The notes under the pieces: generated by a model
Databases searched by the model: none
What the model was told of the DNA's origin: nothing
The model's input: only the letters and a program-made list of their open reading frames with translations
Assembly: GCA_045648705.1 (NCBI GenBank)
Contig: JAZROO010000038.1
Location: 1 to 51,365 of the forward strand
Source: Eubacteriales bacterium
GTDB taxonomy: Bacteria; Bacillota; Clostridia; Oscillospirales; QAKW01
Length of the DNA: 51,365 bases
Direction of reading: 5' to 3'
Translations under genes and position numbers: made by a program
In this document: piece after piece, positions 1 to 51,365 of the stretch
Layout of the letters: every line of letters begins with the position of its first letter
Position numbering within the stretch: the stretch's first letter is position 1

Positions 1-3603
<3,603 letters not shown>

Positions 3604-3763
3604 AAAAACGCTCACTCCATTTCTTTTTTACAACGCCTGCAGAAAAGTCCCAAACTCTTTCCCACAGCTCATTTCTAACACATTTTTGCTTTGGAATATC
3701 GCCTTGTCAAATCGTCAAAATAATATAACAAAGGCATTATATTCCATTATGATACAGTATAAT

Positions 3764-3792
3764 ATTCTAACATAGGTTTTTTATCAAGTCAA
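3764..3792 (-). promoter_or_regulatory. sigma-A promoter of rpoB
   Basis: Minus strand TTGACT-17 nt-TAGAAT with extended TG. Confidence 0.7.
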
Positions 3793-3820
3793 GCACAAAA
3801 ACAAAAAAACTTGAATATAT

Positions 3821-3849
3821 TTGACAATTATTTTTTCTTTATATATAAT
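3821..3849 (+). promoter_or_regulatory. sigma-A promoter of the aroC-like gene
   Basis: Perfect TTGACA-17 nt-TATAAT. Confidence 0.8.
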
Positions 3850-3881
3850 TAAGGAAAGAAATCTAAGTTTTGGAGGACTGT

Positions 3882-4904
3882 ATGTCATCAATAATCGGCA
3901 AAAATTTTACCGTTTCGCTTTTCGGAGACGGTAATTCAGATGTAGTAGGCGCTGTAATTGAGGGGCTTCCGTGCGGATTTGCTCCCGACACTGCTTTGCT
4001 TAAAACCATCGGTGAATATAAAATTGTCAGTGGTATGCATAACGAAAAGTGCAGCGGAACACCGCTTTGTGTCCTGTTCCCCACACCCAAACAACCCAAA
4101 CTTACCGAAACGGTTTCGAAAGATATTATGCGCCCTGCGCTTGATGACCTCGGTGAATATAAAAAATCCGGTGGCAAAATGGTACTTCGAAACGGCCATC
4201 ACTATGCCGCCTTGTTGCAACAAGCAATTTTATTTGCAGGAGAACTTGCCTGTCAGTTGCTTGGGGAGAAAAACATTCACGTTTACTCGCATATTCTGCA
4301 ACTGGGTGAAGTGAGTGATGATTCCTTTGCGGAAATTTCCCGTTTGCAAGATATACTCCCCTCTCTGTCCAAAGGCGAACTCCCTGTGATTGACAAGCGC
4401 AAAGAAATGCTGATGAAACTTGCCATCACCCAAGCGCAAAACAACGATGATACCTTAGGCGGCAAAATCGAAGCCACCGTTACAGGTCTTGACGCCGGTG
4501 TGGGCGATGCTATTTTTGCAGGACTGAAAAGCCGACTTTCTCAGTCGCTTTTTGCCTTACCACAAATCTGCGCCTTAGAATTCGGCAAAGGTGTTGGCGC
4601 CGCCGCCATGACCGGCAGTGAATACAACGACCTTCCTTTTATGGACACCACTTGCGGCAAAGCAGTGACGCAAACCAACCATTGCGGCGGCATTGAGGGA
4701 ACGATGAGCAACGGTATGCCCTTGTTGCTTACCGCAACTTTTGCCCCCTCCCCTTATATTGCCAAAGCGCAGGGCTCAGTACATCGCAGTGAACAACGCG
4801 GTGCCACCCTGCCGCCATTTGAGTCCCCTGTGTTCGATTTCAAAATCAAAAACGAACTGGTACGTGCAGTAATTGCTATTACCATTATTGACGCTTTAAA
4901 ATAA
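3882..4904 (+). CDS. Chorismate synthase (AroC) homologue with degenerate catalytic motifs
   Basis: AroC scaffold visible (SGTPLC, MRP, DTLGGKIE, GLDAGVGDAIF, LEFGKG, GSEYND, TNHCGGIEGTMSNGMP), but GESHG, RPGHAD, SGR and RHDPC motifs are replaced. ATG 3882 follows GGAGG. Confidence 0.8.
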   Translation: MSSIIGKNFTVSLFGDGNSDVVGAVIEGLPCGFAPDTALLKTIGEYKIVSGMHNEKCSGTPLCVLFPTPKQPKLTETVSKDIMRPALDDLGEYKKSGGKMVLRNGHHYAALLQQAILFAGELACQLLGEKNIHVYSHILQLGEVSDDSFAEISRLQDILPSLSKGELPVIDKRKEMLMKLAITQAQNNDDTLGGKIEATVTGLDAGVGDAIFAGLKSRLSQSLFALPQICALEFGKGVGAAAMTGSEYNDLPFMDTTCGKAVTQTNHCGGIEGTMSNGMPLLLTATFAPSPYIAKAQGSVHRSEQRGATLPPFESPVFDFKIKNELVRAVIAITIIDALK

Positions 4905-4939
4905 TTATAGTTTAAAAACCTATACCCAAGGAGTAAAAA

Positions 4940-6697
4940 ATGAAAAAAGCTTTCCGCCCCCTTACCTTTCTTTTATGTGTTTTTCTGTTACTGAGTGCTC
5001 TGCCACTGAGCGCCGCGGCAACCGAAACTACGCCACCGCCCGTTGATCCCATTGAAGCACTTCCCTTTACCGTAACCCACTTCTTTTCCTCGGCTGAATA
5101 TGACGAAAGCACACATACCATAAATTTCTTCGTTCCGGACGACATTACCGAATTGGAACTGACTTTAGTGTTTGACGAAGGCTTTAGCGGAACCCTTTAC
5201 GCTGACCCTGCACTCACTCAGCCTGTAAAAATAAATAAACAGGGAAATTTCAATGTAAAACCCGCGCAAATGCACACTTATTTATATATAAAATGTAACC
5301 AACAAGCCGATATCACGTATTGCCTCGATATCATTTCATTTCGTACACCGATAGAATATCGGGACGATCATCTCGTTGCCGATTGGGCGCGCGTATATGT
5401 TAATTACTGCAATGAGTTGGGCTATGGCATCATCTGCGGTGACCAAAACGGCAATGCAAACCCCAATCACCCCCTGACCCGTTATGAGATTGCTACGATT
5501 GCCGCCAAAATGTCGGGGACTGACACATCGCTCTTTTCCACGTCCAAGCTTCCCTACAAAGACAGCATTGCTTCCTGGGCAAAACCGAGTGTCAATGCCA
5601 TGACCGTTTTAGGCATCATCAGCGGACATAAAGTGCAAAAGAATCTTTATTACTACGGCAGTGACAACGTCACTCGTGAGCAAGTCGCCAAGATTATGGT
5701 GGAACTGGCACTTTTAAAAGAGAACACTCATAAAAGCGCCACTAAGCTTTACAAAGAAAACAAACAAGCCTATGACAAGGCACTGTCTGAATTTGCAGAC
5801 GTTAAAGACATTTCAAATTGGGCAGTGCCTTATATGGCACTTGCCGTCAGTCACTACAAATTTCTCAGCGGTTCCAAGGAAAAAGGTGCTCTTTACTTAA
5901 ATCCCAAAAAAGACATCACCCGCCAAGAGATGACAGCTATTGTAGCAAGAGAACTCAACTATGACATTAATGCTCTTTTAGAAAATCTGCTGACCAAGGT
6001 AAAAAGTTCTCTTGACTCTACCAACAAGCCAAAGTCTGAACTTGTGGCAGTTAAGAATGCCTTTAGTAAGGCACAGTCTGCTTTTCAAAGTTCTTCCAAG
6101 CGCAAAAAAGAAAACGCTTACGTTGATTTGTACATTGAAGCCAAAGATGCCTTTCATCGCTACGTGGTATATCTGAGTCCATCCAATCAAATGACCAATC
6201 CCTATACCGGAGTAGATACGAACGAAGGTGCGCAGATGCAAGCGGTAGCCGACTTGCTCAAACCGATGCTTGAAAAAATGGGATTTGTCGTTTACATTGC
6301 CGACCCCAACTCCAATATACGCGTAAGAGATAAAGATGCGCTCAAGAAAAATGCTGACATTTACGTTGCCATTCATTCCAATGCAACTACCGGCGCCAAC
6401 AACGGCGGCTATCAAGGATCTCTTGTTTTCCATTCCAACAATGCCGGCAGTAAAGAATTGGCAGAAAGCGTCAGCAAATACCTCACCAAGCTTACGCCAA
6501 CCAAAGACAACGGCATCGAAAACGATTCTCTGGCATCGATTCCCTTTGTAGAAATCCGACAACCCGTTATGGCCAACATATTGGCAGAAGTTGAATTCCA
6601 CGATTATCCGACTTATGCCAATTGGATCGTAAACAACAAAAAGAAACTTGCCGAGGCTTTTGCAAAAGGCATTTGGGAATATTTCTATAAAAGTTAA
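4940..6697 (+). CDS. Secreted SLH-domain N-acetylmuramoyl-L-alanine amidase (Amidase_3 family)
   Basis: Signal peptide; three SLH-like repeats (PLTRYEIA, NVTREQVA, DITRQEMT); C-terminal amidase motifs VAIHSNA and LAEVEFHD. Confidence 0.85.
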   Translation: MKKAFRPLTFLLCVFLLLSALPLSAAATETTPPPVDPIEALPFTVTHFFSSAEYDESTHTINFFVPDDITELELTLVFDEGFSGTLYADPALTQPVKINKQGNFNVKPAQMHTYLYIKCNQQADITYCLDIISFRTPIEYRDDHLVADWARVYVNYCNELGYGIICGDQNGNANPNHPLTRYEIATIAAKMSGTDTSLFSTSKLPYKDSIASWAKPSVNAMTVLGIISGHKVQKNLYYYGSDNVTREQVAKIMVELALLKENTHKSATKLYKENKQAYDKALSEFADVKDISNWAVPYMALAVSHYKFLSGSKEKGALYLNPKKDITRQEMTAIVARELNYDINALLENLLTKVKSSLDSTNKPKSELVAVKNAFSKAQSAFQSSSKRKKENAYVDLYIEAKDAFHRYVVYLSPSNQMTNPYTGVDTNEGAQMQAVADLLKPMLEKMGFVVYIADPNSNIRVRDKDALKKNADIYVAIHSNATTGANNGGYQGSLVFHSNNAGSKELAESVSKYLTKLTPTKDNGIENDSLASIPFVEIRQPVMANILAEVEFHDYPTYANWIVNNKKKLAEAFAKGIWEYFYKS

Positions 6698-6698
6698 T

Positions 6699-6736
6699 AA
6701 AAAACAGACCCTCCAATTTGGAGGGTCTGTTTTTTT
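6699..6736. terminator. Bidirectional intrinsic terminator
   Basis: AAAAAACAGACCCTCCAA-T-TTGGAGGGTCTGTTTTTT between convergent genes. Confidence 0.9.
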
Positions 6737-6745
6737 AAGATATAG

Positions 6746-9700
6746 TTATTCTGTTCTGAGAGCAACAACAGGATCTTTCTTTGCCGCACTCTTAGCAGGA
6801 ATGACACCGGAAATCAACGTCAGCACCATACTGATAGCAATCAGCAAAAGCGCAACCTCTATCGGCAAATAGGCGCTTAAGTTGGGAATGCCTGTCAGAT
6901 AATGGATAATCGCATTGATGGGAATACATAGCAAATACGTCACCAACACACCGATAAGTCCCGAGGTAAATCCAATAATAATCGTTTCCGCATTAAACAT
7001 ACTTGAAACGTTTTTCTTGGAGGCACCAATGGCACGTAAAATACCAATTTCTTTGGTACGCTCCTGCACGGAAATCAAGGTGATAACACCAATCATAATC
7101 GAAGAAACCACCAAAGAGATTGCCACAAATGCAATCAAAACATATGTGATGGCATTGATAATAGTAGTAATAGAACTCATCATGATGCCGACATAGTCGG
7201 TATAATGAATCTGCGAAAGTTCTTCTACCGACTCGTTATACTCCGCAATCACCGACTCGATCACGTCTTTGTCTTCAAAGGTGGCGGCATAAAGATTAAT
7301 ACTGGCAGGATCATCGAGATTGACAAACCCAAGTTCTGTCAGATTTTCTTCATAAGTGCTTTCCGAAAACTCCAGCACCTCATCGTGATACAAAGCAAAT
7401 TGCTCATAGGAATAGTCAGGCATTTCTCTATCGAGCATTGCCGCAAGTTGTGCCTTGGGCACGGGCGCCAACTGCGCTTGTACCTGCGCCGCCATTTGCG
7501 CCTTCACCTGCTCGGCAACCATCTGTTCAATCAGTGCATCCAGATCTTCGTCACTTATATCGGATATATATTTCTCAATTTCCTCTTCACTCATACCGAC
7601 CTGCGCACTCATGGCCTCTGCGAGTTTTTGTTCCATCTGCTCTCGGTCCATGGTACCTTTAACTTGCTTTACAGCATTGTCGATTTGCTCATCGGAGGGA
7701 ATGCTCTTGATCTCTACATATACATTTGCTTTTTGCTCGGTATCAAGTTTTTCTATATATGCCTTAAATTCACTTTTCTTTTCAGCATCGGTCAGGCTAC
7801 CGGTCGTGGAGTGAAACGGAAGACCTGTGAAAATATCCATCTTTTTATCGGTCAACTGTGCGCGAACAGAATCTGCTTTCTTGCCTTGCTCGACAACATA
7901 ATCCGTCAGCTTCTTGGTGTATCCGATAGAGCCTGTCAGCATATGGGAAGTGGCGTTTTCACTGGGACGGATAATGCCGCTGACCTTCAGTTTCATCGCA
8001 TTGTCATAAAGATAACGAAGGCCTGAATCGGTCGTTCTGAGATCGGTATATAAACCGCTGCTTTTATCCAGTGTATAGCAATCCGAATTCAGTACAACGC
8101 GAAACTCCATATCGCAAATTTCCTTATAGCTCCAATTGCGCTTTTTCGTGTCATACTTTTCTTTGTTTTTAACGGCTTCAAACACAGCATCTATCTCTGC
8201 CTTGGTCTCCAGACCCAAAGCATACAGTGTCAGATCGTCCAATTCGTTATTTTCATCTACGACAAGTACAATTTCATCTCTGGAATTCGGCCAAGAGCCA
8301 TAAAGCAAGTCGTACTGACTTTCCAGCACAGGACTGATCAGTGCGCCGTCTTTGCCCGTAAGCATTTCGTTCCACATTTTTGTGCCGCCGCCCATCATCG
8401 GCATAGATGCGGCAGAATCCATTGAAAAGCCCATCGTTTCCCCTGCATTCATCATGGCATTCATATCCAAATCAAGATTTTCTGCCAATGCCTTTTGCAA
8501 AAGTTCTTGGGTATCGGAATAAACGATGTCACCGTTTTCATCCTTTGTATATACTAACAAATCAAAATCGTAAGTATATTGCACACCGCTTAAAGCGTTA
8601 TAAAGTTCGCCCGTTTCTTCCCCTTGTTTCATTTGGCGCTCAATATATGATTTAAAGGATTTCAGGTCGTTTTTCTTATCCTCCATATTATTAAGGGCGG
8701 TAATCATATCCACCATTACCGACTGCGAATACACTTTATCCTTATCGTGCTTCACGGTGTTTTCGTCAGCTACTCCCATAAATGTCTGCATCAAAGTGGT
8801 AATATCCACCGTGGTGGCTTCAATCGTCAAAGGATAAGATGCAAGTGTATCTTCCTGCACCCCGTCGATATACCCCGTCATACCATTGGATACCGCATAA
8901 ATCAGGGCAATACCGATAATACCGATGGAGCCTGCAAAAGATGTCAAAATCGTTCTGCCCTTTTTGGTAAACAGGTTTTTCAGAGAAAGACCAAAGGACG
9001 TCGCAAAAGACATCGACGGCTTTTTCTCTCTCTTTTTAGCTTTTTTGTTGCTCGGTGCGGGAGCAATCTCCTGCTTCTCAACGGGGGCAGTGTCGGACAA
9101 AATGTTACCGTCAAGCATTCGCACGATTCTGGTGGAATACTGCTCGGCAAGTTCGGGGTTATGGGTTACCATAATAACCAGACGGTCACGGGAAATTTCT
9201 TTTAAAATCTCCATTACCTGAACACTGGTTTCGCTATCAAGTGCGCCTGTCGGCTCGTCCGCCAATACGATATCGGGATTGTTGACAATCGCACGGGCAA
9301 TGGCAACACGTTGCATCTGACCGCCCGACATTTCGGAAGGCTTCTTTTTCAGTTGGTCTGCAAGACCTACTTTTTCAAGTGCTTCTTTAGCACGGCGCCG
9401 TCTTTCCTTTTTGGAAACGCCCGACAAACTGAGCGCAAGTTCCACATTTTGCAATACGCTTTGGTGCGGAATCAGATTATAATTTTGAAATACAAAACCG
9501 ACAGAGTGGTTGCGATATGCATCCCAATCCCTGTCTTTATAGTTTTTAGTGGAAACACCACCGATTACCAGATCACCGCTGCTATACTGGTCAAGACCAC
9601 CAATGATATTAAGCATCGTGGTTTTGCCGCAACCGCTCGGACCCAGAATGGAGACAAATTCGCTTTTACGAAAACGCAGTGAAACACCGCGCAAAGCATG

Positions 9701-9754
9701 TACCGTAGTATCTCCCATCTGATAATCTTTACAAATATTACTAAGAGTAAGCAT
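6746..9754 (-). CDS. ABC transporter ATP-binding/permease fusion (MacB/FtsX family)
   Basis: Walker A GPSGCGKTT, MSGGQMQR, LADEPTGALD; C-terminal FtsX permease (SVQERTKEIGILRAIGA, AAKKDPVVALRTE). Confidence 0.93.
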   Translation of the reverse strand: MLTLSNICKDYQMGDTTVHALRGVSLRFRKSEFVSILGPSGCGKTTMLNIIGGLDQYSSGDLVIGGVSTKNYKDRDWDAYRNHSVGFVFQNYNLIPHQSVLQNVELALSLSGVSKKERRRRAKEALEKVGLADQLKKKPSEMSGGQMQRVAIARAIVNNPDIVLADEPTGALDSETSVQVMEILKEISRDRLVIMVTHNPELAEQYSTRIVRMLDGNILSDTAPVEKQEIAPAPSNKKAKKREKKPSMSFATSFGLSLKNLFTKKGRTILTSFAGSIGIIGIALIYAVSNGMTGYIDGVQEDTLASYPLTIEATTVDITTLMQTFMGVADENTVKHDKDKVYSQSVMVDMITALNNMEDKKNDLKSFKSYIERQMKQGEETGELYNALSGVQYTYDFDLLVYTKDENGDIVYSDTQELLQKALAENLDLDMNAMMNAGETMGFSMDSAASMPMMGGGTKMWNEMLTGKDGALISPVLESQYDLLYGSWPNSRDEIVLVVDENNELDDLTLYALGLETKAEIDAVFEAVKNKEKYDTKKRNWSYKEICDMEFRVVLNSDCYTLDKSSGLYTDLRTTDSGLRYLYDNAMKLKVSGIIRPSENATSHMLTGSIGYTKKLTDYVVEQGKKADSVRAQLTDKKMDIFTGLPFHSTTGSLTDAEKKSEFKAYIEKLDTEQKANVYVEIKSIPSDEQIDNAVKQVKGTMDREQMEQKLAEAMSAQVGMSEEEIEKYISDISDEDLDALIEQMVAEQVKAQMAAQVQAQLAPVPKAQLAAMLDREMPDYSYEQFALYHDEVLEFSESTYEENLTELGFVNLDDPASINLYAATFEDKDVIESVIAEYNESVEELSQIHYTDYVGIMMSSITTIINAITYVLIAFVAISLVVSSIMIGVITLISVQERTKEIGILRAIGASKKNVSSMFNAETIIIGFTSGLIGVLVTYLLCIPINAIIHYLTGIPNLSAYLPIEVALLLIAISMVLTLISGVIPAKSAAKKDPVVALRTE

Positions 9755-9786
9755 ACTCTACCCTCTTTCTGAAGAATATAGAATTA

Positions 9787-9815
9787 ATTATAATTAAAAG
9801 CTATAAACAAGTCAA
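9787..9815 (-). promoter_or_regulatory. sigma-A promoter of the ABC transporter
   Basis: TTGACT-17 nt-TATAAT on the minus strand. Confidence 0.7.
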
Positions 9816-9880
9816 TAATCCCACCGGAAAATTCATACTCTTGTAATAATTTTTGACAAAAATGTGACCGACTAAACCAT

Positions 9881-9914
9881 AAAAAATACCGACAGGCTCA
9901 GCCTGTCGGTATTA
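9881..9914 (-). terminator. Intrinsic terminator of the hydrogenase operon
   Basis: AATACCGACAGGC/GCCTGTCGGTATT stem followed by a U-tract on the minus strand. Confidence 0.85.
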
Positions 9915-9923
9915 TTAAGTTTC

Positions 9924-11663
9924 TTAATACTTTTTACGGGCAACGTAAGAAGTGTGCAAGATCTTGTGAGCTTTATGGCTGCCGGGTTTCTCAAAGTACT
10001 CATCATATACCGCTTTAACAACGGGGTTTTCATGACTCTTTCTGAGAGGAGCCGCTGCATCAATATCATACAGTACCTTTGCGCGCAGTGCACGAACATC
10101 GGTAAAGTTGGTCACAGAAGCCGGTTGAATCGGCTGACCGCCACCGTTGACACAACCGCCGGGACAACCCATCACCTCGATAAAGTGGTAATTCTTTTCA
10201 CCGCTCTTAACTGCATCCAAAATCTTTGCCGCATTGGCTGTACCGGAGCAAACGCAAACGTTGATATCCATACCGTTTACATTGTAGGTAGCTTCCTTGA
10301 TGCCTTCAGTACCGCGCACCTCAACGAAATCAACAGAGGGAGCTTCCTTACCGGTAAGTACTTCTACAGCAGTTCTGAGTGCCGCTTCCATAACACCGCC
10401 GGTAGCACCGAAGATAACACCTGCACCGGTGTATTCACCGAGCGGATTGTCATATTCAGCATCAGGCAGACTGGGCAGATCAATACAAGCTTTCTTCAGC
10501 ATTTTTGCAAGTTCTCTGGTGGTGATGGAAACATCAACATCCGGATAACCGCTTGCATCCTGATCGTCTCTGCCAAGCTCAAACTTCTTGGCAACACAAG
10601 GCATTACACTGACACATACGATATTCTTGGGATCCAGATTGTTCTTTTCGGCATACCATGTCTTTGTAACCGCACCAAACATCTGTTGGGGAGATTTGCA
10701 AGAAGACAGGTTTTCGATAAATTCGGGATAGTAGTATTCGCAGAACTTAACCCAACCGGGAGAACAAGAGGTGATGATGGGCAGTTTGCCGCCGTTTTGA
10801 ACACGGTCGATAAACTCGGTTCCCTCTTCCATAATGGTGAGGTCTGCGGTAAAGTTGGTGTCAAACACCTTGTCAAAACCAAGCATCTTAAGACCTGCAA
10901 CCATCTTACCTTCTACATTGGTACCGATGGCAAGCCCAAATTCTTCACCGAGTGCTGCACGAACAGCAGGTGCGGTTTGAACAATAACAGTCTTTTCCGG
11001 GTCATTAAGTGCATCCCAAACCTTAGCGGTATCGTCCTTCTCGGTAAGAGCACCGGTGGGACAATTTACGATACATTGACCGCAAGAAATACAGGGACTG
11101 TCTGCCAGATTGTCTTCAAATGCGCAGTTGATGCTGGTAGCAAAACCTCTTTCAACCGCACCGATAACGTTAACGCCCTGATTGTGATTACAAACAGCTA
11201 CGCAACGACGGCAGAGAATACACTTGGAATTGTCGCGGATCATATGGGGAGCACTGTCATCTACCACAGAGGGAGTTTTGGCGCCATCAAATCTTCCGCA
11301 ATCCTCAACACCGAAATCTTTTGCCATCTTTTGCAGTTCGCAGTTGTCACTACGTACGCAAGAAAGGCACTTTCTGTTGTGGTTGGAGAGGATAAGCTCC
11401 AAGGTTGTTTTTCTTGCTTTGATAACGGCAGGAGAATTTGTATAAACCTCCATACCTTCATTTACGGGGTAAACACAAGCGGCAACCAGACTTCTGGCAC
11501 CTTTAACTTCGACCACGCAGATACGGCAAGCGCCGATCTCGTTAATCTTTTTCATATAGCAGAGTGTAGGAATTTCAACGCCAACGGTTTTGGCAGCTTC
11601 CAAAATGGTCGTGCCCTTCGGAACCGTAACATCAATTCCGTTAATCTTCAGATTTACATTCAT
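9924..11663 (-). CDS. hydA: [FeFe]-hydrogenase catalytic subunit (group A, multimeric NAD-linked; HydA/HndD)
   Basis: N-terminal 2Fe-2S, His-ligated 4Fe-4S and 2x4Fe-4S motifs; H-cluster motifs TSCSPGW, MPCVAKKFE, EVMGCPGGCVNGGGQP. Confidence 0.96.
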   Translation of the reverse strand: MNVNLKINGIDVTVPKGTTILEAAKTVGVEIPTLCYMKKINEIGACRICVVEVKGARSLVAACVYPVNEGMEVYTNSPAVIKARKTTLELILSNHNRKCLSCVRSDNCELQKMAKDFGVEDCGRFDGAKTPSVVDDSAPHMIRDNSKCILCRRCVAVCNHNQGVNVIGAVERGFATSINCAFEDNLADSPCISCGQCIVNCPTGALTEKDDTAKVWDALNDPEKTVIVQTAPAVRAALGEEFGLAIGTNVEGKMVAGLKMLGFDKVFDTNFTADLTIMEEGTEFIDRVQNGGKLPIITSCSPGWVKFCEYYYPEFIENLSSCKSPQQMFGAVTKTWYAEKNNLDPKNIVCVSVMPCVAKKFELGRDDQDASGYPDVDVSITTRELAKMLKKACIDLPSLPDAEYDNPLGEYTGAGVIFGATGGVMEAALRTAVEVLTGKEAPSVDFVEVRGTEGIKEATYNVNGMDINVCVCSGTANAAKILDAVKSGEKNYHFIEVMGCPGGCVNGGGQPIQPASVTNFTDVRALRAKVLYDIDAAAPLRKSHENPVVKAVYDEYFEKPGSHKAHKILHTSYVARKKY

Positions 11664-11681
11664 GATTTTATGTTCCTTTCC

Positions 11682-13472
11682 TTACTTCTTGATAATGGCG
11701 CCGAACTTACAACCATCCACACAAGCGCCGCACTTGATACACTTGGATTGATCAATTTCATGCAATTGCTTAACTGTACCATTAATAGCATTTACAGGAC
11801 AGTTACGGGCACACTTGGTACAACCGATACACTTATCGGTAATGACGAACTGTACCAGTTTCTTACATACGCCTGCAGGACATCTCTTTTCTTCGATATG
11901 AGCAACATACTCATCACGGAAGAATCTCAAAGTAGAGAGAACGGGGTTGGGAGCAGTTTGTCCCAAACCGCACAGGGAGTTGCTCTTGATATGATTGCAA
12001 AGTGCTTCCATATCTTCAAGATCCTGCATCGTTGCCTGACCGGAAGTGATTTTCTCAAGATACTCAAGCAGTCTCTTGGTACCGATACGGCAAGGAGTAC
12101 ATTTACCGCAAGATTCATCAACTGTGAACTCAAGGAAGAACTTAGCGATGTCTACCATACAGTTGTCCTCGTCCATAACGATCAGACCGCCGGAACCAAC
12201 CATCGCACCGACTGCTGCCAGAGATTCATAGTCAACCTTGGTATCAATCAGAGAAGCAGGGATACAACCGCCGGAAGGACCACCCATCTGAGCTGCCTTA
12301 AATTTCTTACCGTCGGGTACACCGCCACCGATGTCTTCAACGATTTCTCTAAGGGTAGTACCCATGGGAATCTCAACCAGACCGGTGTTCTTAATCTTAC
12401 CGCCCAAAGCAAATACTTTGGTACCCTTGGAGTTTTCAGTACCCATGGAAGCAAACCAATCAGCACCCTTGAGGATGATTTGAGGAATGTTTGCATAGGT
12501 TTCAACGTTGTTGTTCATTGTGGGGATATCGAAAATACCTTTCTCAGAGGGGAAAGGAGGACGGGGACGAGGCTCACCGCGGTTACCGCCGATAGAGGTC
12601 ATCAAAGCAGTTTCTTCACCGCAAACGAATGCGCCTGCGCCAAGTCTGAGTTCGATATCAAAGTTAAAGCCGGTACCAAAGATATCCTCACCGAGCAGAC
12701 CGTAATCTCTTGCCTGCTTAATGGCAATCTCTAAACGATGGATTGCAATAGGATACTCAGCACGAACGTAAATGAAACCACGGCAAGCGCCAACAGCATA
12801 AGCGGCAATTGCCATTGCTTCCAGAACTGCGTGGGGGTCACCTTCCAGAACGGAACGGTCCATAAATGCACCGGGGTCACCCTCGTCAGCATTACAGCAT
12901 ACATATTTAACATCAGCGATGGTTTTGGCAGCCAAAGACCATTTAAGACCTGTCGGGAAGCCGGCACCGCCGCGACCCTTCAGACCGGAATCGGAGATGC
13001 ACTTGATAACGTCTTCGGGTTTCCACTCGGTCAGTACTTTACCCAAAGCGGCATAACCGTCTACTGCGATGTACTCTTCAATGTCCTCAGGATTGATAAC
13101 ACCGCAGTTACGCAGTGCTACACGCTGCTGTTTGGCATAGAAGTTGGTTTCGTTGAGGGATTTGGTAACGCCGCTTTCGGCATCTACTGTTTCCTCATAT
13201 AAGTATTTTTTAACAATTCTACCCTTGATAATGTGCTCACTTACGATTTCGGGCACAAACTCAGGGGTCATACGGCTGTAGAATGCGCCTTCGGGATACA
13301 CGATCATAATCGGACCCAATGCACACAAACCGAAACAACCGGTGGTAACGACTTTAACTTCGTCTTGCAGGTTGTTTGCTGCCAACTCATCGTTGAGCGC
13401 TTTAACGATCGCCGGTGCGTTGGAAGAGGTACAACCGGTACCTTCACATACAAGAATATGACTTCTAACCAT
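11682..13472 (-). CDS. hydB: Hydrogenase diaphorase subunit (NuoF-like; HydB/HndC)
   Basis: GRGGAGFPTG, NADEGDPGAFMD, FVCGEETAL, GGPSGG, ESCGKCTPCR, C-terminal 2x4Fe-4S. Start MVRSH at 13472 after AAGGAGGAG. Confidence 0.95.
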   Translation of the reverse strand: MVRSHILVCEGTGCTSSNAPAIVKALNDELAANNLQDEVKVVTTGCFGLCALGPIMIVYPEGAFYSRMTPEFVPEIVSEHIIKGRIVKKYLYEETVDAESGVTKSLNETNFYAKQQRVALRNCGVINPEDIEEYIAVDGYAALGKVLTEWKPEDVIKCISDSGLKGRGGAGFPTGLKWSLAAKTIADVKYVCCNADEGDPGAFMDRSVLEGDPHAVLEAMAIAAYAVGACRGFIYVRAEYPIAIHRLEIAIKQARDYGLLGEDIFGTGFNFDIELRLGAGAFVCGEETALMTSIGGNRGEPRPRPPFPSEKGIFDIPTMNNNVETYANIPQIILKGADWFASMGTENSKGTKVFALGGKIKNTGLVEIPMGTTLREIVEDIGGGVPDGKKFKAAQMGGPSGGCIPASLIDTKVDYESLAAVGAMVGSGGLIVMDEDNCMVDIAKFFLEFTVDESCGKCTPCRIGTKRLLEYLEKITSGQATMQDLEDMEALCNHIKSNSLCGLGQTAPNPVLSTLRFFRDEYVAHIEEKRCPAGVCKKLVQFVITDKCIGCTKCARNCPVNAINGTVKQLHEIDQSKCIKCGACVDGCKFGAIIKK

Positions 13473-13485
13473 GTTTTGCTCCTCC

Positions 13486-13866
13486 TTACTCAGCGGCTTT
13501 TTCAGCAGCGCCGATGGTATATTCTTCAACTACCTTGTTATTGACCAGATGCTCCAAAACAACTTTGGAAACCTTCTCAGGAGTCATTTTAACATAGGTT
13601 GTCTTTTTACTGCCTTCCATTACTTCTACAACGGGCTCATAACGGCAGATGCCGATACAGCCTGTTTGTGTTACCATAACGTTATTAAGGTTTTTGGCCT
13701 GTACTTCCTCTAAGAACTTATTCAGGACAGGACGAGCGCCTGCGGCAATACCGCAAGTTGCCATACCGACAACAACGCGGGTAGCGCTTCCTTCATCATA
13801 CTCACGCAGTATGACTTTTTCTGCCATCTTGGCTTTGATTGCCTGCAATTCTGCTAAGCTTTTCAT
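13486..13866 (-). CDS. Thioredoxin-like [2Fe-2S] ferredoxin subunit (HydD/HndB)
   Basis: VVVGMATCGIAAGA ... TGCIGICRYEP; position in operon. Confidence 0.9.
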   Translation of the reverse strand: MKSLAELQAIKAKMAEKVILREYDEGSATRVVVGMATCGIAAGARPVLNKFLEEVQAKNLNNVMVTQTGCIGICRYEPVVEVMEGSKKTTYVKMTPEKVSKVVLEHLVNNKVVEEYTIGAAEKAAE

Positions 13867-14420
13867 TATAGGTTGCCTCCCTTGATATTTTCTAAATTTT
13901 CTTTAACATATTCACGTATCCACCCCAGTATTTCAGGTGTGGACAAGGGGATCTCCTCCCCCAAAGTATTCCGGATTTCCAGCGTATCCATCACAAACGT
14001 ACCTTCATCGGTCTGATGAGTGTAGACATAACGAATGGAGTCATCCGCGCTGATGAGCGTTACCATCGTTTCCGCCATATCTCCAAGCGGCATACGGTCC
14101 AGATGACTAAGACGGAAAGAAGCAGACACTTTTGTTCCCTTACCAAGTTCAGAGGTAATGGAAAAACTACCGTCGCAACTTTCTGCCGCCATTTTAAGCA
14201 GCGGAATACCAAGTCCCACCTTGCGCGTTGTGCGCGTAGTGGTAAAAGGATCACTCACCCGCTTTAGAAACTCCGGTGCCATACCACAGCCATCGTCGGT
14301 GATGGAAAGTTCCATAATATCTTTGGAAATGCTTTCTGCCACCCAAATGTCGATACGCTCGGCTTTGGCTTTGATGGAATTACCCACCACATCCAGAATG
14401 TTCAGCGAAATCTCTTTCAT
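13866..14420 (-). CDS. Stand-alone HATPase_c (histidine-kinase-like ATPase) of the hydrogenase cluster
   Basis: N-box (GNSIKAKA), DDGCGM, DPFTTTRTTRKVGLGIPL, GKGT; no HisKA or sensor domain. Confidence 0.88.
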   Translation of the reverse strand: MKEISLNILDVVGNSIKAKAERIDIWVAESISKDIMELSITDDGCGMAPEFLKRVSDPFTTTRTTRKVGLGIPLLKMAAESCDGSFSITSELGKGTKVSASFRLSHLDRMPLGDMAETMVTLISADDSIRYVYTHQTDEGTFVMDTLEIRNTLGEEIPLSTPEILGWIREYVKENLENIKGGNL

Positions 14421-14426
14421 AGAGAT

Positions 14427-14921
14427 TTAGTCCATGTATTTTTTCAGAATATCGGGAATTTGATCTACTGTCAGTCTGCCGTAAACATCGTCATTAACGG
14501 TCAGAACAGGAGCCAAACCGCAAGCACCGATACAACGGGTTGCTTCCAAAGAAAACTTGCCATCAGGTGTGCAACCGCCGACTTCGAGATTCAAAATCTC
14601 TTTCACTTTGTCAATCAAATCGCCTGCGCCTTTAACGTAGCAAGCCGTGCCTAAGCATACGCCGATTTTGTACTCACCCTTGGGTACCAGAGAAAACTGA
14701 GCATAGAATGTGGCAACACCGTAGATATGTGCCATAGAAATGTTCAGTTGTTCGGAGATGATGGTCATTACCTCATAGGGCAGATAACCGTAAATCTCCT
14801 GCGCGCCTTGCAAAACGGGCATCAATGCGCCTTGCTGGTCCTTGTGCTCAGCAATCATGGCGTACAGGCGCTCTTCTTGCTCCTTGGTTCCTTTAAAAGG
14901 AATGGTGCATCTTGTACTCAT
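14427..14921 (-). CDS. hydC: NuoE-like [2Fe-2S] hydrogenase subunit (HydC/HndA)
   Basis: GVATFY, CLGTACYVKG, RCIGACGLAP; RBS AGGAGG. Confidence 0.94.
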   Translation of the reverse strand: MSTRCTIPFKGTKEQEERLYAMIAEHKDQQGALMPVLQGAQEIYGYLPYEVMTIISEQLNISMAHIYGVATFYAQFSLVPKGEYKIGVCLGTACYVKGAGDLIDKVKEILNLEVGGCTPDGKFSLEATRCIGACGLAPVLTVNDDVYGRLTVDQIPDILKKYMD

Positions 14922-14999
14922 AACATGTCCTCCTAATAAAAATAATCACGCAAAATATGCTTTTTGACATAAAATGCTGATAAATATTACTAATATATA

Positions 15000-15028
15000 A
15001 ATATAGCATATTCTTTAGCAAATTTCTA
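15000..15028 (-). promoter_or_regulatory. Putative internal promoter of hydC..hydA with an overlapping Rex-like box
   Basis: TAGAAA-17 nt-TATATT with extended TG; TTGCTAAAGAATATGCTA (15004-15021) partly matches the clostridial Rex palindrome TTGTTAA-N4-TTAACAA. Confidence 0.4.
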
Positions 15029-15059
15029 CTGTTTTTGCAAAAAATACTTAAAATTCCGC

Positions 15060-15788
15060 TTATTTTTTGTATTGACTCAATAGAAAGTCCCAAACCGTCT
15101 TCTTTTTTGCATCTTGGAGTTCAAAAAAGTTTTTGCCGCGCGCCTCGCCCACATCACCAAGATAATGAGAATCGGTATCATACAAAAACAGGCAATCTGA
15201 AATTTCGGGATGACTGTCAATAAAGTCGTCGGGTGCATTTTGCGAAAGTTCAAAAATGCGATATCCCATCGATACGTCAATATATCCAAACACCGAAAGC
15301 ATACTATTACTTTGTTTATCAATATGCGCCGGTATGGCAATGCCGCCGTAAGTCTGCAATAAAGAGGGCAAATCATCTATGCTGATTGAGGTCGCATTAA
15401 TAAGATATCTGCTGTCCCCCCCAATAATTTGGTCCTGTTCATCCATCAACAGTTGCCTTCCGAAAATATCGATTCTGTTTTGCACGTCGGGAAGCGCAGG
15501 CGCTACGACCTGCTCGTCAAATTTTCTGGCATTTTCAAGTTCATCAAACAGACACAAAACGTGAATTTCCTCTGCCGTTTCCAACTCCATTGCCGCAAAC
15601 GCGGTAATACCCACCGACTCTGCCACTTTTAAAACAGCTGCAGCATTACCGGTGGTATTATGATCGGAAATGGCAATCACGTCCAGTCCGCTGAGTTTTG
15701 CCATATTCACGATGTTGTTCGGCGTCATATCTTCATCTCCGCAAGGAGACAAGCAGGAATGAAGATGCAAATCATAGTAAATCTTCAC
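15060..15788 (-). CDS. PHP-family phosphoesterase
   Basis: DLHLHSCLSPC, AISDHN, EEIHVL, PAHID, DTDSHY. Confidence 0.9.
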   Translation of the reverse strand: MKIYYDLHLHSCLSPCGDEDMTPNNIVNMAKLSGLDVIAISDHNTTGNAAAVLKVAESVGITAFAAMELETAEEIHVLCLFDELENARKFDEQVVAPALPDVQNRIDIFGRQLLMDEQDQIIGGDSRYLINATSISIDDLPSLLQTYGGIAIPAHIDKQSNSMLSVFGYIDVSMGYRIFELSQNAPDDFIDSHPEISDCLFLYDTDSHYLGDVGEARGKNFFELQDAKKKTVWDFLLSQYKK

Positions 15789-16114
15789 AGTACTTTACCG
15801 ATAGCAAGGCAAGTTTCATATGTAGGGAGATTGCTCGAAAGAATACTGATACCCTGTTCTTTTGCCCGCGTAAGCGCATTTTCGTCAGGTACAGTTCCCT
15901 CACTCAGCACCACACACGGAAGATCAGCCATCAGTGCCACGGCAATGACATTGACGTTGGTCATCACCGTCACCAATGCATCCCCTTGCTCCGCTCTGCC
16001 GATTACCCAAGAAAGCAAATCACAAGCATAAGCGCCCGAAACGGCCGCATTTTCATCTGCGATATAAAGCGGTGCAAAACCGCAGGATTTTGCAAGCTGT
16101 GAAACCGTCATCAT
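15785..16114 (-). CDS. DRTGG-domain protein
   Basis: GAYACDLLSWV..., typical of hydrogenase-cluster DRTGG proteins; start could be 16114 or 16120. Confidence 0.8.
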   Translation of the reverse strand: MMTVSQLAKSCGFAPLYIADENAAVSGAYACDLLSWVIGRAEQGDALVTVMTNVNVIAVALMADLPCVVLSEGTVPDENALTRAKEQGISILSSNLPTYETCLAIGKVL

Positions 16115-16120
16115 ACTCAC

Positions 16121-17392
16121 CTACTCCGTAATATTCTCCATCAATTTTTTCAAGCGGTCACGCATAACAAACACGCAGTCTGCCTCTTTGGCGTGACCTG
16201 CCACAACGTCTTCTGCAAAAGCGTGGCACGAGGGAGAGCCGCAAGCCGCGCAATCAATGCCCGGCAATATTGTTTCGATACGCTGTATTTCTTTCATCTT
16301 TTCCATAGCGCGTGTCAGATCAGTATCGAGTTTCATTGCCTGATTGCCGTCTTCTTTTTCATCCCAATCAAAACTGTTTTCATCCACGCCAAAATCCGAA
16401 AGCCGCGTTGCCGACACCGGCAAATATTTGCGCAATCTACGAATTCTTGTGATAGCAACAAAGGGATTTTCGATGGCCAGACAACCGCCCACACACCCTG
16501 CGTGACAAGCGCTGAGCTCCACGAAATCAAGATCGGTCAATTTTTCATCTTCAATGTTTTCCAAAACGGAAATAACGTTGCCGATCGCATCTGCCGCAAG
16601 ATATTTGGAACGAAGCAAAGCGGTAGCTTCTCCGCCGGTGTAAGCCCAAGAAATGCCGGTCAGCCCACAACTATGCAGCGTCGGCGGTTCACTTTTTATA
16701 CGATTCATTGCCGACAACAACGGTTTATAAATATCGCTGATAGCAAGTACACCGTCAATGGTAATTTGCCTGGTACCGATGGGCACGTTTGCCGCGGTCA
16801 CCTTGGCAGGACAAGGAGAAATAAAGAACACTCCGATTTCCTCGGGAGCAAGACCGTACTTCTCCACTGCTTGTTTGCGCGCCAATTTTGCCGCCACTTC
16901 TACGGGTGCATTAATTTCCAACAAGTGATTCATCAGTTTGGGAAAGCGCACTTTAATCAAGCGTACTACTGCGGGACACGCGGTGGAAATAATCGGCTTC
17001 GGTCCGTCGTAAGACTGCATTTTTTTACGGCTGATTTCACTGACAAGTTCCGCCGCCTTTGCAACCTCAAACACTTCATTAAACCCGAGATCCAAAAGAC
17101 CCGCCAATATGTAGTCCACGTTATCAAGATTGTTAAACTGCCCATAGAGTGCCGGGGCAGGAATCGCAATGGTATGCTTATATTTTTTTAAATCTTGCAG
17201 ATGGTCATACACCGCCCGTTTGGCATGGTGCGGACAGACGCGGATACATTCTCCGCAATCAATGCACCGCTCCGCAATAATATGAGCCTTTCCGTGCTTA
17301 ACACGGATCGCCTCAGTCGGACAATGCTTTACACAGTTAATGCAGCCTTTACATTTATTTTCATCCAAAGTAACAGAATGGAAATATTGCAT
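16121..17392 (-). CDS. Putative sensory/regulatory [FeFe]-hydrogenase (group C/D, HydS-like, no PAS domain)
   Basis: N-terminal 2x4Fe-4S; variant H-cluster motifs ISTACPAV, FISPCPAK, ELSACHAGCVGG; C-terminal LPGIDCAACGSPSC Fe-S motif. Confidence 0.85.
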   Translation of the reverse strand: MQYFHSVTLDENKCKGCINCVKHCPTEAIRVKHGKAHIIAERCIDCGECIRVCPHHAKRAVYDHLQDLKKYKHTIAIPAPALYGQFNNLDNVDYILAGLLDLGFNEVFEVAKAAELVSEISRKKMQSYDGPKPIISTACPAVVRLIKVRFPKLMNHLLEINAPVEVAAKLARKQAVEKYGLAPEEIGVFFISPCPAKVTAANVPIGTRQITIDGVLAISDIYKPLLSAMNRIKSEPPTLHSCGLTGISWAYTGGEATALLRSKYLAADAIGNVISVLENIEDEKLTDLDFVELSACHAGCVGGCLAIENPFVAITRIRRLRKYLPVSATRLSDFGVDENSFDWDEKEDGNQAMKLDTDLTRAMEKMKEIQRIETILPGIDCAACGSPSCHAFAEDVVAGHAKEADCVFVMRDRLKKLMENITE

Positions 17393-17408
17393 TTTGCATT
17401 TTCACCCC

Positions 17409-17828
17409 TTAACAGTTAATGGTGATTTTTAATGTTGTACCAACACCCAGTTGGGTTTCAATCTCCAAATTGTCAGAATATTTTTTAATGTTGGGCAGCC
17501 CCATTCCTGCGCCAAATCCAAGAGAGCGCACATCATCGGGCGCGGTGGAATACCCTTCCGTCATCGCAAGGTCGATATTCTCAATACCGGGGCCGCGATC
17601 TGCCATGGTTACGCAGATTTTTTCAGGTGTGATTTCCACATCGGCCGTGCCGCCCTGCGCATGAATCACCATATTGATTTCCGCCTCATACATTGCTATG
17701 GCAACCCGTTGCACAATTTGCGTGGGAAATCCCAGTTTCTTCAAAGTGGTTTTAACGGAAGCCGACGCCTCTCCGGCAGAGATAAAATCATCACCGTCTA
17801 CCACGTAAGAAAGTTTGATCGGTTCCAT
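17409..17828 (-). CDS. Anti-sigma-factor-type Ser/Thr kinase (RsbT/RsbW-like HATPase)
   Basis: AIAMYEAEINMVIHA, DRGPGIENIDLAMTEGYSTA, GFGAGMGLPN; start MEPIK after GAGGAG. Confidence 0.88.
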   Translation of the reverse strand: MEPIKLSYVVDGDDFISAGEASASVKTTLKKLGFPTQIVQRVAIAMYEAEINMVIHAQGGTADVEITPEKICVTMADRGPGIENIDLAMTEGYSTAPDDVRSLGFGAGMGLPNIKKYSDNLEIETQLGVGTTLKITINC

Positions 17829-17829
17829 A

Positions 17830-18186
17830 TTACTCCTCACACTCGCTTTCCGAGCGCAAGCCGTTCATATATAATTTGCCGCAAGCGGGATACATACGTT
17901 CCTCGGTGGTCATCAAAACCATTCCGTTTTGTTCTCCAAGCGCAATGGTATTCTGATCCGGCATCTTTCCTCTGACAAAAATGATGCACTTCATATCCAT
18001 CATAATTGCAGTGCGCACCGTTTGCAGATTTAAAAGCCCTGTGAGCAATACTGCCTGATCCTCTACGAATGCAAGTACGTCACTCATCATATCTGACCCG
18101 AAAGCAGAGGAAACCTCCGTTTCCAACTTGTCCTGCCCACAATGTACCTTGGCATTCAGCAATGTTTGAATTTCACTGATTTTCAC
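17830..18186 (-). CDS. DRTGG-domain protein
   Basis: AFGSDMMSDVLAF...LLTGL...IIFVRGK; GTG start after AAGGAG. Confidence 0.82.
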   Translation of the reverse strand: MKISEIQTLLNAKVHCGQDKLETEVSSAFGSDMMSDVLAFVEDQAVLLTGLLNLQTVRTAIMMDMKCIIFVRGKMPDQNTIALGEQNGMVLMTTEERMYPACGKLYMNGLRSESECEE

Positions 18187-18228
18187 GGCAATTCTCCTTT
18201 TATTTGTAATGGGGTTTAGATTAATTTT

Positions 18229-18257
18229 AGTATAGCATATAATAATTGAAGTTTCAA
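18229..18257 (-). promoter_or_regulatory. sigma-A promoter of the hydrogenase regulatory operon
   Basis: TTGAAA-17 nt-TATACT with extended TG. Confidence 0.65.
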
Positions 18258-18277
18258 CAATTTATTGCGCTAAATTA

Positions 18278-18306
18278 TTGACATCACGGAAAAATGTGTC
18301 TATAAT
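18278..18306 (+). promoter_or_regulatory. sigma-A promoter of serC-serA
   Basis: TTGACA-17 nt-TATAAT. Confidence 0.8.
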
Positions 18307-18340
18307 AATATTAATATTTTTTAAAGAAAGGTGAACGAGA

Positions 18341-19420
18341 ATGAGAGTTTACAATTTTTCAGCCGGTCCTTCTATGTTGCCGGAAGCTGTATTGAAAAAG
18401 GCACAAAGTGAGATGCTTTGTCACGGAAATAGCGGTCAATCCGTTATGGAAATGAGCCATCGATCTAAAGAGTACGGTGCCATCATTCAGTCTGCTGAAG
18501 CTCGTCTGCGCAAAGTAATGAACATTCCTGATAACTATAAGGTACTGTTCCTGCAGGGTGGTGCTCCCAGCCAGTTCGCCATGGTTCCCCTCAATCTGAT
18601 GACCAAAAATAAAAAGGCCGATTATGTACTGACGGGCGCTTGGGCGAAGAAAGCCTACAAAGAAGGCTGCCGTTACGGCGAATGCCGCGTGGTTGCTTCC
18701 TCTGAGGACAAAACCTTCAGTTACATACCTTCATTGGATGCCTCTACCTTTGACAAAGATGCCGACTATTTTCACATTTGTATGAACAACACCATTTACG
18801 GCACGAAGTTTGCTTCTCTGCCCGAAACCGGTGATGTTCCGTTGATTGCAGATATGTCTTCTTGCATTCTGTCCGAGCCTGTAGACGTTTCCAAATTCGG
18901 CATGATCTATGCCGGTGCTCAAAAGAATATGGCTCCTGCAGGACTTACGGTCGTTATCATCCGTGAAGACCTGATTGGTGAAGCACAGGATATCACTCCC
19001 ACCATGTTCCGCTACAGCACTCACGCTGAAAACGATTCTATGTTCAACACACCTCCCTGCTACTGCATCTACGTGCTTGACTTGGTGCTTGAATGGATCG
19101 AATCTTTGGGCGGTTTGGAAGAAATGAAGAAAATCAACGAAAAGAAAGCCGACCTGCTTTACGATTATCTTGATTCTTCCAAAATGTTTTCTGCTACCGT
19201 TGAGAAAGGCAGCCGTTCTTTGATGAACGTTCCCTTTGTTACAGGTGATGCTGATTTAGACAAAAAGTTTGTTGCCGAAGCCACTGCCGCAGGTTTTGTA
19301 AACCTCAAGGGACACCGTTCCGTTGGCGGTATGCGTGCCAGCATCTACAATGCAATGCCTGTTGAAGGCGTTGAAAAGCTCATCGATTTTATGAAGAAAT
19401 TTGAAGAGGAAAACGCATAA
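18341..19420 (+). CDS. serC: Phosphoserine aminotransferase
   Basis: YNFSAGPS, MEMSHRS, FLQGG, ADMSS, YAGAQKN (PLP lysine), FNTPP, KGHRSVGGMRASIYNA. Confidence 0.97.
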   Translation: MRVYNFSAGPSMLPEAVLKKAQSEMLCHGNSGQSVMEMSHRSKEYGAIIQSAEARLRKVMNIPDNYKVLFLQGGAPSQFAMVPLNLMTKNKKADYVLTGAWAKKAYKEGCRYGECRVVASSEDKTFSYIPSLDASTFDKDADYFHICMNNTIYGTKFASLPETGDVPLIADMSSCILSEPVDVSKFGMIYAGAQKNMAPAGLTVVIIREDLIGEAQDITPTMFRYSTHAENDSMFNTPPCYCIYVLDLVLEWIESLGGLEEMKKINEKKADLLYDYLDSSKMFSATVEKGSRSLMNVPFVTGDADLDKKFVAEATAAGFVNLKGHRSVGGMRASIYNAMPVEGVEKLIDFMKKFEEENA

Positions 19421-20568
19421 TGAATATTTTAACTTTAAATAAAATCTCCAAAATCGGCACCGATCTTTTGCCGAATAACTATATTGTCGGAGATGACGTT
19501 AAAAATCCCGACGGTATTTTGGTCCGCAGTGCCAATATGCACGAATATGAAACACCTGACAGTTTGCTTGCAATTGCCAGAGCAGGTGCCGGTGTCAACA
19601 ACATTCCCGTTGAAGCATGTGCCGAAAAAGGTATTGTTGTATTCAACACTCCCGGTGCCAATGCCAACGCCGTTAAAGAACTGGCAGTAGCCGCACTGCT
19701 GCTCGCCTCCCGTGATATCGTGGGCGGTATTGAGTGGGCAAAAGGCCTGACCGGTAACGACGTTGCAAAGCAAGTTGAAAAAGGCAAGAGCCAATTTGTA
19801 GGCCCCGAAATCATGGGCAAAAAACTCGGTGTAATCGGATTGGGTGCCATCGGTGTTCACGTTGCCAATGCAGGTATTGCTTTGGGCATGGAAGTTTATG
19901 GATATGACCCCTACCTTTCCATCCAATCCGCTTGGAGTTTGTCCCATCACGTTACCAAAGCAACGCTGAATGATATTTATGCCAACTGTGACTACATCAG
20001 CATTCACTGTCCGCTGGTTGATTCCACCAAAGAATTCATCAACAAGACCAGCATCGCTCTGATGAAAGACGGTGTGCGCATTCTCAACCTCGCCCGTGGC
20101 GCTTTGGTACATAATGCCGATATGGCGGCAGCCCTTGAAGAAGGCAAAGTTGCAAAATACGTAACCGACTTCCCCGATGCCGCAACGCTTGAAATGAAAA
20201 ATGCAGTTTGCATTCCCCATCTTGGCGCTTCCACTCCCGAGAGTGAAGACAATTGTGCCATTATGGCAGTAAAGCAAATGCGTGAGTATCTGGAAAACGG
20301 TAATATCATTAACTCCGTTAACTTCCCCGCTGTTGACATGCCGCGTACCGGCAAAGTCAGACTCTGCATTTTCCACAAAAACGTTCCTGCCATTCTTTCC
20401 AATATCTCCACACAGATTGCGGAAGAAAACATCAACATTGCCAATATGATCAACAAGTCCAAAGGCAACTACGCTTACACGGTAGTTGATTGTGACAATG
20501 ATGTTTCCGAAGAAAACATTAAAGACATTGAAGCTGTTGAAGGCATTATCCGCGTCAGAGCTCTGTAA
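19420..20568 (+). CDS. serA: D-3-phosphoglycerate dehydrogenase with C-terminal ACT domain
   Basis: ARAGAGVNNI, VFNTPGANANAV, GLGAIG, NLARG, PHLGAST; translationally coupled to serC. Confidence 0.93.
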   Translation: MNILTLNKISKIGTDLLPNNYIVGDDVKNPDGILVRSANMHEYETPDSLLAIARAGAGVNNIPVEACAEKGIVVFNTPGANANAVKELAVAALLLASRDIVGGIEWAKGLTGNDVAKQVEKGKSQFVGPEIMGKKLGVIGLGAIGVHVANAGIALGMEVYGYDPYLSIQSAWSLSHHVTKATLNDIYANCDYISIHCPLVDSTKEFINKTSIALMKDGVRILNLARGALVHNADMAAALEEGKVAKYVTDFPDAATLEMKNAVCIPHLGASTPESEDNCAIMAVKQMREYLENGNIINSVNFPAVDMPRTGKVRLCIFHKNVPAILSNISTQIAEENINIANMINKSKGNYAYTVVDCDNDVSEENIKDIEAVEGIIRVRAL

Positions 20569-20582
20569 AAACAATCTATTTC

Positions 20583-20623
20583 AAAGCACTCATCAAGGTT
20601 TTACTTTGATGAGTGCTTTTTTT
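20583..20623 (+). terminator. Intrinsic terminator after serA
   Basis: AAAGCACTCATCAA/TTGATGAGTGCTTT stem plus U-tract. Confidence 0.88.
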
Positions 20624-20671
20624 GCACCAAAACATCTTATTTATATATAATAGTAAGAGGGGGCGGACAAA

Positions 20672-21247
20672 ATGATTATTAAAAAAATATCGGAAGAATG
20701 TGTCAAAGTGCTCATTGAGGCGGATGACATCAACCGATATAACATTCCCTATTACAAGCTCAGCAGTACCGACGAGGAAAGCGTAGAATTTATCTATCGT
20801 CTGCTTTTTTTGATTTTTGAACAAACAGGCGTTTCTTTTTTGGAATCGGCAATCTCGGTGGAAGCCAGTCCTGCCTGCGGCGGCAATTTTTTTCTTACCA
20901 TCAGTCGCAAAGCCGAACAACAAGAGGGAATGTTTTTGCGCAAAGAAGGCGAAATTCAAAGTGATATGTTTTTGTTCAAACTGGAAAGACTCTCGGATCT
21001 CAAAAGTGTCAAAACCGTGCTGGAACAATATAGACGCTTCATTCCCGAAAGGTGCGCCCTTTACAAATTATTTGGTACTTATTATATTATCTTTGATTTT
21101 TCCGTTTCACAAACGCAAAACGAACACTTTGAAAAATTTTTAAGACAACTTAGTGAATATCTTTTGCCGCTGAAAGCCACTCCCGAAAACGAAGGCTATC
21201 TCTGCGAAAGAGGAAAACTCATCTGCCCTGCCCTGTTTTCAAATTAA
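20672..21247 (+). CDS. mecA: Adaptor protein MecA
   Basis: MIIKKISEECVKVLIEADD N-domain; C-domain FKLERLSDL, LYKLFGTYY, LSEY, LCERGKLI. Confidence 0.75.
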   Translation: MIIKKISEECVKVLIEADDINRYNIPYYKLSSTDEESVEFIYRLLFLIFEQTGVSFLESAISVEASPACGGNFFLTISRKAEQQEGMFLRKEGEIQSDMFLFKLERLSDLKSVKTVLEQYRRFIPERCALYKLFGTYYIIFDFSVSQTQNEHFEKFLRQLSEYLLPLKATPENEGYLCERGKLICPALFSN

Positions 21248-21248
21248 T

Positions 21249-21278
21249 GAATAAAAGCTCTTTTACTTGGCAATAATA
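21249..21278 (+). promoter_or_regulatory. Forespore sigma-F/G-type promoter
   Basis: GAATA-15 nt-GGCAATAATA fits the sigma-F consensus; lies upstream of the yuzA-like gene. Confidence 0.65.
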
Positions 21279-21308
21279 CAAGCAAAACCAATATAAAGGA
21301 GTGTACAC

Positions 21309-21521
21309 ATGAACAAACTGGCATTGGTACTGGTCATTATCGGTGCAATCAACTGGGGGCTTGTGGGCCTGTTCAGATTTGATCTGGTCGGCTTTATTTT
21401 CGGCGGAACAGATGCACTGATCAGTCGCATTATTTTTACCGTTGTCGGTCTTGCGGGACTGTGGGCAATTACTATTTTATTTCAAAAAATCGTCCCCCAT
21501 TCCCACGAAAGCATCGACTAA
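21309..21521 (+). CDS. DUF378 (YuzA-like) small membrane protein
   Basis: LVIIGAINWGLVGLFRFDLV...SRIIFTVVGLAGLW. Confidence 0.9.
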   Translation: MNKLALVLVIIGAINWGLVGLFRFDLVGFIFGGTDALISRIIFTVVGLAGLWAITILFQKIVPHSHESID

Positions 21522-21535
21522 GCGCCGCAAAAAGC

Positions 21536-21577
21536 TGTCATTTTGCGGAAAAAGCAATATTTTTCCGCAAAATGACA
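21536..21577. repeat. Perfect 18-bp inverted repeat
   Basis: TGTCATTTTGCGGAAAAA-GCAATA-TTTTTCCGCAAAATGACA. Confidence 0.9.
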
Positions 21578-21657
21578 CAAAATTATCAAAATTCTATTGA
21601 CATTATATATTTATTTTTAATATAATAAAGGTATTAAAAATAGGAGGTTTACATATT

Positions 21658-21879
21658 ATGGCAGAATTTACTTATGAAGTCAAAGAGAGCTTTGGCTCTT
21701 TAGTAGAAGGACCTAACGGTTGGGCTAAATCCTTAAAGCTGATCAGCTGGGCAGGCCGTGAGCCGAAGTACGATATCCGCGACTGGTCTCCGGACGGTAC
21801 TAAGATGAACAAAGGTCTCACCTTTACCAAAGAAGAAATTGCCGCACTTCGTGATCTGCTCAATTCCGTAGAACTGTAA
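21658..21879 (+). CDS. PC4/YdbC family ssDNA-binding protein
   Basis: GWAKSLKLISW...KYDIRDWSPD..KMNKGLT; TTGACA/TATAAT promoter and AGGAGG RBS upstream. Confidence 0.9.
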   Translation: MAEFTYEVKESFGSLVEGPNGWAKSLKLISWAGREPKYDIRDWSPDGTKMNKGLTFTKEEIAALRDLLNSVEL

Positions 21880-21903
21880 AAATCCTACCCGCATAAATTT
21901 AAC

Positions 21904-21937
21904 AAATGAGGGAAACGCGTGTTTCCCTCATTTTTTT
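21904..21937 (+). terminator. Intrinsic terminator after the ydbC-like gene
   Basis: AAATGAGGGAAAC-GCGT-GTTTCCCTCATTT plus U-tract. Confidence 0.8.
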
Positions 21938-21953
21938 GCAAGGAGAATTTGTT

Positions 21954-23327
21954 ATGCAACGCGAAAAATTCGGTTCCCGTTTGGGATTTATTCTGATTTC
22001 CGCAGGATGTGCCATCGGTCTTGGTAACGTTTGGCGCTTTCCTTATATTGTCGGTCAGTACGGCGGCGCCACATTTATACTGATCTATCTTATCTTTCTG
22101 CTCATCTTCGGTCTACCGATTATGACAATGGAATTTGCCGTCGGCCGTGCTTCACAAAAGAGCATTATGACCTCTTTTGCCGAACTTGAACCCAAAGGCA
22201 GTAAGTGGCATCATTTCGGTTGGGTCGGTATGATCGGCAATTACCTTTTAATGATGTTTTATACTACCGTTACCGGTTGGATGTTTATTTATTTCCTCAA
22301 AATGCTGAAAGGCGACTTTTTAAACCTCTCCTCCGAAGCCATCAGTGCACAGTTTTCCGAAGTTACCGCCAATCCCCTGTTGATGTTTTGCTTTATGGCT
22401 CTTGCAACGGTCCTTGGCTTTGTAGTCTGCTCACTTGGCGTACAAAAGGGCGTGGAACGCATCAACAAAATTATGATGCTTGCTCTGCTTGGTATTATCA
22501 CGATTCTTGCCCTGCGTTCTCTCACCTTACCGGGTGCCGATGCAGGTATTAAATATTACCTGTTGCCCAATCTTGACGGTATCAAGGAGCACGGACTGGG
22601 CACCGTTCTTTTTGCCGCTTTGGGTCAAGCCTTCTTCACCCTGTCCATCGGTATGGGCAGTATGGCGATCTTCGGCAGCTATATCGGTAAAGAGCGTCGC
22701 TTGTTGGGAGAAACCATCTCCATTGCATTTTTGGACACCTTTGTTGCCTTTATGGCAGGACTGATCATTATTCCTGCCTGCTTTGCTTACGGCATCAAGG
22801 CAGATGCAGGTCCGGGGCTGATTTTCGAAACCCTGCCAAACTTGTTCAATACAATGCCGCTGGGACGGTTATGGGGCTCTTTGTTCTTTATGTTTATGAT
22901 TTTTGCCGCCATGTCCACCGTTATCGCCGTGTTTGAAAACATCATCTCTTGCGGATGTGACAAATGGGGTTGGAGCCGCAAAAAATCCTGCCTGATCAAT
23001 TTGGGTCTGATGATCGTGCTCTCTCTTCCCTGCATTCTCGGCTTTAATATGCTGTCCGGTATTACCCCTTTGGGTCAAGGCAGTAACATTATGGATCTTG
23101 AAGACTTTATTATCAGCAATAATATTTTGCCGCTTGGCAGTCTGGTTTATGTACTGTTTTGCTCTTGGAACAAACTCGGATGGGGTTGGAAACCTTTTCT
23201 TGCAGAAGCCAACACAGGAAAAGGTGCCAAATTTCCCTCTTGGCTTCGCGTATACGTCAAATGGATCATGCCGATCGTTCTTTTGTTCCTTTGGGCACAG
23301 GGATATATCTCAACCTTTTTCAATTGA
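21954..23327 (+). CDS. Sodium-dependent transporter (SNF/NSS family)
   Basis: GCAIGLGNVWRFPY, EFAVGR, GQAFFTLSIG, GPGLIF; ATG 21954 after AAGGAG. Confidence 0.93.
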   Translation: MQREKFGSRLGFILISAGCAIGLGNVWRFPYIVGQYGGATFILIYLIFLLIFGLPIMTMEFAVGRASQKSIMTSFAELEPKGSKWHHFGWVGMIGNYLLMMFYTTVTGWMFIYFLKMLKGDFLNLSSEAISAQFSEVTANPLLMFCFMALATVLGFVVCSLGVQKGVERINKIMMLALLGIITILALRSLTLPGADAGIKYYLLPNLDGIKEHGLGTVLFAALGQAFFTLSIGMGSMAIFGSYIGKERRLLGETISIAFLDTFVAFMAGLIIIPACFAYGIKADAGPGLIFETLPNLFNTMPLGRLWGSLFFMFMIFAAMSTVIAVFENIISCGCDKWGWSRKKSCLINLGLMIVLSLPCILGFNMLSGITPLGQGSNIMDLEDFIISNNILPLGSLVYVLFCSWNKLGWGWKPFLAEANTGKGAKFPSWLRVYVKWIMPIVLLFLWAQGYISTFFN

Positions 23328-23352
23328 CAATAGATTTTATATATGATAAAAT
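23324..23352 (+). promoter_or_regulatory. sigma-A promoter of the THF riboswitch/folT unit
   Basis: TTGACA-17 nt-TAAAAT with extended TG. Confidence 0.8.
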
Positions 23353-23363
23353 AGCATACGCTA

Positions 23364-23481
23364 ACAGAGTAGGCGGACAAGCGTTTGAGCATTGATATGC
23401 TCACCAGTGGTCACGGGACGGGGAGTTGCCCATGGCACGAAAAATGGTTACATTTGCGATTTGTCCTTCGCATCCCGCTGT
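23364..23481 (+). ncRNA. THF riboswitch aptamer (variant with an inserted hairpin)
   Basis: Conserved blocks CAGAGTAG, GCGTT..AGTG, GGGAGTTG, ACGAA, GCG, GCATCCCGCTG; GGACAA/TTGTCC pairing; directly upstream of folT. Confidence 0.85.
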
Positions 23482-23501
23482 GTTGTATAAATAATTTTTA
23501 T

Positions 23502-23533
23502 ATGCTCCCACTAACGTGGGAGCATTATTTTTT
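23502..23533 (+). terminator. Riboswitch expression-platform terminator
   Basis: ATGCTCCCAC-TAAC-GTGGGAGCAT followed by a U-rich tail, between the aptamer and the folT start. Confidence 0.8.
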
Positions 23534-23547
23534 CGGGTGATAAATTT

Positions 23548-24081
23548 ATGTCTATATTTTTGAAAATCCGCAGTTCATTTCAAGAATTTAAAAAAGTCAG
23601 AGGACTTACCTTGGGGGCATTACTTGCATCCTTATATGCTCTCTCTGCCATATTTTTGGATTTTTATCCCAGTGATTCCATCAAAATCAGTATCAGCTTT
23701 ATTTTCATTGCTGTTGCCGCTTATCTTTACGGACCTGTGATGGCAGCGGTTGTCGGCATCACAGGGGATTTTATTGCCTGGTTGGTTCATCCTCACGGCG
23801 CACTGCTTATAGGCATAACGTTGGCTTACGGTTTGGCAGGCTTTGTGTTTGGTTTGTTTTATTATCAAGCCCGATTCACCGTTACACGCTGTATTATTGC
23901 TTGCTGTGTTGAAAGTATACTGATTGAACTGTTGTTTAAAACGTTGGTTTTATCCCACGCCTATGGCACACCGCTTGCGGCACAGTTTATGGTACGTTTG
24001 CCTGCCGTGTGCATTATGTTGGCTGTGATGGTGGTGCTCACCGCTTTCTTTTTTAAAGCGCTCAACCGAATCAAAAAGTAA
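23548..24081 (+). CDS. folT: Folate ECF transporter S component
   Basis: IKISISFI..AAYLYGPV...GDFI, multi-TM 177-aa S-component; downstream of the THF riboswitch. Confidence 0.88.
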   Translation: MSIFLKIRSSFQEFKKVRGLTLGALLASLYALSAIFLDFYPSDSIKISISFIFIAVAAYLYGPVMAAVVGITGDFIAWLVHPHGALLIGITLAYGLAGFVFGLFYYQARFTVTRCIIACCVESILIELLFKTLVLSHAYGTPLAAQFMVRLPAVCIMLAVMVVLTAFFFKALNRIKK

Positions 24082-24085
24082 AGGA

Positions 24086-24113
24086 AACTTATGCCACACT
24101 CATTCATATAATA
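24086..24113 (+). promoter_or_regulatory. Mother-cell sigma-E/K-type promoter
   Basis: AC-16 nt-CATATAATA upstream of the ylmC/ymxH-like gene. Confidence 0.5.
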
Positions 24114-24126
24114 TACGGGTGAGTAT

Positions 24127-24363
24127 ATGACATATACGCTTTGTGAACTTCGCAAAAAAGAAGTTATCGACGTCTGTGACGGAGCACGGCTCGGATTTCC
24201 CGATGACGTAGTGATTGATGGATGCGGCAACGTTCTGTATCTTAATATCGGAGGCGGATTTCGATTTTCCTTCGGCAAAGGAGATTGCAGACAAATTCCT
24301 TGGAAAGATATTCAGCGCATTACCGAGGAAACCATCTGGGTCAAAGGCTCAAGCAGAAATTAA
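24127..24363 (+). CDS. YlmC/YmxH family sporulation protein (PRC-barrel)
   Basis: ELRKKEVIDVCDGARLG...IPWKDIQRITEETIWV. Confidence 0.88.
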   Translation: MTYTLCELRKKEVIDVCDGARLGFPDDVVIDGCGNVLYLNIGGGFRFSFGKGDCRQIPWKDIQRITEETIWVKGSSRN

Positions 24364-24369
24364 ATTTTA

Positions 24370-24402
24370 AAAAAATGGCTTGGAAAATTCCAAGCCATTT
24401 TA
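24370..24402. terminator. Bidirectional terminator
   Basis: AAAATGGCTTGGAA-AA-TTCCAAGCCATTTT between convergent genes. Confidence 0.85.
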
Positions 24403-25431
24403 TTATTCGATTTTTTCTTTTAAAAATTCGTGCCAATTTTCAGTTGCTTGCTCTATATCAAAGCGCCAACACCAATAACCTGCATAACTGCCACCGATGG
24501 CATTGTCTTGATCAGACGGCAAAACGTATTCTTTGACAGACCAATCGCATCCGAGCGCACGTACCATAAACCCAAGCAGTTCTCCCTGCTCCAAAGAAGT
24601 CTCTATTTCAGGCAAAAACCGCCGCATTAGTTCAGGATATTTAAGATAATTTGTTTGCTTGAGTTTATCCAGTACCGCTTGCAGTACGTGACGCTGACGA
24701 CCGGTTCTGAAAACCTCATTATCGATATAGCGAATACGACCGTAAGCGGTGACCTGTGCCCCGTCCAGATGCACCTGCCCCGAATTTTCAAGCGGTGCAT
24801 GTGTGTCGGCAGTCAGTTTGTTGATTTCTTTTCGCTCCGCTTCGGTGATTTCCATATCAAGTCCGCCAATCTCATCTACCAGAAGCGCCACGTCATCAAA
24901 ATCAAGCACCACGTATTCTTTAACGTCCATATCAAAATTGGTGTTGATGGTGTGAAGCATCAGTTCAGCACCGCCGTATGCGTAGGCATGATTGAGTTTG
25001 TCATTACCGTGATCTTTGATCGGTATATAGCTGTCTCTGAGCAAAGAAGAAACTTTAAGTTGTTTATTTTTACTGTCTACGGTAAGAATCATGGTGCAGT
25101 CCGAACGACCGACACCATCGGTTACGTCAATACCGAATACCGCAATATGATGCAGACCATTCACAGCATTTTTCGACACACCAAGCTCGGTTTTATCTTT
25201 GGTAAATTCCACACTCTGATAGTCGGCAAAAACATAACTGTAAAGTCCCCACCCCAATAGTGCGGCAATCAACAAAATTAAAAATGCCGTTTTGATCAAA
25301 AACCGACCGAAATTCCCCATAGCTTCGCTAAAAGTCGGCGGATCATATTCATCAGATTCGTATTCATCGGTTTCATACTCGTCGTATTCGTCCCAATATT
25401 CTTCTCTGCGGCTACGCTCTCTTTTTCTCAT
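24403..25431 (-). CDS. LCP (LytR-CpsA-Psr) family cell-wall polymer transferase
   Basis: Single TM; GRSDCTMI, SLLRDSYI, KLNHAYAYGG, YGRIRY, RTGRQR. Confidence 0.92.
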   Translation of the reverse strand: MRKRERSRREEYWDEYDEYETDEYESDEYDPPTFSEAMGNFGRFLIKTAFLILLIAALLGWGLYSYVFADYQSVEFTKDKTELGVSKNAVNGLHHIAVFGIDVTDGVGRSDCTMILTVDSKNKQLKVSSLLRDSYIPIKDHGNDKLNHAYAYGGAELMLHTINTNFDMDVKEYVVLDFDDVALLVDEIGGLDMEITEAERKEINKLTADTHAPLENSGQVHLDGAQVTAYGRIRYIDNEVFRTGRQRHVLQAVLDKLKQTNYLKYPELMRRFLPEIETSLEQGELLGFMVRALGCDWSVKEYVLPSDQDNAIGGSYAGYWCWRFDIEQATENWHEFLKEKIE

Positions 25432-25435
25432 ATTC

Positions 25436-26923
25436 TCACAACCCGTTTACAAAATCAATAAAGCGCACAAAATCTTGCTCGTTTTTATATACACCGGCAT
25501 GTTCCAGAACTTTGCAGAACACCTTGCCGATCTCGTCTTCGAAAATCTTATCAATGTTTTCAGAAGTGATACTATCGTATGTACCCACAAAAGCATCTAC
25601 CCACTCTTTATGCTTGGCAAGATCAGCATCCTCCGAAATATCCTTGCCGGAAAGAATGGCTTTTTTGAGTCCTTGCATTTCCTCTTTTAATCTTGCAGGA
25701 AGAACTGCAAGGCCCATCACTTCAATCAAACCGATGTTTTCCTTTTTGATATGATGCAGTTCAGCGTGCGGATGATAAACACCCAGAGGATGCTCGTCAG
25801 TGGTAATATTGTTTCTCAGCACTAAATCAAGTTCAAAATCTTCACCTCGACGACGCGCAATCGGAGTGATCGTATTGTGATCTTCCCCATCGGTATGGGC
25901 AAAAATAAAGGCATCTTCGTCACTGTAACCGCGCCATGCCGTTAAAATTTTATCGGCTAGTTCCAAAAGCGGTTGCTTGTCAGACGCTGTCAAACGCAGT
26001 ACACTCAACGGCCAGTTCACAATTCCTGCCCTAACCGTTTCAAATCCTGCAAATTTCACTTCTTTGGCAATTTCAGCACGTTCCATAGCAAACTCATAGT
26101 GACCGCCTTGGAAATGGTCGTGCGTCAAAATCGAGCCGCCCACAATGGGCAAATCGGCATTGGAGCCAAGAAAATAATGCGGAAAAATATCCACAAACTC
26201 AAGTAAACGTTCAAACGTTTTGCGGCTGATTTTCATGGGCGTATGCTCACTGTTAAGCACAATGCAGTGCTCGTTATAATAAACGTAGGGAGAATACTGC
26301 ATAAACCATTTTTCATCCGCCAGTTCTATCGGGATAATACGGTGGTTTTGACGCGCCGCGGCATTCATTCTGCCGGCATACCCCTCGTTTTCCTTGCAAA
26401 GAGCGCATTTCGGATAAGAACTTGCCTTGCTCGACAGTGCCGCCGCAATGGCCTTGGGGTCCTTTTCGGGTTTGGATAAATTGATGGTAATATCCAACTG
26501 ACCGTAACCCGTGTCTGCTTTCCACTTGATGTCTTTACAAATACGGTAGCGACGAATATAGTCACTATCCTGAGAAAACGTATAATAATTGTCAGTCGCA
26601 AGACGGGGATCCTCTTTATAATCCAACCAAAATTCATCAATCACTTGGCTGGGTCTGGGCAAAAGCAGTCCCATCAGTTTGGCATCAAACAAATCGCGCT
26701 CGGTTTGACTTTCCGCGTCAATCAACCCACGCTCTGCCGCCACGTCCAACAATTCTGCCAAAATCTCCTCCAAAGAGCGCTCCTTAACCTCACGGGTCGG
26801 GGCAAAATCATCCGTGCCAAACACAGAAAGCAGCGAATTGGTTACATATATCTCATCTTCCGTTCTCAGCAAATTACAGCGAAGTGCGTAATCCACCAAA
26901 TCCAAAATTGCATTATCCGGCAT
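25436..26923 (-). CDS. galT: Galactose-1-phosphate uridylyltransferase (type II)
   Basis: ITINLSKPEKDPK, YPKCALCKENEGY, QYSPYVYYNEH, GSNADLPIVGGSILTHDHFQGG, KKENIGLIEVMG; start 26923 (ATG) or 26926 (GTG). Confidence 0.95.
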   Translation of the reverse strand: MPDNAILDLVDYALRCNLLRTEDEIYVTNSLLSVFGTDDFAPTREVKERSLEEILAELLDVAAERGLIDAESQTERDLFDAKLMGLLLPRPSQVIDEFWLDYKEDPRLATDNYYTFSQDSDYIRRYRICKDIKWKADTGYGQLDITINLSKPEKDPKAIAAALSSKASSYPKCALCKENEGYAGRMNAAARQNHRIIPIELADEKWFMQYSPYVYYNEHCIVLNSEHTPMKISRKTFERLLEFVDIFPHYFLGSNADLPIVGGSILTHDHFQGGHYEFAMERAEIAKEVKFAGFETVRAGIVNWPLSVLRLTASDKQPLLELADKILTAWRGYSDEDAFIFAHTDGEDHNTITPIARRRGEDFELDLVLRNNITTDEHPLGVYHPHAELHHIKKENIGLIEVMGLAVLPARLKEEMQGLKKAILSGKDISEDADLAKHKEWVDAFVGTYDSITSENIDKIFEDEIGKVFCKVLEHAGVYKNEQDFVRFIDFVNGL

Positions 26924-27047
26924 CACAATGTCTCCTCTAATAGTTTATATTATATGAGTATTATAACATAATATTTTATATTTTTCTACCCATTTCTTGA
27001 CGAAAAATGCTGTATATGATATGATACTGACACTTGGAGGGATACAG

Positions 27048-27953
27048 ATGAATCAACAAAAATTCAAAGGCAATTCAATGATGTTGCTGACAGCTCTTAT
27101 CTGGGGCGTAGCTTTTGTGGCGCAAAGCGGCGCTATGAACAGTATAGACCCGCTTTCTTTTATGGCGGCGCGGTATCTTCTGGGCGCAGTGGTACTCTTA
27201 CCGGTCATTGCTCTCTTTAGCAAAAAAGGCGAAAATAAAAACACAAAGACTTTATGGCAAGGCGGCATTTGTTGCGGTGTCATTCTCTTTATTGCCTCTG
27301 CCCTGCAACAATACGGCATTGTTTATACCACCACTGCCAAAGCAGGTTTTATCACCACGCTTTACGTTGTTTTCGTTCCGCTTTCAAGACTGCTGTTTGG
27401 CAAACGTCCCTCTTTTATTGTTTGGATCGGTGTCTTTCTGAGTACGGTTGGATTTTATTTTTTAACGATTACAGATGAGCTTCGTCTTTCTTTAGGAGAT
27501 ATTTTGGTGCTTTTGTGCGCCATTGCCTTTACGGCACACATTATGGTTATTGACCATTTTTCTCCGAAGGTGGACGGTGTGCAGATGTCCTGCATTCAAT
27601 TTTTGGTATGCGGACTTTTGAGCCTGGCAGGATCACTTATTTTCGGTCCTGCGGCACCTGCTTCTTTGATAGAGGCTTGGATGCCGATTGTTTACACGGG
27701 TGTTTTATCAAGCGGTGTTGCTTACACGCTACAGATCATCGCACAAAAATACACCGACCCCGTTATGATCAGCCTTATAGGGTCTCTTGAGGCAGTGTTT
27801 GCCACCCTTGCCGGCTTTATATTTTTCAAAATCGGCTATATTGACAACGGAGACATCACCTCGCGGCAACTGATTGGTTGCGCAATGGTGTTCGCGGCTG
27901 TCATTTTGGTGCAACTGCCGCTCGGCACGGGAGGTAAAAATGAAAAAGGCTAA
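27048..27953 (+). CDS. DMT/EamA family transporter
   Basis: ALIWGVAFVAQ, KAGFITTLYVVFVP, GVAYTLQIIAQK, LEAVFA; ATG 27048 after GGAGG. Confidence 0.92.
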   Translation: MNQQKFKGNSMMLLTALIWGVAFVAQSGAMNSIDPLSFMAARYLLGAVVLLPVIALFSKKGENKNTKTLWQGGICCGVILFIASALQQYGIVYTTTAKAGFITTLYVVFVPLSRLLFGKRPSFIVWIGVFLSTVGFYFLTITDELRLSLGDILVLLCAIAFTAHIMVIDHFSPKVDGVQMSCIQFLVCGLLSLAGSLIFGPAAPASLIEAWMPIVYTGVLSSGVAYTLQIIAQKYTDPVMISLIGSLEAVFATLAGFIFFKIGYIDNGDITSRQLIGCAMVFAAVILVQLPLGTGGKNEKG

Positions 27954-28683
27954 AAACTTGTTTTTGGCAATCGCGAGTATTCTTTCGGCAGTGTGTTCCG
28001 CTTTGCTTTTAAACGGATTTGACGGACTGCTTTCCTTTGTGAGCAAGTGGACTCATTTTGATTATCAAAGCGGTGCCTTTATATTGGCAATTGCGTGTTT
28101 TGTCAGTTGCATTTGCACCTGTTTGTTACTGCCTGCCGCGCAAGTAAGACTGCAGTATGAGGTCAGCGTCGGTAAAGCGTTTGCTTTTTCTGTAAAGAGA
28201 TATTGCTTTACATATATGGTTCTGCCGTTTTTTATTATGCGCTTTGCTTGTATTGATAAAATGCTGCCCTATCTGCAAGAAAATCAAATCCGCAACCCAC
28301 TGTACCACCCAACCATTTGGAAAGAATGTGCCGAGTGGGGCAGTATGCTGATGGTACTTGTTTTGATATTTTGGGTTTGCTTGCTGGCGCTTAATTTATT
28401 CGGTGTGCTTCGATACGGGCACATTGCTGTCAATCTGGCAAGTCTTTTATGCTTATTGCCGCTGATGTATCTGACACTTGATTACGCGCCTGTCACCCAT
28501 ATTCAAAATATCACACTCACCGTTTTGGTGCTTTTGGTCTTTATCGGTGCCATTTTAGCTGCTTTGCTCATACCAAAACAAGCCACCCCACCCCTGCGCC
28601 CTTTCTTTGCACAGGCGGAAAATGACGATTTGTTCTGGCGCAAAAAGCGCGAAACCGAACGGAAATGGCGCTCTTATAAATAA
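27940..28683 (+). CDS. Hypothetical integral membrane protein (about 6 TM)
   Basis: Hydrophobic segments; ATG 27940 after GGAGG, overlapping the DMT gene end; no family recognised. Confidence 0.7.
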   Translation: MKKAKNLFLAIASILSAVCSALLLNGFDGLLSFVSKWTHFDYQSGAFILAIACFVSCICTCLLLPAAQVRLQYEVSVGKAFAFSVKRYCFTYMVLPFFIMRFACIDKMLPYLQENQIRNPLYHPTIWKECAEWGSMLMVLVLIFWVCLLALNLFGVLRYGHIAVNLASLLCLLPLMYLTLDYAPVTHIQNITLTVLVLLVFIGAILAALLIPKQATPPLRPFFAQAENDDLFWRKKRETERKWRSYK

Positions 28684-28769
28684 TTCTGTATTGATATTGC
28701 ATTTTTATATCAATTCATATAAAATACCTTTAGAAGTTATACACCACTGTAAAAAATAGGAGGACAACT

Positions 28770-31700
28770 ATGCTTTACAAGAAAAATTCTGCAAAAACCC
28801 TTTCTGACGAGTTGTTTCAAAATCCGACCAGTGAATATCGCGGCACACCCTTTTGGTCGTGGAACACAAAGTTGGATAAAAAGACAATTTCCGAACAAAT
28901 CGGCCATCTTAAAGAAATGGGTTTTGGTGGATATCATATTCATTCCAGAACGGGACTTGATACCGAGTATCTGAGTGACGAATTTATGGAAATGGTTGAC
29001 CACGCACATAAAGAAGGCGTTAAAAACGATATGCTCACCTGGCTTTATGACGAAGATCGTTGGTCCTCGGGCGCCGCAGGCGGTAAAACAACCGTAAATC
29101 CTGTTTTTCGTCGCAAAAGACTGGGACTGTATCCCGATGCGCAGTTCGGCAACACACCCAAAGAACAAGCCCTTGAAGAAGGCACTCCGTTCCTTCTTGG
29201 TTGCTATGACGTAGTGTTGGATACCGAAGGATATATTGAAAGCTATAAAAGAATTGCTTTTGAAGATGCCGCAGAAGGTACCAAATGGTATGCTTACTGC
29301 GAAAACGAAAAACCGAGCACCTGGTTTAATGGCTTTACCTACCCCGATACCGGCAATCCCCAAGCCATCAAGGAATTTATCAACAACACCTACGAGAAGT
29401 ATAAGGCTACCCTCGGAAACGCTTTCGGCGAAAGTGTCCCTGCTATTTTCACTGATGAGCCCAATATTAATCACGAAAAATACCTTGGCATCCCCTCTCC
29501 CGAATTTGTCGGCAGACTGATGTACACTTGGTCTCTTAATTTCGATGCCGAGTACCAAAAGGCATACGCTCAGGATATTCTTGAAGTTCTGCCCGAGGTT
29601 ATCTGGAATAAAAAAGACAGATCGGATTCTTTGGTTAAATACAGATTTTTCGATTTAGCAGCCGAACTCTTTGCCATCAACTTCTCCAAGCAACTTGGTG
29701 ATTGGTGCAACGAAAACAACATTGCTTTCACAGGTCACCTGCTGCGTGAGCCTGAACTTTGGTCACAAGCAATCACCTGCGGTGAAACCATGCGCTCCTA
29801 TGAGTACTTTGGTATCCCCGGCATTGATATCCTGTGTGACTACAGAGAGTTTACCACCGCCAAACAGGTACAGTCCGTCGTTCATCAGTTAGGCAAAGAA
29901 GCAATGCTTTCCGAACTGTACGGTGTTACCAACTGGGACTATGATTTCAGAGGTCATAAATCGCAAGGCGACTGGCAAGCAGCTCTCGGTGTCACCGTTC
30001 GTGTTCCCCATCTGAGCTGGATGTCCATGGCAGGTGAAGCCAAGCGCGACTATCCTGCCGCTATCGGATACCAATCCCCGTGGTACAAAGAATATTCCTA
30101 CATTGAGGATCATTTTGCCAGAGTCAATGCCGCCATTACCAGAGGTAAGCCTGTGGTTAAAGTCGGCGTAATTCATCCAATTGAAAGCCATTGGATCAAC
30201 GTCGGTCCTCATAGTCAATGTTCCGCCACCAACGAGTCTTTGGAGCAAAATTTTGCCAATATCACCCGTTGGCTGCTTGAGGGACACCTTGACTTTAACT
30301 ACATCTGTGAATCTTGCATTCCCAGATTCCAAAACGGCACCGCCATCGGTCAGATGCAGTATGATGCCATCGTCGTTCCTGCCTGTTTGAACATTCGCTC
30401 CACCACTTTAGAGTACCTTGAAAAATTCAAGGCAGCCGGCAATAAAGTCGTGTTTATGGGCGCTTGTCCCTCTTATGTTGACGGTGTTCAGAGCAACCAA
30501 TGCCAAGCTTTTTATGAGCAATGCGAAAACGTCAATTTCGATAAAGCATCTATCTTAAAGGCACTTTCCGAGCAAAGACACGTCAGCTTCACAAACGAAG
30601 AGGGCGCCGAGTCAAACGAGCTGATCTATGCTTACAGAAATGACAACGATTGTGATTGGCTGTTTATTGCCCACAGTGCCAACGTCAGCGGTGAAGATGC
30701 CAAACGCGGTCCCTTCCAACCCGACGTCACCCGTCCTGTACCCACAAAAATCAAAATCAAAGGCGAATTTACAGTGATGGAATACGACACACTGTCAGGA
30801 GAAATCAAACCTGCCACATGCGAATATAATAACGGTTACACAATTTTAAACAGAGATTTCTATACCAATGACAGTTTGCTTTTAAAACTGCTCCCCGGCA
30901 AAGCCGAGCAAATCGCTGAGCAATCCACGGCTTTGAATGAAGTTAAGGAATTTGAAGTGGATACACCGGTAGATTATGAAACCAGTGAGCCCAACGTTTT
31001 GTTGCTTGACTGCGCAGAATACCGTATCGACAATATGCCCTTCAACGCCAAAGAAGAACTGCTTCGTGCTGATAATGCCGCGCGTAACATTCTGGGCTTC
31101 CCACCGAGATTCGGTCATCTTGCACAGCCGTACACTATGAAAAAGCAACCCGAAGAGCATACCCTGACTTTACGTTTCACCTTCAAGAGTGATATCAAGG
31201 TCAAAAATGCGCTACTTGCGATGGAAGACGTTGAGAAAAATACCATCACACTCAACGGCAAACCCGTTTCCAACACCCCTGTGGGTTATTTCACCGACAA
31301 ATCCATCAAAACCATCAAACTCCCCACCATCAAAAAGGGAGAAAACGTTTTGATTGCCACCCTGCCCTACGGTCCGCGTACCAACGTGGAATGGTGCTAC
31401 ATTCTGGGTGATTTCGGTGTTGAACTCAGCGGCAAATTTACCAAGATCGTCAGCAAGGCCGATAAACTTGGCTTTTCAAACGTCGTTAATCAGAAAATGC
31501 CTTTCTATGCCGCTAATATCACCTATAAATTCGATATTGAACTGGACGAGGACGGCTATGCCCAAATCAATACTTCTTATTACAGAGGCGCTTTGATTTC
31601 TGTGAAGGTGGACGGCAAAAAGTGCGGTAACATTGTTTTCCCGCCCTACAATCTTTTGACCGACAAACTTTCCAAAGGCAAACATAGCATTGAACTTACG

Positions 31701-31868
31701 GTGTTTGGCAACCGCTTTAACAGTTTCGGTTCCCTGCACTCTGTGAATCTGACACAGAAATACTTCGGTCCTGATGCCTGGCGCACCAAAGGTGCTGACT
31801 GGTTTTATGAATACAACACCAAACCCTTCGGTATCTTAAAAAGCCCCGTCATCAAAATTTTTAAATAA
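28770..31868 (+). CDS. Large cytoplasmic glycoside hydrolase, GH106 (alpha-L-rhamnosidase)-like
   Basis: YRGTPFWSWN, MGFGGYHIH, WLYDEDRWSSG, AIFTDEP, PGIDIL, SELYGV; C-terminal beta-sandwich; no signal peptide. Confidence 0.7.
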   Translation: MLYKKNSAKTLSDELFQNPTSEYRGTPFWSWNTKLDKKTISEQIGHLKEMGFGGYHIHSRTGLDTEYLSDEFMEMVDHAHKEGVKNDMLTWLYDEDRWSSGAAGGKTTVNPVFRRKRLGLYPDAQFGNTPKEQALEEGTPFLLGCYDVVLDTEGYIESYKRIAFEDAAEGTKWYAYCENEKPSTWFNGFTYPDTGNPQAIKEFINNTYEKYKATLGNAFGESVPAIFTDEPNINHEKYLGIPSPEFVGRLMYTWSLNFDAEYQKAYAQDILEVLPEVIWNKKDRSDSLVKYRFFDLAAELFAINFSKQLGDWCNENNIAFTGHLLREPELWSQAITCGETMRSYEYFGIPGIDILCDYREFTTAKQVQSVVHQLGKEAMLSELYGVTNWDYDFRGHKSQGDWQAALGVTVRVPHLSWMSMAGEAKRDYPAAIGYQSPWYKEYSYIEDHFARVNAAITRGKPVVKVGVIHPIESHWINVGPHSQCSATNESLEQNFANITRWLLEGHLDFNYICESCIPRFQNGTAIGQMQYDAIVVPACLNIRSTTLEYLEKFKAAGNKVVFMGACPSYVDGVQSNQCQAFYEQCENVNFDKASILKALSEQRHVSFTNEEGAESNELIYAYRNDNDCDWLFIAHSANVSGEDAKRGPFQPDVTRPVPTKIKIKGEFTVMEYDTLSGEIKPATCEYNNGYTILNRDFYTNDSLLLKLLPGKAEQIAEQSTALNEVKEFEVDTPVDYETSEPNVLLLDCAEYRIDNMPFNAKEELLRADNAARNILGFPPRFGHLAQPYTMKKQPEEHTLTLRFTFKSDIKVKNALLAMEDVEKNTITLNGKPVSNTPVGYFTDKSIKTIKLPTIKKGENVLIATLPYGPRTNVEWCYILGDFGVELSGKFTKIVSKADKLGFSNVVNQKMPFYAANITYKFDIELDEDGYAQINTSYYRGALISVKVDGKKCGNIVFPPYNLLTDKLSKGKHSIELTVFGNRFNSFGSLHSVNLTQKYFGPDAWRTKGADWFYEYNTKPFGILKSPVIKIFK

Positions 31869-31872
31869 TCAT

Positions 31873-31908
31873 AAAAAATCGCTTAACACCAAGTGTTAAG
31901 CGATTTTT
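31873..31908. terminator. Bidirectional terminator
   Basis: AAAAATCGCTTAACAC-CAA-GTGTTAAGCGATTTTT. Confidence 0.88.
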
Positions 31909-31931
31909 GTTTGATTTTGTTATGCAAGCGC

Positions 31932-33215
31932 CTATTTGTCTTTAAAAGCCGAAAGGATGCTTCTGCGTGTAAAATCCGAAACGGGTTCAAACAGCTCATC
32001 AGGCAAAGCCGTAACTTTTTGGTTCCACTTTGCATTGTGGGGAATGAATTTGTGTTCCTTGCAGTACTCCATAGCAGTCGCATAGGGGTGTAAGGGTTTG
32101 TGATTTTTAAGCATTCTTTCGCGACGCTCATCAACAGCAACCGTCTTGGGAGTCAACAACATTGCAAGCTCACCCCAACTCATTATTACCTCGGGGCGAA
32201 GCGTGTTATCGGAAAAGGCGATGGCATGGTCCTTGAGTAAAGCACAGGCTTTTTCAAACAACTTATCCTCCCGACCCAGATCCTGAAAGGGAGAGTATTC
32301 TAACAGTTCTTGTACGGTAACAACCTTGTAACCGAGCTCTTTTAAGAGGGCAAGCTGCCTGTCAAGACCGACGGCAACGGGAGTGCGCTTTGCCATATTA
32401 TAGCCGTCTTTCTGGAAAATAATCTGACCACAGAAAAAGTCAGGGTCACTTTCCAGAGCCTTTTCAATGGGGTTCACCATAGCGCGTACCTCTGCTTCAA
32501 AAGCAGCAGGCATTGAAAGAGTCGACGGCAACCAACCGGCACCATCAAACGACGCTGCCATATAGGCATATCCCAGCGCATCATATACATCATAGGAAGT
32601 AAAGCAACGATCGATTTTGTCCACATAGTGAGCAGGTCTGGACATAGTCATCTTATAGCCGTATTTTTCTTCCATCAATCTGTGTAATGCGGCAATATCT
32701 TCATACGCTTTATCATAATCACCGAGAAACACCCGCTTACCATAGACAAACGGCTTTTTGCCGAAAATGATATGACGGTAGCAGTGATTGGTAATCTGGT
32801 GTCCACCCTCGATCATACGGCGAATCAGTCGCTCTTGACGAAGTGCGCCGCCGTTTTCGTCGGCGTTTATGTCAGGATAATGGTCGTAACGTACGCCTCC
32901 CCAAGCGGCAGAGCCAAGTGCACCCGCTTCATCGGGATAATTGTCTTTGGTATCTCCGATAACATCAAAGGTGCCGCGCGCATCGTATTTCTCCAAGGTA
33001 TCCAGCAACACATCTGTTAGTGCCTTGCCGTCAAACAAATCAGGCGAGCAAGGCATATTCATAGGACCGTCGTCAAAGGTCATAGCGCAGACACGCTCGG
33101 TCGTTTTGATGCGCTCAATACGGCGCGTGTATCCAACATAATGTTTGGTGGGCGAGTCAATGACGCCTTTAAGCATCTTTTTGGCTTTTTTACCAATCTT
33201 TACAATAAGTGACAT
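31932..33215 (-). CDS. Polysaccharide deacetylase (NodB/CE4) family protein with C-terminal SLH-like tail
   Basis: MTFDDGP, ITNHCYRH, SRPAHY, GYKVVTVQELL; tail FSDNTLRPEVIMSWGELAMLL. Confidence 0.8.
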   Translation of the reverse strand: MSLIVKIGKKAKKMLKGVIDSPTKHYVGYTRRIERIKTTERVCAMTFDDGPMNMPCSPDLFDGKALTDVLLDTLEKYDARGTFDVIGDTKDNYPDEAGALGSAAWGGVRYDHYPDINADENGGALRQERLIRRMIEGGHQITNHCYRHIIFGKKPFVYGKRVFLGDYDKAYEDIAALHRLMEEKYGYKMTMSRPAHYVDKIDRCFTSYDVYDALGYAYMAASFDGAGWLPSTLSMPAAFEAEVRAMVNPIEKALESDPDFFCGQIIFQKDGYNMAKRTPVAVGLDRQLALLKELGYKVVTVQELLEYSPFQDLGREDKLFEKACALLKDHAIAFSDNTLRPEVIMSWGELAMLLTPKTVAVDERRERMLKNHKPLHPYATAMEYCKEHKFIPHNAKWNQKVTALPDELFEPVSDFTRRSILSAFKDK

Positions 33216-33903
33216 ATTGTTCCTCCTGTTTAATAAAACTATCTTCTACAAGGCATTTGACAGCAAACATCAGCCACCGCAGATAAAGGGGCAACGATGC
33301 ATTCTGTTTACGCAAACGCACCCATTGACTTCTCGCGGTGCAAAGATGAGCACTGTTGCGCCCACATACCGCCTCGCCCTCACTCAATCGGTTAAGGGAC
33401 GGGACAACGGTATAAGCATTTCCGACTTCATCGGTGGCGTGTGCATCACTGCCGCCGAAAATAGAGAGGGCGTGCCGTTTGGCAAAGTCAAGCGCCTGCT
33501 GATTTGCCGCTTTGTTTTTACGGGCGGCACGGGCATTATATACCTCCACACCGTCAAGCAACGGTGCAATTTGATCTATTTTATCGGCATAACGGATGTG
33601 CTCATAGGGATGCGCCAGAATGGCAAGTCCGCCTTGTGCGTGTATGTTTTCAATCAGTGTTTCAATCGGGGCATTCTCAATCGCACTTTTTAAATTCACA
33701 CCCAGCAGATGACCATAGGGAGTGGAAAATTCGCATCCGCGCAATACAGAAAAATCCTCAGGAACCGATCCATCATAAAAGCAGTCGTGATCGCAAACGG
33801 CAATACCGTCCAAGCCTGCCTTTTTGGCAGCGGCAACCAGCTCGTTTATATCGGTGCGGCAGTCATGAGAAGCAGCAGAATGAACGTGTATATCAATCTT
33901 CAT
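33190..33903 (-). CDS. PHP-domain metal-dependent phosphoesterase
   Basis: IDIHVHS, AVCDHD, GHLL, AHPY, VEVYNA, GGSDAH. Confidence 0.9.
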   Translation of the reverse strand: MKIDIHVHSAASHDCRTDINELVAAAKKAGLDGIAVCDHDCFYDGSVPEDFSVLRGCEFSTPYGHLLGVNLKSAIENAPIETLIENIHAQGGLAILAHPYEHIRYADKIDQIAPLLDGVEVYNARAARKNKAANQQALDFAKRHALSIFGGSDAHATDEVGNAYTVVPSLNRLSEGEAVCGRNSAHLCTARSQWVRLRKQNASLPLYLRWLMFAVKCLVEDSFIKQEEQYVTYCKDW

Positions 33904-35006
33904 CGTTTCAACAGACTCTTTCGTAAATATTTGAAAAAGGGCGCCAGATCCTTTTTGTCATACAACGCTTCACGCGCGCGGAAGGTATCCGCTATACCGC
34001 CCAGTACCATTTTAATATGTCCTTTGGTAAAATGTTTTATAATGCTAAGGGTGTCGTTGAGCAAAAAGCGCATTTTTTGACCCGTACGGTAGTGCGCGGG
34101 TCGATACGCAACCGTTTCACCGCCTGCACAGAGTGCGTAGTCACGGGTAAAGGTACTGCCGCAACATTCGGTCATCGGGAAACTGCCCCAAATGCGCGGA
34201 TTGACCTCTAATATGGCATCCCCCTTAAATTCCACCATCGCCATACCCACAAATCCAAAAGAGGACAGCAATGCATAGGCATCAGCAATCATTTTTTCAT
34301 CATAGAAGCTCTCGCAACAGGTGGACGGACCGCCGGCAATGGGATATTCGCGAATACGCTTGTGACAAACGGCGTTGACAAGCCGACCGTTTTCGTCAAT
34401 CAGAAGGCAGGCCCCCTTGCCTTGTCCCTCCACTTTTTGCTGGATCAGAGGAGCAGGGTCATAGCGACGCATTTTTTTCAAAATTGCGATGCACTGCTCT
34501 CTGTCATAGGCGACGGCATAGCGTTCAGCGGCAGTAAGCCCGAACTTTTCGCCACAATGCGGTTTGATAACAACGGGATAGGTATCGGGTGAGTCACTGT
34601 ACTGTTTGGGTACACACAGACCAAGCTCTGTACAGCGCGTATGCACGCGTTCCTTGTCATTGAGTGCATTCAGCACCTCAGGCTCCGCAATCAAAAAATC
34701 GCAAACGTGAGCAAATTCGCTCCTATTACGGCTCACCATATTGAGCGTTACCGCGCCGATGCACAGCAGGATCGGGCGATCATACTGCCGTATCACTGCA
34801 AGCAGACGATCTTTATACTCAACATCCTCCACACTGCCATCTACAATGTGATGGTGCGCAACATAACGGGAGGAAAACGCAGGTACCAAGCCCTCACTTT
34901 CGGCGCAGCTCTGCACGCCGACCACGCGAAATCCCGCCTTGCCCAGCGCTCGAACGGCGGCAATACTCATACGGTATTTGCAATCGGTAACAATGACCGT
35001 TTTCAT
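33900..35006 (-). CDS. ATP-grasp carboxylate-amine ligase
   Basis: AAVRALGKAG, LNDK, YPVVIKP, LIQQKVEG, GFVGMAMVEFK, LEVNPRIWGS; start MKTVIVTD at 35006 after GAAAGGTGAG. Confidence 0.88.
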   Translation of the reverse strand: MKTVIVTDCKYRMSIAAVRALGKAGFRVVGVQSCAESEGLVPAFSSRYVAHHHIVDGSVEDVEYKDRLLAVIRQYDRPILLCIGAVTLNMVSRNRSEFAHVCDFLIAEPEVLNALNDKERVHTRCTELGLCVPKQYSDSPDTYPVVIKPHCGEKFGLTAAERYAVAYDREQCIAILKKMRRYDPAPLIQQKVEGQGKGACLLIDENGRLVNAVCHKRIREYPIAGGPSTCCESFYDEKMIADAYALLSSFGFVGMAMVEFKGDAILEVNPRIWGSFPMTECCGSTFTRDYALCAGGETVAYRPAHYRTGQKMRFLLNDTLSIIKHFTKGHIKMVLGGIADTFRAREALYDKKDLAPFFKYLRKSLLKR

Positions 35007-35048
35007 CTCAAACTTTCTCACCTTTCTATATAATATAAAGGCAATTAA

Positions 35049-35078
35049 ATTATAACATTTCCCTTTCTTCCTTGTCAA
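35049..35078 (-). promoter_or_regulatory. sigma-A promoter of the ATP-grasp operon
   Basis: TTGACA-18 nt-TATAAT with extended TG. Confidence 0.7.
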
Positions 35079-35189
35079 GTGCCAAGCATGCCAAACCTCT
35101 TACAACACAACGGGAGGAGCTATTGTGTTTAGATAAAAAAATCCTCTATATGAAAAATAGTGAAAAGTAAAAAGTGAAGCGTAAAAAAG

Positions 35190-35221
35190 TAAAATCCCCA
35201 TTCTTACGAATGAGGATTTTT
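35190..35221 (-). terminator. Terminator after tRNA-Val(GAC)
   Basis: AAAATCCCCATTC/GAATGAGGATTTT imperfect stem immediately 3' of the tRNA. Confidence 0.65.
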
Positions 35222-35296
35222 GGTGGGAGTAACAGGACTCGAACCTGTGACCCCTTGCACGTCAAGCAAGTGCTCTACCAGCTGAGCTATACTTCC
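35221..35296 (-). tRNA. tRNA-Val(GAC)
   Basis: GGAAGTATAGCTCAGCTGGTAGAGCA-CTTGC-TT-GAC-GT-GCAAG...GTTCGAGTCC...ACCA, 76 nt. Confidence 0.96.
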
Positions 35297-35351
35297 ATTT
35301 ATTACTTTAATAAGTATATCATAATTTTATGAAAAAGCAAGTACTTTTTTC

Positions 35352-35387
35352 AAAATATAGCACAGGGAATTTCCCTGTGCTATATTT
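35352..35387 (-). terminator. Terminator after the EEP lipoprotein gene
   Basis: AAATATAGCACAGGGAA-T-TTCCCTGTGCTATATTT. Confidence 0.8.
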
Positions 35388-36186
35388 AAAATGCAAGTTG
35401 CGCATAAACCATGTTATGATCACTATAGTCGGTTTTGCTTACCTTAAGCGCCGAATTGTTTTCATCAATATTGTAATCAAACGATTTGGAAACAATAATA
35501 TTATCAATGGGTGCTGTGGAAACATCGCCTGCCGGAAAGGTATCAACCAAATCAAAGCCATCTTCTCCACCATTGAGCGATATCATTTTCTTGTTGTCAA
35601 TATAATAATTGTAAAGCACGGGAGAACAGTTCATATCACCGGTTATAATCACGTTTTTGTCGCGTTTTGCAGCTTCTAAAAGTTCTAAAATTTGCTCTAC
35701 CTGTATTTCTCCCAGGTATTCGATATGAGTATTGTAAAATGCAATTTTTTTATTATTTACCTTAATGACCGAGCGTGAAAAGCAGCGATTTTCATTATAT
35801 TGTATCTCAAAATACGTTGTCTCAGAATTTAAAATGGGATACTTGCTCATAATGCCGTGACCATACTCGCCGCAATCACTATACTCCGAGGTCTTTGAAA
35901 AATAGTAGTATGGATATCCACATATTTGGGCAATTTCTTGGAGTTGATCAACATAGCCGCTTCGATAGGTAATATTATCAAGTTCTTGAAAGCCAATAAT
36001 ATCTGGGTTAATTGTTTTGATTTCTTGAGCGATTTCTTCAAAACTGCAGTTAGAAAATCGCCGCACGTTGTAGGAGGCAACTGTGATTTCGGTTTTAGGA
36101 GTCGCATCATTGCAACCTGCAAACAAACTCAGCAAAATCGCCGCAAGAAACGTTAAAATTATTTTAAAACAAGAATGAAGTCTCAT
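35386..36186 (-). CDS. Endonuclease/exonuclease/phosphatase (EEP) family lipoprotein
   Basis: Lipobox LFAGC; ASYNV, DIIGFQELD, YNTH, ITGDMN, IDNI, SDH. Confidence 0.9.
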   Translation of the reverse strand: MRLHSCFKIILTFLAAILLSLFAGCNDATPKTEITVASYNVRRFSNCSFEEIAQEIKTINPDIIGFQELDNITYRSGYVDQLQEIAQICGYPYYYFSKTSEYSDCGEYGHGIMSKYPILNSETTYFEIQYNENRCFSRSVIKVNNKKIAFYNTHIEYLGEIQVEQILELLEAAKRDKNVIITGDMNCSPVLYNYYIDNKKMISLNGGEDGFDLVDTFPAGDVSTAPIDNIIVSKSFDYNIDENNSALKVSKTDYSDHNMVYAQLAF

Positions 36187-36209
36187 TTTTTCTCCCCACT
36201 TCTAAATAT

Positions 36210-36245
36210 AAAAAAGAACGAAGCAACAAGCTTCGTTCTTTTTTT
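36210..36245 (-). terminator. Terminator of the tRNA Met-Glu-Val operon
   Basis: AAAAAGAACGAAGC-AACAA-GCTTCGTTCTTTTT. Confidence 0.85.
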
Positions 36246-36320
36246 GGTGGAAGCTACAGGGCTCGAACCTGTGACCCTCTGCTTGTAAGGCAGATGCTCT
36301 CCCAGCTGAGCTAAGCTTCC
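36245..36320 (-). tRNA. tRNA-Val(TAC)
   Basis: GGAAGCTTAGCTCAGCTGGGAGAGCA-TCTGC-CT-TAC-AA-GCAGA...ACCA. Confidence 0.96.
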
Positions 36321-36327
36321 AAATTGA

Positions 36328-36402
36328 TGGTGACCCGGACGGGAATCGAACCCGTGTTACCGCCGTGAAAGGGCGGTGTCTTAACCGCTTGACCACCGGG
36401 CC
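36328..36402 (-). tRNA. tRNA-Glu(TTC)
   Basis: GGCCCGGTGGTCAAGCGGTTAAGACA-CCGCC-CT-TTC-AC-GGCGG...ACCA. Confidence 0.96.
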
Positions 36403-36407
36403 AAAAA

Positions 36408-36484
36408 TGGTAGCGGCAGCGGGATTCGAACCTGCGACCAATCGGGTATGAACCGAGTACTCTAGCCAACTGAGCTATGCCGCC
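36408..36484 (-). tRNA. tRNA-Met(CAT), elongator type
   Basis: GGCGGCATAGCTCAGTTGGCTAGAG...CGGTTCATACCCG...ACCA; G1:C72 paired and no triple G:C anticodon stem, so not initiator. Confidence 0.9.
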
Positions 36485-36620
36485 ATGTTATGCCGCCGTT
36501 GATCTCTCGTCAGCGCTTGTATATTCTACTACACTGATGCAAATTTGTCAACACTTTTTTTGAAAAAAATTGATTTTTTTTAATTCATTTGATATAATCT
36601 CTTCAGAAAGGATTTCAGAT

Positions 36621-37577
36621 ATGGATTTTTCAAACAAACCACTGTTCTTAGGACCCATGGCAGGCAACGGCGATTATGCCTTTCGCCGCATCTGCAAAGA
36701 GATGGGTGCCGAATATACCGTCACCGAGATGGTGAGCGCCAAAGCGGTGTATTATCACGACAAAAAGACTGCCACTCTGGCACATATTCGTCAAGATGAA
36801 CGCCCCTGCCTGTTGCAACTGTTCGGCTCGGAAGAAAAATGCTTTGACTATGCCGTTAAAGAACTCGAAGAAAAGGTTTCTCCCGAAGGATTTGATATCA
36901 ACATGGGTTGCCCTGCCCCGAAAATTTTTAACAATCACGAAGGCAGTGCCCTTTTAGGTGATTTAAAAAAGGCAGAGAGTGTTTTAAAGTCGGTACGTCG
37001 CGCCACAAGCCTTCCCGTAAGCGTAAAATTTCGTTTGGGAATTGAGATGGACGATTTTGTAGCCGTAGAGGCGGCAAAACGATTTGAGGCGGCAGGCGCT
37101 GATTTTATCACTCTGCACGGCAGATACCGCGAGCAGCATTACAGCGGCAAAGCAGACTGGGAGAAAATTGCACTGGTAAAACAAGCCGTTTCCATTCCGC
37201 TGATCGCCAACGGTGACGTAAACAGTCTTGAAAGTTATGAGCAAATATTAAAAACCACAAATGCTGACGGTGTAATGATTGCCAGAGGCGCTTTGGGTGA
37301 CCCTCACCTGTTTGCACGAATTGCGGCATACAAAAAGGACGGCACCGTCCTCCCTCCGCAAACACTGCCCCAACGCCTTGCCACAGCACTCAGACAACTG
37401 GACCTGTGCATCGCTGACAAGGGAGAACTTGCCGCCGTAAGAGAAATGCGAAAGCACTTTTTATGGTACGTTAAAGGCATTCGCGGTGCGGCAAAATACA
37501 AAAACCTTTGTTGCAAGGTAATCAGCCGCGAAGACTGCGTTCAATTAATAGAAACGATTTTAAAGGAAGCAAATTAG
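36621..37577 (+). CDS. dusB: tRNA-dihydrouridine synthase B
   Basis: LGPMAG, TEMVSAK, LQLFGS, DINMGCP, VSVKFRLG, TLHGR, ANGDV, GVMIARGALGDP. Confidence 0.93.
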   Translation: MDFSNKPLFLGPMAGNGDYAFRRICKEMGAEYTVTEMVSAKAVYYHDKKTATLAHIRQDERPCLLQLFGSEEKCFDYAVKELEEKVSPEGFDINMGCPAPKIFNNHEGSALLGDLKKAESVLKSVRRATSLPVSVKFRLGIEMDDFVAVEAAKRFEAAGADFITLHGRYREQHYSGKADWEKIALVKQAVSIPLIANGDVNSLESYEQILKTTNADGVMIARGALGDPHLFARIAAYKKDGTVLPPQTLPQRLATALRQLDLCIADKGELAAVREMRKHFLWYVKGIRGAAKYKNLCCKVISREDCVQLIETILKEAN

Positions 37578-38254
37578 TTTGCTTCCTTTATCATTTTATA
37601 AAGTGCCTCCATCGCATCGGACACACCGCCCACAGCATCCATCAGCCCTACCTGTACGGCTTGTCTGCCGTCGAGCACGGTGCCGATATCACTAACCAAT
37701 TCACCGACGTTGTGCACCATGGAAAGCATTCTGTCTTTGGGAAGTTTGGAATGTTCGCTGACAAAAGTGACGATGCGATCCTGCATTTTGTCAAAAAACC
37801 GAAAGGTCTGCTCCACCCCAATCACAAGACCATTGGTGCGCACGGGGTGCAGCATCATGGTAGCAGACGGCACAATAAATGATTTATCCGTCGCGACCGC
37901 GAGCGGCACGCCGATGGAATGACCGCCACCGAGAACAAGTGAAACCGTTGGCTTACTTAAAGATGCAATCATTTCGGCAATGGCAAGTCCTGCTTCCACA
38001 TCACCGCCCACCGTATTAAGCAATACCAAAAGCCCCTTAACTTCATCATTTTCTTCTGCTGAAACCAATGCCGGTAAAATATGCTCGTATTTGGTGGTTT
38101 TGTTTTGCCCGGGCAAAACGTAATGCCCCTCAATCTGACCGATAATGGTCAGCACTTGTACACCGCGACCTACCGAGGTCACACCATTGTCCGACGGAAT
38201 ATCCCCTGTTACAGGCTCATCCTGCGTCGGCTCAAAATTTTCTTCGTTTTTCAT
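37574..38254 (-). CDS. tepA: TepA (ClpP-family sporulation/outgrowth protease homologue)
   Basis: IIGQIEGH...KTTKYEH, LNTVGGDVEAGLAIAE, LVLGGGHSIGVP, MLHPVR. Confidence 0.9.
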   Translation of the reverse strand: MKNEENFEPTQDEPVTGDIPSDNGVTSVGRGVQVLTIIGQIEGHYVLPGQNKTTKYEHILPALVSAEENDEVKGLLVLLNTVGGDVEAGLAIAEMIASLSKPTVSLVLGGGHSIGVPLAVATDKSFIVPSATMMLHPVRTNGLVIGVEQTFRFFDKMQDRIVTFVSEHSKLPKDRMLSMVHNVGELVSDIGTVLDGRQAVQVGLMDAVGGVSDAMEALYKMIKEAN

Positions 38255-39525
38255 TTCAGTATCTCGCTTCCAAAATATAAAGCATCCTCTCCTAACATTC
38301 TTTCAATTTGAAGCAATCGATTGTATTTGCATACTCTTTCAGAGCGTGCAGGCGCACCTGTTTTGATCTGACCGCAGTTGAGTGCTACCGCAAGATCGGC
38401 GATGGTAGTGTCCTCCGTTTCCCCACTGCGATGGGACATAATGGTACGATACCCGTGACGGACAGCCAGACGAATGGTTTGCATCGTTTCGCTGAGTGAG
38501 CCGACCTGATTGGGCTTAATCAGCACGGCATTTGCCGCCTTTTCGTCAATTCCTTCACTGAGTCTTGCAGGATTGGTAACAAACAAATCATCCCCTACAA
38601 TTTGCACCTGTCCGGAAAAATGATGGGTGATTTGTCTGAACCCATCAAAGTCCTCTTCGCCAAGCGGATCTTCAATGGAGGCAATGGGAAACTCACTGAC
38701 CAATCGACGATAAATTTCAATCAATTCATCACGAAATACCACACGATTTTTCTTGGGCATACGATAGTGATCCTCTTCGATCCATTCACTTGCCGCCGCA
38801 TCCAAGGCAAACACAATGTCCTCTCCGACCTTATAACCGCTTTGCTCTACCGCATCGCAAATGAGTTGCAGTGCCTGACGTTCATCATCAATTTCCGGCG
38901 CAAATCCGCCCTCATCTCCCACACCTGTTGACAAGCCTTTTTCTTTAAGATGTCTGCCAAGAGCGTGATACACCTGCACCCCCATATGCAGTGCCTCGGA
39001 AAAAGAAGCGGCACCGACGGGCATAATCATAAATTCTTGAAAATCAAGTCCGTTTCCTGCATGCGCTCCGCCATTTAAAATATTCATCATCGGTACCGGC
39101 ATTACCATTGCATTAACGCCACCGATATATCGATACAGCGGCATCTCTTTTACTGCCGCACCTGCTCTGGCACATGCCAGTGAAACTGCCAAAATAGCAT
39201 TTCCACCTAATTTTTCTTTATTGGGCATACCATCCAGTTGAATCATTTTCCTGTCGATTTCACCCTGCGCCAAAACATTCATTCCCTCCAAATGCTTGGC
39301 AATGGGCCCCATCACATTACCGATTGCTTTTTCAACGCCTTTGCCACCGTAACGGTCCGCTCCGTCGCGCTTTTCAAGTGCCTCATATTTTCCCGTCGAG
39401 GCACCGCTTGGCACGTTTGCAATACCCACAGCGCCACCCTCGGTTTCCACTCTTGCCTGTACGGTAGGCATACCGCGACTGTCAAGTATCATACAAGCAC
39501 TGACTTTTTTGATTTTATTTTTCAT
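38251..39525 (-). CDS. eno: Enolase
   Basis: ILDSRG, PSGASTG, NGGAH, QEFMI, GDEGGFAP, IEDP, VGDDLFVTN, LIKPNQ, SHRSGETED, GQIKTG; stop overlaps the tepA start. Confidence 0.95.
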   Translation of the reverse strand: MKNKIKKVSACMILDSRGMPTVQARVETEGGAVGIANVPSGASTGKYEALEKRDGADRYGGKGVEKAIGNVMGPIAKHLEGMNVLAQGEIDRKMIQLDGMPNKEKLGGNAILAVSLACARAGAAVKEMPLYRYIGGVNAMVMPVPMMNILNGGAHAGNGLDFQEFMIMPVGAASFSEALHMGVQVYHALGRHLKEKGLSTGVGDEGGFAPEIDDERQALQLICDAVEQSGYKVGEDIVFALDAAASEWIEEDHYRMPKKNRVVFRDELIEIYRRLVSEFPIASIEDPLGEEDFDGFRQITHHFSGQVQIVGDDLFVTNPARLSEGIDEKAANAVLIKPNQVGSLSETMQTIRLAVRHGYRTIMSHRSGETEDTTIADLAVALNCGQIKTGAPARSERVCKYNRLLQIERMLGEDALYFGSEILK

Positions 39526-39554
39526 CGTTTTTCCCCTTGCACACAATTTTTATT

Positions 39555-39583
39555 TAGTGTTTGCCCCGAAAGGAAAAATATTC
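39555..39583 (-). promoter_or_regulatory. Forespore sigma-G/F-like promoter upstream of eno-tepA
   Basis: Minus strand GAATA-17 nt-AACACTA (GGGGCAAACACTA); no clear sigma-A promoter between the nagB terminator and eno. Confidence 0.5.
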
Positions 39584-39595
39584 ATTTTAAAAAAT

Positions 39596-39634
39596 AAAAA
39601 AGCCGATGATTGATTTTCTCAATCATCGGCTTTT
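39596..39634 (-). terminator. Terminator after nagB
   Basis: AAAAGCCGATGATTGA/TCAATCATCGGCTTTT stem with a U-tract on the minus strand. Confidence 0.88.
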
Positions 39635-39646
39635 GTCGGTTTAAAA

Positions 39647-40363
39647 TTATTCGTCAGATGCAGTGTAAATTACAGTTACATCAGGATGCAACTGCAGAAC
39701 AGATGCAGGAACCTCAGGTGTTACGGGGCCGAAAAATGCTTTTTCTACGATTTCGGCTTTCTTGGCGCCGTTGGCAACCAAAAGAACCTTTTTAGCACAC
39801 ATAATAGCCTTAAGTCCCATTGTCAGTGCATGGGTGGGAACTTCGTCGATACTGGCAAAGAAACGAGCATTTGCCTCACGGGTGGATTCCTTGAGTTTTA
39901 CTACATGGGTAACGGTATCAAAGGCATCTGCAGGCTCGTTGAAACCAACGTGACCGTTTCCGCCGATACCGAGCAGTTGCAAATCAACTCCGCCCAGATC
40001 CTCAATGCGTTGCTCATAAGCACGGCATTCCTCTTCAACGTCTTCCGCAAGACCGTTGGGAACAAAAGTATAGTCCTTACGAATATTGATATGGTCAAAC
40101 AGATTATGGTTCATAAAGTAACGATAGCTTTGGTCGTTTTCGGGAGAAAGTCCAACATACTCATCCAAATTCACAGAGATGGCTTCGCTGAAATCAAGAT
40201 CGCCCTTGTTGCAACGGTCAATGAGCAACTTATATGTACCGATCGGGGTGGAACCCGTTGCCAGACCGAGTACCGATGTGGGCTTTACAATTACCTGTGC
40301 CGCAATCAAATCGGCAGCTTTTTGGCTTACTTCAGCATAATTTTTACATTTAATAATACGCAT
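39647..40363 (-). CDS. nagB: Glucosamine-6-phosphate deaminase
   Basis: LGLATGSTP, NLDEYVGL, QSYRYFM, LLGIGGNGHVGFNEP, PASVLQLH. Confidence 0.96.
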   Translation of the reverse strand: MRIIKCKNYAEVSQKAADLIAAQVIVKPTSVLGLATGSTPIGTYKLLIDRCNKGDLDFSEAISVNLDEYVGLSPENDQSYRYFMNHNLFDHINIRKDYTFVPNGLAEDVEEECRAYEQRIEDLGGVDLQLLGIGGNGHVGFNEPADAFDTVTHVVKLKESTREANARFFASIDEVPTHALTMGLKAIMCAKKVLLVANGAKKAEIVEKAFFGPVTPEVPASVLQLHPDVTVIYTASDE

Positions 40364-40438
40364 AATCATCATCCTTTCACAGTTATAAGAAAATTATAAC
40401 AAATTAAGTGCCTAAGGTCAAGGCAAATTTCTCCAAAT

Positions 40439-41692
40439 TCAGACCTGTTCTCTTTTGGGCTTGAGCAAAAGCAGTGCCGTTAGGTTGGGAAGCGCCATAC
40501 CGACGTTGAGCGCATCCGCCACCACCCATAAACGTGCGCTTTGTACAAAAGGGGTCAAAAGCAACATTGCAACATAGAAAATCCGAAATGCTGCTTCAAA
40601 TCGTTCTCCCGAAAAGTACAAAAAGCAAGATGATGCAAAAAAGTACCATCCCACAATGGTTGTGAAAGCAAAAATACATAAAAAAACCGCCAGTGCGCCT
40701 ACGCCCCATGTTCCCATTACCGTCTCAAAAGCAACCGCCATCGGTTTTGCGCTTCCCGACAATTTGAATGCTCCCGTCACCACAACGCAAAGACCGCTGA
40801 TCAGACACATCACCACCGTATCCAAAAACACACCGCACATGGCAACCAATCCTTGCTCGTGTGCATCTCCCCCTGCCGCCGCGGCGGCAATCGGTGCGCT
40901 CCCAAGACCTGCCTCATTGGAAAACACACCGCGGCTGATGCCCACCGTCATTGTTTTTAAAACACTTCCTGCCACGCCTCCCACCACTGCCTCAGGGCAA
41001 AATGCGCCTTTAACAATGGAAAGCAGTGCCGGGGGAATCTCAGTCCTGAAACTCCACAAAATGACCCCACAGCACAAAATATAACCAATGCTCACCGCAG
41101 GAATCACCCGTTCACAAAATCTTACGATTCCTTTGGCGCCACCCCAAAGTACCCAACCTGCCAACAGTGCAGTGATAACACATATCACAAAACTGCGCCA
41201 ACTGAATACGCCCGATTGCCGCCGCGCATCTAACACGCTGATTACGCTATCCATTTGCAAAGTCGTTCCGATGCTAATGCTGCCTGCCGCCGCACCGCAT
41301 AACGCAAAAACCTTGGCACCGTATTTACCCAAAACCATCTCTATATAGTAATAGGGACCACCGATATAGCCATCCCCGATTTTGCGCCTTGTTAAAACCG
41401 CTGTAAAACACTCCGCGTATTTCAGTGCCATTCCAAGCAGAGCGGCAACAATCATCCAAAACAATGCACCCGGTCCGCCCAGTGCCACTGCACCTGCCAC
41501 ACCAACGATATTTCCTGTTCCGAGTGTTGCCGCAAGAGTGGTGCACAAAGCACCAAATGACGAGATTTCCCCATTCCCCTCTTTTCCGAAAATTGCCGAA
41601 AACGATTTACCCAAATGTCTTTGCACAAAGCGAAAGCGTACCGTCATTATACCGCCCGACAACAGTATAACAACACTTAATAATCCACTCAT
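40439..41692 (-). CDS. Alanine/glycine:cation symporter (AGCS/AlsT family)
   Basis: ATLGTGNIVGVA, GGPGALFWM, GGPYYYI, RGVFSNEAGLGSAPIA, FAFTTIVGW; start MSGLL at 41692 after GAGGTGA; CATATAGT (sigma-E/K-like -10) upstream. Confidence 0.9.
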   Translation of the reverse strand: MSGLLSVVILLSGGIMTVRFRFVQRHLGKSFSAIFGKEGNGEISSFGALCTTLAATLGTGNIVGVAGAVALGGPGALFWMIVAALLGMALKYAECFTAVLTRRKIGDGYIGGPYYYIEMVLGKYGAKVFALCGAAAGSISIGTTLQMDSVISVLDARRQSGVFSWRSFVICVITALLAGWVLWGGAKGIVRFCERVIPAVSIGYILCCGVILWSFRTEIPPALLSIVKGAFCPEAVVGGVAGSVLKTMTVGISRGVFSNEAGLGSAPIAAAAAGGDAHEQGLVAMCGVFLDTVVMCLISGLCVVVTGAFKLSGSAKPMAVAFETVMGTWGVGALAVFLCIFAFTTIVGWYFFASSCFLYFSGERFEAAFRIFYVAMLLLTPFVQSARLWVVADALNVGMALPNLTALLLLKPKREQV

Positions 41693-41795
41693 CCTGTCAC
41701 CTCTGTACACTATATGATAACAACAGAGTGTTTCTTGACAAAAAGTACCTGTAAGCAGTACAATATTCTTATCAAATTCGGGAAAGATAACAACG

Positions 41796-43148
41796 ATGGA
41801 CAACATTCTTCTTGCTAAAAAAATAGCAACTGCGGTTGCGAATGCAGGCGGCAAAGTTTACTTTGTCGGTGGTTGCGTGCGCGATAAATTAATGGGCAAA
41901 GAAAGCAGTGACGTTGATATTGAGGTGCACGGCATTTATCCCGATCAGCTCGAACAAATCCTTGATACTTTCGGACGGCGCAAAGAAGTTGGTAAAAGTT
42001 TCGGCATTTATATGTTGGAGCATCATACGTTGGATATTGCCCTGCCCCGCAAAGAAACTGCCATCGGAACGCATCATCGCGATTTTAAAATTGAGGTCGA
42101 TCCGTTTATCAGCACTCGCGATGCCGCCCGTCGCAGAGATTTTACCGTTAATGCCATGATGCAAGACGTACTCACCGAGGAAATCATTGACCATTTTGAC
42201 GGCAAAAAGCATCTTTGGGAGCATCGGCTTTGCCACGTAGATGATAACACCTTTGCAGAAGACCCCTTGCGCGTCTTACGTGCGGCGCAGTTTGCGGCAA
42301 GATTTGATTTTTCTGTGGATGAAAACACCACCAATATGTGTAAAGCGATTTCGCTTGACACACTTTCTTGCGAAAGAGTGATGGAAGAACTAAAGAAGGC
42401 ATTGCTTTTTGCCCAGAAACCATCGCAGTTTTTCACGTTTTTAAGAGAATGCAATCAACTGACCGTGTGGTTTAAAGAGTTGGCTGCCCTGATCGATGTG
42501 CCGCAAAACCCAAAATATCACGCGGAAGGCGACGTTTGGAATCACACGATGATGGTGTTGGATGCGGCCGCCAAATTTCGTACGCAGGCAAAAGAACCAC
42601 TGCCCTTCATGCTATCAGCACTGTTTCACGACTTAGGTAAGGCGGTCACAACCGAAAAGATAGACGGTGTGATTCGTTCCTATAACCACGAGGAAAAAGG
42701 AATCCCCTTAGTGCAAACCGCGCTCGGACAGCTTACCGGTGAGCGTCAACTTTGCCGCTATGTTTTAAATATGGTAAAACTGCATATGCGACCGGGAGCA
42801 CTTGCGGCGCAAAATGCTTCCACGCGTGCAACCAACCGTCTTTTTGACAGTTCTGTTTGTCCGGAGGATCTATTACTGTTGGGCAAGGCAGATGATATGG
42901 GACGACTGCCGCCAAGCCAAAACGATCATGACACTTTTCTTTACCAACGCCTTTTGGCGTATCGGCATCTTATGGAGCAACCCCAAGTCTGCGGTCAAGA
43001 CCTGCTGGATGCAGGGCTTACACCCAATGAGCACTTTAAAGATCTACTTACTTATGCGCATAAATTACATCTGTCGGGCGTAGACAAATCCTCCGCTCTT
43101 GCACAGACACTTGCTTATTATAAGGAACAAAACAAGAATGACCATTGA
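41796..43148 (+). CDS. tRNA nucleotidyltransferase (CCA-adding family) with HD domain
   Basis: VGGCVRD, DVDIE, RRDFTVNAM, EDPLRVLRAAQFAARF, HAEGDVWNHT, LFHDLGK. Confidence 0.92.
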   Translation: MDNILLAKKIATAVANAGGKVYFVGGCVRDKLMGKESSDVDIEVHGIYPDQLEQILDTFGRRKEVGKSFGIYMLEHHTLDIALPRKETAIGTHHRDFKIEVDPFISTRDAARRRDFTVNAMMQDVLTEEIIDHFDGKKHLWEHRLCHVDDNTFAEDPLRVLRAAQFAARFDFSVDENTTNMCKAISLDTLSCERVMEELKKALLFAQKPSQFFTFLRECNQLTVWFKELAALIDVPQNPKYHAEGDVWNHTMMVLDAAAKFRTQAKEPLPFMLSALFHDLGKAVTTEKIDGVIRSYNHEEKGIPLVQTALGQLTGERQLCRYVLNMVKLHMRPGALAAQNASTRATNRLFDSSVCPEDLLLLGKADDMGRLPPSQNDHDTFLYQRLLAYRHLMEQPQVCGQDLLDAGLTPNEHFKDLLTYAHKLHLSGVDKSSALAQTLAYYKEQNKNDH

Positions 43149-43974
43149 TATTCACACCCACACCTTCCCCGATGCACTGGCAAGTATTGCCATTCCAAAA
43201 ATGCAAAAAGCATCTCACAGCGTTGCTTTTACCGAAGGCACGGTAGGTGCGCTTAAATCCTCGATGGCAAAGGCAGGGATCAGTCTAAGCGTTGTTTTAC
43301 CCGTGGCGACCAATCCTGCAAAAGTTTCTGCCATCAACGATATTTCCATTGCAAACAACGAGGAAAATTTACTGTATTTCGGTTGTATTCATCCCGATGC
43401 TACCGAGCCGCTTTATGAGCTTGAGCGAATTGCCAAAGCCGGAATCAAAGGCATCAAACTCCACCCTGTGTATCAAGGGGTCGACATTGACGACATCCGT
43501 TATCTTCGTATTTTAGACAAAGCAGGACAGTTGGGACTGATTGTCATAACCCATGCAGGTGATGATATTGGGTTTCCGGATCAGGTGCGTTGTTCTCCCA
43601 AAATGCTGAGAAATGCGATAAAACAGGTGGGTAACGTTACCTTGATTGCCGCTCATATGGGCGGTTGGAAAAACTGGAATGAGGTCAGAGAGCATCTTGT
43701 CGACACCGATATTTATATCGACACGGCATTTTCCCTTGGCAGTATCTGCGAGGCGGAAAAAGGATTTTATGCCCCGTCAGAGCTCAAACTGATGAGTGAT
43801 GAAGAATTTTGCAAAACCGTACGTTTATTTGGTAGTAAACGCGTTTTGTTTGGCAGTGACTCTCCTTGGACCGATCAAGCCAAAAGTTTAAACGACATCC
43901 GTTTTCTACCACTTACGGACTTAGAAAAAGAAGATATTTTTTGCGGCAATGCCCGACGGTTACTCGGCATTTGA
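43138..43974 (+). CDS. Amidohydrolase_2 family metal-dependent hydrolase
   Basis: IDIHTH, GIKLHP, THAG, AAHMGG, LFGSDSPW, GNARRLLG; overlaps the cca stop. Confidence 0.88.
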   Translation: MTIDIHTHTFPDALASIAIPKMQKASHSVAFTEGTVGALKSSMAKAGISLSVVLPVATNPAKVSAINDISIANNEENLLYFGCIHPDATEPLYELERIAKAGIKGIKLHPVYQGVDIDDIRYLRILDKAGQLGLIVITHAGDDIGFPDQVRCSPKMLRNAIKQVGNVTLIAAHMGGWKNWNEVREHLVDTDIYIDTAFSLGSICEAEKGFYAPSELKLMSDEEFCKTVRLFGSKRVLFGSDSPWTDQAKSLNDIRFLPLTDLEKEDIFCGNARRLLGI

Positions 43975-44026
43975 CAACCGCGTGTTTTTAATATAAAATA
44001 GAGTCACTACATTTAGGAGAAACACT

Positions 44027-45049
44027 ATGCGACTGAGAAAAAAGAAAAATGCATCCTCCAGATATGATGCTTGTCTTGATTGGATACTGACAAAAGAAAC
44101 CGTTCAAAGTTGGTGTGAGCATCCCCATCTTGCGCTTGAAATCGGAAGCGGCAAAGGCGGATTTATCACAAAATTGGCGGCGCAAAATCCTTCCATCCGA
44201 TACATTGCCGTTGAAAAAGAGGTAGACTGTATCGTTATGGCACTTGAAAAAGCAAAAGCCGCAAATTTAGAGAATTTGCGTTTTGTTGCCGTGGATGCCA
44301 AGGAACTCTCACTGTTCCTTCCCACCAAAAAATTCGAGACCATTTATCTTAATTTTTCAGACCCTTGGCCTAAAAAGAAATATGCCAAGCGCCGTTTGAC
44401 ACACCGCAACCTGTTGCGCCGTTTTTTGCCGTTGCTGAGTGAAACGGGTGAAATCCGTTTTAAAACAGATAATGACAAATTGTTTGCATTCTCGGTAGAA
44501 GAGTGGAAGGATTTGGAAATGGATATTTCTTTCCTCACTTACGACCTTCACAAATTGGACATCCCCAACATCATGACCGAGTATGAAACGCGCTTTTCGC
44601 AGATGGGAACGCCCATTAAATCTATGTGGGCAAAGCCTACCGCCAAAACATTTGAACTTTTGGATGCCTATACCGAACAAAAAGACGTTTTTCCCTTTCA
44701 TCAACTGATTATTGACGTTGCTGAAACCGCCGACGTCAGCGAACAAGCACTGCTTTGGAGAGCGTTGGACAACATCGGTGTCCGTATGGCAAAAACCGCT
44801 CGCACCACTGATATGGTTAGCTGCCCATTTATTAAATTTACCACTGACATCTTTGTACCAAAAGACCTTGCAAGTGAACTGGGCGGCACCGTAGAGGAAA
44901 CCGCTCTGCTTTCCGACGATGCTTCCCATCTGATCGAAGCCGCCAAAAACGGTCTTTATACCATCGCACTTGGAGAAAAGCAAGACGACGTTTTGGCAAA
45001 CGAACACTGGTACAGTTTATCCAAAGAAAACTTACATAAAAAAGACTGA
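44027..45049 (+). CDS. trmB: tRNA (guanine-N7)-methyltransferase TrmB with a C-terminal extension
   Basis: MRLRKK, LEIGSGKG, YLNFSDPWPKKKYAKRRLT, FKTDN, MTEYE; about 130 extra residues after the normal end. Confidence 0.92.
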   Translation: MRLRKKKNASSRYDACLDWILTKETVQSWCEHPHLALEIGSGKGGFITKLAAQNPSIRYIAVEKEVDCIVMALEKAKAANLENLRFVAVDAKELSLFLPTKKFETIYLNFSDPWPKKKYAKRRLTHRNLLRRFLPLLSETGEIRFKTDNDKLFAFSVEEWKDLEMDISFLTYDLHKLDIPNIMTEYETRFSQMGTPIKSMWAKPTAKTFELLDAYTEQKDVFPFHQLIIDVAETADVSEQALLWRALDNIGVRMAKTARTTDMVSCPFIKFTTDIFVPKDLASELGGTVEETALLSDDASHLIEAAKNGLYTIALGEKQDDVLANEHWYSLSKENLHKKD

Positions 45050-45072
45050 TAAAGCAAACAAACCCGAAATAT

Positions 45073-45107
45073 AAAAACTCCGCAGATAACATCTGCGGAG
45101 TTTATTT
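45073..45107. terminator. Bidirectional terminator
   Basis: AAACTCCGCAGAT-AAC-ATCTGCGGAGTTT. Confidence 0.85.
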
Positions 45108-46460
45108 TTAGTAACGAATGCGCGGCTTGAGTCGCACGATTCTGCGACGACGGCGGCGACGGTTGCGGCGAATGGTTGCAATCACGTAGATGATGAGCAA
45201 CAACAGTAAAATTCCACCGATAATCTGTGTCCAGATATTTGACACAAACTTTTTAATGCAATACAAATAATAAAGAACCGTGGAACGTGAAATATCTTCT
45301 TTAGCAAGTAATTTGGTTTTGCCATACACAATACCATCCTTGCTGATGGTAACCTCACCAATTTCATCTCCTGTACTGATGGGAGCCATCACCTGCTCGG
45401 GTACATCAAGTTTGTAGGTAAGGGTGGACAAATCAATATCATTGGGCAATACGGCTGAAAGGTTTTCTGCCGCCGTCAATACCACGTAATCCTTTTCAGC
45501 GGAAAGCTCAACCGCCACTTCGGTCTGCGGATCATTGACGTTGATAATCTGTTGCATCGAGAAATTGTCAAACGCCCAATTGTACAGATCGCGGCTGTCC
45601 CCAAAGATAGGATTGGAACTATAGCTTTCTTTATCCGCGTGCATTGCAACACACATGAAGTTTTCACCGTTTTTGGAAGCCCAGCTCACCAGATTATATC
45701 CTGCAGGAGTAGTGGTGCCGGTCTTGCCGCCACAAGCGTATTTAAAGTAATTGGAGCTGATTTGAGAAATCAAAGAATTGGTAGTGCTGACCACACGACG
45801 ATCCGACTTGTTGGTCGCAGGAATGGAACGGGCATACGTAGAAAGCAAAGTGCGGAACATGTCCACTTCCAAGCCGTATTCCATCATTTTTGCCATGTCT
45901 GCCGCAGTGGTATAATGTTGATCTGCCGTCAGTCCATGCACGTTGCTGAAATGCGTGTTCTTGGCGCCGATTGCCTTTGCTTTTTGATTCATCATTGAAA
46001 TAAAGTTTTCAATGCTGCCGCCGATATGTTCTGCCAATACATTGGCAGCGTCGTTTGCACTGGATACCGCCACAGCATACATAAGATCCGAAACTTTCAG
46101 GATCTCCCCTTCTTTCAGGCTGATACTGGTGCTACCCATAATCAAATCATCATCAAAGGTATCTCTTACTGTCACACTTGCATCCATATCCTTGCAATTT
46201 TCAAGTGCAACGATCAAAGTCATAATCTTAGTAGTAGAAGCAGGATGAATACGCTCATCTGCATTTTTTTCATAAATTACGGCACCGGTATCCAAACTCT
46301 TCAGCACCACGCTCTGCGCCGCCACCTCGGGCACGGGCTGTATAGCCACCTGCTCGCTCTCCTCAGGGGTCGCAAAACTAATCGGTGCGGCGGCAACCAA
46401 CATCAAGGCCGCCAGAATACCACATATCCATCTTTTCACCCACATCACTCCCGTTAACAT
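45108..46460 (-). CDS. D-alanyl-D-alanine carboxypeptidase (peptidase S11) with C-terminal TM anchor
   Basis: Signal peptide; PASTTK (SxxK), SAN, KTG; C-terminal TM followed by an Arg-rich tail; start may be 46445. Confidence 0.92.
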   Translation of the reverse strand: MLTGVMWVKRWICGILAALMLVAAAPISFATPEESEQVAIQPVPEVAAQSVVLKSLDTGAVIYEKNADERIHPASTTKIMTLIVALENCKDMDASVTVRDTFDDDLIMGSTSISLKEGEILKVSDLMYAVAVSSANDAANVLAEHIGGSIENFISMMNQKAKAIGAKNTHFSNVHGLTADQHYTTAADMAKMMEYGLEVDMFRTLLSTYARSIPATNKSDRRVVSTTNSLISQISSNYFKYACGGKTGTTTPAGYNLVSWASKNGENFMCVAMHADKESYSSNPIFGDSRDLYNWAFDNFSMQQIINVNDPQTEVAVELSAEKDYVVLTAAENLSAVLPNDIDLSTLTYKLDVPEQVMAPISTGDEIGEVTISKDGIVYGKTKLLAKEDISRSTVLYYLYCIKKFVSNIWTQIIGGILLLLLIIYVIATIRRNRRRRRRRIVRLKPRIRY

Positions 46461-46594
46461 ACTATATTTAGTATAACATATCCGTCAACATTTGTCTATA
46501 TCCAACTCATATAGAAAACAAAATTTATAATTTCTACACAATTTTCAAAAAACAACTTGCCAAAACTCAAAAAAAGTGTATAATAGTATAGTAT

Positions 46595-46671
46595 CGAGGT
46601 GTGGCTCAGTTTGGTAGAGCGCTGCGTTCGGGACGCAGAGGCCGCAAGTTCAAGTCTTGTCACCTCGACCA
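46595..46671 (+). tRNA. tRNA-Pro(CGG)
   Basis: CGAGGTGTGGCTCAGTTTGGTAGAGCG-CTGCG-TT-CGG-GA-CGCAG...GTTCAAG...CACCTCGACCA; TTGCCA/TATAAT promoter at 46557-46584. Confidence 0.96.
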
Positions 46672-46674
46672 ATA

Positions 46675-46702
46675 AAAAAAGTACCCTACGGGGTACTTTT
46701 TT
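46675..46702 (+). terminator. Terminator after tRNA-Pro
   Basis: AAAAAAGTACCC-TACG-GGGTACTTTTTT. Confidence 0.88.
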
Positions 46703-47036
46703 TATTGCTTCGAAATAATTGGAACTTGCGGCCTCTTTGTCACTCCCGATATGAACATTCTATTTTATGCGCATTAAAGTTTAGGGCAGGATTATCCTGC
46801 TCTTTTTTGTTATTTCGAAAAGGCTTTGGGCATATACAAAACCGCCTGCATCCTTGGCTCAATGGCGCGAGAAGTCGCTTTTTGGAATTTCGATATATCC
46901 TACAAATTGGTAGAATATCAAATTACGTTGAGTTTTGAAGAACTCTTTGAATTGACTTGGAAAATACACTTTTCAGAGGTCAAGGATACATTTTTAGTGG
47001 CTGCAAATTAGGTGCTAAGGCTTAAAAAACAATTTA

Positions 47037-47279
47037 TTACTTAAGTTCTTGTTCAAGTTTTTTATATTCAGGTGTATCAAAAAACTCCATTACAGTAATC
47101 TCCAACCCATCACAAATCTTTTTAAGGGTTACGATACCCGGATTTTTACTCTCACCATTTAAAATGCTTTTGATTGTTGCTTGCGGTATTCCGCACATAT
47201 AACTAAGCGCATTCGGTGTGATTTTACGCTCACGGCAGAGCTCATAAATTCTATTCACTGTAAATTCGCAAATACCCAT
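47037..47279 (-). CDS. XRE-family helix-turn-helix regulator
   Basis: RIYELCRERKITPNALSYMCGIPQATIKSILNGESKNPGIVTLKKICDGLEITVMEFF; divergent from the SPFH operon; start MGICE at 47279. Confidence 0.9.
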   Translation of the reverse strand: MGICEFTVNRIYELCRERKITPNALSYMCGIPQATIKSILNGESKNPGIVTLKKICDGLEITVMEFFDTPEYKKLEQELK

Positions 47280-47312
47280 ACATATCACCCACATTTTTAG
47301 TCTTTCTATATA

Positions 47313-47412
47313 TAGATGATATATCACTACAAAGGGCTATGTTAGTTATTTATCACTAATTGCAATTGACAACTTATGTCGAAAGATGTATAATTAGTGA
47401 TATATAACTAAC
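47313..47412. promoter_or_regulatory. sigma-A promoter flanked by three palindromic operators (consensus TAGTGATATATCACTA)
   Basis: TTGACA (47366)-17 nt-TATAAT (47389); sites AGATGATATATCACTA (47314-47329), TAGTTATTTATCACTA (47343-47358), TAGTGATATATAACTA (47395-47410). Confidence 0.8.
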
Positions 47413-47439
47413 TTATAGTTACGTCACGGAGGAATCTCT

Positions 47440-48612
47440 ATGTCAAAAATAGCTGACATAATAAAACATGAAGGCGATAATGCCACTTTTGTTTGGAAAC
47501 ATCCCTGTGAGGATTTTAATAGCTTGACTCAACTTGTCGTTCACGAAAGCCAAGAAGCCATTTTCTTTATGAACGGCCAAGCACTTGACCTTTTTGGTCC
47601 GGGCCGTTATACACTTGAAACACAAAACATTCCGTTACTTAGAAAATTTATTAATATTCCAACGGGCGGCGAAACCCCATTCCATTGTGAAGTGTACTTT
47701 ATTAACAAAACTGAGCAGATGGCTATTAAGTGGGGCACCGATTCAAAAGTTCAGTATGTAGAACCAACATACAAATTCCCGTTATCCATCGGTGCTTCCG
47801 GTGAGATGGCACTCAGCGTGGAAGATTCCCGCAAATTGCTTATAAGACTTGTGGGTACCGAGCGTATTCTTGATAGAAATCAACTCACTACATTCTTCCG
47901 TGCTTTTTTGATGACAAGGGTCAAAACATATATGGCGCAAGAAATGAAGGCAAGCGCCATCAACATTTTTGAGATTGATGAAAATCTTGAGATTTTTTCA
48001 AAAGGCATCCACTCTCGGTTAATTGATGATTTTAAGGAATATGGTGTTACTTTAAACCGATTCTTCGTCACCAATATTGTAAAGCCTGATGGTGATAGAC
48101 AGTATGAAAAATTTAAAGAACTTCACTTCCGACAATATGCGGATATTGCAGAAGCAAAGTTAAAACAACAAACCGATGTGATTTATGCTCAAACCGAAGC
48201 TCAAAAAACCGTTATTGAATCACAGGCTTTAGCACAAAAACGCGCTACTGAAGGATATACATATCAACAAGAGCGCGGATTCGATGTTGCAGAACAAGCC
48301 GCTCAAAACGAAGGTGTCGGAGAGTTTACCAATATGGGAATTGGCCTTGGTGTAATGTCCAGTATTGGAGGAACTGTTGGTGGAATGGTTGGCGGTGCTG
48401 TAAACAATGCTTTTGCAGGAATTGAAGCTAATCCGCAAACAGTTGGTAATGCATTTTGTGATAATTGTGGTGCAAAACTGACACCTGGTGCCGCCTTTTG
48501 TGACGAATGCGGAACACCTCAAGCATCACCTGATACTTGTAGCAAATGCGGTTTTAAGTTTATTAAACCCGGTAAGTTCTGTCCGAAATGCGGCAGTAAA
48601 AGGGAGGGTTGA
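47440..48612 (+). CDS. SPFH/band-7 (YdjI-like) protein with C-terminal zinc ribbons
   Basis: VWKHP...TQLVVHESQEAIFFMNG..DLFGPGRYTLETQNIP..GGETPFHCEVYFIN...IKWGT; Gly-rich linker; four CxxC pairs (CDNCG, CDECG, CSKCG, CPKCG). Confidence 0.88.
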   Translation: MSKIADIIKHEGDNATFVWKHPCEDFNSLTQLVVHESQEAIFFMNGQALDLFGPGRYTLETQNIPLLRKFINIPTGGETPFHCEVYFINKTEQMAIKWGTDSKVQYVEPTYKFPLSIGASGEMALSVEDSRKLLIRLVGTERILDRNQLTTFFRAFLMTRVKTYMAQEMKASAINIFEIDENLEIFSKGIHSRLIDDFKEYGVTLNRFFVTNIVKPDGDRQYEKFKELHFRQYADIAEAKLKQQTDVIYAQTEAQKTVIESQALAQKRATEGYTYQQERGFDVAEQAAQNEGVGEFTNMGIGLGVMSSIGGTVGGMVGGAVNNAFAGIEANPQTVGNAFCDNCGAKLTPGAAFCDECGTPQASPDTCSKCGFKFIKPGKFCPKCGSKREG

Positions 48613-48615
48613 TAA

Positions 48616-49284
48616 ATGAAGAAAAACAAAGGTTTAGCATATGCGGCTTTACTGATAACATTTATTATTTTCAACGTAATTGCTTTTGTAGCGCCTACTG
48701 CAAAAACGTCAACCTTTTGGATCGCTTATGCATTTAGTTTTATTGCTTTTGCTTTGCAAATTGTCGTTTGGAATATTGCTTTTAGAGGGACAAAAACACT
48801 AAAAAGTAAATTTCTTGGCATTTCTCTTATTGCAGTCGGAACTATTTATTTCACAGTTCAAATTGCTGCTTTTGCAGTATTTATGTTTTTCCCGACAATA
48901 GCAAATTGGATTGCCATCGTAGTGTGTTCGCTGATTCTTGGAATTTCTTTGATTTGTCTAATTGGAACTGAAGTGGCTAGAGACGAGATTGCTCGTGTTG
49001 AATCTAAAGTAGAAAAGAAAGTCTTTTATATAAAATCGCTTCAAGTTGATGCAGAAATATTGGCAAATACAGAAACCGATCCTAATATAAAAGCGGCACT
49101 CATAAAATTGGCCGAAGCAATTCGTTTTAGCGATCCAATGAGTAATGAAGCTCTTGCGGATCTGGAAAAGGAAATCTCGGATAAGTTCGCCGAACTCAAA
49201 ACCGCAGAAAATAAAGTGGAAATTATTAAAGTCCTTGATTTGCTCATCATCGAGCGTAACAAAAAAGCAAAATTTTTAAAATAA
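48616..49284 (+). CDS. Hypothetical membrane protein (4 TM plus helical C-terminal domain)
   Basis: Four hydrophobic segments followed by LAEAIRFSDPMSNEAL..LE.EI...ERN; RBS GGGAGG. Confidence 0.8.
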   Translation: MKKNKGLAYAALLITFIIFNVIAFVAPTAKTSTFWIAYAFSFIAFALQIVVWNIAFRGTKTLKSKFLGISLIAVGTIYFTVQIAAFAVFMFFPTIANWIAIVVCSLILGISLICLIGTEVARDEIARVESKVEKKVFYIKSLQVDAEILANTETDPNIKAALIKLAEAIRFSDPMSNEALADLEKEISDKFAELKTAENKVEIIKVLDLLIIERNKKAKFLK

Positions 49285-49296
49285 AGGAGAATCATT

Positions 49297-50844
49297 ATGA
49301 ATTTCGATGCTGTTTTTACGGTTAAAAAAGAATTTAGCAAAGATGATTTTCTTAGAGAACTCATTATCGAACTCGGCACTAAAAACAACACGCCCGCAGA
49401 CGTTGTAGAGGCCAATTTTAAAGATGTGCAAGAATCTGTTAGAGAAGTTATCGTTTGTTCTGCTCAAGTAGAAGGTACTTGTACTGCTTCTGTCGGTTAT
49501 GATCGCCAAGAGCCTTATACTGATTATGAAACATATAGAGAAAAGGTTGGAGATAGCTACGTAACCAGACAGAGAGCGGTAACAAAATATCGCACAGTTA
49601 CCGATTGGCAAATATTTAGAACCCAATATGTCGGCGAAGCAACTTGTGCCGCTTACAACTCCGATGAGTTTGGCTATGATGATAGTGGAATCGTATCAGC
49701 TATAAAATCCGCTAAGAACGATAGCATAGTTAAAAAAGGCGAAGCTACAGTTAACTCAACCGGACTTGCAAGAGCTATAGCTGCTTGTGAATCGCAAGTA
49801 GAACGGGGTTCGGTAACATTCCCCGGCGACCGACACAAAGATGTCAATTACAATTCAAACTCTGATGTTCAATCTTTGTCTTGCTACAAATTGCCTTATT
49901 ATGAGGTTGTCTATACATACAACGACAAAGACTATACAGCGTGCTGCTTTGCATGCGGAAACATAAACATTAGAACAGAAACTCCTCCTAATGATATAGA
50001 TATTACCGCTATTGTTCAAGAAAAAACTGAAAATTTAGAAAAAGCAAAAAAACAGTCTTGGACATTATTTACAGTATCTTTGATTGTTGCCGCTATTCTA
50101 TGCATAGCGTTAAAATTCGCTTGGCTGTTCCCGATTCCAATCGTTTTATTGCTTAAAGCAAAAAAAGATAGCGAAGCATATAGCAAAGAATATAAGGCTT
50201 GTTCAGACAGTCTTTCAAAGAACGTTGCCGACTCCAAAATTGCCGCACTTAAAGTTGCTCTTGAAAAGCATGGTTATGAACCGATGAGCAAAGACCTTAG
50301 TGATTCCCTTGAAAATTGCTCTGTGCCGGGAGCAAAAGATTTGAAGCCAATTAAGGGACGTGTCACTTTGTCTTGGGTTTTAGCCATTATACTTGCTATT
50401 GTATCTGTTTTTACAATCAATTCTGCTCATCAGGAAACCCTACACTCCCCCAAGCAGTTAGAAATTAGCGTTGTAAGCAAAGAGGTTGAATATAATCCTG
50501 ACGTGAGTCCATACATAAACGGCTGTTATTATATTCATTATGATTATGAAATTGAGGCCAAAAAAACCGGTATTAATTATATAGAATTTAAACTGCGTAT
50601 TAAAGATAAAAAAGGAAATGAAGTCGGCTTTATTAAATCATCTATTTCCGATTTGAATTTGGACGCAGGCGATGAAAAAGTTGTCACTCTTTCATTGGAA
50701 GAAAATCAACCGGAGAAAAATGAATTCTTCACTGAACTTTACAACGCAGATTTTAAGGATTATAAGTACGAGATTGAAATTGGCGCAATACAATTCACAG
50801 ACGGGAAATATTATCACAATGACAAATATGACCAATTCGAGTAA
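49297..50844 (+). CDS. Membrane-anchored protein with a YdjG-like N-terminal domain
   Basis: TASVGYDRQE...YRTVTDW and LPYYEVVYTYNDKDY motifs; TM hairpin, coiled region, a further TM and a beta-rich C-terminal domain; RBS AAGGAG. Confidence 0.7.
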   Translation: MNFDAVFTVKKEFSKDDFLRELIIELGTKNNTPADVVEANFKDVQESVREVIVCSAQVEGTCTASVGYDRQEPYTDYETYREKVGDSYVTRQRAVTKYRTVTDWQIFRTQYVGEATCAAYNSDEFGYDDSGIVSAIKSAKNDSIVKKGEATVNSTGLARAIAACESQVERGSVTFPGDRHKDVNYNSNSDVQSLSCYKLPYYEVVYTYNDKDYTACCFACGNINIRTETPPNDIDITAIVQEKTENLEKAKKQSWTLFTVSLIVAAILCIALKFAWLFPIPIVLLLKAKKDSEAYSKEYKACSDSLSKNVADSKIAALKVALEKHGYEPMSKDLSDSLENCSVPGAKDLKPIKGRVTLSWVLAIILAIVSVFTINSAHQETLHSPKQLEISVVSKEVEYNPDVSPYINGCYYIHYDYEIEAKKTGINYIEFKLRIKDKKGNEVGFIKSSISDLNLDAGDEKVVTLSLEENQPEKNEFFTELYNADFKDYKYEIEIGAIQFTDGKYYHNDKYDQFE

Positions 50845-50875
50845 TGCGCCAAAAACAAAGGGAAATTAGTGCGAT

Positions 50876-51365
50876 ATGGAATTAAAATGCAAATTATGTG
50901 GAGGACGTCTTTATTTTAACGAAGGAAGATTTTCGGCAAAATGCGACTCATGTGGAGTGAGTCAATTCATTTTTGACTATCTCGATAAGGATTCAGATGA
51001 TTATGATGAACAAGTTGAAATCATAAAGTCGGAAAAAGAAGAATTCGAAAAAAAATATCTGCAATATGCTGATGATGTAATTAATGCGGATAGCTATTGC
51101 TTAACATCAAATGACTTTTTGAAATGTATTGTTTTCTTTGAAAAATGCGGTGAGTATAAAGATTCTCAAAAATTATTATCACTTGCCAAAATGCGTTTTG
51201 TTGGGAAAGTATCAAACTTATCAGAGTGTTCGCTTGCTATTAAGTTTATCGATGAGTCAAATGATTTGACCTATGGTGAAAAAGAGGATCAAAAGCAAGC
51301 GATATCTGACTTGGCTATTTCATTCGCCGTTATTGAACTTGATCAAAAAGGTTTTGTCGCAATTC
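50876..51365 (+). CDS. N-terminal zinc-ribbon protein (partial, runs off the window)
   Basis: Manual translation MELKCKLCGGRLYFNEGRFSAKCDSCGVSQFIFDYLDKDSDDY...GEYKDSQKLL...; open to the window end; not in the ORF track. Confidence 0.8.
   Translation, partial: MELKCKLCGGRLYFNEGRFSAKCDSCGVSQFIFDYLDKDSDDYDEQVEIIKSEKEEFEKKYLQYADDVINADSYCLTSNDFLKCIVFFEKCGEYKDSQKLLSLAKMRFVGKVSNLSECSLAIKFIDESNDLTYGEKEDQKQAISDLAISFAVIELDQKGFVAI

Follow-up and report, generated by a model that had tools for sequence, protein, structure and literature searches.

Databases label every protein of the PF01264 family "chorismate synthase", and the family is treated as having a single function. The histidine of its GESHG motif we take to be His10 in the numbering of the S. 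pneumoniae enzyme. In the same numbering His110 protonates the flavin, and mutation of an invariant aspartate lowers chorismate synthase activity 300-600-fold, according to the available text of PMC3509576. The available text of PMC11633415 describes the fold, a beta-alpha-beta sandwich, as one that only chorismate synthases have, has EPSP bound by five arginines, and lists loops L1, L3, L4, L6-L8 and L20-L22, helices alpha2-alpha4 and strands beta11-12 as the elements of the AroC substrate site.

We analyzed a window of 51,365 nucleotides (the whole of the DNA stretch under study, from an assembly named Eubacteriales bacterium) in which a sequence-only reading had singled out one gene as a catalytically degenerate chorismate synthase homologue kept intact, and so as a candidate repurposed pseudoenzyme. 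We found that this AroC-like gene is real and motif-degenerate and is not a case of decay. It comes from a small family in which the old catalytic positions vary freely and a different set of positions has become nearly invariant.

Catalytic motifs and fold of the AroC-like protein

The AroC-like gene, whose product we refer to as P0001, occupies positions 3882-4904 on the + strand and encodes 340 amino acids in a reading frame free of stops and frameshifts, as the sequence-only reading had held. The list of open reading frames also offers an upstream TTG start at 3870; the orthologues all begin MSS at the ATG at 3882. Both expression signals claimed for the gene were found where expected: a sigma-70-type promoter, TTGACA-17-TATAAT, at 3821-3849 (+) with 12 of 12 consensus matches, and a GGAGG ribosome-binding site, read from the sequence, at 3872-3876 (+), five nucleotides before the ATG. 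The -35 hexamer TTGACA is invariant across all six orthologous loci, the -10 hexamer being TATAAT, TAAAAT or TAGAAT, and the other five loci carry a purine-rich GGAG-type site at the position of the GGAGG. On its other side the gene is divergent from rpoB, again as claimed, which lies at 1-3615 (-), contains six RNA_pol_Rpb2 domains and runs off the window; rpoB adjoins the AroC-like gene in 6/6 loci.

Membership in the chorismate synthase family was clear at the level of the domain. Pfam PF01264 matched over profile positions 54-296 of 327 at 169.3 bits (cut-off 27; E-value 1e-49), with scores for the NCBIfam equivalogs falling far below their cut-offs (TIGR00033, 162.6 vs 321; NF003793, 154 vs 212.2; NF009113, 67.3 vs 799). 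All 11 matches with E < 1e-9 in a sequence search of the PDB were chorismate synthases. Identity was 32-36% to clostridial AroC, and 32-35% between the paralogue and its canonical counterpart. The retention of the fold, first proposed from the letters of the gene, held up in a confident AF2 model (pLDDT 92, pTM 0.91), which Foldseek matched to 1um0, 7rca and 1qxo with TM 0.84-0.86 and E-values of 1e-24 to 1e-27; among the matches listed, none outside chorismate synthase had an E-value below 0.08. P0001 is thus modeled as an AroC beta-alpha-beta sandwich.

The claim that every AroC hallmark motif is altered was confirmed change by change in alignments with canonical AroC. GDGNS (residues 15-19; 3924-3938, +) stands in place of GESHG, with the first catalytic histidine and the serine lost; all 51 canonical rows have that serine and histidine, whereas the 24 family rows vary at both positions. 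The position of the first catalytic histidine is N18 in P0001 and that of the second is L87, both variable across the family. After residue 40, an alignment gap (junction at 3996-4007, +) marks a missing Arg-bearing active-site loop of ~17 residues, and nothing in the family corresponds to R47, R57 and E59 (own-AroC numbering), which are invariant in canonical AroC. RPALDD (84-89; 4131-4148, +) replaces RPGHAD, keeping R84, P85 and D89 and losing the second catalytic histidine; residue 87 is F in 67% of family rows vs H in 98% of canonical rows. RNGHHYAAL (102-110; 4185-4211, +), where the model is least confident (pLDDT 71), replaces RGGGHFSGR, with loss of the phosphate-binding arginine and of the serine. 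APSPY (288-292; 4743-4757, +) replaces KPTPS, where the lysine is present in 96% of canonical AroC vs alanine in 88% of the family and threonine has given way to serine. Finally, PPFESPV (residues 311-317) stands in place of GRHDPC; G324, R325, H326 and D327 of GRHD are 100% conserved in the 51 canonical rows and are a variable E, A, P or gap in the family. When the five EPSP-binding arginines are mapped by motif position, only the RPG arginine, R84, would have a counterpart in P0001.

These changes are shared. GxSH, RPxHxD and GRHD occur in 0/23 family proteins, and in 93, 87 and 93, respectively, of 97 other matches. Canonical AroC has 88 columns with conservation of 90% or more; the family varies at, or has deleted, 40 of them (including S17, H18, R47, R57, E59, R126, G324, R325, H326, D327 and R333, own-AroC numbering), has replaced 4 and shares 44. 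The structural glycines said to be retained are indeed so, nine of them being invariant in the family alignment (G15, G23, G32, G51, G59, G208, G235, G270 and G278). TNHCGG (265-270) and GMP (278-280) are kept in the family together with R84, P85 and D89, and some flavin-proximal glycine-rich motifs are even sharpened. Given these flavin-proximal motifs, a ligand pocket may persist in the AroC-like protein.

Selection, descent and newly gained constraint

A canonical aroC elsewhere in the genome, for which the sequence-only reading advised a search, is present: it scores 384.8 bits and belongs to an aro operon on a different contig, C100, where its neighbors are an aroE/aroK-type fusion on one side and aroB on the other. 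All six genomes carrying the paralogue hold both copies, and all copies are intact; no stop or frameshift was found among the six AroC-like genes compared as DNA. The six orthologues share the substitutions. We estimated dN/dS from the two least saturated pairs, in which dS of 1.2-1.3 is near saturation and the values are therefore approximate (the other pairs being saturated): it was 0.074 for the AroC-like gene between this genome and G203 (pair G000-G203; Nd 66.5/778.8 sites, Sd 145.5/241.2 sites; Fisher p 2e-59) and 0.145 for the pair G202-G204, and canonical aroC gave 0.091 and 0.188 for the same pairs. Frameshifts and a dN/dS near 1, named beforehand as the signs of simple decay, were thus not what the orthologues showed. 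The values indicate that the gene is maintained by purifying selection across species. The AroC-like family is 38-84% identical vs 59-88% for canonical AroC in the same genome pairs, and this faster evolution shows a partly relaxed constraint. The AroC-like copies group together with an SH-aLRT of 99 and branch in the same order as their genomes' canonical genes, a pattern that, on the trees, is one of single origin and vertical descent beside canonical aroC.

Constraint has also been gained. Conservation of 90% or more is reached at thirty columns specific to the AroC-like family, and residues 171-180 form a contiguous run of them. This segment, DKRKEMLMKL (4392-4421, +), lies at the start of a helix spanning residues 172-187, assigned by DSSP on the AF2 model, and is the main newly gained constraint: each of its residues is 92-100% conserved in the 24 family rows vs 22-45% in the 51 canonical rows, M178 excepted. 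A second family-specific segment near the C-terminus, HRSEQR...LPPF (residues 301-313; 4782-4820, +), replaces in the alignment the stretch leading into GRHDPC (H301 83%, R302 92%, R306 88%, and L310, P311 and P312 100%), and GEYK at 91-94 is a further newly constrained segment. The alignments show constraint moved from the old EPSP/FMN catalytic positions, now freely varying, to these new ones. The loss of chemistry is therefore more than a list of substitutions, because the active-site columns vary within the family while new columns are invariant.

Synonymous sites at DKRKEMLMKL showed no extra conservation. A nucleotide-level element in codons 167-180 was considered and rejected, third-position identity being 0.60 vs 0.51 overall in a segment that includes two Met codons; the constraint on DKRKEMLMKL is, by this measure, one that acts on the protein and not on the DNA. 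Nucleic-acid binding, prompted by the KRK patch and the rpoB neighbor, was likewise rejected as unsupported: the family has a median pI of 5.8 and a net charge of -5, the same as canonical AroC.

As for where the new helix lies, the order of the structural elements would place it after alpha4 and outside the substrate-site elements listed in PMC11633415. It is probably solvent-exposed, because the equivalent positions in canonical AroC are variable and polar.

What the protein may do

Since the helix is probably exposed and would lie outside the listed substrate site, binding of a partner through the new surface is the most likely reading. On balance, we think it probable that P0001 is a selected, non-lyase protein of the AroC fold that works in this way. 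The gene would then be a chorismate synthase paralogue kept by selection, with the sandwich retained and the EPSP lyase activity gone (a pseudoenzyme), inherited vertically beside canonical aroC within one small gut-clostridial clade. The DKRKEMLMKL surface would bind some protein or new ligand as its partner, with the AroC scaffold acting just as a stable support. What drives the gene is a conserved promoter of consensus type together with a strong ribosome-binding site, and in most genomes it is probably transcribed jointly with the gene of a secreted SLH amidase. The repurposed pseudoenzyme proposed at the outset gains support from the canonical aroC elsewhere, the intact and selected orthologues and the kept fold.

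The best of the alternatives, possible if not probable, is a neofunctionalized enzyme whose former pocket was remade to take a different substrate, one that is non-phosphorylated or of another charge, possibly still with a flavin. The new invariant polar and charged residues on a kept fold are what such an enzyme would show, as are the retained TNH(C)GG and GMP glycine-rich motifs with R84, P85 and D89, and a dN/dS as low as that of a true enzyme. K172, R173, K174, H267, C268, H301, R302 and R306 would be the candidates for its catalytic or binding set, and K172, R173, K174, H301, R302 and R306 could make up a new anion site instead of a protein interface. However, had the pocket been retuned, new residues should have become fixed at the old positions, and only 4 of the 88 canonical columns are replaced, with 40 variable or deleted. 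The KPTPS lysine and the lid loop are also gone, metabolic neighbor genes are absent, and helix 172-187 would fall, by element order, outside the substrate site as given in the available text of PMC11633415.

P0001 might also be a regulatory or scaffolding subunit that hetero-oligomerizes with canonical AroC, normally a homotetramer, and tunes aromatic amino-acid flux. This idea we consider unlikely. In its favor, the paralogue co-occurs with canonical aroC in 6/6 genomes, the sandwich core is kept (44 of 88 columns shared), and trypanosomatids offer precedents in the AdoMetDC prozyme and in a paralogue of deoxyhypusine synthase, dead copies that bind and regulate the active enzymes and activate them, in the available text of PMC5201418 and PMC3663545. 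Yet the gene lies apart from the aro operon, the two proteins are only 32-35% identical, and the strongest new constraint falls on a helix that is variable in canonical AroC and is no obvious old interface.

The neighboring genes raise a further candidate. As had been claimed, the AroC-like gene has no aro neighbors: a Pfam scan of the 36 other window ORFs of at least 150 aa found none. Downstream is a gene for an SLH-domain N-acetylmuramoyl-L-alanine amidase (4940-6697, +; Pfam SLH and Amidase_3, signal peptide). The sequence-only reading had placed it 35 bp downstream with no terminator in between, and that is how it lies: the + strand from 4904 to 4940 showed nothing resembling a terminator. 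The amidase start follows the AroC-like stop by 20-35 bp in 5/5 loci having the amidase gene (35 bp in the window); at the sixth locus, L037, the paralogue is present and the amidase absent. The two genes are probably co-transcribed in most genomes. A hairpin with a 17-bp stem at 6699-6735, palindromic, flanked by A/T runs on both sides and listed on the - strand, lies between the convergent amidase and ABC/FtsX genes and is likely the terminator of the AroC-like/amidase unit. PADLOC gave no match for the AroC-like paralogue or the amidase.

It seems quite improbable that the AroC-like protein works with the SLH amidase, whether by helping, from the cytoplasm, to express or export it, or by handling a muropeptide or an enolpyruvyl-type cell-wall intermediate. 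The close spacing, the absence of a terminator between the genes in the window and the single strong promoter ahead of the pair there would fit such a link. Set against them are the locus with the paralogue and no amidase, the secretion of the amidase (the paralogue has no signal peptide), and a weak promoter-like site just ahead of the amidase gene (4873-4902, 9/12 matches). Moreover, the shared gene order is weak evidence of a functional link because the genomes are closely related, their rpoB proteins being 88-93% identical.

Very improbable is a second isozyme, with chorismate synthase activity still in place but carried by other residues. The full-length fold, the Pfam match above threshold and the strong purifying selection would suit it, but both histidines, the aspartate, the proton-relay serine and four of the five EPSP-binding arginines are gone from positions that now differ among members, the lid loop is deleted, and the equivalog scores are about half of their cut-offs. 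That the gene is a duplicate in decay, too young a pseudogene to have been disrupted so far, is scarcely credible, since its one recommendation, faster evolution than the canonical copy, stands against 6/6 intact copies across lineages with saturated synonymous divergence, dN/dS of 0.07-0.15, 30 newly invariant columns and a conserved promoter and ribosome-binding site.

Relatives and comparison with known systems

The observation is not one of chance, because the Pfam match carries the very low E-value given above and 24 family members share the changes. The family is very small, with three further clusters among 1.84 billion representatives, and a search of the ESM Atlas gave chorismate-synthase clusters only. 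The KRKEMLM-type motif occurred in none of the 80 metagenome loci retained by a scan with the family alignment, the best of which (L130, 40% identity) was a canonical aroC with a frameshift, from a contig of low coverage. A search for fused or longer forms returned a single match, P0270, in which a canonical-type fragment is joined to a P-type ATPase; this is probably a chimeric gene call. No RNA sequencing run was listed as matching the locus, and four DNA runs had 5-6% of words.

Two other groups of PF01264 proteins invite comparison with the family. The short chorismate synthases (about 300-330 aa) of Bacteroidales and others (P0099-P0120) are divergent and shortened, came up in the search that recovered the family, and were considered as related degenerate forms. 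Unlike the AroC-like family, six of the seven short sequences examined keep GESHG, the RRR loop, RPGHAD, GGGRxSxRE and GRHD, and the seventh, P0094, has conservative variants such as GQSHS and RPSHAD; we rejected them as relatives of this kind, and regard them as ordinary enzymes with a trimmed surface region. Four sparse representatives, P0137, P0191, P0251 and P0258, do lack all three catalytic motifs, as the AroC-like family does. They fall with it on the same side of a branch in a quick site-heterogeneous tree (SH-aLRT 99), a grouping that may owe something to long branches. They differ from the family in keeping a long Arg-poor loop and in lacking the DKRKEMLMKL helix. No degenerate forms were found among the 118 listed relatives of P0191, nor a close relative of P0258 in 399 scored genomes of the class, and searches for relatives of the four gave no usable genomic context. 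A bolder and tentative proposal, which we do not hold to be likely, is that the AroC-like protein is the first non-catalytic member of the chorismate-synthase fold, its DKRKEMLMKL helix docking on a partner (the AroC tetramer, a cell-envelope protein or a transcription-linked protein) and so regulating aromatic flux or cell-wall turnover, and that together with the four degenerate representatives it forms an older non-enzymatic branch of PF01264.

The finding bears on annotation. P0013, the sole family member with a name at its source, is labeled chorismate synthase; transfer of this label would be wrong for the AroC-like clade, and pathway reconstructions could count the paralogue as aroC. 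The clade would also be a natural case of the reuse of an enzyme scaffold, in which constraint has shifted from the pocket to a ten-residue segment that is probably on the surface. If a partner is found, a new regulatory principle could follow for the shikimate pathway or for the cell-wall biology of uncultured gut Clostridia, with general impact limited by the narrow scope of one genus and a few relatives. Searches of the literature turned up no report of a chorismate synthase paralogue that is degenerate or AroC-like; the "chorismate synthase 2" isozymes of plants are ordinary enzymes.

The nearest described protein is AroC itself (EC 4.2.3.5; PF01264; TIGR00033, NF003793; 1QXO, 1UM0, 7RCA), whose fold and overall length P0001 shares. 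P0001 keeps DT/SxGG...E, the GxPxGxG loop, EFGxG, GSxxND, TNHxGG, GMP and the structural glycines of AroC. In contrast to AroC, it is without both catalytic histidines, the GRHD aspartate, the GESHG serine, four of the five EPSP-binding arginines, the KPTPS lysine and the lid loop of ~17 residues, and it has the DKRKEMLMKL and HRSEQR...LPPF segments in addition. Its gene lies away from the aro operon, which holds an aroC of its own.

Beyond AroC, the closest parallels are dead paralogues of active enzymes, another of which is the pseudoenzyme HisZ, a HisRS paralogue in ATP-PRT. In the trypanosomatid cases and HisZ, the dead copy has been shown to bind an active enzyme and regulate it, whereas a partner for the AroC-like protein is so far only proposed. 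Like the AdoMetDC prozyme, the deoxyhypusine synthase paralogue and HisZ, it is a paralogue whose parent enzyme is oligomeric; its catalytic residues are gone, and selection keeps it beside the active enzyme.

A chorismate synthase homologue with altered catalytic motifs

The AroC-like gene, an ORF of 340 codons without interruption (3882-4904, + strand), has a GGAGG ribosome-binding site at 3872-3876, 5 nt ahead of the ATG at 3882, and a TTGACA-17-TATAAT promoter at 3821-3849 matching 12 of 12 consensus positions. Its product, P0001, belongs to the PF01264 homologous family and fold. It matches the Pfam Chorismate_synt model at 169 bits (E-value 1e-49), and its 11 PDB sequence matches with E < 1e-9 are chorismate synthases without exception. 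An AlphaFold2 model built from a 75-row alignment reached a pLDDT of 92.0 and a pTM of 0.91, the lowest-confidence block being the degenerate 101-110 loop (pLDDT 71). Foldseek matched this model to chorismate synthases only, with TM scores of 0.84 (1um0), 0.86 (7rca) and 0.85 (1qxo); the next fold listed had an E-value of 0.087.

Every motif change claimed by the sequence-only reading was present when we aligned P0001 with clostridial AroC: GESHG is replaced by GDGNS, RPGHAD by RPALDD, GGGHFSGR by RNGHHYAAL, KPTPS by APSPY and GRHDPC by PPFESPV, and an Arg-bearing loop of about 17 residues is missing. A protein search returned P0002-P0022 (21 proteins, 47-85% identical) and P0023 (36% identical), all sharing the altered motifs; after these come canonical AroC proteins, none of them above 36% identity. 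GxSH, RPxHxD and GRHD occur in 0/23 proteins of this family, compared with 93/97, 87/97 and 93/97 of the other matches, respectively.

Relocated constraint and proposed function

Conservation was compared between 24 rows of the family and 51 of canonical AroC. Canonical AroC has 88 columns with conservation of 90% or more; of these, the family keeps 44, has fixed another residue in four and is variable or deleted in 40; a slightly different cut gives five replaced columns, including K298A, T300S and S203T. Lost columns, numbered by the canonical AroC of the same genome, include S17, H18, R47, T55, R57, E59, N85, S90, D92, Y93, D116, G119, G121, F123, G125, R126, T128, G324, R325, H326, D327 and R333. 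In chorismate synthase, His110 protonates flavin N1 and mutation of an invariant Asp lowers activity 300-600-fold; the title of a reference within it describes the proton relay as two invariant Ser (PMC3509576). EPSP is held by five Arg (PMC11633415), and judging by motif position only R84 of these appears to be left in P0001.

Constraint has relocated to a new contiguous segment. Thirty of the 92 family-conserved columns are family-specific, and the outstanding block of gains is D171-K-R-K-E-M-L-M-K-L180, ten contiguous residues 92-100% conserved in the family. In canonical AroC, Met at 178 alone is conserved in this block, the remainder being variable and mostly polar. Synonymous sites of the block are not unusually conserved, indicating that constraint acts on the protein. 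Further gains are K47, P67, G91-E-Y-K94, F118, G165, G214, D255, F287, H301, R302, R306 and L310-P-P312. Residues 172-187 form one of the model's long helices, and two indirect arguments suggest that it lies outside the old active site. The corresponding stretch of canonical AroC is polar and varies between sequences, as would be expected of an exposed segment, and the substrate-site elements described in PMC11633415 (loops L1, L3, L4, L6-L8 and L20-L22, helices alpha2-alpha4 and strands beta11-12), counted in order, end before this helix.

On balance, the paralogue has probably lost EPSP conversion and would work by binding through the surface made by the DKRKEMLMKL helix, perhaps also by HRSEQR...LPPF, with the AroC sandwich as scaffold. 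A rebuilt ligand or enzyme pocket is rather unlikely, though kept in play by the retention of TNHCGG and GMP and by the newly gained basic residues.

Canonical gene, locus and selection

A canonical aroC exists elsewhere in the genome of the window (G000; 1.66 Mb, 94.5% complete), in keeping with the repurposed homologue proposed from sequence alone. This second PF01264 gene, on contig C100 (384.8 bits), carries GESHG, RRP, RPGHAD, GGGHFSGR, KPTPT and GRHDPC and is flanked by an aroE/aroK-type fusion and aroB. All six genomes examined, G000 and the five holding loci L033-L037, have both genes. A regulatory hetero-oligomer with canonical AroC is distinctly unlikely as a reading in its own right, and overlaps the preferred binding through the helix surface as one possible partner.

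The neighbours were as the sequence-only reading had named them. The gene is divergent from rpoB (1-3615), and 35 bp 3' of it starts an amidase gene encoding a signal peptide, SLH domains and an Amidase_3 domain. No terminator-like site was found between the two in the window, the first hairpin past the AroC-like gene (6699-6735) lying between the convergent amidase and ABC/FtsX genes, and none of the 36 other larger ORFs scanned in the window is an aro gene. The expression signals are conserved, with an invariant -35 hexamer and a near-consensus -10 in 6/6 AroC-like loci. Five of the six loci share the arrangement rpoB / AroC-like / SLH-amidase / ABC-FtsX / Fe-hydrogenase, and in each of these five the amidase starts 20-35 bp past the AroC-like stop; at L037 a Fur-like and an XRE-type ORF, named by eye from their translations, replace amidase and transporter. 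Identities across these genomes are 88-93% for rpoB, 74-93% for the transporter and 45-74% for the amidase, so the shared arrangement, in relatives this close, carries little functional information. An amidase-linked role is improbable.

Several other features of these loci were recorded. After the AroC-like gene, L037:7102-8059 holds the 128-aa Fur-like ORF, and the convergent 169-aa ORF reads as an XRE-type helix-turn-helix with membrane segments. The window's ABC ATPase / FtsX-type permease fusion (6746-9754, - strand; 1002 aa) is 74-93% identical in 4/5 related loci, and its PADLOC matches (mad3 and others) are limited to the generic ATPase and permease parts. Five sizeable + strand ORFs of the window have no Pfam family at E <= 1e-5: 17451-17975 (174 aa), 27874-28683 (269 aa), 28770-31868 (1032 aa), 48616-49284 (222 aa) and 49297-50844 (515 aa). 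Between rpoB and the AroC-like gene, a 46-bp block (3724-3769), together with 3785-3793, is almost invariant in 6/6 loci, in contrast to its diverging flanks. Read on the minus strand, the block starts with a TTGACT-17-TAGAAT promoter (3792-3764) and extends into the first ~40 nt of what is probably the rpoB 5' leader, whose 145 nt have a predicted fold of -32.6 kcal/mol (z = -2.4). No Rfam family matches the block, which may act in the rpoB leader as a regulatory element.

An isozyme that is still active is very improbable. On the three NCBIfam equivalog models for chorismate synthase, P0001 falls short of each cut-off (162.6 against 321, 154 against 212, 67 against 799), and it has neither the two His, the Asp and the Arg cluster nor the pathway linkage of a functional chorismate synthase. 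The gene is not a product of decay, and plain decay is scarcely credible: the AroC-like gene is intact in 6/6 genomes, and its Nei-Gojobori dN/dS is 0.074 for G000-G203 (dS 1.22; Nd 66.5/778.8 sites, Sd 145.5/241.2 sites, Fisher p 2e-59) and 0.145 for G202-G204 (dS 1.31), the two pairs relied on, the remainder being saturated (dS > 1.6 or undefined). Canonical aroC gives 0.091 and 0.188 for these pairs. The AroC-like paralogue evolves faster of the two copies, with identities of 84, 55, 51, 50 and 38% compared with 88, 75, 70, 68 and 59% for canonical aroC in the same genome pairs.

Descent, distribution and comparison with known proteins

A quick IQ-TREE analysis (LG+C20, 80 sequences) gave a branch (SH-aLRT 99) with the 24 family rows to one side. 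Within the family G205 branches off first, followed by the pair G202 and G204 and then by G201 beside the pair G000 and G203; the canonical genes of these genomes branch identically, which argues for vertical descent. The AroC-like gene is a paralogue with the AroC fold that lacks the catalytic set, is intact and under selection, and has been passed on vertically. In a sample of 201 genomes of the order, matches of at least 350 bits were restricted to the window's genus (3/3 genomes), and the other 176 genomes with a match had only canonical-type genes, at 168 bits or less. The gene is in 5/5 genomes reached of this genus (G000, G094=G204, G162=G202, G206=G203 and G207=G205); six genomes of the two sister genera have unrelated genes upstream of rpoB. 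The family is real but small, since only three proteins among 1.84 billion representatives exceeded the canonical plateau (~300 bits) of its profile, all with family motifs: P0022 (482 bits), which the family alignment had already included, and the new P0121 (400) and P0122 (379).

Other representatives lacking every one of the three motifs made up 7/148 profile matches, of which P0205 and P0171 were only partly degenerate on reading. In a quick site-heterogeneous IQ-TREE of 55 rows, a branch with SH-aLRT 99 had P0137, P0191, P0251 and P0258 on the same side as the family, a grouping to which long branches may contribute; P0138, P0171, P0179 and P0205, also marked degenerate, fell among canonical sequences. 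The four share with the family the loss of GxSH, RPxHxD and GRHD and differ in retaining a long, Arg-poor loop. Their grouping hints at an older degenerate branch, and they may represent a broader set of chorismate synthase homologues without catalysis. None of 118 listed relatives of P0191 was degenerate, P0258 had no close relative among 399 scored genomes of the class, and searches for relatives returned no genomic context for the four.

On a human-gut metagenome contig of low coverage, a canonical aroC (L130:1779-2850) runs through several stops from about residue 190 onwards; the cause is probably a frameshift in assembly, with no bearing on the AroC-like finding. Short Bacteroidales-type AroC from the same search was rejected as comparable because, unlike P0001, it keeps the catalytic motifs (all of them in 6/7 read). 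In the full-text literature covered, which takes in a minority of subscription journals, no account of a degenerate paralogue of chorismate synthase turned up. As an observation the finding is real, firmly supported and narrow in distribution, and the protein is best rated as either a pseudoenzyme or a neofunctionalised paralogue. P0001 behaves as dead-paralogue pseudoenzymes do, among them the AdoMetDC prozyme and the DHS paralogue. It also resembles HisZ, a further pseudoenzyme of this kind.
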